From the IMG/VR virus record IMGVR_UViG_3300037760_000162, positions 1-37,977 of that record: DNA of 37,977 nt. One strand, written 5' to 3'. The position numbers and the translations under genes were made by a program. Positions 1 through 37,977 of this stretch are shown here, one piece after another (the first letter of the stretch is position 1; each line of letters starts with the position of its first letter). The DNA is from a virus. Taxonomy: Duplodnaviria > Caudoviricetes. A model generated the notes under the pieces. It saw only the letters and a program-made list of their open reading frames with translations. It did not search any database and was not told the DNA's origin.

Positions 1-1482
1 ACCAAACTTGGCGATTTCTCTGTAATCCAATTGGCCTGTTGCGACTCCCACGGTGATCGATCGATCCTCTTCCACGACGACTCGAAGGTCCTGGTAGATG
101 CCCGTGATCTCCGAATCAGCTCCCACCATCGGCCCCTCTCCCCATTCGAATCCTGGTATCGGATTGTAAACGATGGAGACCAAACCCGCGCCCACGCCAA
201 CCACTTCGCTCCTGACGAAAGGCGGGTAGGGCTTGCTTCGCCATGCAGCTCTTCGGTGATTTGCGTCCATCCCTACCAGATCGACAAAAAACGAGGTGAT
301 GATTGCCTTCTGCAGGTAGAGCGGCCGCACCCCTCGATTGCACCAGACCCTTTCGATTGCGAAACTCTCGGCGATCGTCCTAACGTAGATGTTCGGATCG
401 TTCGCGCGCAGGTAGAAAAGCGCCGCCGTGGCCTCTCCGGCCGTCACGCTCCCATCGATTGCGAACGTGTTGAAAATGACTGGGCTGTAACCAGGAAAGC
501 TTAGCTTTTGCGTGCCTGCGCTCGACCAGGCCACGCGAACCGTGCCGCTGTTGTGCCAGGCGATGATCGGATTGCTGACCCCATCAAAGCCCAGTGAAAT
601 ATGATTCGTTGCCGCCCCATCGTAACCGCTTGCGACCGCCTCACCCATGTCGGGTGCCACCAGCATGAAGGCGTTCGTTATTGGATCGTAGTAGGCTCCC
701 CATTCGGCTTGGAAGTTGTCACCTTGCGCCACGCCAATCGCATAAGGGCCCTGTGCCGCCGCCACGATTTGATTGGTCACCAGCGGGTCCTGATCACGCA
801 TTCGCGCCTCGAGCGGTCCGTTCAGGCTCTGGACGTCATCGCCCTCGATATCAATGTTCTCCTCGGTCCGCCTGGTATGGGAGATCCCTCGAAAGGTCAG
901 CGTCATCTCGGCGATGTGCAGCCCTCGCAGCGTCATGCTGATGTCGTCGCTCGCCAGCCGCACGAAATAAACGAGCCCGATCATGCATCTGCCCGCGGTC
1001 AGGTTGTTGGCCAGCGCGCGGTCCAGTGTCAGGATGTCGTTGCCCGCGCCGTCGTCGGTCACGCCAACCACCCAGTAGTCCGCATAAACGCCTGTCTGAT
1101 TAACGATAAAGATCCGCCGGCCAGGACTGTCCGGCCTGGTCTCTGTCATGTGGACGCTATGCCAGTCGCCCTCCACTCGAATCGTCGTCTCACCGGTCCC
1201 GCCGGCAACGTCATCGAGCAGATCGAAGTCTTGCCGCCACCCCGGCAGGTAAAAGGCTTCGTGACGGCCTGCTCGCCGGTCCAGGAATTCGCGCAGCGTG
1301 CGGTATTCGTTGGCCGTGGTCGTCTTGTAGTCGAGGCGAATCACGAGGTCTGTATGCCCTACCCAGGCCACCCAATCCGCACCGAGGCCCTGCACGTCAG
1401 CCCGGCCGCCATCGAGCCCGTAGTCCGGGTCGATCTCGAAATCCGGCTGGATGCTCAGGGTCTCGTAGACAGTCCAACTCAT
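1..1482 (-). CDS. Tail-tip/minor tail protein (runs off the window edge, 3' end missing)
   Basis: Absent from the ORF track because it has no stop in the window. Manual translation from ATG at 1482 (ATGA overlap with the upstream gene) is open to base 1: MSWTVYETLSIQPDF...LREFLDRRAGRHEAFYLPGW...YFVRLASDD. The N-terminal part resembles distal-tail/hub-like proteins; it lies two genes after the tape measure. Confidence 0.75.
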   Translation of the reverse strand, partial: MSWTVYETLSIQPDFEIDPDYGLDGGRADVQGLGADWVAWVGHTDLVIRLDYKTTTANEYRTLREFLDRRAGRHEAFYLPGWRQDFDLLDDVAGGTGETTIRVEGDWHSVHMTETRPDSPGRRIFIVNQTGVYADYWVVGVTDDGAGNDILTLDRALANNLTAGRCMIGLVYFVRLASDDISMTLRGLHIAEMTLTFRGISHTRRTEENIDIEGDDVQSLNGPLEARMRDQDPLVTNQIVAAAQGPYAIGVAQGDNFQAEWGAYYDPITNAFMLVAPDMGEAVASGYDGAATNHISLGFDGVSNPIIAWHNSGTVRVAWSSAGTQKLSFPGYSPVIFNTFAIDGSVTAGEATAALFYLRANDPNIYVRTIAESFAIERVWCNRGVRPLYLQKAIITSFFVDLVGMDANHRRAAWRSKPYPPFVRSEVVGVGAGLVSIVYNPIPGFEWGEGPMVGADSEITGIYQDLRVVVEEDRSITVGVATGQLDYREIAKFG

Positions 1483-2129
1483 GACGCCAAGACGGGCGCG
1501 TCGCCCACGTGCAGCGGCGCGTCTCCAACATAGATTAATGCCGCAGCCACCGGTTGAGGTGTCGCCCCAAGCGTTTTAAAGCTCAGCATGCCGCTCGCCG
1601 TCGAATGCCGAGGATCACGCAAAAGCGCCTCCCCGCCTTCCAAGAGCGCTGCTCGGACCGGGAAAGCGTACCCCGAAGAATAGACGGTCGCGCCGGCCAT
1701 CGCCTCGAGCGTGAAATTGGATAGCGTCCGGCTCGCCACGGTCCGGAATTGTCCACCAGCGGCCGCTGACCAAAGGAACACCCGGCCTTCCCCCCACTCA
1801 CCGGCCATCGGCGTGCTTGCCACTGTCAGGGATGTCTCGCTGGCCATGCCGGAGATCACCAGGCCGCTTGGCCACCATGGGACGAACAGGACGCTCCTCG
1901 AGTACGTCCGCAAAGCGTCCAGGCGGCCAAACGCGTTCACGCCGTGAAGCTGCGCCGGCGTGTAAGTCATGACGAGCCGCGGCGTCGCTCGCTTGCGCGT
2001 GCGCTGCTCAATGCCCCGCCGGCTACGGGTGATGAGCGTCGTCCACATTGTCCGGCTCTCAATGCCATCGCCCCAGTCCGGCAGGATTGCCAGCTCGATG
2101 GCAGCGTCATCCGCGGTCGGATAACTCAC
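1479..2129 (-). CDS. Distal-tail-like minor tail protein
   Basis: Directly downstream of the tape measure with a 4-nt overlap; W-x-T...SRRGIEQR...R..PR motif typical of Dit-like proteins. Confidence 0.65.
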   Translation of the reverse strand: MSYPTADDAAIELAILPDWGDGIESRTMWTTLITRSRRGIEQRTRKRATPRLVMTYTPAQLHGVNAFGRLDALRTYSRSVLFVPWWPSGLVISGMASETSLTVASTPMAGEWGEGRVFLWSAAAGGQFRTVASRTLSNFTLEAMAGATVYSSGYAFPVRAALLEGGEALLRDPRHSTASGMLSFKTLGATPQPVAAALIYVGDAPLHVGDAPVLAS

Positions 2130-4900
2130 AGCCTATTGCCCCCCATTACAAGCTTCCGGACCGCGGGTAATCTCCGGCTGAGCGCGTTGAGCACGGCGTC
2201 TGGATTGGTCGCCACGATGTCGGCAATCTCGGCTCTGTCGAAGACGTTGATGATCGTGGCGCTCTGGCTGCTGTCATTCGAGGACTTGCGCCGTCCGCCA
2301 TCTCTTGATGCCTCCAGCTCGGCTTCAATCTCGGATGCGCGTCTCCTGGTGAGGACCGTCTCGCCTTTCTCGACCTTCACGATCTCCTCGCTGCTCGCCA
2401 TGCCGCCGGAATGGAATTTCGGCATCTCGATCCGTTGTGGGGACGCGGTCCATGTCTGGCCGGCGCCTACCAGGCCGCCGGCGTGGTAGTTACCCCCGAA
2501 GAGCGTGGTGTCGATTCCACCACCCCCGCCCGACGGCAGACCGCTCCCGCCGCCCGACACGCCGGCGTTGAACTGTGCGCCTGCGGCATCGTTTAGGGGC
2601 TCCCCGTACTGGCCCCATTTCGCCCCTCCTACGGACGACCCGCCGCCCGAACTAGCGGACGAACTAGCGTACGAACTAGCGGCCGACCCAACGACCGACC
2701 CAAAGACACCGGCCCACGACCCACCGCCTGTCTGGCCGACGGGCACCGCTTTGACCACTCCAGAGGTGTAGCCTGACGCCTCCAATGCCTTCTGGATCGC
2801 GAGCTGGATCATCATCTTAATGATCATCCGCGTGATGTCCTGGATAATGCTAGTTGCCATCTTCGTGAATGCCTCCTTGGCGCTCATTGTGCCATTGATG
2901 ATGCCCATGAGTGCATCGGTCATGCCGTCCCTCACAGCCGTAAGCGATCCCGCTGCGAGATCATCGAGCTGCTTGTCCAAGTCACCCCACGCCAGTGACA
3001 GTTTCTCCACCGCGCTAAGCTCTATCGGCTCCGGTTTCTTAGGCTCTGGGTAGATTTTCGGGTTCTCGCCCGTTGGAGGCACAGGGACATCCGGCAGAGG
3101 CGGTGGCGCCGATGTCTTGTTGAATCGATCAAGGAATTCACGCAATTTGTCCTGGGCACCTTGCTCCTTCTCGGATGGAAGATCTTTCGGTTTGAACACG
3201 TCCACGGGTGGGGTGGCTAAGGACCCCGGACCGAAGGCTTTCAGTGGATTTTTGAGTATCCCAACTAACTCCTCGATGACCTTGGTCATTCCGTCTTTGA
3301 ATGCGTTGACCACGTCCTCAAACGCTTGCCCGATGGTGTTGTAGATCTCCAAGGCAATGTCCCCAAGCGCGTTCCAAAGCCATTCTTTCGCCGCGGCGAA
3401 GCCCAGATGTATCGCCTGGAAGGCCTCGCCGCTCTTGAGGATTTCCACAGCCGTGCGAAACCCACTCGCGAGAGCCTCGCCAATGGCCTTGGCCTTGTCG
3501 GTCATCTCGCCCAGCTTGTCGCTCGCTGCGTTAAGCGCCGGCACCATGCTGGCCGCCAGGGGCGTCGCAGCCGTTACCAAAAGGGATTTCCAATTGGCTT
3601 TAAGTCGATCGATGGCCCCCGGCAAGGTCTGTGTCATCCGCTCTGCCCCGCCGGCAAACCTCGCGAAGCTCCCCTCGAGATTGAGGAAAATGTCGATCAG
3701 CTCTTTCGAGGCGATTTTGCCCTCGCTCACATACTTGCGCATCAGCGCGATTGAACCGCCTGCTACCTTGTTCGCGAGTTCTTGCATGATCGGCACGCCC
3801 TTTTCCGCGATCTGGGTCCGCAGCTCTTCCATTCCCACCGTGCCAAGCGACTGCACTTGGGCCAATGCCACGCCCAGGAGCTTAGCTTCTTGCGTCGACA
3901 GGCCGATCGATCCCGCCACGTCGAGGATCGATTTATTGAGCTTGATCGCGGCGTTCGCCTCGAACCCGAGCGCCAAGAAGCGCTTGACCGTCGATGCCGA
4001 TCCGGCCAGCTCCGCCCCTGTGCGTTTGGACTCATCTCGTAGCTTGCCCATGATCCGGGTCGCCTCGGCCAGCGAGCCCGTCATGGCCTGGAACGACAGA
4101 ACGTCGAGCTGGCTTTGCCCCGCGAGTTGGAGCCCGATCTGCAGTTGCCCCGCAGCGAGTTGCGCGGTCTTGAACAAGACTATCAGTGCCCCTACCCCCG
4201 CCACCAAAATTCCCAGCGCTCCCCCTGCTGTGATCGCCACCGCAGAAAGCGCGGCGATCCCACTCGCCAAGGCCGCTACGCCTGCCACACCTCCGCCCGC
4301 TGCCGCCGACAACCCGCCGAGGCTCCTCGTCATACGAGTAACGCCCGACACCCCCTGAGTCATCCCGGACGCGAACCGCGACGCCTGCGCGCCCGCCGGC
4401 GTGAAAGCACTCGTCAAACGAATCAAACTGCCGGTCACTCCCGCGATGGCGCCCGTCATCACCGTAGACGATCTCCGCACGCGATCGCCCATTACCCCAA
4501 AATTGCCGCCCACTCGGCTCACCGCAGCTCCAGCCCGGTTGGCTTGAGTCACAACACGTTGCCAAGCCGAGCCTACCCCAGCCGCCATCCGCTCGGCTTG
4601 GGCACGAATCCTGCCGAACGCAGTCGCCTGGCTCGCCCCTGCTCGCTGCGTAGACGCCGCTGCCTGTACTGTGGCCTGCGCCGCCTGCCCCGTCGATCTA
4701 CTGACCGAAGCAGAGGTGGTTTGGGAACTCCTAGCGACGGCCTGGTTGCTCGCCCCCAACCGCCGCGCAGACTGATCAATCCGTCGGAGCGCGGCCTCGT
4801 AGGCACCTCCAAGATTTGTTGCCGCACGCTGCGCCGCTGCTGCTCCGGCTACGGCGGGAGCCGGGTCGAACGCGATCCCGATTGTTCTGATCTCCGCCAT
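2126..4900 (-). CDS. Tail tape measure protein
   Basis: 924 aa, Ala/Gly-rich and helical; tape-measure core (LAQVQSLGTVGMEELRTQIAEKGVP); C-terminal 'MPKFHSGG...EKGETVL' motif; follows the chaperone genes. Confidence 0.93.
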   Translation of the reverse strand: MAEIRTIGIAFDPAPAVAGAAAAQRAATNLGGAYEAALRRIDQSARRLGASNQAVARSSQTTSASVSRSTGQAAQATVQAAASTQRAGASQATAFGRIRAQAERMAAGVGSAWQRVVTQANRAGAAVSRVGGNFGVMGDRVRRSSTVMTGAIAGVTGSLIRLTSAFTPAGAQASRFASGMTQGVSGVTRMTRSLGGLSAAAGGGVAGVAALASGIAALSAVAITAGGALGILVAGVGALIVLFKTAQLAAGQLQIGLQLAGQSQLDVLSFQAMTGSLAEATRIMGKLRDESKRTGAELAGSASTVKRFLALGFEANAAIKLNKSILDVAGSIGLSTQEAKLLGVALAQVQSLGTVGMEELRTQIAEKGVPIMQELANKVAGGSIALMRKYVSEGKIASKELIDIFLNLEGSFARFAGGAERMTQTLPGAIDRLKANWKSLLVTAATPLAASMVPALNAASDKLGEMTDKAKAIGEALASGFRTAVEILKSGEAFQAIHLGFAAAKEWLWNALGDIALEIYNTIGQAFEDVVNAFKDGMTKVIEELVGILKNPLKAFGPGSLATPPVDVFKPKDLPSEKEQGAQDKLREFLDRFNKTSAPPPLPDVPVPPTGENPKIYPEPKKPEPIELSAVEKLSLAWGDLDKQLDDLAAGSLTAVRDGMTDALMGIINGTMSAKEAFTKMATSIIQDITRMIIKMMIQLAIQKALEASGYTSGVVKAVPVGQTGGGSWAGVFGSVVGSAASSYASSSASSGGGSSVGGAKWGQYGEPLNDAAGAQFNAGVSGGGSGLPSGGGGGIDTTLFGGNYHAGGLVGAGQTWTASPQRIEMPKFHSGGMASSEEIVKVEKGETVLTRRRASEIEAELEASRDGGRRKSSNDSSQSATIINVFDRAEIADIVATNPDAVLNALSRRLPAVRKLVMGGNRL

Positions 4901-4906
4901 GCCAGG

Positions 4907-5243
4907 TTATTTGTTGGTCAGTTGCTGCTCAAATTGCTCGTGTAAGTGACGGAGGTATACGGCATCAATCGCTCGCACTATCCGCAAAAGGTAATGAGGC
5001 TCGTATCCGTAGGCGCGCGCTGCCGCGATGATGTCCGCCGTAGAAATCCCGGAGGCGCCACCGTAGCCAATCGGTCGACTGCTCGCGAGCAGCGCATAAA
5101 GCTCATAAAGATCCCGAAGCTGCTCGGGCAATGCATCCGGACGCGTAAGCAGAGGCTCCGGGCATTTGCCCGTGACCTCCACAATCGTCTCGAGATACTC
5201 CAGATCATCCCCGTGCTTCAGTTCCCACTGGAGTGTCGCTTTT
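4907..5243 (-). CDS. Tail assembly chaperone, C-terminal (GT-like) extension, probably reached by frameshift
   Basis: LQWELKHG...LYALLASSRPIGYGGASGISTADIIAAA...IVRAIDAVYL resembles second tail-chaperone ORFs. It has no good start of its own and overlaps the end of the upstream chaperone. Confidence 0.7.
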
Positions 5244-5627
5244 GATGGCCGCCACATCGGCGGCCTCGTCCTCCGCCTGGAAGACTGAAATATCGGTGGC
5301 AAGCTCTGCCACGACCTCGCGGAAATGCGGCAGCTTCATGGCCTTCTTCCGATTCTCTAAGGTCGGCTTCACGGCAAGGCCGTCCTCGGTGATCCCCTCC
5401 CAGTCGAGCAGGATAAACTCTGCCATAACCTCCCCGATGATCTTGTCCTGCATCTCCGGGTCAGCCTTGAGCAGGTGTCCTGGGATGCCCTTAAGTCGCT
5501 TGCGAATTACCTTCTTGTAGGTTGGGCTCTGCACGCTGGCGACCAGAAGCCTGGCGCCGTCGCCAAGCTCAATCCATGCGCCCTCAAGGTCCTTGGTTCG
5601 GTCGGTTTTGTATGTGTTAAGGTCCAT
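5205..5627 (-). CDS. Tail assembly chaperone (G-like)
   Basis: Start reassigned to ATG 5627 (MDLNTYKTDRTKDLEGAW...ILLDWEGI). Lies between tail tube and tape measure; the longer ORF-track start overlaps the tube gene. Confidence 0.8.
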   Translation of the reverse strand: MDLNTYKTDRTKDLEGAWIELGDGARLLVASVQSPTYKKVIRKRLKGIPGHLLKADPEMQDKIIGEVMAEFILLDWEGITEDGLAVKPTLENRKKAMKLPHFREVVAELATDISVFQAEDEAADVAAIKSDTPVGTEARG

Positions 5628-5656
5628 ATTTATCTCTATCGTTGGTTGGCTTCGGT

Positions 5657-7189
5657 TTACGCCGCTGCGTGAAAGTCGATGATCATCATGGCGTCCGTCA
5701 CCGGATCGTAAAGCCCGGTGTATTCTGAGTTGATCAGCAGATCCTGATTGAGGCCCTGCGCGTTCGGCAAGGCGGTCCGGAACTTGAACTTTGGAATCGT
5801 GAACACGATTGTATTGCCCGCGTCGTCGGTGACCTGCCAGGACAGCAGGACGGCCAGATGATCGACGAATTTGCCGTATAACCTGTTGGACATGAAGTGG
5901 CCGCTCAGGTTTCCGTTCACCTGGAATGTCCCGATGCCGATATCGAAGGCCCCAAAGATCCCCATGCAATCCTTCCCACGCAGCCCATTACCAATATTGA
6001 GCGTGATTGCCCTGAAGCATTCCGTGGCGACTTCTCCGGACTCTATGAAAGTCCCCACATTGGTGGTCGCGTTGAGAACGTCGGTGGTCGGCGACGCGGC
6101 GTAATCCCCTGAATCGGTTCCGCCGGCCAGCTCGGTGTCGCCCCAAGAGGCGGTGTCTGACGTCTCCTCGGTCACGATCGCGTGCGCGCCCGTCCCGGCT
6201 GCCTTTGCCGTCACTGTCATCGTAGACGCCGACGCCTTGGCCGCCGTCACGTCTGGATGCGCCGGCGTGCCAAACAGCTCACCGTTGATCGCCGCGACCA
6301 GATTATCGATCGACTCCTCGGCATCCGCCCCGATCGCCAGCTCGTAGGCAGCCGATGGCGCCGCCGCGAACGTGTAGACCGTGGTACCGATCGTGACCGT
6401 CTCGGTATCGAGGACGTTGCCGGTCGTGGTCAGGGTTTGCTCCGCGTGGACGCCAGTCACGCTCGTCGAGAGCGAGTCGTCACCGTAGAAGCCACGCGCC
6501 CCCATAAAGCCGAAGCTCCCCGTGATGATCTGTTTGCTCTCAAAGTTGAGCGCCAGGGTATCGACCACCATCCCGACGAAGCTCTGGAAATGGTCCAGCG
6601 CATCAGTCGTAACGATGCGCCGCTCCATCGTGTAGGATTTGCGGGTGGTGCCGTTCTTCACGCTGCTCCCGGTCAGCGCGATCGTCGCGCCGGCTTGGTC
6701 AGAGACGAACGTCCCTGCCGCGAACGTCAGGATGGACCCGTCGACGGATTTCGCCGTCACGAGCTTGATCCCGTTGTTCCCCGCCACCGTGAACCCGGAA
6801 AGTTTCGGGCTCGACCCGACCGGCACATCATCGAAGTCTCCAGCGGCGCCAGTGATCGTCGAGGCGCTCGCGTCGAGCGTAGCGGTGATGGCGCTTAGGT
6901 TGATCACGGACGCCACCCCGAAGAGCGCCGCAACGACGAACGGGTTGAACGAGCCATAGCTCAGCTCGAAATTGAATCCGGCGTTAGCCATCGCGCCAAC
7001 CTGGATCAGGTCCGCAAGGGCTCGGTCAGATCGGATCTCCTGGGATTCGATCGTTTCTTTGGCGTGCGCCAACCCCTCGGAGGTCATCCGGATGTTTGTG
7101 AGGGTTGGGGTGACCGGAGTGACTCCCCACTCCGCCTCTTCGACGTAGCCGATGCTCGCGAAGTTACTGTCTGCAGATGTCTTGGCCAT
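5657..7189 (-). CDS. Major tail tube protein with an inserted accessory domain
   Basis: N-terminal 'GYVEEAEWGVTP...SQEIRSDR...FNFELSYG', 'KSYTMER', C-terminal 'DDAGN.IVFTIPK'; canonical position. Confidence 0.88.
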   Translation of the reverse strand: MAKTSADSNFASIGYVEEAEWGVTPVTPTLTNIRMTSEGLAHAKETIESQEIRSDRALADLIQVGAMANAGFNFELSYGSFNPFVVAALFGVASVINLSAITATLDASASTITGAAGDFDDVPVGSSPKLSGFTVAGNNGIKLVTAKSVDGSILTFAAGTFVSDQAGATIALTGSSVKNGTTRKSYTMERRIVTTDALDHFQSFVGMVVDTLALNFESKQIITGSFGFMGARGFYGDDSLSTSVTGVHAEQTLTTTGNVLDTETVTIGTTVYTFAAAPSAAYELAIGADAEESIDNLVAAINGELFGTPAHPDVTAAKASASTMTVTAKAAGTGAHAIVTEETSDTASWGDTELAGGTDSGDYAASPTTDVLNATTNVGTFIESGEVATECFRAITLNIGNGLRGKDCMGIFGAFDIGIGTFQVNGNLSGHFMSNRLYGKFVDHLAVLLSWQVTDDAGNTIVFTIPKFKFRTALPNAQGLNQDLLINSEYTGLYDPVTDAMMIIDFHAAA

Positions 7190-7201
7190 GATATTTGGTT
7201 T

Positions 7202-7612
7202 TTACGTGGTGAGGTCTACTCGGAAATCGACCGTGACATTTGTCTGCTCGATTCCCTCTCTATTGCCCGTGCCATTGCTCCCCACATGAGAGAACACGGC
7301 TACAAGCCCGGCGTCTATCGCTATCGTCTTGAGATCGAAAATTGTTGAGAAAAGGTCCGCTGCCCTGGCCGCCGCCCGGATCCCCTGTCCTTCCGGAGTG
7401 AAGACCTGGAGGAAGAGCACACCAATCATGCGAACCCGGCAGGCTCCAATCGCCGCGCTCGATCGATCGCCCAGTTGGAGCGTCAGCCTGCCGTATGCCC
7501 CCGAGGCCGGCACCTTCAGGGCTTGGTTCGGCAGGCCGACCGGGATCGCGGCCGCTCCCGTCCATCCGGACAGAAACGCGCCTATCACCGCCGCTCGCGT
7601 CGCCTCGATCAT
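7202..7612 (-). CDS. Tail terminator-like protein
   Basis: 136 aa; 'GVLFLQVFTPEGQG' motif; lies between the HK97 gp10-like gene and the tube. Confidence 0.75.
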   Translation of the reverse strand: MIEATRAAVIGAFLSGWTGAAAIPVGLPNQALKVPASGAYGRLTLQLGDRSSAAIGACRVRMIGVLFLQVFTPEGQGIRAAARAADLFSTIFDLKTIAIDAGLVAVFSHVGSNGTGNREGIEQTNVTVDFRVDLTT

Positions 7613-8007
7613 AGCCCCTGGGTAGCCACCTCCACCTCGGCTTGAAGTTCCGCGATCACGATCCGGACCATCCCAAAGGGCGCTTGCTTGGAGTGCCCGT
7701 TTTCGAGGGCCTCCATGTAGACGAGATTGCTCGTCACGAACACGGTGGTCGTCCCATCAATCCAGCTCACGTCCGGGTCCGCAGGCCGGGCGTACACACC
7801 TTCGGGCGGCAACCAGCTGCTCGGCTCACCCTGTCCGATGCCCCAGGAGGCCTGCGCGCGGCCCAGGTCCACTGGCGTGCGGTCCGTGAGCTTACTCCAC
7901 GAGTCGAGGGCCAGATGTTGCGCCACGGCGGAGACCGCCAGGTTGAGCTGTTCGGCGACGTCGTCAACCCAAAGGTTGAGCCGGCGTATGTTCGCGGAGT
8001 TAGACAT
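7609..8007 (-). CDS. HK97 gp10-like tail completion/neck protein
   Basis: Start reassigned to ATG 8007; 'TPVDLGRAQASW...SNLVYMEALENGHSKQAPFGMVR' motif. Confidence 0.85.
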   Translation of the reverse strand: MSNSANIRRLNLWVDDVAEQLNLAVSAVAQHLALDSWSKLTDRTPVDLGRAQASWGIGQGEPSSWLPPEGVYARPADPDVSWIDGTTTVFVTSNLVYMEALENGHSKQAPFGMVRIVIAELQAEVEVATQGL

Positions 8008-8215
8008 CGAGGATCTCGATCGTCTTGGTTGCGGAGATGCGGCCCCATACGCCGAGAACCGCGCCAACGACAATGGCAAATGCCTCGGCCAAGAGCTGGA
8101 CGTTGTCCGCCAGCCACGGCACATCGATTTTGAGAATAAGAAAAACCGATGCGAGTGCTTGGAGAAGCACGCCCCAAAGTGTTTTGCTCGCAAATGGCGA
8201 CTTTGTATCGGTCAT
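8000..8215 (-). CDS. Putative holin (small two-TM membrane protein)
   Basis: 71 aa with two hydrophobic segments; 'SKTLWG...GR.SA' pattern seen in small phage holins. Confidence 0.6.
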   Translation of the reverse strand: MTDTKSPFASKTLWGVLLQALASVFLILKIDVPWLADNVQLLAEAFAIVVGAVLGVWGRISATKTIEILDV

Positions 8216-8237
8216 ATTAGTAAGGGATGATAATCGG

Positions 8238-8459
8238 TTAGGTTGCGTCTACAAGATCATCCGGAGTGTCGGCTTCTGCAGCCTCCTTGTCTTCCAGACG
8301 CTTTTGGGTTACGACAGCCTCGCGAAACTGCCTGGACATGTTTGCCTTTGCGGCTGGCGCGGTCTCTTCGATGCCGTGGTGCCGGGCGTAGTAGCCCAGC
8401 ACTTGCGCGCCGGTTAATGACTTGGTGTCGATGTCGATTGTGATCGATATGATTGGCAT
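8238..8459 (-). CDS. Hypothetical protein
   Basis: 73-aa ORF packed in the minus-strand operon. Confidence 0.55.
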   Translation of the reverse strand: MPIISITIDIDTKSLTGAQVLGYYARHHGIEETAPAAKANMSRQFREAVVTQKRLEDKEAAEADTPDDLVDAT

Positions 8460-8465
8460 GGTAAT

Positions 8466-8807
8466 TTATGGGGTTAGTTTACTCAGTCCGGGTGGAGTTG
8501 GCTTTCCAAAGAAGAGCGTATTCGAGGGATCTGATTCAGACTCTTCATTGAAAATGACCATATAAATATGCCATCGCAGCCTATGGTCCAGGTCTATCAC
8601 AACCCCCTTCTCTCCGGTCGCGTGCGTCACAAGATCGGCGACTAGAACCTCAGTCACGATCACGTTACCATTAACCGGCACGGCGTAAATGCGAAAGCCC
8701 ACGGCCCGCTCAGTAACAAAGTCTTCTTCGTCATACGAAAAAGCGAGCTTAACCGGCTTCGCGAAAGCGGAGGCGGCGAAGAGGAGAAGGAAGAGGATTG
8801 TTTTCAT
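8466..8807 (-). CDS. Exported FN3/Ig-like small protein
   Basis: Signal-peptide-like N-terminus MKTILFLLLFAASAFA-K; 'GFRIY...ESDPSN' pattern typical of fibronectin type III domains. Confidence 0.65.
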   Translation of the reverse strand: MKTILFLLLFAASAFAKPVKLAFSYDEEDFVTERAVGFRIYAVPVNGNVIVTEVLVADLVTHATGEKGVVIDLDHRLRWHIYMVIFNEESESDPSNTLFFGKPTPPGLSKLTP

Positions 8808-8809
8808 GA

Positions 8810-11371
8810 CTATGGAATGATTCGTAAAGTCCCTGCCTGGATTGCAACGCTAGTAGGAACTAGTGCCTCATTGGTATATGCCGAATTCCCGAATTCATTA
8901 AATGCGCGAACTCGATACGTGTAAATTTCCCAAATCTCTATATCAATATCCTGATAAGTAATCACATTGCCCGAGACAGACTCTATCACCTGGAAATCAA
9001 ACGGCTCCTCTTTCCTCTCGATCTGAAACCCATCCTCATCATCGCTGTTATCTGTCCAGGTCAATTCCCATCCACCCCCCTGCAACTTCGAAACAGCTAG
9101 ATTAGTTGGGGGATCGGGGGCTGTGTCTCCCGCTGCCGAGACTGTAATGTTGTCCATTTTCGCATTCGCTTCACGTCCGCGCACGTAGAGCGTATGCTCG
9201 CCGGCTGTAAGCGACCATAACATAGGATTAAATTCCGGGTTATCGAATGCGCCGGCCCCTCGCAATGTCACATCCCTGGCCTCAACTCCTGTGGTTATCT
9301 GCTGGATATCCCAAATGTCCGCAGGACTCGTTGGCTCCTCGTCCCACTCAACAAAAAACGAGTCGCTTGCGGTTGCCGCTGCCTCCACATCCATTGTCAC
9401 CTTGTAATCACCAGTGCTTGGAATAGTTACTCTCCACCTCGCCAAGCCTCCACTGGCCGGATTAGTCGTCTGAGTTGTTTGAAAAACCAGTCCGCCCGAG
9501 ACTGTGAAGATTCCCTCGATAAGTCCAGATTCGGCCTCGAATGGACCAAGATCCGCCATCAGGGGAATCGGGTTGCCTCCATCGTCGTCCTCGATTGTGA
9601 CTGCGGCAGTCGTAATCCCCCCGAGAGCCGCCCCGCCAGTCGGGCTACTTATGCTCACGAAAAAAGTCTCGTTGCCCTCTTCGTCCCCGTCGCTCGTGAT
9701 CGTGACATTGAATGTCTTGCCTCCGCCCTCCGCGTCAGCCCAGCTTAGCGTATCGCTCACTGCCGTGTAGTCGCTGCTATCCACCGCCGTATTGTCGGCA
9801 GAAGCATAGCTCACCCCCACCGCGCCAGCAGTCCCCCCAATACGATTAACTGTAATCGTCACCGTCCCATCCGCCTCTCCTACGGAGTAAGCAGAAACCG
9901 CAAATGTTAGAGATCCCGGCGACGGGTCCCCCGCCTCGAATTCATAGGCGCCTATGTCCGGAGGATTGGAGCGGGTAACCCCATTAATGTCCGTGGTGCT
10001 TATGGCAGAAAAGTCCGTTCCTTGGTCAACCAGTGCCGCTATTTCAGACTGCGGCTCATACACATTCCCCTCAGTCATTCCCAGCGCGCTGGATTCAGAA
10101 TTGGTATACACTACGTTATTCTCGTTGGTGTAATCGTCTCCCAGGTCCCCCGCGTCGACGATGTTCAGCCCGTCCGCATCACCGTCCATGATGAAAACAT
10201 TGTTAGAGATGGTTAGCGAGCCGAAATCCGCCCCGGCCTTGGTAGTCCCAACGTTCACAATCTGCCCGGATATATTGTTGAAAAACCGGATCGTGTTGGT
10301 CTCGTCCGAACTGTTCTGCTGGGTAAGGTTGATCTGCGGAACATCAAAAAACACATTGTTATAGATTAGCTGCGTGTTGCTCGATCCACTCCACCCGACA
10401 AGGAAATAACACACGCCTCCCGCGTTCCTGAACACGTTATTTTTGATGGTCGCGGTGTTCTGTGCCCAAATGGTATTCTCATGGGCCGCGCTGTCCGTAT
10501 ATTGACCCATCGTGTGGACAATATTTCCGTCCACGGTGGTGCACGCCCAGATGCCTTGGCCCGTGCGGCTGATGTCGCAACCCTGGACCGTATCAAAGAA
10601 CTGCACTGCATTCCCGTAGTCCCGGCCATTGGAAGCGGAGATGTATTGCGGATCAATGTTTTCCGGCCCTTTAATGCGGGTATTGATCAATTGCGAGTTA
10701 GGCGACGTGCCGGTTCGGATCGCTCCGCCGACATCCCCGCCGTAATCCGTTTCCACTACCCAGTCACTCAAATAGAGTCCCGTCCCAATAAAATCCACCG
10801 CGTTGAAGATACGCAAAGTGTGGTCGTTTCCAGCGTCAGGGGGCGGTGTTCCTCCCGCTAAATTGTCGTTAATGAGAACCCCCTTAATATGGAGCCCCTC
10901 AATCGTGATATAATCGCCATCCACAGCAACAATGTTATTACGAGTGCCGCTGCTACCGCCGCCGAAGTTCCTGGAGTCCACGATGTCCACGCCACCCGCG
11001 TCCAACACTGGGTAATTGAATGACTGGACGGTTTCCCCGTTGCCATTCGTCCAGTCCACAAATTGGTCTCCAGAATGCCAGCTTGTGTCGATACCAACAT
11101 AGATGCGGTTCTCTGCGGTCCCGTTGTCCGAGATGTAGAGCGAGAGGGCCTCATTGGGCCAAGTGACGCCGCCCTTGAAAATGAAGCTATCCCCCGGTTG
11201 CGCGGTGAACGCGCCACCCGCCCAACCCTTCATGTCGGGGTGTCGCTTCCACGGTGTGCCGGTACTGGTTCCGTTGTTTGCGTCGCTGCCCGTGTCCCAG
11301 TCAATGTAGTAGGTAGCGGACCACGCGGGAAGTGCGAACGAGAGAAGGATTAATAGTGCTAGTTTCATCAA
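8810..11371 (-). CDS. Exported multidomain protein: beta-helix (pectate-lyase-like) + Calx-beta + CBM-like + FN3
   Basis: Signal peptide MMKLALLILLSFALPAWSA; 'TYYID...G.D.N.G.S...PWK' beta-helix start; 'PDIGAYEF'; Calx-beta 'YSVGEADGTVTITVNR...EGNETF'; FN3 'LTWTDNSDDEDGFQIER...YRVRAFN..GNSAY'. Confidence 0.85.
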   Translation of the reverse strand: MMKLALLILLSFALPAWSATYYIDWDTGSDANNGTSTGTPWKRHPDMKGWAGGAFTAQPGDSFIFKGGVTWPNEALSLYISDNGTAENRIYVGIDTSWHSGDQFVDWTNGNGETVQSFNYPVLDAGGVDIVDSRNFGGGSSGTRNNIVAVDGDYITIEGLHIKGVLINDNLAGGTPPPDAGNDHTLRIFNAVDFIGTGLYLSDWVVETDYGGDVGGAIRTGTSPNSQLINTRIKGPENIDPQYISASNGRDYGNAVQFFDTVQGCDISRTGQGIWACTTVDGNIVHTMGQYTDSAAHENTIWAQNTATIKNNVFRNAGGVCYFLVGWSGSSNTQLIYNNVFFDVPQINLTQQNSSDETNTIRFFNNISGQIVNVGTTKAGADFGSLTISNNVFIMDGDADGLNIVDAGDLGDDYTNENNVVYTNSESSALGMTEGNVYEPQSEIAALVDQGTDFSAISTTDINGVTRSNPPDIGAYEFEAGDPSPGSLTFAVSAYSVGEADGTVTITVNRIGGTAGAVGVSYASADNTAVDSSDYTAVSDTLSWADAEGGGKTFNVTITSDGDEEGNETFFVSISSPTGGAALGGITTAAVTIEDDDGGNPIPLMADLGPFEAESGLIEGIFTVSGGLVFQTTQTTNPASGGLARWRVTIPSTGDYKVTMDVEAAATASDSFFVEWDEEPTSPADIWDIQQITTGVEARDVTLRGAGAFDNPEFNPMLWSLTAGEHTLYVRGREANAKMDNITVSAAGDTAPDPPTNLAVSKLQGGGWELTWTDNSDDEDGFQIERKEEPFDFQVIESVSGNVITYQDIDIEIWEIYTYRVRAFNEFGNSAYTNEALVPTSVAIQAGTLRIIP

Positions 11372-12156
11372 AAAGATCCGTAAGCGAGACCACTCCCGCT
11401 GTTATAGAGCTGTGTAATTTCGGATGATGTAAGCACCCTGCTCCAGATTCCAAATTCGTCCATAATTCCGTCCGCTTTGTTTGCAGCGGTCCGGTGGCCA
11501 ACATCGAACTCTGCTGTAGCCGTGTGTAACCCGGCAGAATGGGCTATTGTTGCTGGAGTGCCATCGTCCACGATGACAAACAGCTCATCATTAACTCCGT
11601 CGTGCCCCGCAACAATGTGATACCAAGTGTTGGTCGTAACAACCGCTCCCGCGACCGTTACCTCCGTGGCACCTGTTCCAGTCGACGAGACTTGCAAACC
11701 AATCGTATCGTCAGTGTTAAAAAACATCAGCCGATATTGACGGTTGTTGCCGGTGGTGGCAAACACACAAACTAAAGCCTGATCTGCCGCGACGGACTCA
11801 GGTCGCCACCACAGTGATACGGTAAAATCAGCATTTCCAGGGAAATAGAAATCATGAGGATCGGCAATGATAAAGTATCGGGACTGTGAATTCTCGAAAT
11901 CACACCCGTTGCCAATAATTCCCGTCCCGCTAGCTACAAATAACGGATCAGAAAGATCGTTGTCGCTATGGCTGTCAGCCCGGACCACCTCTGCCGTCCC
12001 TCCGCTGGCCTCATCGAATGACCAATAGGAAATTAGATCGGTCGTCAAAGTCCCACCAGCTACTCCTCCAAGATTGACCACCCGATTAGCCAATAGGGTC
12101 CAAGAAAGGATCGCGATCCCGATGAGAACAAATCCACTTAACTGCAATTTAGTCAT
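11368..12156 (-). CDS. LamG/concanavalin A-like lectin-domain protein with hydrophobic N-terminus
   Basis: 'LISYWSFDE...FTVSLW...TWYHIV...GIMDEFGIWSRVLTSSEITQLYNSG' LamG motifs; the N-terminal 23 aa are hydrophobic. Confidence 0.88.
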   Translation of the reverse strand: MTKLQLSGFVLIGIAILSWTLLANRVVNLGGVAGGTLTTDLISYWSFDEASGGTAEVVRADSHSDNDLSDPLFVASGTGIIGNGCDFENSQSRYFIIADPHDFYFPGNADFTVSLWWRPESVAADQALVCVFATTGNNRQYRLMFFNTDDTIGLQVSSTGTGATEVTVAGAVVTTNTWYHIVAGHDGVNDELFVIVDDGTPATIAHSAGLHTATAEFDVGHRTAANKADGIMDEFGIWSRVLTSSEITQLYNSGSGLAYGSF

Positions 12157-15055
12157 AAGTCCCCCTGACTACGATTTCAAGGTTATCGGTTGTGCCGCTG
12201 ATCGAAGATGTCTCCACCCATATCCAGCTATTGGCTGGAACCGTGGCATCCTCGAAGCCAGTCGTGAAGCTGTCCCCGGTCGTGCTGCTTGTGATTGTCA
12301 TGGCAGTGGTCTCTACCTGATTACCTGCGGCGCTTCGGTCCGTGGAGTGCCTGATGTCGATGTCTATGTCAGGGGTGGCCAGGGTGCCGACGTGAACGGC
12401 CCGAATCTCAGAGATCGTAACCGCGTCCGCGGTAAACCATGTGCCATAGTCCATGCCGTCCGCAATCGAATCAATGGTAAGAAAGAACGTCACTTTCTGT
12501 GCCGGAATAGTTGGTATATCTGCTATCGTCGCAATCTGAAACTCAGTGCTTGCATCATCTTTAAACCAAGGCGTATTTGGTACATCATCTTTGACCCAAA
12601 ACGCACCCTCGCCAGCCGCTACAGTAGGGCCTGCGGCGGACTCATTGATTACCAGAGACGTAATCTCGAGATCCACAGCGGGGCCGCCCTCGTAAGCCAC
12701 ATCTGCCATCGGGATGGTCGAGTCCTGTATGAGCTTGCCGGTCGGTCCGTCAAAGGCTGCTAGAGTCGCGTCCGTTGAGCTTGCCGGGCCGACAACATCG
12801 CCGCTTCCCCCACCGCCTCCCCCTAACTGAGTATCGGTTCCGGCGTCATCGGTAAACCAAATGGTGTTGGGCGTATCGTTTTTTACCCAAATCTCTCCGA
12901 GTCCTGCAACTGCTGCCAGTGCCGCTGCCTTTTCTTGTAGCCTTAACCCTCCATTCGGACGAATCTCCGGCGTGAATTCAACCCGGCTATTTGTCCCCGC
13001 TCCCGCCCACGTGGCAGTGCCGGTTGAGCCGACCGTGAGGCCCAGGTAGTTGCTAGAATCGTAGCCGGCCCGGAATTGTGTAGTAGTAGCAACCGTATGC
13101 AGACGAGCCGCTGCGGTACCTATCCCGACCGATACATCATTCGCTGAAACGCTAAGCTTTTGACTAACAAGAATGTCATCACCGCGAAATACCAACCGAT
13201 CAGCCAAAACGCCGCTTATCGTCGTTCGAATGGCCAATGATTGTTGCGTCCCTGAAACATCTCGCCCCCCGGTAATTTCCCCCCGGCCAGTCGTGTTTAG
13301 CTCAATTCCGCGACCACCGAAGAGTGTACCATCTTTGCGAACCCTAAATTGATCGGTTCCGCCAACCCGAAGCCGTATTAGGTTGGAAAGCGCATTGCTC
13401 GCCGTGTCCGTGACATCCCAATTGACAATATTGAATGTGGTCCCGGCGTCATTCATCACTCGGCTCCCCGAGAAATCCCCCAGCATCGTAAAGTTTCCAA
13501 CCTCATTACCTACGGCGCCCAAGGCAAATCCTGCCGTGTTTGGCCTAAGCGTTGTTCCTGTCTCTCCCCAATTTGTAAGGCCGCTTCCGCCGGCAGCATC
13601 GACGTACGCCTTAATCGATTCACTAGAAGATCCGGTGGTCGCACTCGCTGTGGCGAAAGTGTCGTCGTCGATCATTGGCAGGCGAGCAAACTCAATGGTT
13701 CCCGCCCCGAAAAAGGCCGTGGCGCTGTCCCCGGCATTGGCCGTTGTCGCCGTAGTGGCGAGTGTGGCGGTATCTGCGTTTCCGGTCGTGCTTTGGTTGA
13801 GCGTTGGGAAAGACGTTAGGTTCGCCGCGCTACCATTTGTGGTGAGAAACTGTCCGGTGCCGTCCTCGTCACTGAGAACACCTCGCAGTTGTGCCGAGGT
13901 CGTAGCCGCAAACTGTGAAAGAGGATTGGTTGTAAGGGCATCGCCACCACCAGGCAATGTCTGAAATGTCGGCGCAGCCCCCGCCCCATTAGAGAGAAGC
14001 GCCTGGCCCGTGGTTCCGGTGGCAACGGCGACAGGATTTCCGGAAACATCGTAGGTAATGAGGTTACCTGCTGTTCCTGCGGCCATCTCAGCCAAGCCAA
14101 CCGCATCGTCCGCCATTTTTGCAAGCGTAATGGCGTTGTCCGAGACTGTGCCTGCCGTAAGCCCGGCCGCGGTTCCGGTAATGTTTGTGCCAACTAGTGC
14201 GGATGGCGTCCCAAGGTCTGGAGTTATCAGCGTAGGTGATGTCGCGAACACCAAGGCTCCGCTACCAGTCTCGTTGGACATGACGCCGGCCAACTGAGCG
14301 GACGTCGTGGCCGCAAACTGACTAAGAGGGCTGGTGGTCAAGGCGTCGCCTCCACCGGGGATCAACTGCCAGGAGTTGTCATCGCGAAGGAATTTGGTGC
14401 CGTCTGGTGTGCCAGATGGGAGCGCGAGAAAGTCCGTGCCGGCCTCAAGGTCGAGCAAGCCTCTCATCGCCGCATAGTTCGCTGCGATGATCAAAGACCG
14501 GCCATTGGCAGAGGCGTCGCTCAGCTCTGCTACGGGATGGGTATGGGCGTTCGGATCCCTAGTATCGCTCAGCCGCGCGTCCGCGGTATCGATCAAAGTC
14601 GCATCGGTCAATATCGCATTCAGCTCCGCCAGTGTGTCCAGGTCCGATTGATTGAGGTCGCCTCCAGCCCCGCCCAAAGCCGCGATGGCCTGCGCGATCC
14701 GTAACGGTGACATCCTACGGATTGCCGCCTCAGTGCCCGCCTCCATCTCGACCTGGCTCGCGGCTGCTACCTGGGCATTGTAAGCGGTCTCAATTTCGGC
14801 GTTGGATTGATCAGCAGTGGCGCCGGCCTCAACCCCGATGAGTGTCAGAATCTCCGCCGGCGTGAAATAGCGCACTACGCCCTCGCTATCCTTCCAGCCG
14901 AAGACCCGGTCCGCGCCAGGGTCCGCCAGGTAGAACTCCCGGAACCCCGTGCCATCAGATTGGACCGCGCGGATCCATACCTCGTTGGGTGGGCCCTGGG
15001 CTACGGCCCATGGAGCGGCCAGAAGAAGTGCAAAGAGAAGGAGAAGCTTTTTCAT
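12149..15055 (-). CDS. Long fibre-like protein with signal-peptide-like N-terminus
   Basis: Start at ATG 15055 (TAATG overlap): MKKLLLLFALLLAAPWAVA-Q. Gly/Ala/Thr-rich with fibre-type repeats ('ETGSGALVFATSPTL.TP.LGTP', 'GDVVGPASSTD', 'WVK.D.PNT.WF.DD' twice). Confidence 0.8.
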   Translation of the reverse strand: MKKLLLLFALLLAAPWAVAQGPPNEVWIRAVQSDGTGFREFYLADPGADRVFGWKDSEGVVRYFTPAEILTLIGVEAGATADQSNAEIETAYNAQVAAASQVEMEAGTEAAIRRMSPLRIAQAIAALGGAGGDLNQSDLDTLAELNAILTDATLIDTADARLSDTRDPNAHTHPVAELSDASANGRSLIIAANYAAMRGLLDLEAGTDFLALPSGTPDGTKFLRDDNSWQLIPGGGDALTTSPLSQFAATTSAQLAGVMSNETGSGALVFATSPTLITPDLGTPSALVGTNITGTAAGLTAGTVSDNAITLAKMADDAVGLAEMAAGTAGNLITYDVSGNPVAVATGTTGQALLSNGAGAAPTFQTLPGGGDALTTNPLSQFAATTSAQLRGVLSDEDGTGQFLTTNGSAANLTSFPTLNQSTTGNADTATLATTATTANAGDSATAFFGAGTIEFARLPMIDDDTFATASATTGSSSESIKAYVDAAGGSGLTNWGETGTTLRPNTAGFALGAVGNEVGNFTMLGDFSGSRVMNDAGTTFNIVNWDVTDTASNALSNLIRLRVGGTDQFRVRKDGTLFGGRGIELNTTGRGEITGGRDVSGTQQSLAIRTTISGVLADRLVFRGDDILVSQKLSVSANDVSVGIGTAAARLHTVATTTQFRAGYDSSNYLGLTVGSTGTATWAGAGTNSRVEFTPEIRPNGGLRLQEKAAALAAVAGLGEIWVKNDTPNTIWFTDDAGTDTQLGGGGGGSGDVVGPASSTDATLAAFDGPTGKLIQDSTIPMADVAYEGGPAVDLEITSLVINESAAGPTVAAGEGAFWVKDDVPNTPWFKDDASTEFQIATIADIPTIPAQKVTFFLTIDSIADGMDYGTWFTADAVTISEIRAVHVGTLATPDIDIDIRHSTDRSAAGNQVETTAMTITSSTTGDSFTTGFEDATVPANSWIWVETSSISGTTDNLEIVVRGTYD

Positions 15056-15381
15056 TATGACCATGTGTCTTCGACGAGAGGTGTGCGGAACCATCGCGCG
15101 GCCGCCGCTGAGTAATCGTAGCGGAAATTTTCGTCCAGCGCGTATTGCCCGGCCGCACCGGCTGCCGCCTCCGTTGCCGGCACTCCGACAATCTTGGTCG
15201 CGCCAGCCTCTGCCTCGTAAGCGGTCTTGATCTCGGCCCCTGTCATATCGGCCGTAGCGGTAGCCTCGATCGCGGTCAGCTTCGCCTTTTCAGCGTCCGT
15301 GAAGGCGTTGGTGTCCGCCGCGGCCTCGTAAGTCGACTTGATCAGCGCGCCTTGATCTGAGAGCTGTACGGGATCGGCCAT
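15055..15381 (-). CDS. Short fibre-like protein
   Basis: 'DTNAFTDAEKAKL..IEA.ATAD.T.AEIK.AYE' fibre repeat, related to a segment of the downstream gene. Confidence 0.7.
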   Translation of the reverse strand: MADPVQLSDQGALIKSTYEAAADTNAFTDAEKAKLTAIEATATADMTGAEIKTAYEAEAGATKIVGVPATEAAAGAAGQYALDENFRYDYSAAAARWFRTPLVEDTWS

Positions 15382-15385
15382 CGAA

Positions 15386-16219
15386 TTATGCGGCTAGGAC
15401 TTGGGCGTCGCCAACGTGCAGCGGCGAATCGCCTACGTAGATCTCGGCAAGTGGCACGGGTTGCGGGTTGCGGCAGTGCAGGATCCATGCCGAGTCAGTT
15501 GGGTCAGGCTCGACGAGAAAGATCTGCCAGATCAGGCCATCATCCACAATCTCGCCCTCTTGCTCGGCTCGCGCGCTCAGGTCGACGCCCTTGACGACAT
15601 AGGCTCGGATGCGCCGCTCAGCCGGGGTGTCCTCCTCAACCTCTGCGTAGCCCACGGCTTCCAGCGTGTCCTCGTGATCCCACGTGGTCGTCATCGTGTC
15701 ACTGGCCACGTCATAGGCGCTTGTTGGCCCCATGCGCACGACCACCGTCCGCTTGACGTCTCCTGCTGCCACGAAAGCCTGGTCAACGGCCGCCCGAACG
15801 ATGGCGGTCAGCGGGAAAAGACCCATCACTTGGGGCAGCGCCACGAAGAGCGGATCAGGCTGAGGATTGCGGCAGTGCAAGATCCAGATCGACTCTGTAG
15901 GGTCAGGCTCGACAAGAAAGATCTGCCACACCAGGCCATCGTCATCCACAATCTCGCCCTCTTGCTCTGCTTCGACGCTCAAGTCGGCGCCCCGCACCGC
16001 GAAGGCCCGGATGCGAAACTCAGCAGGGGTATCTTCCTCGACCTCGTCGTAGCCGATGGCCTGCACGACGTCCTCGTGATCCCACGTGATCACCATCTGG
16101 TCGATGGCCACGTCGTAGGCGCTCGTTGGACCGAGCCTGACCGTGACCGTGCTCTGAGCGTCTCCGGCTGCGGCAAATGCCCGGTCCACGGCAGCACGAA
16201 TGGTGGCGGTTAAGCTCAT
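15386..16219 (-). CDS. Head-closure/neck protein, internally duplicated
   Basis: Follows the head-tail adaptor; consists of two similar ~120-aa halves. Confidence 0.7.
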   Translation of the reverse strand: MSLTATIRAAVDRAFAAAGDAQSTVTVRLGPTSAYDVAIDQMVITWDHEDVVQAIGYDEVEEDTPAEFRIRAFAVRGADLSVEAEQEGEIVDDDGLVWQIFLVEPDPTESIWILHCRNPQPDPLFVALPQVMGLFPLTAIVRAAVDQAFVAAGDVKRTVVVRMGPTSAYDVASDTMTTTWDHEDTLEAVGYAEVEEDTPAERRIRAYVVKGVDLSARAEQEGEIVDDGLIWQIFLVEPDPTDSAWILHCRNPQPVPLAEIYVGDSPLHVGDAQVLAA

Positions 16220-16764
16220 CGTTGGACCGGGATTGATCTAAAGTTGCCCCGCCCGCGTAGGTATCCCAGGCAGCGAACAAGCTCCTCGACGTAAGGCGCG
16301 ACAGCCGAGGCCGCACTGACCTCCGCTTGGTCCTGATACTCCACATCGACCGCTCCTTTGCCCACCCCGATGCTCTTGATCTGATCGGCGCCGCCGGTCG
16401 TCGCTGGCCGGACCTGGAAGGCTCCAAAGGCAATCAGATCTCGCGCCAGCTCGTAGGTAGCCTCCTCGATGATCCGCGGCACGACATCATCATCGATGAG
16501 AACCCCGTCGCAGTAGGCGCCCCTGCGGGGAAATGCGAGCGGTTGCGTCGCAGGCTGCGATCGATATCCTTCCCAGGAAAATTGGTTGGTCAGGATCCGC
16601 GACGCTTGGACAAGTGCCTTGTTCCGGGTCGCCTCATCTGCCGTGTCCCAGGCAGAGGACTCGATGACGCTCTCGTGGTAGGCGATCGCCCCGGCCAAGG
16701 AACCGAAGGTGTTTGCCGTCGGATCCAGGCCGCTTCCGGTCTCCACGATGAGGATCAGCGCCAT
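16216..16764 (-). CDS. Head-tail adaptor (DnaT-like family of phage neck proteins)
   Basis: 'LIVETGSG...AN...A.AYH...W...KALVQASR...WEG....QPLAFPR...A.YELA' motif. Confidence 0.82.
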   Translation of the reverse strand: MALILIVETGSGLDPTANTFGSLAGAIAYHESVIESSAWDTADEATRNKALVQASRILTNQFSWEGYRSQPATQPLAFPRRGAYCDGVLIDDDVVPRIIEEATYELARDLIAFGAFQVRPATTGGADQIKSIGVGKGAVDVEYQDQAEVSAASAVAPYVEELVRCLGYLRGRGNFRSIPVQR

Positions 16765-16767
16765 GTG

Positions 16768-17094
16768 TTACTTTGCGACGCGGAGGTAGGCCTGCCATGG
16801 GTTGTCCCCGGCATCGAAGAGTGCCTGTAAATCGGTTCCCTCCGGGATGGTTTTCTGGTTCATTTGCGCCGTCTTTTCGACGCGGTCGCGCCAGGTGTCG
16901 AATGTCCACTCAGACGGCGCAGGCTCAGAATCGGCCTTTGGCTCAACCGGCGCATCGGCTGAGGCCTCGCCGGCCTCAGGTTCGGCCGGCGGAACTACCT
17001 TGGCCTCTGCCTTGGCTTTGGATGGCATCGGTTCCTTGGGTTCAGTTTTCGGCTGCACATCAGCCGCCTTTAAATCGCGTGGTTTTCGTTTCAT
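16768..17094 (-). CDS. Hypothetical protein (Pro/Ala/Glu-rich)
   Basis: Packed in the operon; ATGA overlap with the upstream ORF. Confidence 0.55.
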   Translation of the reverse strand: MKRKPRDLKAADVQPKTEPKEPMPSKAKAEAKVVPPAEPEAGEASADAPVEPKADSEPAPSEWTFDTWRDRVEKTAQMNQKTIPEGTDLQALFDAGDNPWQAYLRVAK

Positions 17095-17372
17095 GGGTTG
17101 CTTGGCTTGCGCTCGCGCCTCCGCTTAGCGGCTCGCGAGATAGGTTGTTTTTCCGGCTTCGGCAAATCTTGCAAATTTGCAATTTGGGAACTTTGGTTAT
17201 TCTCGTCGCCCTGGTTTTTATTGGATTCGGCCTGCGAATCCTCCGACTTGGCCGACTTGGCCGCCTCCTCATCGATCTTTTTCAGGTCAATGAGAGGGCG
17301 GCGTGGTCTCCGAAATGGCACCCCCAGAATCGGAATCGGCTTAGGCTGCTTGGGATGGTGGTAGAGTGGCAT
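17091..17372 (-). CDS. Hypothetical basic low-complexity protein
   Basis: Fills the gap in the head operon and overlaps the next gene by 4 nt. Confidence 0.45.
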   Translation of the reverse strand: MPLYHHPKQPKPIPILGVPFRRPRRPLIDLKKIDEEAAKSAKSEDSQAESNKNQGDENNQSSQIANLQDLPKPEKQPISRAAKRRRERKPSNP

Positions 17373-17387
17373 GGTCTACAATGCCAC

Positions 17388-18377
17388 TTATCTGGACGGC
17401 AGGTCAAGCGTCGCTTGCACGGTCACGACGTCTCCTGTCGCCAGGTCGGCGGACCCGTCGCTTAGCATCAGGACCGATTGCCCGTCGATCGTCAGCTTAC
17501 CATCCCACGCCTTCGGCTTGCCGTCTGTATCGCGAACCTGCGCCACGGCCGACAGAACCGGTGAACCGAACGCCATAATGAACGCTGTAGACGTAGCCTC
17601 AGCAGCGAGGACTGTCCTGGCTCCCTGGACCGGCACAGCATGATCGCCTTCCGCGCCCCTGCCACCGTAGGTCGCGGCCGCGATCCAGGCGTTATTTGTG
17701 CCGGCCAGTGTCTCCGTGGTGGTCAAAACCTCGCCTGGCGGACCCGTCAGATGGACGACGATATACTCGCCCACCAGGTTATCGGCGAATAAGCCGTTGC
17801 CGTTGAATGCCGTGACAATGGCCGCTCTGATCTCGGCCGCAGACGGATCCGCCCCATTCTCCAAAACCACGGCATCCCAAACCGAGCCGGCCTCGGTGAA
17901 TGTCTCAGTGGTCGCGATCGAGTTACCTGCCACGCCCGGGACCTTGGCTGTCACCGTCATCGTGGCAGCGGTCGCCTTGGCGGCAGTGACGTCGGGATGG
18001 GCATCGGTCCCGAATAGATCGCCGTTGATCGCCTCGACAAGGTTATCGATCGCCTCCTCCGCGTCAGCCCCGAGCGCAAGCTCATAAGATGCCGCAGGCG
18101 CGGTCTTGTACGTGTAAACCGTAGCCCCAATCGTGACCGTGTCGTTATTGGTCGGGATCCCGTCCACCGTGAGCGTGCCCACGCCAGCCGTTGCGTCCCC
18201 GCTGATATCGATTGGCGTCCGACCAGCCGTTACAACCCCGTCAGCGTCGATCTCGAAGACCTGCGTCCCGACGGTGATTGTTTCGGCGTCCACCGCCGTT
18301 GAAGCGATGCGTAGCTGGTTCACGCTCGGACAGCCGGCAGCCTGAAGCAGGTCTCGCATTTGTGAGAGAGTTCTCAT
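17388..18377 (-). CDS. Putative capsid decoration protein
   Basis: Immediately downstream of the major capsid gene; Thr/Ala/Gly-rich beta protein; start reassigned to ATG 18377; shares a domain with the tail tube. Confidence 0.65.
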   Translation of the reverse strand: MRTLSQMRDLLQAAGCPSVNQLRIASTAVDAETITVGTQVFEIDADGVVTAGRTPIDISGDATAGVGTLTVDGIPTNNDTVTIGATVYTYKTAPAASYELALGADAEEAIDNLVEAINGDLFGTDAHPDVTAAKATAATMTVTAKVPGVAGNSIATTETFTEAGSVWDAVVLENGADPSAAEIRAAIVTAFNGNGLFADNLVGEYIVVHLTGPPGEVLTTTETLAGTNNAWIAAATYGGRGAEGDHAVPVQGARTVLAAEATSTAFIMAFGSPVLSAVAQVRDTDGKPKAWDGKLTIDGQSVLMLSDGSADLATGDVVTVQATLDLPSR

Positions 18378-18413
18378 GGTAATGTTTAGGGGCGTCACCG
18401 CCCACTCGCTCCC

Positions 18414-19418
18414 TTATGCGATGTTGTGCTGGACCTTGACGATCCGGATGTTTTTCTGCTCGTAGACCCGTTCCCAGTTGGTCCCGATCGCCAACTCGGC
18501 GTTGGTCGGAAACTCCGCGGCAACGCTAGCCTCAAGCCACTTGACGCCCCGTGGGTGCAAGATATTGCTCCACCGGTTGATCACGTAAGACGTGTGGACC
18601 AACGGATCCCGGCCAAATTCGACCTGCCAAGTGCCTTCGCCGCCTTCCGGCTCGTCGTTTTTCCCGCTCCATCCGAGCGCAATTGCGCCGGAGCCGAACA
18701 GGTACGTCGTGTAGGCATTCTTGCTGTCGATGACATCCACCGGCATGCCATCGTCGACGATGATGCGCTTGCCCTGGAATGTCGCCAACATCGCGGATCC
18801 TTGGCTGTCCGGGATGTAATCGATCAGGTCCAGCTTGCGAAGGGACGCCTCGACGGCTGAATGCATGATGACAGCCTGCAGCTTGCTTTTCGCGTCGCCC
18901 AAAAGCTGGCCGCCATCGATAAAGCTCGTGCCGGTCAGGTAGTTGGCGCTCGTCGCCGAGCCGGACGTCTGCGCGATCGAGAGGACACTGCCACTCATTG
19001 ATGCCGCGGCGAACACGCCTTGCAACGTGGCCAGGACCTGCGCCTGGAGGCGCCGGGCGCGGTACGCCGCCATCAGGTCGGCGATCGCCATCATGGGATC
19101 GTCGCCTGCAAGGATGCCAGCGAGGTCGTGTGCCCCCCAGGCTTTGGCGCGCACTTGACGGCGAGCGATGTCTTTCGACGCTCCGATCTTGCCGACGGTA
19201 ACACCGGTGCTTTCGGTCACGATCTCGTCGTCTCCTGCGAGATCCTGCCAGAACGGCATTTGGACGGTGTAGCCGCCCTCGTTCGTTACGATATTGTCAA
19301 ACTGCGGGGAATTCTCGATGATCCCGCTCGTGATCAGCTCAGAGAGTGCCGCCGTACGCTCGATGAGGTAGGGCAGGAAAACCTCTGGCACAATCACATC
19401 TGCGATGCGTGTTTCCAT
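18414..19418 (-). CDS. Major capsid protein
   Basis: 'TRIADVIVPEVF.PY...MPFWQDL.G...R.KAWG..DLA...DPM..IA...MHS.V...LHPRG.KW...NWERVY..KNI' motifs of an HK97-fold coat family. Confidence 0.95.
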   Translation of the reverse strand: METRIADVIVPEVFLPYLIERTAALSELITSGIIENSPQFDNIVTNEGGYTVQMPFWQDLAGDDEIVTESTGVTVGKIGASKDIARRQVRAKAWGAHDLAGILAGDDPMMAIADLMAAYRARRLQAQVLATLQGVFAAASMSGSVLSIAQTSGSATSANYLTGTSFIDGGQLLGDAKSKLQAVIMHSAVEASLRKLDLIDYIPDSQGSAMLATFQGKRIIVDDGMPVDVIDSKNAYTTYLFGSGAIALGWSGKNDEPEGGEGTWQVEFGRDPLVHTSYVINRWSNILHPRGVKWLEASVAAEFPTNAELAIGTNWERVYEQKNIRIVKVQHNIA

Positions 19419-19552
19419 GGTGATGTAAGGTTAGGTTTTGCGTCTCTCTACGAGAGCCCCCGGCCCTTACGGTTCGCGCCGGCCCCGCCAGCGGTACGAT
19501 CGACTTTGAATTTGCCTATTCGCGCTGAGAGACAAAGTCAAGCTTTGTTAAC

Positions 19553-19584
19553 GAAAAGGCCCCCACCGGATCCGATGGGGGCCT
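19553..19584 (-). terminator. Intrinsic terminator after the scaffold gene
   Basis: Minus strand AGGCCCCCATCGG-AT-CCGGTGGGGGCCT followed by TTT. Confidence 0.7.
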
Positions 19585-19742
19585 CGCCTGGCCATGGCTG
19601 CGTCGCGTGAGGGAAGAATCGTCCAGCCTGGCCCTCCCCTCATGCAGGGGAGGGCCTCGCCTCGGTCCATGGCGACGGCATGTCCGAGGCTTACTCCGGC
19701 AGGTCGTGCTCGTCGCGCCGGAATGGTTGGGTTATAAAATTG

Positions 19743-20543
19743 TTAGATGGCCAGGCGTTGTCCAGCCTGCGCTGCCATTCGCTTGGCCAAGGCTGGATCT
19801 TCTTTGATGATCCGGCCCTGCTCGGTGAGATTGCGCGTAGTGGCCTGCCATGGGTTGACACCGCTGTGGCTGCCCCCGGTCGGTCGGCCGCCGCTCCCGG
19901 ACGATCCGCCGCCCGAGGATGGCTGGAACAAATGCTCTGCCTTCTTCGTTAGGCCCTCCATCCATTCCTTGATGGACATCAGGTCGCCATCCTTGCCGTA
20001 GAGCTTCTCGCCGGTCTCCGGGTCGTAGGCCACCGCCTTGCCTTCCTCGAGTTTGAAAACTTTCGCCCCGCGCCCTAACAGGTCGTCCTGCGCGGTTGGG
20101 CGAAGGCCAAGGTCGCTGCCGTGCTTGATCAGCTCGCCGTCGATGATTTTGTTAGCGAGCGCCGTGTTGGCCTGGTCACGTTCGTCGGTGAGGCGCTTGA
20201 CCGCTTTCTCATGTTCGGTCTTCGCCTTGTCGTGCTCGGCCTTCATCTCGCGCGTCCGGGTCTCGAGCAGCTCTTGCATCTCCTCGTTTGTCTTGACCTT
20301 CGCCTCCTCAATCTCCTTTTTCTTGGCGAGTAGGGCCTTGGCCTCGTCGGCAGTGATCTCGCCGTAGGCCTCGAGTTCTGCCTTGAGCTGGATATTATTC
20401 TCCCGGAATTCGTTCAGCCGGACCGCCGGCACCGCTCCTGGAACGTCCAAGAAGTAGCTGTCGGCCTTCTTCTGGTAGTGTTGCTGCTCAATTTCGGTCA
20501 GGCCCGAAAATGCCTCTTCGTCAATTTTGTATGGTAGCGCCAT
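19743..20543 (-). CDS. Capsid scaffolding protein
   Basis: Coiled-coil, charged protein upstream of the capsid gene; C-terminal 'HLF..S.GGGS...NPW.....NLTEQ..I...DP..A' motif. Confidence 0.85.
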   Translation of the reverse strand: MALPYKIDEEAFSGLTEIEQQHYQKKADSYFLDVPGAVPAVRLNEFRENNIQLKAELEAYGEITADEAKALLAKKKEIEEAKVKTNEEMQELLETRTREMKAEHDKAKTEHEKAVKRLTDERDQANTALANKIIDGELIKHGSDLGLRPTAQDDLLGRGAKVFKLEEGKAVAYDPETGEKLYGKDGDLMSIKEWMEGLTKKAEHLFQPSSGGGSSGSGGRPTGGSHSGVNPWQATTRNLTEQGRIIKEDPALAKRMAAQAGQRLAI

Positions 20544-20580
20544 TATCGTGATTTACCCCGCCGCATGAGCGACGGCAAGT

Positions 20581-21036
20581 TTAAACGTGCTCTCGGTAGA
20601 AGCGTAACCCCCGCAGGCGGGCCTTATATCGGAGAATAAGCTCTTGTCGCATCGCCGCCTCACTGTAGTTCCCCTGTTTCACGGCCGTGCTCAGCGCGAA
20701 CGTATTGAACTCGACTTGGCGAACGGCCTCGGCAATGTCGCCGTCCAGGATGTCGGCTAAGGATCGCTTGTCGCTCACTGCATCTCCCTTTGGCCGCATG
20801 GCGTTGAGGACGTCCACGATCTTGCGGGTGTCCACCTCGATGGCGCCGTGCGTGATCGCCTCCGCCCGCTTGTCGTCGCTGATATTGTAACAGGGGTAGC
20901 GGTCCGCTAGCCGGCAACTGGAGGCCAGTCCAATCTTGCCCGCCATCTCATTCAGCTCCTCTGCCGTGTCGGCCACCATATGGGCCATCAGCATCGGCCC
21001 GGATTGGTGGACGGCATTGTCGACGTAGACGCTCAT
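20581..21036 (-). CDS. DUF4031-like protein
   Basis: Start at ATG 21036; 'MSVYVD...HM.ADT.EEL..MA..IGL...Y.I...KRA.AI..GA'. Confidence 0.75.
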   Translation of the reverse strand: MSVYVDNAVHQSGPMLMAHMVADTAEELNEMAGKIGLASSCRLADRYPCYNISDDKRAEAITHGAIEVDTRKIVDVLNAMRPKGDAVSDKRSLADILDGDIAEAVRQVEFNTFALSTAVKQGNYSEAAMRQELILRYKARLRGLRFYREHV

Positions 21037-21542
21037 TCGCATTTGTCCCTCCACCAGTCCGCCCATTGCGTGAAATTTTCGCCGTTCCAGAAGCCCCAAT
21101 CCCTCAACCGCCTGAACCTGATGAACAGGGACCATGACGGCCTCCCCCCGATCAGCTCAACGCGGTGCCGATAAGTTGCGGGGCGAAATCGGGCGCCGAT
21201 CAGCGGCCAAACGCGCCGGACGCCATTTACGCTGTGCTCGTGGTAACCCCGCCAGATAGGGATTACCAGGAACGCCCACGGATGATCGTGGAGCGCCCTG
21301 TCTTCGTCCGAGCGGATGAACTTGTGAAGGAACAAACCAACACGCTTCCACCGCAATATGTACCACCGAATGAGGTAGGGGTCCCTGTCGCAATTCACAA
21401 TGACGCGCTTTTCGGGCCAGTGGTTTTTCATGGGCGGGTCGGTGTGCAAGTGTTGCCGCAGGTGCGGCTGGATTGGCGACCCGAAGATGGCCTCGAGCCG
21501 TTCGGCCGGCGTCATATGATCGCGATCGATCATGCCGTCCAC
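21033..21542 (-). CDS. Conserved phage protein, cupin-like
   Basis: 'PYL.RW...LH.F.RSD.DR.LHDHPW...GY.E...HRVEL...WGFW' motif; the start may be the internal ATG (MKNHW). Confidence 0.7.
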   Translation of the reverse strand: MDGMIDRDHMTPAERLEAIFGSPIQPHLRQHLHTDPPMKNHWPEKRVIVNCDRDPYLIRWYILRWKRVGLFLHKFIRSDEDRALHDHPWAFLVIPIWRGYHEHSVNGVRRVWPLIGARFRPATYRHRVELIGGRPSWSLFIRFRRLRDWGFWNGENFTQWADWWRDKCE

Positions 21543-21790
21543 CTTTCGCTGCTGAGTCTCAGTGCCTCGGTTTGAAGCGCCTCCACGAATGTCCCGAGGT
21601 CCGAAGCCGCCGCATCCTCATCATCATGGCTTTCCGCCAAGTCTGACATTATGGAAAACATCGCGACCATGCCAGCATAAAATGCCAACTTTATCTCGGC
21701 TTCCTGGATCGCCTCAATCCCGTCTGGCCACATGACCCTGACATAACTGTTCGCGCACTTTCGGATCAATCTCGCGGGGTCGGCTATCAT
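21530..21790 (-). CDS. Hypothetical protein
   Basis: 'Q..E...AFYAG' motif common in small phage proteins; overlaps both neighbours. Confidence 0.65.
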   Translation of the reverse strand: MIADPARLIRKCANSYVRVMWPDGIEAIQEAEIKLAFYAGMVAMFSIMSDLAESHDDEDAAASDLGTFVEALQTEALRLSSERWTA

Positions 21791-22044
21791 ACAACCCTCC
21801 AGTCCGGGTACGAGAACATGATCGATTCGATCTCCTTTGCCCCCCGCTCGATCTCACGGTCGAAGACCGCCGTCGGCTCCTCCGGTCCCGGCCGGGTGTA
21901 GATCAGCTCATTGCCGTTCCTCCTCGTGAGCGTGATCTTTTGGCCGTCCTCGCTGATGTTGACGTCGAGCGGGGCGAGTTCGTCGCCCTCGAATTCCAGG
22001 CCCGCTGCCGGGCCGCCTATTAATTTTATCAATTTTTTATTCAT
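21787..22044 (-). CDS. Hypothetical protein
   Basis: 'LIGGP..G' N-terminal motif; operon packing. Confidence 0.6.
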   Translation of the reverse strand: MNKKLIKLIGGPAAGLEFEGDELAPLDVNISEDGQKITLTRRNGNELIYTRPGPEEPTAVFDREIERGAKEIESIMFSYPDWRVV

Positions 22045-22048
22045 GTCT

Positions 22049-22474
22049 CTATCGTTGGTTGGTTCCCCGCCACTTGAAAGGGCAGGGGTCTGGCAAAATC
22101 CATAGGTGGCGCATGTTGGCCACGTCGACGATGTCCTCGTCGCAAGGGTAAATCTCGACAGCGTCCCGGTCGCCGTATCCGGCCTCGTGCTTGATCCGCT
22201 GGAGGTCGTCCCAGGTGATGCCGGCTTTCCAGTCGCCGGTCCTGGTCAGCTCGTTGCGCGACACCGAAATCCTGATGATGCCGTCTCTCTCTTGGTATCC
22301 CTGCACTAGGAAGGTGCGCGATCGCCAGACGGCCATCCTGGGCATTTCCCCTGGTCTTTGCGTGCCGATCCATTGGTGCTGCGGCACGAGCCGCAGCGTC
22401 GCTGGCCACTTGAGGTTCTCCTCACGCAGGTGTTTTCTGCGCAGGGAAATGGCTTTCTTGTCCTCGCTCGTCAC
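22049..22474 (-). CDS. Conserved phage protein (DUF7694-like)
   Basis: 'ITWDDLQRIK.E.GYGD..AVEIYP....VDVANMRHLW' motif; probable GTG start overlapping the upstream TGA. Confidence 0.75.
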   Translation of the reverse strand: MTSEDKKAISLRRKHLREENLKWPATLRLVPQHQWIGTQRPGEMPRMAVWRSRTFLVQGYQERDGIIRISVSRNELTRTGDWKAGITWDDLQRIKHEAGYGDRDAVEIYPCDEDIVDVANMRHLWILPDPCPFKWRGTNQR

Positions 22475-22659
22475 TTCTTCTCCCCTTTCCATATTGTCCA
22501 CTGGACGTAAATTGACCATCCAAGGCAGCCGTTCCGGTGCTTGACAATATCATGCCGCGTCCCCTGGTATCCGCAGGGACAGGTGCACGGAGGCTTCTTC
22601 TCGTCCTCCTCCCAGTCCTGCAAATGACCGGTTACGCTTTCTAGCCATTTCGCCATCAT
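22471..22659 (-). CDS. Small Cys/His-containing hypothetical protein
   Basis: CxCxC...H...C; 4-nt overlaps with both neighbours. Confidence 0.5.
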   Translation of the reverse strand: MMAKWLESVTGHLQDWEEDEKKPPCTCPCGYQGTRHDIVKHRNGCLGWSIYVQWTIWKGEKK

Positions 22660-22928
22660 TTGCCCTCCCTTCGAAACCACCGATTCCCAAATGCGCGGTA
22701 GGCATGGCCCCGATGCTCCGGTGACAATGCCCCTTTCTCAATCAGCCAGTCGACGGCCGCCATCGGACCGAAATCGCGCCGGCGTAGCTCGACGTAGGCG
22801 GGGTAAATCTCGGAGTAATCCTGGCGCTCTCGCTGCTCGGGCTCTGGCTTTGCCTTCTTGGCTTGGGCTATCAGGTCGGCGATCATTCTTCTTCTTCTTT
22901 CGTCACTAAATTCATATGGGTCTCGCAC
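22656..22928 (-). CDS. Hypothetical protein
   Basis: 90-aa ORF in the operon. Confidence 0.55.
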   Translation of the reverse strand: MRDPYEFSDERRRRMIADLIAQAKKAKPEPEQRERQDYSEIYPAYVELRRRDFGPMAAVDWLIEKGALSPEHRGHAYRAFGNRWFRREGK

Positions 22929-23000
22929 AGCGTTTCATATTCCTCTGATGACCGATCACTGTCCGGGGTCCTACCCTCCTCCTGGCGATCAGCTCGGCGA

Positions 23001-23327
23001 TCATTGGCTCTTCTCCTTGAGTTGCTTGGCCTGCAGGTAGACGTGCCTGGGGATCTCCCACACGTGGTTGACCACCGTCTTTAGCTCGCCGTCACGTTTG
23101 ATCGCGATCATGCTCGTGCCGACATGCAGACAGTCCTCGATGGAATCGATGGTGGGTTCCCCGGTCTGGAGGACCGAGAAGTGCCTGGTCTCTGCCTTTG
23201 CCGACGGATCGGTCAAGGCCCAAAGCGCCATCCCGCCGATCGACGGGTCGAAGGCGACGTGAATGATCGTTGCCCCCTCTGGCATTTCGATCTCGGTCGC
23301 CATTTTAAATTTCAGTATTGCTCTCAT
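23001..23327 (-). CDS. Conserved phage protein (DUF7352-like)
   Basis: 'I.KF......MP.GA.I..V.....LWA..DP......R.F....TG....VGT.......HVWE' pattern. Confidence 0.7.
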   Translation of the reverse strand: MRAILKFKMATEIEMPEGATIIHVAFDPSIGGMALWALTDPSAKAETRHFSVLQTGEPTIDSIEDCLHVGTSMIAIKRDGELKTVVNHVWEIPRHVYLQAKQLKEKSQ

Positions 23328-23352
23328 TGGTTGGGTGCTTGGTTAGGTTTGG

Positions 23353-23763
23353 CTAAAAAAAGGGCGGGAATTCGTCGTCGGGAAAGTCGTCGTCAGACTC
23401 GGAGAGCTGCCTCCGGATCGTCCCGCTCTGGTAATCTGCCATCGCGTTCCATATCGCCATTAGGGGCTTGTCCGACTGCGTGGAGTGGGCCGCGTTCTTG
23501 AAATTCTCGTAGTCGATGGCGTCGGCGAGCATCTCGGCCACGTCTATCCACTGACCTTTCGACATCAAGATCCTCCACCGGTAATCGGCTTCCGGCGTCT
23601 CTATGATGTCGTCAGCCGTGGCGGGAAGGCCGCGGCCGCTGTCGACGATGTGCTCAATCAACCGCTCCAGGTCCGCCTTGGCCCGTGACCGGACCTGCAT
23701 CATCCCGGGCCGGCCCGGGGCCTGCGTGACACTGTAGAATCCTATCGTCGTGAATAACCACAT
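23353..23763 (-). CDS. Conserved hypothetical phage protein
   Basis: 'MWLFT..GFYSV...VR.R...DL...DY.WR...IDY.NFK'; the start lies 7 nt after a predicted -10 box. Confidence 0.75.
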   Translation of the reverse strand: MWLFTTIGFYSVTQAPGRPGMMQVRSRAKADLERLIEHIVDSGRGLPATADDIIETPEADYRWRILMSKGQWIDVAEMLADAIDYENFKNAAHSTQSDKPLMAIWNAMADYQSGTIRRQLSESDDDFPDDEFPPFF

Positions 23764-23770
23764 ATGTGGC

Positions 23771-23799
23771 ATCATGCCACCGTGTCACGGAATGCGCAA
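23771..23799 (-). promoter_or_regulatory. Sigma70-like promoter for the accessory cluster (probably leaderless)
   Basis: TTGCGC-N17-CATGAT-N7-ATG; the spacer contains the inverted repeat CCGTG-A-CACGG. Confidence 0.55.
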
Positions 23800-23813
23800 G
23801 AGAAAAGTTGCGG

Positions 23814-24140
23814 CTACCTTCCGCCAAGTTTCGCTCGCAAATCCGCCGTGGCCTGAACGGCTCGAGCCCGTAGCTCTACCAATTCTCGCTCGGCCCTGAT
23901 CTTGGCGAGCTGCTCCTCCCGGATGGCCAGGTCCGCCTTCCGGATCGCCATCTCCACGTTCCCTTGCTGGTATGCGCTCGAGCGGAGATAATCGCAATAT
24001 GCCCGGACCGATTTCTCAACCTCAATCGGGTCAGTCTTCTCAAAGACTTTCCCGCGCAACGCATTCGCTTCCTCTGGCTCGATACCGATCAGGCCTGCAA
24101 GTTTTTCCAGTGTCGATTCCATAGTTCCAATTCTTGCCAT
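23814..24140 (-). CDS. Lambda Nu1-like (small terminase-like) HTH/coiled-coil protein
   Basis: 'LEKLAGLIGI...SVRAYCDYLR' followed by a coiled coil resembles Nu1-type small terminase subunits; short. Confidence 0.45.
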   Translation of the reverse strand: MARIGTMESTLEKLAGLIGIEPEEANALRGKVFEKTDPIEVEKSVRAYCDYLRSSAYQQGNVEMAIRKADLAIREEQLAKIRAERELVELRARAVQATADLRAKLGGR

Positions 24141-24721
24141 TCTGTGGCCGCCTCATTGGCATCGTCGTCCGGAATGTCGGACAGGCGCACGCGTTGGTTT
24201 TCCTCGTTGGCAAATGCCTGATCCACGATGTTGCCGAAAAAAGCAGCGAGGTCCTTGCATGCGCTCACCTCGAGGAATTCCATCCGTGGGTTAGCGTTAA
24301 GGTTCATTGACGTTCGGAGCACGCATGATCGCCGGCCGGTAAATACGCAGAACTTGGCGTGCGTCTTCATGATCCGAATCTCGGATCCATGGTGGATTAG
24401 TTCTCGGCTCAAGCGCGGCTGCCGGCTCACGAAAATGTTGTCTACCAGCCACCGCATCTTCCCGCAAATACCCTTCTCCACGAGGTCAATCATCCGGGCC
24501 GCGTCGTATCCGGCAGCCGTCCAAGTCGCGATGTCGATCCGGTCAACTGGCGCCGCCCACTCGGCTAAATGCTCGATGGCATCGCTCAGCGAAAACTGGC
24601 CGTGAGTCAGGCATAAAACCTCGCGCCCCTCCTCAAAATCGGCGAGTGCTTCCGCGGCATTCCGCCGGCTGTAATGGTGGGCGAGATACCGTGGGCATTC
24701 GCGGGTGAGGTGGTCGGCCAT
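24089..24721 (-). CDS. Phospholipase D-superfamily (HxK) protein, probable nuclease
   Basis: 'IATWT', 'THAKF....', 'TSMNLNANPRME' match the HxK...SxN PLD signature; the canonical Asp is not evident. Confidence 0.65.
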   Translation of the reverse strand: MADHLTRECPRYLAHHYSRRNAAEALADFEEGREVLCLTHGQFSLSDAIEHLAEWAAPVDRIDIATWTAAGYDAARMIDLVEKGICGKMRWLVDNIFVSRQPRLSRELIHHGSEIRIMKTHAKFCVFTGRRSCVLRTSMNLNANPRMEFLEVSACKDLAAFFGNIVDQAFANEENQRVRLSDIPDDDANEAATEWQELELWNRHWKNLQA

Positions 24722-24722
24722 A

Positions 24723-27700
24723 TCACTTCCGGCGTGTCATCACAAAATCAATTGCCTGGATTGTCCCATCCGCCAGCTTGATGGCGTTGGCGGGCTTGAC
24801 GTCGCTTGCCACAAGATCGCCCTTCGTCCAAGACAAGGGGCCTTCCTCGATCGGCGTCCAACCAGCCGCCTCCATGAAGCTGATCAACTCGTCGGGCGAT
24901 GGGGCCAAGCCATCATATCGCGGCTGCGTGATGATCACGGCGCGGCCGTTGTCCAGCAAAGCTTCGACCTCGATCCCCGATTTAAATTCCCCTTCGAAGA
25001 GCCGGATTCGCTCTAGAAACTGGTCAAGCGTCGCAGGGGCAAGCTCGTTGTCCTCGACGGTGAACCCGTACCGGCCTAAGGCTGCGCCGAAAACAGCCTT
25101 AGTCACACGGTCGCTCCCCGGCGTCTCAAAGACGATAGATTCGCCGCCGGCTCCCAGAAGCCGAAGATTTCCTTTTCCCGCTTCCTCGAATCCGAGCATG
25201 GAATCGATGCGCGAAGCCAGGTTTCTCCCGATATCGGGATCACGCTGAAAAGCATCTGTGATCGCTGCCTCAATCTGAGGCCCGTTCAGCGAGGATCGGA
25301 ATTCTTCAGCGCTGCGTGTCGGCGGGCGGCCGCCGCGTGCGCCTTCAGCATCTCCTGGGATGCCGCCGGGAAGAACCTCTGCTCCCATGGCTGGGTCTCC
25401 GCCAAGCTCTTCCACGATCGCTTTGAGGCTTTCTTTTTCGGCTTCGGCATCCCTCAGCTTAGCCTCGGACGCCCTCGCCGCAAGAGCATCTTTGATGCTG
25501 GCGTCCCAGTTGGACCGCTCCTCAGCCGTAAGCCCGTCAATCGTTGCCTGCTCGCTCGCGCTCAGTTTCTTGCCCGCCAGTATCTTTTCCTTGGCCGCAC
25601 CCAGCTTGGCTGCCACTTGATCCGCTTCAGCTTTGGCCTCGACTATCTCGAGCGCCTGAACCGGATCGCTCGCTGCCAAGCCAGGCTGCTCCTGATTCAG
25701 CCGCTCCAAAGCATCCCGCCGGCGCTGCGTTGAATCTCCGCTCGCAATATCCGCCAATGCCTTCTCTGCCTTCTCCGCAGCCGCTTTGGCCTCGGCCTGC
25801 TTGACCAGGTTGATCTGCGCCTTGCTGGGAAAGAAGGTTGGCAGCGGCGCCGGTGCCGGGAACACGCCCTCGGTCTCCGGAGGGAACCCGCCGGCATCAA
25901 CCGCCGCCTCGAGCTGGGCGATGGTGAGCACCCGGTTGTCCTGGTCGGTCAAATCCTTGAGCGTGAGCTTGCCCTCCTTCCAGAGCGCGTATCGGCCAGG
26001 ACCAAGCGCCTTCCTGGCGAAGGCATCGCCCTTGCCCTCGAGCCAGTCGTCATGGCTCAGATCGGTAGAGACCTGGCCGTCCATCGACGCCTTGGTGTTG
26101 GGCTTGATCTGGCTGATCTCCGTCTCGTTGAAGCCTTGTGCCTTGAGGTGCTTTTCGAAGGCCTGCTCGAAGGTGATCTTCTTCTTCTCGGGATGCGGCT
26201 TGTCGGGGTTGGCCTCTGCTGCTGCCGCATCGACCTTCTTGTTCGCCAGCTCCTTCCACGAGTAGGTGACCGGGTTCTGTGTTGAACGACAATTCCCTGC
26301 AACTATTCCTTGCGCACTGTAAAAGTTGAGTGTCGTTTCAAGATTGTGAACGCGACCCCGGCCCTCCCACCTTCTGAGGCTGATAATCTTGTCCGCCTGT
26401 ATCTCGCCAAAGTCCCGATCAAGGATCTTATGCGCCAGTTCCACCTCACTAAGCACGGCGTTTGGAAGCACCTCCACGCCGCCGGAGTAACCCCTTGCCG
26501 AAGAACTCGCTTTGCTAAGAACACCCAGGAAATCGCGGTGGAAAGATTTCAATCGGGCGAGAACTATCGATCGATCATTGCCGACATTGGATGCGACCTT
26601 GGCACGTTCTATGGTTGGCTTCGGAAGCGAAACATTCGGGTCCGCGACAAATCCGAAGCGATGAAATACGCCTGGGAAATAGCGAGCGATGAGACCCGTC
26701 GTAAATGGCGTTCTACCTCGAACAAGGGGTTCAATCATGACCCCGACCAATTGGAGCAACAAGCGATAAAACGCGCCCAGCGCTCTGATTTCATCAGCCC
26801 ACAGGAAACCACCCTGCGGTCGCTTCTCGCTGAGCGTGGTCTCTGCTTCGTGCCCCAGGTCGCGGTGGGTCGATATAACTGCGACCTCTCCCTCGGCCCC
26901 GTCGCCGTGGAAATCTATTCCTCGGATTATTTCCGATACGGTAACAAAATCGGAGGATTCCTGAAGCGCACCCGTTACTTCCTCGATCAAGGCTGGACCA
27001 TGCTGTTGATAGAATTCTCGCGACCGAGGAATGGCGCCTTTTGTTGGGACAAACTCGCTGATTACGTCGCCGCCTTCTACGAGTCCGCCCGCCGTGACGA
27101 ATCCCTTCGTGGTAAGTATTGGATGATTCGGGGTGACCGTCAGCTCCTTACCCCCCGCGGTTTTGATGGTTACGAACGGACCCACGTAGTCCCGAGTGTA
27201 GCCCCTTAGTATCTCTTGGCCGTGAGTATCAATACATTGACTAGCAAGAACACATTGCCAGTGTGCTAAAACGCCGGGGAAAGCCTTGGTGTGGCCAATA
27301 GGCTTCAGGTCCAGGTCCCAAAGTTTTCCGCTTAAAGCTCGACAGATTATGGTTGTGCGAGAGTCTAACACTGAGCTCCACTGGATCGCCTTCACCAAGT
27401 CTCCCTGCTCTCGAATAGTGGCGATCCGGCTTGAGTTCGCGATGCTTTGCGTTGCGGTCCGCACGATGGCCTGGGCCTCCCGCTTCGAAGGCTCCACAAT
27501 GTCGTCCTTGTAGTTCTTGACCTTGGTCCCCTGGATCCGCTTTCGAATCTCTTCCATCGGCTCGCCCAGCGCGATCCCCTGCTGGATGGCGCCCTTGATC
27601 CGGCGTTGGGTGCTCAGCTCTTGCCCGTTCCACCAGGCCTCCATGGGAGATCCTTCGATCGCCGGGCCTTTCGCAACGGCGGTCAGTTGCGCCGCGGTCA

Positions 27701-28031
27701 GCGTCGGGATACCGACCTTGATGGCCGTCGACATGCTTTTCGCCGTCTGCTTGCTCGAGATGGTGGCGATCTTCTCGAGGTTCTCCGCCCCGACTTGCTT
27801 GATCACCTTGTACGCGTCCTTGATCTGGTCGTCGGTCCCTTTCAGGAATTTCTCAAGCTCAGCCTTCTTTGCCTTGGTCAGGTCCTCGGTGCTTAGCCGC
27901 TTGACCAGGCCCTTCTTGGTGTCCTCCAAGATCTTGACCACCTCGCCGCGCCATCCGGCCTCAACTCGGAGGAGGTTGAGCGAAAACAAATTCGCGTCGC
28001 TCAAGAGCTTGGCCGCCGTGTTGTCGCTCAT
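24723..28031 (-). CDS. MuF/SPP1-gp7 minor head protein with intein and C-terminal kinase-like domain
   Basis: MuF motifs 'IVRTA...W.SVLDSRTT.ICR.L.G...HWQ|CRS' are split by an intein. C-terminal 'LLGAGGESIVF...VTK...IITQP...SDVKPAN....G....IDF' is a kinase signature. Directly after the portal. Confidence 0.9.
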   Translation of the reverse strand: MSDNTAAKLLSDANLFSLNLLRVEAGWRGEVVKILEDTKKGLVKRLSTEDLTKAKKAELEKFLKGTDDQIKDAYKVIKQVGAENLEKIATISSKQTAKSMSTAIKVGIPTLTAAQLTAVAKGPAIEGSPMEAWWNGQELSTQRRIKGAIQQGIALGEPMEEIRKRIQGTKVKNYKDDIVEPSKREAQAIVRTATQSIANSSRIATIREQGDLVKAIQWSSVLDSRTTIICRALSGKLWDLDLKPIGHTKAFPGVLAHWQCVLASQCIDTHGQEILRGYTRDYVGPFVTIKTAGGKELTVTPNHPILTTKGFVTAGGLVEGGDVISEFVPTKGAIPRSREFYQQHGPALIEEVTGALQESSDFVTVSEIIRGIDFHGDGAEGEVAVISTHRDLGHEAETTLSEKRPQGGFLWADEIRALGAFYRLLLQLVGVMIEPLVRGRTPFTTGLIARYFPGVFHRFGFVADPNVSLPKPTIERAKVASNVGNDRSIVLARLKSFHRDFLGVLSKASSSARGYSGGVEVLPNAVLSEVELAHKILDRDFGEIQADKIISLRRWEGRGRVHNLETTLNFYSAQGIVAGNCRSTQNPVTYSWKELANKKVDAAAAEANPDKPHPEKKKITFEQAFEKHLKAQGFNETEISQIKPNTKASMDGQVSTDLSHDDWLEGKGDAFARKALGPGRYALWKEGKLTLKDLTDQDNRVLTIAQLEAAVDAGGFPPETEGVFPAPAPLPTFFPSKAQINLVKQAEAKAAAEKAEKALADIASGDSTQRRRDALERLNQEQPGLAASDPVQALEIVEAKAEADQVAAKLGAAKEKILAGKKLSASEQATIDGLTAEERSNWDASIKDALAARASEAKLRDAEAEKESLKAIVEELGGDPAMGAEVLPGGIPGDAEGARGGRPPTRSAEEFRSSLNGPQIEAAITDAFQRDPDIGRNLASRIDSMLGFEEAGKGNLRLLGAGGESIVFETPGSDRVTKAVFGAALGRYGFTVEDNELAPATLDQFLERIRLFEGEFKSGIEVEALLDNGRAVIITQPRYDGLAPSPDELISFMEAAGWTPIEEGPLSWTKGDLVASDVKPANAIKLADGTIQAIDFVMTRRK
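26292..27254 (-). mobile_element. Intein (321 aa) in the MuF gene
   Basis: Begins with Cys (CVLASQ); block B 'LTVTPNHPILT'; block F 'GRVHNLET'; ends 'GIVAGN' before a +1 Cys. Removing it restores HWQCRS. Confidence 0.88.
26310..27209 (+). CDS. Antisense-encoded HTH + Vsr/DUF559-like (PD-(D/E)xK fold) endonuclease nested in the intein
   Basis: Two HTH-like repeats (LVRLY...DLMRQFHLTKHGVWKHLHAAGV; ERFQSGENYRSIIADIGCDLGTFYGWLRKRNIRVR), then 'SPQETTLRSLLAERGL.F.PQ..VGRYNCD......AVEIYS...R..Y..DQGWTMLLI'. Possible true start GTG 26346. Confidence 0.78.
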   Translation: MRTVKVECRFKIVNATPALPPSEADNLVRLYLAKVPIKDLMRQFHLTKHGVWKHLHAAGVTPCRRTRFAKNTQEIAVERFQSGENYRSIIADIGCDLGTFYGWLRKRNIRVRDKSEAMKYAWEIASDETRRKWRSTSNKGFNHDPDQLEQQAIKRAQRSDFISPQETTLRSLLAERGLCFVPQVAVGRYNCDLSLGPVAVEIYSSDYFRYGNKIGGFLKRTRYFLDQGWTMLLIEFSRPRNGAFCWDKLADYVAAFYESARRDESLRGKYWMIRGDRQLLTPRGFDGYERTHVVPSVAP

Positions 28032-29503
28032 TACGCCGCGGCTTCATCCTCGGTCGGCTCAGGGACCGGGGTCGGAACGGGTGGCGTTAGGACTCGCGCG
28101 GTCGAAAGTGCTGCCTCCTCGTCCTCTTGCGTCCAGCCGTCCGGGTACAGCTCCCCCTGCTGAAGCTGATAGTAGAGGGTCGGCCACGAGATCGTGCCGG
28201 TCTGGTAACCGGCCACGAGTGCAGCCAGTTGGTCCGGTGCGATCGGTGTCGCCGAGAAGTCAGTCGACAAGACAAGGAACGTTGTCTCGGCCAGGTCCTC
28301 CGGTGTCGCCGCCGCGCCCATCCACCAGGCAGCAATCTGCAACGCTATCGAGATCGATGCGCTCGTGGACTCCGCCACGTTGACCAGCACGCTCTGCTCA
28401 GCATCATGCCTGATCCGGACCGTCTGATAAGCCTCGGCCGCCGCCTTCTCCTGCTGCAAAAGTCGCGCCCCTAACGTCGCCATTTGTTCCTGCTTTTCGA
28501 TGATCGCCAGTCGCAGCTCGGAGAGGCCCGCGCCGGTGAACTCCATGTAGCCGCAGCTTGCTTTCTCGTTGGGCGATGTCCACGCCTCGGTTGTCCCGAT
28601 GGTGAGCACGTCTTTGTCAATGTCGACGCCAAACGCCCATGGTGTCGGCAGCCCAGCAACGTGCCGGCCATTCTCGAGATCGGCGCTTGTCCGGTAGTGG
28701 CTGAGGTTGATCTCAGCCAGGTCAAGCATGGGGATCGGCCCGCACTCCGGCACGTTGCCCAGCAACCCATGAAAAACGAACGGGATAAATCGGAGCGCCT
28801 CCCCCCGCCGGCGAATGAGCACGGGATCGGTGGACTCCGGCACGGCGAATCCCTCGACGACCACGATCGTCTCCATCTCAAGGCCTGCGTCGCGCAGCCG
28901 ATAAATCCGGAAGGTCTCAATGGATTCGTGCTCGAAGGTGTCCTCGTTGAGCCGGTGACCGCGCTCGCGCAACACCAGGAGCGTCAGCTCGTTGCGCCCG
29001 TCAATCCGATCGATGTGCCAATTGACGATGTCCTCGGCCAGATAAAAACTGAAGTAGGGCCGGCCGCCCTCCTCGGTGGTCCAGTCGATCAGTGTCCCTG
29101 CTCGCCCGGTCGATCCGGCCTCCCGAAGACTCGCCCTGATGTAGTCGTTGAGCGTCGATCCCCGGGCGTCGATGTCGCCGATAATGTCATCGACACTCGC
29201 TGTCTCCATGTCCGGCGTCTTGCGCATCAGGAGCCCGGTAAAGGCTGCCAGCGTGCGGCCAGTCGCGCCCAGAAACGTCGCCCTCTCCTTGTAGCGGTTG
29301 TAATCGCCGGTGGCCTGGCTGTTCAGGCTCGGCAGGTATTTCTTGCCTGCGGCCTTGACCGCCTCGGCCCCAGCCACGACATCCCGGACCTTTTCCCAGC
29401 TCGAGATGCATGCCTCATATTCCGGGTGCCGGGCATCCTGCCTGCTTTGGGTTGCATGTCCGGTCGGATTCGCTGGCCCGGTCCCTCTCGCTGTACGGTT
29501 CAC
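28031..29503 (-). CDS. Portal protein (DUF4055-type)
   Basis: 'HPEY....W..VRD..AG...VK.AG.KYLP...Y..Y..RA.F', 'Y.AEDI.NW', 'IPF.F', 'LA.INL.HY..SAD'; directly upstream of MuF. Confidence 0.92.
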   Translation of the reverse strand: MNRTARGTGPANPTGHATQSRQDARHPEYEACISSWEKVRDVVAGAEAVKAAGKKYLPSLNSQATGDYNRYKERATFLGATGRTLAAFTGLLMRKTPDMETASVDDIIGDIDARGSTLNDYIRASLREAGSTGRAGTLIDWTTEEGGRPYFSFYLAEDIVNWHIDRIDGRNELTLLVLRERGHRLNEDTFEHESIETFRIYRLRDAGLEMETIVVVEGFAVPESTDPVLIRRRGEALRFIPFVFHGLLGNVPECGPIPMLDLAEINLSHYRTSADLENGRHVAGLPTPWAFGVDIDKDVLTIGTTEAWTSPNEKASCGYMEFTGAGLSELRLAIIEKQEQMATLGARLLQQEKAAAEAYQTVRIRHDAEQSVLVNVAESTSASISIALQIAAWWMGAAATPEDLAETTFLVLSTDFSATPIAPDQLAALVAGYQTGTISWPTLYYQLQQGELYPDGWTQEDEEAALSTARVLTPPVPTPVPEPTEDEAAA

Positions 29504-29510
29504 GGAGTGG

Positions 29511-29539
29511 ACGATGCGTCATTTTTTGCCGCCGCACAA
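29511..29539 (-). promoter_or_regulatory. Promoter for the portal/head operon (probably leaderless)
   Basis: TTGTGC-N17-CATCGT-N7-GTG. Confidence 0.5.
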
Positions 29540-29672
29540 GCACGATAAAACTGGACAGCGGGCCGCCGAAGTGATTGGATGGATTAACGGGCGGCGCAGG
29601 TGATTGCCTTCCGGCCCGTCAGCCAAGAGGCGGGCCGGTCCAATGGTTGCCTCGCACGATAAAAACCCTGGA

Positions 29673-30248
29673 CTAGGCAAGCCCTAAAGCCTCCTCCGCA
29701 GTTATTCCCTCTTGCCGCATTTTCTGGCTAATTATCGCAGGGTTCACATCCATCTTCCGACAAGCCTCAGCCAAAGCGACACATCCCCAAGGAGTTTCTA
29801 CCTTAGTGTTCGAGCGCTTGTTGCATTGTTGCTGCTGCCGTGTAGCCCAACAACAATTCCCTGGGTCGTAACCCTTCTCGTTGTCTCGTCTTTCCAGCGA
29901 GTAGTCGCCAGGAGGCCTGGGGCCCATATCCTCCAGGAATGCCACAAAGCTGTTCAGCCAGCGACTGCACATTTTGATCCCCCGTCCGCCATAGTCAACC
30001 CATTTGGGGTGCTCTGGATTAGTGGTTCTTTGCTTGGCTGAAATCCACGCCTTATATTCAGGGTGTTGTTTCCCGTTTGCCCAGGTAATGCCAGTATTTT
30101 TAAACGGCTTAGCCAAAGCCTCTTCAAGAGACATTCCCCTTCGAAGCCTTTGCCGAAAAGCTGATTCCGGAATCGTATTAGCTTTAGCTGTAGCCGAGAG
30201 GTTGACACATCCGTTTTCCCGACGCACTATCGTCATGTTCGTCTTCAT
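29673..30248 (-). CDS. Free-standing HNH homing endonuclease
   Basis: 'EY.AW...K.R..NP....W.DYGGRGI.MC.RW..SF..FLEDMG.RP....SLER.DN..GY.P.NC.WAT..QQ..NKR'; start reassigned to ATG 30248. Confidence 0.9.
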   Translation of the reverse strand: MKTNMTIVRRENGCVNLSATAKANTIPESAFRQRLRRGMSLEEALAKPFKNTGITWANGKQHPEYKAWISAKQRTTNPEHPKWVDYGGRGIKMCSRWLNSFVAFLEDMGPRPPGDYSLERRDNEKGYDPGNCCWATRQQQQCNKRSNTKVETPWGCVALAEACRKMDVNPAIISQKMRQEGITAEEALGLA

Positions 30249-30256
30249 CTTCGAAC

Positions 30257-30296
30257 ATCCTGGCCCCACGTTCTTGACCTGTCAAGCGTGGGGCCA
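30257..30296 (-). promoter_or_regulatory. Promoter of the HNH gene, embedded in a palindrome
   Basis: TTGACA-N17-CAGGAT-N8-ATG; the -35 box lies inside the inverted repeat TGGCCCCACG..CTTGAC/GTCAAG..CGTGGGGCCA. Confidence 0.6.
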
Positions 30297-30299
30297 TTT

Positions 30300-31040
30300 T
30301 TTGCCCAACCTCCTCACACAGGCCCGAACAGGGACGTGAAAGTTCTTGTGCAGCCTCACGCCAAAGACCAACCTAAGGGGCAATGGGCATAATGGGCATG
30401 GCGGTCTTTTCTTTCTGCGACACCACTTCCTCTTCCCTTTACCAACGCAATCGCGCTGAATCTGTCGCCAAGGCCAGGCACCGGCAGCGCGATTTCACCC
30501 GGTCCCTTTCGCGGGCATCCGACCTATCGTTCGTCGGGCAAACACGAGATGATCAAGCGCCAATCCATGCTCGCGCCCGCAGCCCCCCGTTGGCTGCGGA
30601 TGCCCGCTTTGTGTAGAAGGAACGATCCTGACGCCCGGGCAATCCGCCTGGGCGTCTTGGTGTCAGGCCGCCACAAGCCTGGACATCGGGAGGTGGACCG
30701 GGGGCCGGTTCTGGCCGCCTTCGGCATGGGAATGCACCCCCCCCGCCCCCCAAAGCGATGACGAATCGATTGGGTGAATAATATGGCAGGGGAGCCCCCT
30801 TTGGCACGCACTTTGCCCGGTGCCAAAATGCGTGTCGTTACCTCACGCACCCGTGTCGGACGCTCTATCAGAGCCTTTTGGCCGGTAGCCCGATTAGAAC
30901 CGGAGACTTCCCCCGACCCCTTCCAAAGAAAAAGGCCCGGGGACATTGGGGAACCCGGGCCTTCGTGCCAGTTTTGAATCGTGGCTCGATCATTCGCCCC
31001 GAGGGGCAAAGCTTTGACTAGTTTCCCAATGTCAGTCTGC
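30300..31040. ncRNA. Candidate large structured non-coding RNA or replication-origin region
   Basis: About 750 nt with no convincing ORF and many 7-11 bp inverted repeats (see findings). Family and strand not established. Confidence 0.45.
30925..30963 (-). terminator. Terminator/attenuator hairpin whose loop is complementary to upstream sequence
   Basis: AAGGCCCGGG-TTCCCCAATGTC-CCCGGGCCTT followed by TTTCTTT on the minus strand. Confidence 0.65.
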
Positions 31041-31352
31041 TCTCAGGTTTGCTCCTTTTTGGGAGGAAGTAAAGCTATAATTGCACTTTTCCCGAAGCCG
31101 GACCGTGACCGGCCTGCCTGGTCTCCGGTCTCGCGACACTACCCCGTCCCGTCGCAGGTCGGTCACGATACAGTGCACCTGCATGTTGGCCATCTCCCGT
31201 GAAACGTTCTGGTTTATCAGCCCGGAATTCCAAATCAGGTCGTACAGCTCCCGCTGCGGTGCCGGGCCTTTCTGGATGCAATCCAGGATCACCTGCCGTA
31301 ACCCAGCAAGGTATTGGCGGTGCGAAGCGGTTTGTCGTGGGTGGCTGCTCAT
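31032..31352 (-). CDS. Hypothetical protein, possibly winged-helix
   Basis: Start at ATG 31352 (ATGA overlap); 'ILDCIQKGP....ELYD...VTDLRRDGVV' resembles a wHTH. Confidence 0.55.
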   Translation of the reverse strand: MSSHPRQTASHRQYLAGLRQVILDCIQKGPAPQRELYDLIWNSGLINQNVSREMANMQVHCIVTDLRRDGVVSRDRRPGRPVTVRLREKCNYSFTSSQKGANLRAD

Positions 31353-31585
31353 TTCGCTCGCGCCTTCTGCCAGGCGTAGCCCTTCCGGAGGGCTTCCCGC
31401 CAAGACTTTGACTTCCCTTTCAACTTCTTGTCATATAGAGCGCTGTTCGGTCGCCCGGCCAGAAACATTCGACGCCCCTCCGCAAAGGCTGCGTCGATAC
31501 TCGTCCCGAGCGGTTCAGCCGGGGCGGTGCTCAGCGGCTTCGGATGCCGTGGGCCTTGATAGATTTCGTCAGGTTCTTCTCTCAT
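31349..31585 (-). CDS. Small basic protein, weakly Rmf/CrpP-like
   Basis: 'AFAEG...F.AG.....Y.......W.....GY' pattern. Confidence 0.45.
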   Translation of the reverse strand: MREEPDEIYQGPRHPKPLSTAPAEPLGTSIDAAFAEGRRMFLAGRPNSALYDKKLKGKSKSWREALRKGYAWQKARAK

Positions 31586-31588
31586 TTC

Positions 31589-32059
31589 TCATTTGTATTT
31601 TCGGTGGTGTTCACGGTGGTGGGCTGAGCAGAGCCAGCGTACCTCCATAGGCTTGGTGTAGTCGTCGTGGTGCGCGTGAACGCCCACGGTGGTGCCGCAT
31701 TTTTCGCAGGAGCCCTTGACCAGCCGGCCGGATTGGATCGCCTTACCGACGGCACCGTGCGCTCGCATTTTCTCCCGGTTCCTTCTGCGCCATTTTTGGC
31801 ATGCCTCCAGTCGACGCGCCGGATCGGGATTGTGCCGGCCCTCCTTGATGTATCGCACCGTTTTCTCCCGGTGCCGGGCTGCCTCCTTGGCCATCCATTC
31901 CGGATCTTGCTCGAGGCGCTGCCGCCGCTCCTCGGCCTGCCGCTTGCAGCACGTCTTGCATTTATTGAGGTGCCCGTCGGCCATTTGCGGGTGCTTGTAA
32001 TAATCGGTCAAGGGCTTGGTTCCCCTGCAAGCGATGCAGTCTTTAGCTGGCTCTAACAT
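31589..32059 (-). CDS. HNH endonuclease with N-terminal Zn finger
   Basis: 'C..C...KPL..YY.....DG....CK.C' and 'CEKCG....HAHHDDY.KP.EVRWLC..HH'; start at ATG 32059. Confidence 0.85.
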   Translation of the reverse strand: MLEPAKDCIACRGTKPLTDYYKHPQMADGHLNKCKTCCKRQAEERRQRLEQDPEWMAKEAARHREKTVRYIKEGRHNPDPARRLEACQKWRRRNREKMRAHGAVGKAIQSGRLVKGSCEKCGTTVGVHAHHDDYTKPMEVRWLCSAHHREHHRKYK

Positions 32060-32063
32060 AACC

Positions 32064-32546
32064 CTAAAACGGCACGTCGTCTGACTCTTCATCATCATCC
32101 TCAAAGTATCCCGCCTGCGCGTTGGCTTCCTGGACGTTTGTCGCCGCAGGCTTGGCCTGCCGCTGCATCGGCCCGCTCGTGGCCGCGGCCGCCTCAGCCC
32201 TGACATGCGAGGCGTCCTTGCTCTCGCAGAGCTGGAATGTGTCCACGACGAAGACGCACTTTTGCCGGGCCTGCCCCGTGTTCTTGTCCTCCCACCGCTC
32301 GTTTTTCATGTGGCACTCCAGCCAGATGAGGCTGCCCTTGCCCGAGTAGTTGGACAGGTTCTCGGCCGTCTTGCCCCAGGCGAGGATGTCGAACCAGGCC
32401 ACCTCCTCGGCCTTTGCTCCCGCCTTGTCCTTGTACTTCCTGGACACGGCGACCGAGTTGTTGAGCACGGCCGTCCCGTTGGCCGTGTATTTGAGTTCGT
32501 GGTCCCGCCCAAAGCGGCCCCCTATCATTATTTTATTTACATTCAT
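32064..32546 (-). CDS. ssb: Single-stranded DNA-binding protein
   Basis: 'MNVNK..I.G..GRD.EL.YT..G.AV...AV...WF....WGKTAE......KGS' and an acidic tail ending DDVPF. Confidence 0.95.
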   Translation of the reverse strand: MNVNKIMIGGRFGRDHELKYTANGTAVLNNSVAVSRKYKDKAGAKAEEVAWFDILAWGKTAENLSNYSGKGSLIWLECHMKNERWEDKNTGQARQKCVFVVDTFQLCESKDASHVRAEAAAATSGPMQRQAKPAATNVQEANAQAGYFEDDDEESDDVPF

Positions 32547-32551
32547 GGCGG

Positions 32552-32815
32552 CTAAATATGGCTTCCATTTTCTGGCGCGACTGTTTCCGGGTCGGCCGGA
32601 TCGTAGCAGTGCATCGAGCCGTCGTAGCAATCGAAAACGGCGTTAATACGCCCTCTTCCGGCCCCGCAGAATTGCACCCTGGTTGGCGCTCCCTCCGGGG
32701 CTGCTTTTCGCTCGAAAAACTTCACCACGGGGAAATGCGGTTCGGCCGTTTTCAGCTCACAGCTCGGGTAGTTGTCTGGATTGTGGTCCAGGTGTTTGCA
32801 TGGGATTAATTTCAT
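32552..32815 (-). CDS. Small Cys-rich hypothetical protein
   Basis: MKLIPCKHLD...VQFC...GRIN..FDCY....CY; the start lies 7 nt after a predicted -10 box. Confidence 0.6.
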   Translation of the reverse strand: MKLIPCKHLDHNPDNYPSCELKTAEPHFPVVKFFERKAAPEGAPTRVQFCGAGRGRINAVFDCYDGSMHCYDPADPETVAPENGSHI

Positions 32816-32822
32816 GGCGGCT

Positions 32823-32929
32823 AATATGGCTTCCGTTTTCGCCCTTGTCCACGCGCCTTTTCTGTTTCGGTAAAAAAGATGCGATTCTTTCATCTTTTAA
32901 GTTGCGTCCGCGTGTATCCGTGTCATTGT
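32823..32929. promoter_or_regulatory. Divergent promoter pair with an operator-like palindrome between them
   Basis: Minus: TGGACA-N17-CATATT-N7-ATG. Plus: TTGCGT-N16-CATTGT. Inverted repeat AAAAGATG...CATCTTTT at 32874-32898. Confidence 0.55.
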
Positions 32930-32975
32930 GTTCTTGTCGCCGATGATGGCGACGCCAACCAAAACCAACCAACCA

Positions 32976-33140
32976 TGAAGCTCCTAAATTCCCTCAAAAT
33001 CCGCCTGATCGCCAGCCGCTACGCCGCCCTGCCAAGCGGGCGCCCCTTCGGTCCGCGCCCGGATCGCCCGGAAGCGGGCGCTCGAAGCCAACGCCCGCGG
33101 GGAGGACGGCCTGGCGGTCCTCTGGAACCTGCTCGGCTAA
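32976..33140 (+). pseudogene. Small gene apparently disrupted by a +1 frameshift
   Basis: MKLLNSLKIRLIASRYAALPSGRPF continues in the +1 frame as ARIARKRALEANARGEDGLAVLWNLLG*, which stops exactly where the repeated hairpin starts. Confidence 0.4.
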
Positions 33141-33142
33141 TC

Positions 33143-33200
33143 CCCTGGCAGGTGTCAGCCCCCGGTCAGCCCGGGGTCTGGAATCTGCCAGGAATCAGCC
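33143..33200 (+). repeat. Intergenic hairpin repeat, copy 1
   Basis: CCCTGGCAGGTGTC-[variable stem-loop]-GGAATCTGCCAGGAATCAGCC. Confidence 0.85.
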
Positions 33201-33225
33201 CGGTAGCTACCCAATCGACGAAACA

Positions 33226-33315
33226 ATGAAAATCCTCAAACTCACGCTCCGGAAGCTCTGGAGCCTAATCAAGGACGCCTGGGCGATCATCGCCGGGTTG
33301 CTTTTAATCAGCTAA
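33226..33315 (+). CDS. 29-aa cationic/amphipathic membrane peptide
   Basis: MKILKLTLRKLWSLIKDAWAIIAGLLLIS*; below the ORF-track cutoff; fits between the repeat and the next gene. Confidence 0.5.
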   Translation: MKILKLTLRKLWSLIKDAWAIIAGLLLIS

Positions 33316-33320
33316 TCGCC

Positions 33321-33542
33321 ATGAACGCAATTTATGAAGTTCCCTCCCTGGACCTCGGCACTGGACGTGCCGGGGGCCTAATGGAAGTCACGGTCTCCTC
33401 CGGGGATGTCGTGGTGGTCCAGAAACAAATCGTCCCCGGCACCAACGACTCCCAGTGGGTGGTCTCTGAGAGTCGCTTCCCTCGCGCCTTGTGGGAGCAA
33501 CACAAGGCGTCGCTTCTAAAAGGGGCCAAGCGCGTCGGCTAG
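33321..33542 (+). CDS. Hypothetical protein
   Basis: 73 aa; its stop abuts repeat copy 2. Confidence 0.65.
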   Translation: MNAIYEVPSLDLGTGRAGGLMEVTVSSGDVVVVQKQIVPGTNDSQWVVSESRFPRALWEQHKASLLKGAKRVG

Positions 33543-33601
33543 CCCTGGCAGGTGTCCGCCTCGTCCCCTCGGGCGAGGCGGGAATCTGCCAGGAATCAGC
33601 C
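33543..33601 (+). repeat. Intergenic hairpin repeat, copy 2
   Basis: Same outer arms as 33143-33200 with a different inner stem-loop. Confidence 0.85.
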
Positions 33602-33624
33602 TGCAGCCAAAACCAAAAACTACA

Positions 33625-33840
33625 ATGATTATCGAAACCACTACAGGCAGGATGGAACTCGAGGACGATGCTCCCGCCTCGTTCGACGACATGAACGACA
33701 TTGCCTCGTCCCTCATGGACGAGGTGCAATTCGCGGCCTGGTGTGACAACCCGGACGATGGAATCGAAACCGGCAATACAAACGCCCAGGTTAAAGAGAA
33801 GCTGGAGGAATGGGTTAAACACCTCACCTCCTCCAGCTAG
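33625..33840 (+). CDS. Small acidic hypothetical protein
   Basis: 71 aa, Asp/Glu-rich, A/C-rich leader. Confidence 0.65.
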   Translation: MIIETTTGRMELEDDAPASFDDMNDIASSLMDEVQFAAWCDNPDDGIETGNTNAQVKEKLEEWVKHLTSSS

Positions 33841-33887
33841 CCCTGGCCAGAAACTCTACAGTCTCATCAGACCTACCGTCTCAAATC

Positions 33888-34421
33888 ATGAACGTCAAAC
33901 TCGAACTCTACGGCACGGGCCTGGCTGCTGGCCAGGCCACTGAAACGGTGCTCAGCACTGGAACTTACGCCTCGATCACGGAAGCCCACCAGGCCGCGAT
34001 TCACGGGATCCGCCTCTGGCGTGTCCCCGTCCGCTGGAGGATCCGCGATTTCGACTCCGGGAGGATTCTCGGCGAGGGCGATCCCGCGCCGGTTGTCCCG
34101 TCGGCCCTGGAGCACTTCGTTGTGATCCAGGATGAGATCGCCGACGTCCTGAACCGGTTGGCGTCCCTTTGCGACGATCACTTCGGGGTCGTCCCCGATG
34201 ACGTCACTTGGGCTGACGTCGGGTCACTGAACCGGTACAAGTGCGACATCGAGGCGATCGTGGGCAATCTCCGGATGGACATGCTGGCCAAGGCCCACGA
34301 GAGTGCCAAGCACGCGAAGGCTAGCCGGCGCGAGGCCTGGGCGCCGGAGGTGGACAGCGTCCCGATCCCCGACGACTTCCCGGAAGTATCGGCCCCCGAT
34401 CCGGACCGGGAGCGGATCTAA
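33888..34421 (+). CDS. Hypothetical protein
   Basis: 177 aa; contains 'L.RL..L.DDHFG..PD.V.W.DVG.L'; followed by a terminator. Confidence 0.7.
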   Translation: MNVKLELYGTGLAAGQATETVLSTGTYASITEAHQAAIHGIRLWRVPVRWRIRDFDSGRILGEGDPAPVVPSALEHFVVIQDEIADVLNRLASLCDDHFGVVPDDVTWADVGSLNRYKCDIEAIVGNLRMDMLAKAHESAKHAKASRREAWAPEVDSVPIPDDFPEVSAPDPDRERI

Positions 34422-34438
34422 TCACCCCATCTCTTCGC

Positions 34439-34468
34439 GCCCGATCCCTTGCAGGGGGTCGGGCTTTT
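34439..34468 (+). terminator. Intrinsic terminator (copy 1)
   Basis: GCCCGATCCCT-TGCA-GGGGGTCGGGC-TTTT. Confidence 0.8.
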
Positions 34469-34530
34469 CTGCGTCAAGGGCTCGAAAGGGGATTTTCGCC
34501 CCAGCTTTTCCCCTTTTCGGCTCGCGTGAA

Positions 34531-34575
34531 AAAGATGCATCTTTCCCTTGTGTAATCGTGGTTCCGTGTTACCGT
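34531..34575 (+). promoter_or_regulatory. Promoter with palindromic operator
   Basis: Perfect palindrome AAAGATGCATCTTT, then TTGTGT-N16-TACCGT-N5-ATG. Confidence 0.55.
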
Positions 34576-34580
34576 GTCTC

Positions 34581-34799
34581 ATGTTCGCACCAAAAAACAT
34601 CGCCACCGGCTTCGAGCCCGCGCAAGCCGCCAAGATCGCGGCTGCCTGGAACGCAGAACTTGAGGACGACGACTGGAAAGCGGTCGTTCGTTCCGCTGAA
34701 GGCGCCCGCTTCGTGCGGGTTGAGATCGTGGAAAAAGACGGCGGCGACCACGTCGCATGGATCGATTGCGAAACTGGTGCCATGGCGCTCAACTCCTAG
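34581..34799 (+). CDS. Hypothetical protein (monocistronic cassette)
   Basis: 72 aa from ATG 34581, flanked by its own promoter and terminator. Confidence 0.7.
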   Translation: MFAPKNIATGFEPAQAAKIAAAWNAELEDDDWKAVVRSAEGARFVRVEIVEKDGGDHVAWIDCETGAMALNS

Positions 34800-35026
34800 C
34801 GCTCGTCCACCTTCCAGCCCGATCCCTCACTGGGGGTCGGGCTTTTTTTGGGGTAGTCCTCAAGCACAACGATTCCCGTGTCCGTGTCGCTCAGCCGGTC
34901 CAGATGCTGACGACAGCGCCGCTGATATTCGTTGGCGAGGCAGGTGCAGCCACCCGGAACATGGACCAAGGCGGCAGCCGGGCTTGAGCAGAGGTCACAC
35001 GTTGGATGTAGGGATTTGCGATTCAT
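34796..35026 (-). CDS. Small Cys-rich hypothetical protein
   Basis: MNRKSLHPTCDLC...GCTC...RC..H; converges on the plus-strand island. Confidence 0.45.
   Translation of the reverse strand: MNRKSLHPTCDLCSSPAAALVHVPGGCTCLANEYQRRCRQHLDRLSDTDTGIVVLEDYPKKSPTPSEGSGWKVDER
34817..34849 (+). terminator. Intrinsic terminator (copy 2)
   Basis: GCCCGATCCCT-CACT-GGGGGTCGGGC-T7; the stem is identical to copy 1. Confidence 0.85.
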
Positions 35027-35861
35027 CTTGCGTGGCGTTCTCGCCGTGCCGCTCCGGCACGACGCTATACTCCCTTCGGCCCGTCCGAACATACAGGTTG
35101 GCGATCGTCTCCACCCACTTGGCGGTGGCGAGCATCAGCCGGTGCACCCCGTCGCTTTCACGGCCCACCCTCATCGCGGCAGCGGCCAGGTCCCAGCCGA
35201 CCTCGTGAAGGGCAGCGTTCTCCTTGATGAGGAAGTCCTCGGCCGTGACGTTGGCCACGGTGCCCGCGGTGTCAGCCGGTGTCTCCGCCTCCCGTGACCG
35301 CGCTGCAGCGAGTTCCTGGATCAGGACGTTGTTCTCGCCCTCGAGGTTCGCCGCTGTTCGCGCCAGGCGGTCGATGTGATTCCCTCGCTCCTCCCACTCC
35401 TCGTGCAGTGCCCGGATGCGGTTTGGGATGAGAGAAATCGCGTGCCGCTCGGGATCAAGCCCGGCCGCATCCTCGAAATCGATCACGACCCCCTGAATTC
35501 GTGCGATGATATCCTCCAATTTCATGGCGCGATCCTCGGCCTTCTTGAGGTTCTTCTGAATCCCATGGCATTCGGAGATGGCCGCTTTGTAGTTCTTCTC
35601 GGCGTCCCTCAGCTTGACCGCCAGCTCCTTGACCGGGTAGTGATATCCACCGATCTCAACTATCACATTCTCCCCTTTCACAGCCCCCTCGAGACGCTTG
35701 ACTTCTTTCTCCGCCCTGATCCGCGCCTCGCGTTCTTCCTGCGCCTCTGCCTTGAGGTTCATGATGTGTACCCGGAGATCCGTGGTTGCGTTTTCAAAGG
35801 CGATACGTTCCGCCTCCTGTTTGATTTCTTGTTCTCTGCTCATATTTTGTGAATCGATCAT
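34995..35861 (-). CDS. Coiled-coil hypothetical protein
   Basis: 288 aa, heptad-rich; ATGA overlap with the upstream gene. Confidence 0.7.
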   Translation of the reverse strand: MIDSQNMSREQEIKQEAERIAFENATTDLRVHIMNLKAEAQEEREARIRAEKEVKRLEGAVKGENVIVEIGGYHYPVKELAVKLRDAEKNYKAAISECHGIQKNLKKAEDRAMKLEDIIARIQGVVIDFEDAAGLDPERHAISLIPNRIRALHEEWEERGNHIDRLARTAANLEGENNVLIQELAAARSREAETPADTAGTVANVTAEDFLIKENAALHEVGWDLAAAAMRVGRESDGVHRLMLATAKWVETIANLYVRTGRREYSVVPERHGENATQDESQIPTSNV

Positions 35862-36136
35862 GCCATACCCAGCCTTTCTCTAATGTTTTCCAACCAACGC
35901 AGATTGGACATCGTTGGTTGGCTCACGCTGATAATCGGCCCCGACATGAAGGCACCCTCGCATGTAATCCCTTCCCGGCTTAGCCGCGCGCAAATGCAAC
36001 TTGGGCAAAGAAGGCCACCACCGTCTCCCGTGGGCGAAATTCTCCGCCATGCCTCGTTGGGAATGATAAAATCGGGAAAGCCGGGATCGGCATAGGGTCG
36101 TCCACAGTCTGCACATTTTGCCTTCTCTGTTCTCAT
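35858..36136 (-). CDS. Small Zn-finger protein
   Basis: Start at ATG 36136; 'CADCG...W..I.P...GG.LC..C'. Confidence 0.7.
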   Translation of the reverse strand: MRTEKAKCADCGRPYADPGFPDFIIPNEAWRRISPTGDGGGLLCPSCICARLSREGITCEGAFMSGPIISVSQPTMSNLRWLENIRERLGMA

Positions 36137-37977
36137 GTTTTCAGTCCCTCCAAAACGGCCTTGGCCAGGAGCTTTCCGCGGGTGTCGTCCCGCGTGATCG
36201 CCGCCGATCCGGTGAACAGGTCCCTGGCCCCGTTGTCCCCGGGGTCCCTGATCCCCTTGGCCTGCTCGCCCTTGAGGTTGAGGATGCTGGCCAGGAGCGG
36301 ATCCGATCCGCCCTGCGCGACCAGGTAGCAGAGCGTAACGATGTCGTCTTGCCCGTCCCGGTTGAGCCGCCCGGCCAATTGGTTGTGCACCTCCGGTGAC
36401 CAGTCCAGCTCGCCCACGACGCAGATGCTCGCGACCTTCTGCAACCCGTCCAGACCGGCTCCGCTTCGGAGCGAAATGATGAAGACATCCGCAGCGCCGC
36501 TGGTGAATGCGTCCACCGCCACCTGTTTGGCTGCGGGGCTTTCCGTTCCCGTGTAGAAGACGGCTCGCTTGCCGAGGATGTTGTACCAGATCGCGTAAAC
36601 CTCGCGGTGCCATCCCGCCAGAACTACCTTCTCCCCGCTGTCAGCCAGGCGCTTGACGAAGTCGGCGACGTATGGCGCCTTCGCAATGCCGGTCACTTGC
36701 CGCATCTTCAGGTCGAGTTGCCGGATCGCTTGGCCGGCCTCGTTGAAGGCTCCGCCGAGGGCCAGCTTGGCGAGGCGGACCGACTCCTCCTTGATCGCCT
36801 CCAGGCGCTTCGCATCGTAAGGCACGGCCTCGACAATGATGTTCAGCGCCGGTAACTCGCGCCCGACGTCGCGCCGGCGGCGCCGCAGGATCAGTTGCCG
36901 GTCCACCAGGCTCTGGCCCAGCGCCGACGGGTCGCTCACGATCCGATTCCGGCCGTAGCTCGAACACCAATCCTGGAAGAACTCGCTCGCGGTCCCCAGG
37001 CAGCCGGGGTTGAGGACGTCCAGGATCCGGAAGATCTCGTCGCCGTAATTGTAGGTTGGGGTGGCCGTATTATGCACCAACAATCCGTTAGCAACGAATG
37101 ACGGGTGCCCTTCCATCTCGAGGTCATAGACATATTCCGGGGCCTCGATTACATCCGACGAGGTAAAGCGCGCCTCGTTGAAGCCTCTGCCCGGATAGCG
37201 GGGGCAATGGCCGCGCTTCCTATTCCCAGTGTCGTTCGTGTCTCCATCGAGCTGGGCTGTCGACCAATGGACGCTGTAACGAACCCGGCTGCCAACAATT
37301 TGTCGGCCACACACAATTCCCCCAAGAGCTGGCTTCGCGACGTGGATGCCAGAGCGGACGCCAAGGCTACGCAGAAGTGAAATCAAGGACTCGGCCAACG
37401 GCTTCGACGTTGTCACGTAGTATGTCCGGCTTTTGTTTCCGCGGATCGCGATATGCCCATCCGAATCTACCATCCCTTTGATGAGTTGGCGCCGAGCCTC
37501 TTCTGGCCAGCTAACTATCCATGCCCCTGGAATCACTTTCTCGTGGCAGAGCGCGCCATTGAGCACATGCTTTATGATGAGCGCTAGCACCCTGTGAGAG
37601 CACCGGACCTCATGACTCGCCCCGGTCCTTTTGTGGAGCTTCGGGCGAAGTCCCAAGTTCATGGCATGAAGGGACCGGACGATTTCCGGAACCAACTTGT
37701 CCTCTACGGCAAAGCAAAGCCTCTGATCTGAGCATATCCATCCATCACCAAGATAAAAGCCAAGCACATAGGCCCACTGGCTAAGCAACACGGATGACGG
37801 CACCGCGGGAGCCTTTCCCCGCCCGACATAGACATTACCCGCAAAAGCAAACTTCTCGCGGTGCTTTAGATACAAGGAGACCGGAATCCTTGTGCCGTAC
37901 GTCGCTTCCCTGTGGTAGTTCTGCCACTGCCAGGCAGTAAGGCCGAAGTCGTGCCGCGTGAAACCGGAAAGGTCGAC
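36133..37977 (-). CDS. SNF2/SF2 helicase containing an intein (5' end outside the window)
   Basis: Open to the window edge; motif III 'TATP..NYG.E' right after the intein; 'KVVL.GWHR', 'YTG.ES..K', 'ISLRSG.GLDGLQ', 'ELDWSP..H.Q..GR..RDGQ'. Confidence 0.92.
   Translation of the reverse strand, partial: VDLSGFTRHDFGLTAWQWQNYHREATYGTRIPVSLYLKHREKFAFAGNVYVGRGKAPAVPSSVLLSQWAYVLGFYLGDGWICSDQRLCFAVEDKLVPEIVRSLHAMNLGLRPKLHKRTGASHEVRCSHRVLALIIKHVLNGALCHEKVIPGAWIVSWPEEARRQLIKGMVDSDGHIAIRGNKSRTYYVTTSKPLAESLISLLRSLGVRSGIHVAKPALGGIVCGRQIVGSRVRYSVHWSTAQLDGDTNDTGNRKRGHCPRYPGRGFNEARFTSSDVIEAPEYVYDLEMEGHPSFVANGLLVHNTATPTYNYGDEIFRILDVLNPGCLGTASEFFQDWCSSYGRNRIVSDPSALGQSLVDRQLILRRRRRDVGRELPALNIIVEAVPYDAKRLEAIKEESVRLAKLALGGAFNEAGQAIRQLDLKMRQVTGIAKAPYVADFVKRLADSGEKVVLAGWHREVYAIWYNILGKRAVFYTGTESPAAKQVAVDAFTSGAADVFIISLRSGAGLDGLQKVASICVVGELDWSPEVHNQLAGRLNRDGQDDIVTLCYLVAQGGSDPLLASILNLKGEQAKGIRDPGDNGARDLFTGSAAITRDDTRGKLLAKAVLEGLKT
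37069..37977 (-). mobile_element. Intein with LAGLIDADG homing endonuclease (N-terminus outside the window)
   Basis: 'LGFYLGDG' and 'LIKGMVDSDG' motifs; block F/G 'VYDLEMEGHPSFVANGLLVHN' before a +1 Thr. Confidence 0.92.

Follow-up and report, generated by a model that had tools for sequence, protein, structure and literature searches.

The MuF-like gene of this phage raises the question of whether an intein can specify protein splicing on one strand while its homing endonuclease is encoded on the other. The window, by which we mean the whole 38-kb phage record (37,977 nucleotides), contains the host gene at 28031-24723 on the minus strand, with a precursor of 1102 aa. We identified it as a MuF-like minor head or head morphogenesis gene by its match to Pfam PF04233 (E 6.6e-10), with TIGR01641 and the PHROG head morphogenesis family also matching. 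Directly upstream lies a DUF4055 gene (29503-28031), a neighbour of MuF that we take to be the portal gene. The C-terminal extension of MuF (24726-25259, minus strand) lies outside the intein and resembles Kinase-PolyVal (PF18762; ESM Atlas score 0.97), a likeness that we treat as a lead only.

The insert is a class 1 intein of 321 aa (26292-27254, minus strand; precursor residues 260-580) placed at AHWQ|CRSTQ, as judged from its motifs and from a family profile that matches solved inteins at E 4.5e-9. Splicing motifs are named here by the usual blocks A, B, F and G, with class 1 chemistry. Translation of 27254-26292 is free of stops and places the residues that a previous sequence-only reading had named: Cys1, TPNH (residues 41-44), VHNLET (within RVHNLET, 301-307) and a terminal AGN (N321) followed by cysteine. 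By alignment, the N-terminal splicing region runs from Cys1 (block A) to TPNH (block B) at 27123-27254, and the C-terminal region, at 26289-26354, contains block F (RVHNL, 26354-26340), block G (..GIVAGN) and Cys+1 (26291-26289), both on the minus strand. The class is given by Cys1, the TxxH of block B and the terminal Asn followed by Cys+1; C1, T41 and H44 are invariant in 19/19 aligned inteins. The penultimate residue in the window is Gly, not the usual His (among homologues, HN in 46/79 and GN in 4/79), and the Pfam Intein_splicing match of the window intein (E 7e-4) falls short of the curated cut-off. The middle of the intein was assessed in its own frame by Pfam, PDB profile and ESM Atlas. 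Pfam and PDB profile searches with 19 homologues found neither an endonuclease nor any other non-Hint domain there, in agreement with the earlier reading, and the best Atlas score of the middle, 0.79, is at chance level.

On the plus strand, the same DNA can be read without interruption from 26310 to 27209 (299 aa from a TTG) in antiparallel codon register with the intein, as had been claimed. The double reading is clearest at 26898-26915, a motif whose codon pattern also occurs in IMG/VR loci, where DFHGDG of the intein is indeed the reverse complement of VAVEI (26901-26915) of the plus frame. On the evidence of fold, homologues and selection, we predict that the plus-strand gene encodes a homing endonuclease of 287 aa, from a GTG at 26346 to 27209. 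The TTG at 26310, which the sequence-only reading took as the start of the ORF, was rejected as a start, since no homologue begins there, although the frame is open from that point. The ORF does fit inside the intein; it is not confined to the middle, as it also covers block B and its stop lies over intein residue 16. Family members end the nuclease frame anywhere from intein residue -6 to 28, in most cases at 2 to 16, so that overlap with block B is usual. Considered alone, the open frame of the window copy is only modestly unlikely by chance (P about 0.02-0.05, given MuF codon usage), and we therefore drew the proof from homologues.

Two sets of homologous inteins were collected; a DFHGD-like motif was a condition of entry in both, an open antisense frame in neither. 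A 17-nt dual-motif pattern found 120 IMG/VR loci in 14 of the 64 parts of the collection (about 500-560 are estimated overall), and both profiles, intein and nuclease, pick up 111 of these 120. These loci yielded 63 full inteins, which, after removal of 2 with doubtful ends and 2 identical ones and addition of the window and 19 loci collected earlier, make up set 1 (79 inteins, 78 testable). Set 2, from 89 loci found with intein-frame peptides, holds 65 inteins (71 full inteins minus 6 identical), and the pooled set, minus 3 near-identical sequences, has 141. A metagenome scan with intein-frame peptides gave 590 stretches, of which 346 were confirmed. As the sequence-only reading had anticipated, the in-register antisense frame is kept open: in 77/78 inteins of set 1, 63/65 of set 2 and 137/140 of the pooled set, while the four other frames are open in only 0-1 inteins of each set. 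In set 1, antisense stops number 2 in 17,828 codons, compared with a rate of 0.0143 per codon when exteins are read in that register. The exceptions are two inteins with true internal stops (L056 and L146) and one whose stop lies upstream of a later ATG (L169). Two-strand coding in this family is real and common in phages.

In order to see what the antisense protein might be, we modelled its structure with AlphaFold. The single-sequence fold was poor (pLDDT 46), and a fold based on a 65-sequence alignment was used instead (pLDDT 87.1), in which two HTH units are followed by a helical linker and then an alpha/beta domain. The HTH repeats (residues about 9-45 and 58-94; 26370-26627, plus strand) are seen as helices in the model and match Pfam HTH_28 (E 2.4e-4) and 2LVS (E 3.7e-9). 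They are followed by a linker conserved in the family alignment (residues 102-146; 26649-26783) and by a Vsr-like/DUF559-type nuclease domain (26787-27158), delimited by structural alignment and the family profile, both again on the plus strand. VIA-align superimposed the nuclease model on Vsr (1CW0, Z 12.3, rmsd 2.2, 115 aligned), on I-Bth0305I (3R3P, Z 10.6, rmsd 2.7, 93 aligned) and on 3HRL (Z 9.5). With Foldseek the top row on PDB was 3R3P (E 3.4e-3), there being no PDB match at E <= 0.001, and the antisense family profile matches 3HRL (E 5.6e-6) and 3R3P (E 6.9e-5). The window protein alone has no significant nuclease match in Pfam (MTES_1575, E 0.15); against a profile from which it had been left out it reaches 233 bits, whereas the sequences that made up that profile have a lower quartile of 260, a comparison that is biased against the window copy. 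The antisense protein is thus predicted with high confidence to have a Vsr-like nuclease fold, behind two HTH units, as the sequence-only reading had proposed.

Within the nuclease domain, D180 and E189 are invariant in the 140/140 homologues and in the window, E154, Y177, N178 and R208 are near-invariant in the family, and the window copy keeps all of these as well as the family residue Q171. Column 196, which aligns with the putative general base H213 of I-Bth0305I, has His in 93/140 homologues and Phe in the window copy. The family shows no conservation at the column aligned with I-Bth0305I D222, and columns 200-212 hold no conserved Asp. Strict membership of the EDxHD family was rejected on these two positions, the general-base His and the final Asp; judging by the model, the antisense protein would still work like an EDxHD enzyme.

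If the nuclease is expressed from the antisense strand, signals for its expression might be found within the splicing motifs. An ATG or GTG lies opposite the block-F His in 118/141 elements, and 18 of the remaining 23 have one within -3 to +8 codons (raw count). The codon and -10 comparisons that follow treat related sequences as independent: the block-F His is encoded by CAT in 101 cases and CAC in 17, whereas the block-B His has 23 and 106 of these codons (Fisher p 3e-28); the Leu after the block-F His is CTC in 99/134, as against 132/531 in exteins; and opposite block G an exact TATAAT is present in 42/141 and at least 5/6 positions of it in 80/141, compared with a mean of 27.7 and a maximum of 41 in 1000 synonymous recodings. 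The CTC Leu creates a GAGG- or GGAG-type Shine-Dalgarno on the antisense strand (97/141), and a TG upstream of the -10 box occurs in 57 elements against 12.7 under synonymous recoding. From these codon patterns it is likely that, across the family, the C-terminal codons of the intein double as expression signals of the antisense nuclease.

The window copy has departed from this arrangement. At the place of the family extended -10 box (consensus TGnTATAAT; 26298-26306, plus strand) it has TGcAACTAT, a degenerate version with 3/6 at the -10 position, the family Shine-Dalgarno is missing, and the usual start position reads GCG. The block-F His is displaced, and gives a GTG at 26346, two codons off. 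The same RVHNL form of block F is found in three close proteins (P0004-P0006), an intein with a very similar insertion site (L062) has an ATG at the same shifted position, and a related 152-nt contig from another sediment run has an ATG at 26346, a change that leaves the intein residue as it is (a single contig with a depth of about 2). The likely start of the window nuclease is therefore 26346 and not 26310. The loss of its Shine-Dalgarno is in keeping with the rest of the genome, most of whose genes have none (a Shine-Dalgarno was found at 7/46 listed gene starts). When IMG/VR was searched with a DNA pattern for the RVHNL sub-lineage, no stretch matched, and selection and promoter checks in this sub-lineage rest on two short contigs.

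The sequence-only reading had also singled out a TTGCGC box (26310-26315) placed 30 nt before the GTG as a promoter with the geometry of other promoters of the phage. The position of the box is correct; its role as a promoter was not established. TTGCGC is not enriched in the window (24 sites, 35.5 expected), a sigma-70 scan of 25800-27600 returned 0 sites, and TTGCGC was rejected as a phage-specific motif, as among its 23 other sites only the one at 23799 on the minus strand has the same start-codon geometry. The intein residues Ala-Gln would also account for the box, and the TCGTTT that accompanies it is without the conserved A. On the other hand, several genes of the window genome have TTG-N17-CAnnnT shortly 5' of their start, which makes the leaderless idea plausible. 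We list TTGCGC-17-TCGTTT (26310-26338, plus strand), which ends 7 nt before the GTG and lacks the -11 A, as a candidate leaderless promoter, an alternative to the box TGcAACTAT at the family position.

These departures bear on a reading in which the family is an active homing family and the window nuclease is a decaying remnant, either unexpressed or unable to cut. The lost ATG and Shine-Dalgarno and the degenerate -10 box are what such a remnant might look like, no other member has Phe at column 196, and the HTH region of the window copy departs from the consensus at many positions. Against it, the frame is intact and the residues listed above, D180 and E189 among them, are kept; about a third of the members also lack the column-196 His (47/135); the RVHNL block is shared by the three close proteins; and the relative with an ATG at the shifted start has two changes just past block F, read by hand, that are silent in the nuclease and alter the intein. 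We consider decay of the window copy unlikely, and favour an intact nuclease with a displaced start.

The family extends well beyond this phage. A tblastn search with the antisense protein gave matches in 113 of 50,697 phage records, carried by Salmonella, Gordonia, Pseudomonas, Escherichia, Vibrio, Aggregatibacter, Idiomarinaceae and Mycobacterium phages. The window protein matches the MuF inteins of Gordonia phages Vivi2, Fosterous, Affeca, Angelicage and Malisha at E 2e-12 to 2e-18, and homologous antisense ORFs are present in Gordonia and Mycobacterium minor capsid genes in PhagesDB. In the 13 annotated records examined, an annotated gene occupies the strand opposite the match, mostly a head or minor capsid gene and otherwise a hypothetical one, and the antisense gene is annotated in 0/13. 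A protein search with the antisense ORF gave 493 candidates and none at E <= 0.001, which agrees with genes of this kind escaping gene calling and does not speak for their rarity. With the intein as query, phmmer retrieved 3,878 clusters at E <= 1e-3 and 1,611 at 1e-10, an upper bound that may include other inteins.

Several observations bear on mobility and function. Members of the family occupy unrelated sites, namely the CxC site of MuF, a second MuF site, an apparent terminase Walker B and a deaminase-like gene. An empty allele exists, as the MuF of L231 reads ..RLHFN-CRSV without the insert, and a contig of one sequencing run (X4) departs at 26292 into sequence resembling the MuF N-extein (read by hand); a joint that skips the intein was found in none of the 4 sequencing runs examined. 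The elements L074 and L088 differ at 45/80 third positions of the extein but at 9/65 in the intein N-terminus, and by this comparison some intein pairs, such as this one, are younger than their exteins. It could be argued that the antisense protein is made and selected for a purpose other than homing to the intein site, for example phage exclusion or regulation of the head gene, and the partial conservation of the EDxHD His, the absence of a conserved final Asp and the unrelated insertion sites would agree with that. We find this very improbable, given that the nuclease frame is strictly within the intein in all members examined, that empty alleles and the younger intein pairs exist, and that among characterised folds the closest is that of a proven homing endonuclease. 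A homing function remains the reading that we prefer.

Selection on the two frames was compared by dN/dS in 15 of the 23 pairs at >= 50% identity, aligned with a score that treats the two frames alike; certain sequences recur in more than one of the 15 pairs, and the window copy is not among them. Over the roughly 180 codons of the middle the intein frame has a dN/dS of 0.99 and the antisense frame one of 0.28, which favours the plus frame as the sequence-only reading had expected. The relation is reversed in the N-terminal 65 residues (0.25 intein, 0.83 antisense), in the C-terminal tail (0.09 and 1.84) and in the extein (0.28 in the MuF frame, 1.24 antisense). Changes in the middle number 1037, 414 and 627 at intein codon positions 1, 2 and 3, intein position 1 being nuclease position 3. 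The middle is neutral as an intein and under purifying selection as a nuclease, and the reverse is true at the splicing ends. That the antisense ORF is a mere by-product of a genuine domain folded in the intein frame can thus be discounted almost entirely: in-register antisense frames are often open (P about 0.02-0.05 for the window copy alone), and phrog_15127 matches the intein frame at residues 19-156, but a middle without selective constraint in that frame effectively refutes this idea, only Hint was found there, and it is the antisense frame that gives a confident, recognisable fold.

Taken together, we hold it to be highly probable that the MuF gene contains an intein with an antisense protein of two HTH units and a Vsr-like domain, maintained by purifying selection, likely a homing endonuclease, and with its own predicted antisense transcript. 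The MuF precursor would be translated through the whole insert, and the Hint ends would splice it by the class 1 route, through Cys1, the block-B His, the terminal Asn and Cys+1, with the middle acting as a tolerated linker. On the other strand, TATAAT opposite the Ile-Ile of block G, GGAGG opposite the Leu-Gln/Glu of block F and ATG opposite the block-F His would provide the element with a self-contained antisense expression cassette. During co-infection, the nuclease would cut an empty MuF allele near HWQ|CRS, and repair would copy the intein in. In the RVHNL sub-lineage of the window copy the start would have moved two codons to 26346, with loss of the Shine-Dalgarno. We lean slightly towards a broader proposal, in which these elements would form a large and old class, common in phage head genes, whose splicing motifs are at the same time promoter, ribosome-binding site and start, a roughly 60-nt stretch being both catalytic peptide and portable cassette, and in which the window lineage would have been rewired to a Shine-Dalgarno-free, possibly leaderless start by moving the His codon two places.

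This locus is a clean example from nature of coding on both strands over about 860 nt, with selection divided between them, and it supports the model in which inteins acquired their homing endonucleases when a free-standing gene invaded them. Since gene callers miss the antisense gene, the inteins of this family would look endonuclease-free in annotation; such inteins are probably mobile. The start, Shine-Dalgarno and -10 signals of the family are testable predictions for the expression of a nested antisense nuclease, and, as cultured phages (among them Gordonia terrae phages Vivi2 and Affeca and E. coli phage Snoke) carry such elements, the tests are practical.

The sequence-only reading had left open that the arrangement might be novel. 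It is not: the basic layout of the window element is already published, as full inteins with an anti-sense VSR-like homing endonuclease are described in actinobacteriophages by Gosselin, Arsenault and Gogarten (2025, bioRxiv 10.1101/2025.01.02.630785). As far as the text of that preprint describes them, its elements share with ours a contiguous intein, an opposite-strand nuclease with a helical stretch before the Vsr-like core, structural matches to 1CW0 and 3R3P, and the lack of a recognisable middle domain in the intein frame. Their hosts, according to the same text, include minor capsid proteins, whose inteins were all non-canonical. There, such elements are presented as rare and second ORFs as typically outside the splicing domain, whereas the family of the window is large, reaches far beyond actinophages and has an ORF that overlaps blocks B and F. 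Affeca and Angelicage are named in the main text of Gosselin et al. only under an endonuclease VII-like cluster, and the words 'promoter', 'start codon' and 'ribosome' have zero occurrences in that main text. In a search of mainly freely readable literature we found no paper on embedded promoter, Shine-Dalgarno or start signals in such inteins. Nor did we find in print the breadth of the family, including Salmonella, Vibrio, Pseudomonas and Gordonia phages. Besides this breadth and the embedded expression signals, the present analysis adds the evidence on selection.

Earlier anti-sense LAGLIDADG cases are cited in the text of Gosselin et al. (10.1101/2025.01.02.630785), among them the cyanobacterial dnaX intein with an out-of-frame or anti-sense LAGLIDADG (Gorbalenya 1998, as cited there); in the text of Phillips et al. 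(bioRxiv 10.64898/2026.09.14.751524) available to us, the dnaX case is called 'out-of-frame' and never 'antisense'. As these sources portray them, the dnaX inteins resemble the window element in having a separate, overlapping nuclease ORF in a contiguous intein under purifying selection, and differ in nuclease family and host gene. The closest relative among proven homing endonucleases is the I-Bth0305I / EDxHD family (Taylor et al. 2011, PMC3239194; Dassa et al. 2009, PMC2677866). The column-196 His is variable in our family and absent from the window copy, and the last Asp is not conserved, unlike in EDxHD enzymes. EDxHD genes, in the accounts consulted, lie in group I introns or between split-intein halves, whereas that of the window is antisense within a contiguous intein. 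Nevertheless, by the same accounts both have N-terminal tandem HTH-type/NUMOD repeats and a C-terminal Vsr-like nuclease, in which D196 and the beta-strand Glu of I-Bth0305I align with D180 and E189 of the window protein.

The two-strand inteins, those whose antisense strand carries an in-register ORF for a predicted Vsr-like homing nuclease, fall into two length classes, one of ~270 aa in which the nuclease has one HTH and one of ~320 aa in which it has two (homologous loci L002, L007, L011, L012, L019 and others). At loci L056 and L146 the antisense frame carries internal stops, and these two are candidate decaying copies. Several MuF proteins matched by the intein (P0007, and also P0008-P0014) apparently contain more than one intein of this family each, as read by eye. 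The intein search matched four stretches in each of P0008-P0014. In P0007 only two extein residues, again by eye, lie between two inteins. Two-strand inteins are also present outside MuF, in host genes named from their flanks rather than from profile hits. L142 and L147 have them at apparent terminase Walker-B sites, L017 in a gene resembling CMP/dCMP deaminases, L049 in one resembling uracil-DNA glycosylases, and L206 in a gene without an assigned name.

The C-terminal extension of the window's MuF (24726-25259, minus strand) is Kinase-PolyVal-like (PF18762; ESM Atlas score 0.97). Kinase-PolyVal was not detected by Pfam over the whole protein or by PHROGs over 24726-25259. From this resemblance, the window's MuF would appear to be a head protein of the polyvalent type, with kinase-like cargo.

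The gene immediately downstream of MuF (24089-24721, minus strand) matches an 'endonuclease' (phrog_16945, E 5e-27), and a free-standing HNH endonuclease gene (29673-30248, minus strand; phrog_3377, E 1e-43) lies immediately upstream of the DUF4055 gene that adjoins MuF. The HNH gene is preceded by TTGACA-17-CAGGAT-8-ATG. TTG-N17/18-CAnnnT boxes stand 5-8 nt upstream of the start codon at 30248, 29503, 23763 and 17372 (minus strand) and Shine-Dalgarno sequences are scarce across the whole window genome, which together suggest that translation in the phage's host is leaderless or SD-free.

Finally, Rhizobium phage RHph_TM61 encodes a protein annotated 'homing endonuclease protein' (hit H140; MN988561.1, 132435-132800) that, judging from a weak sequence match (E 7e-3), may be a free-standing relative of the antisense nuclease.
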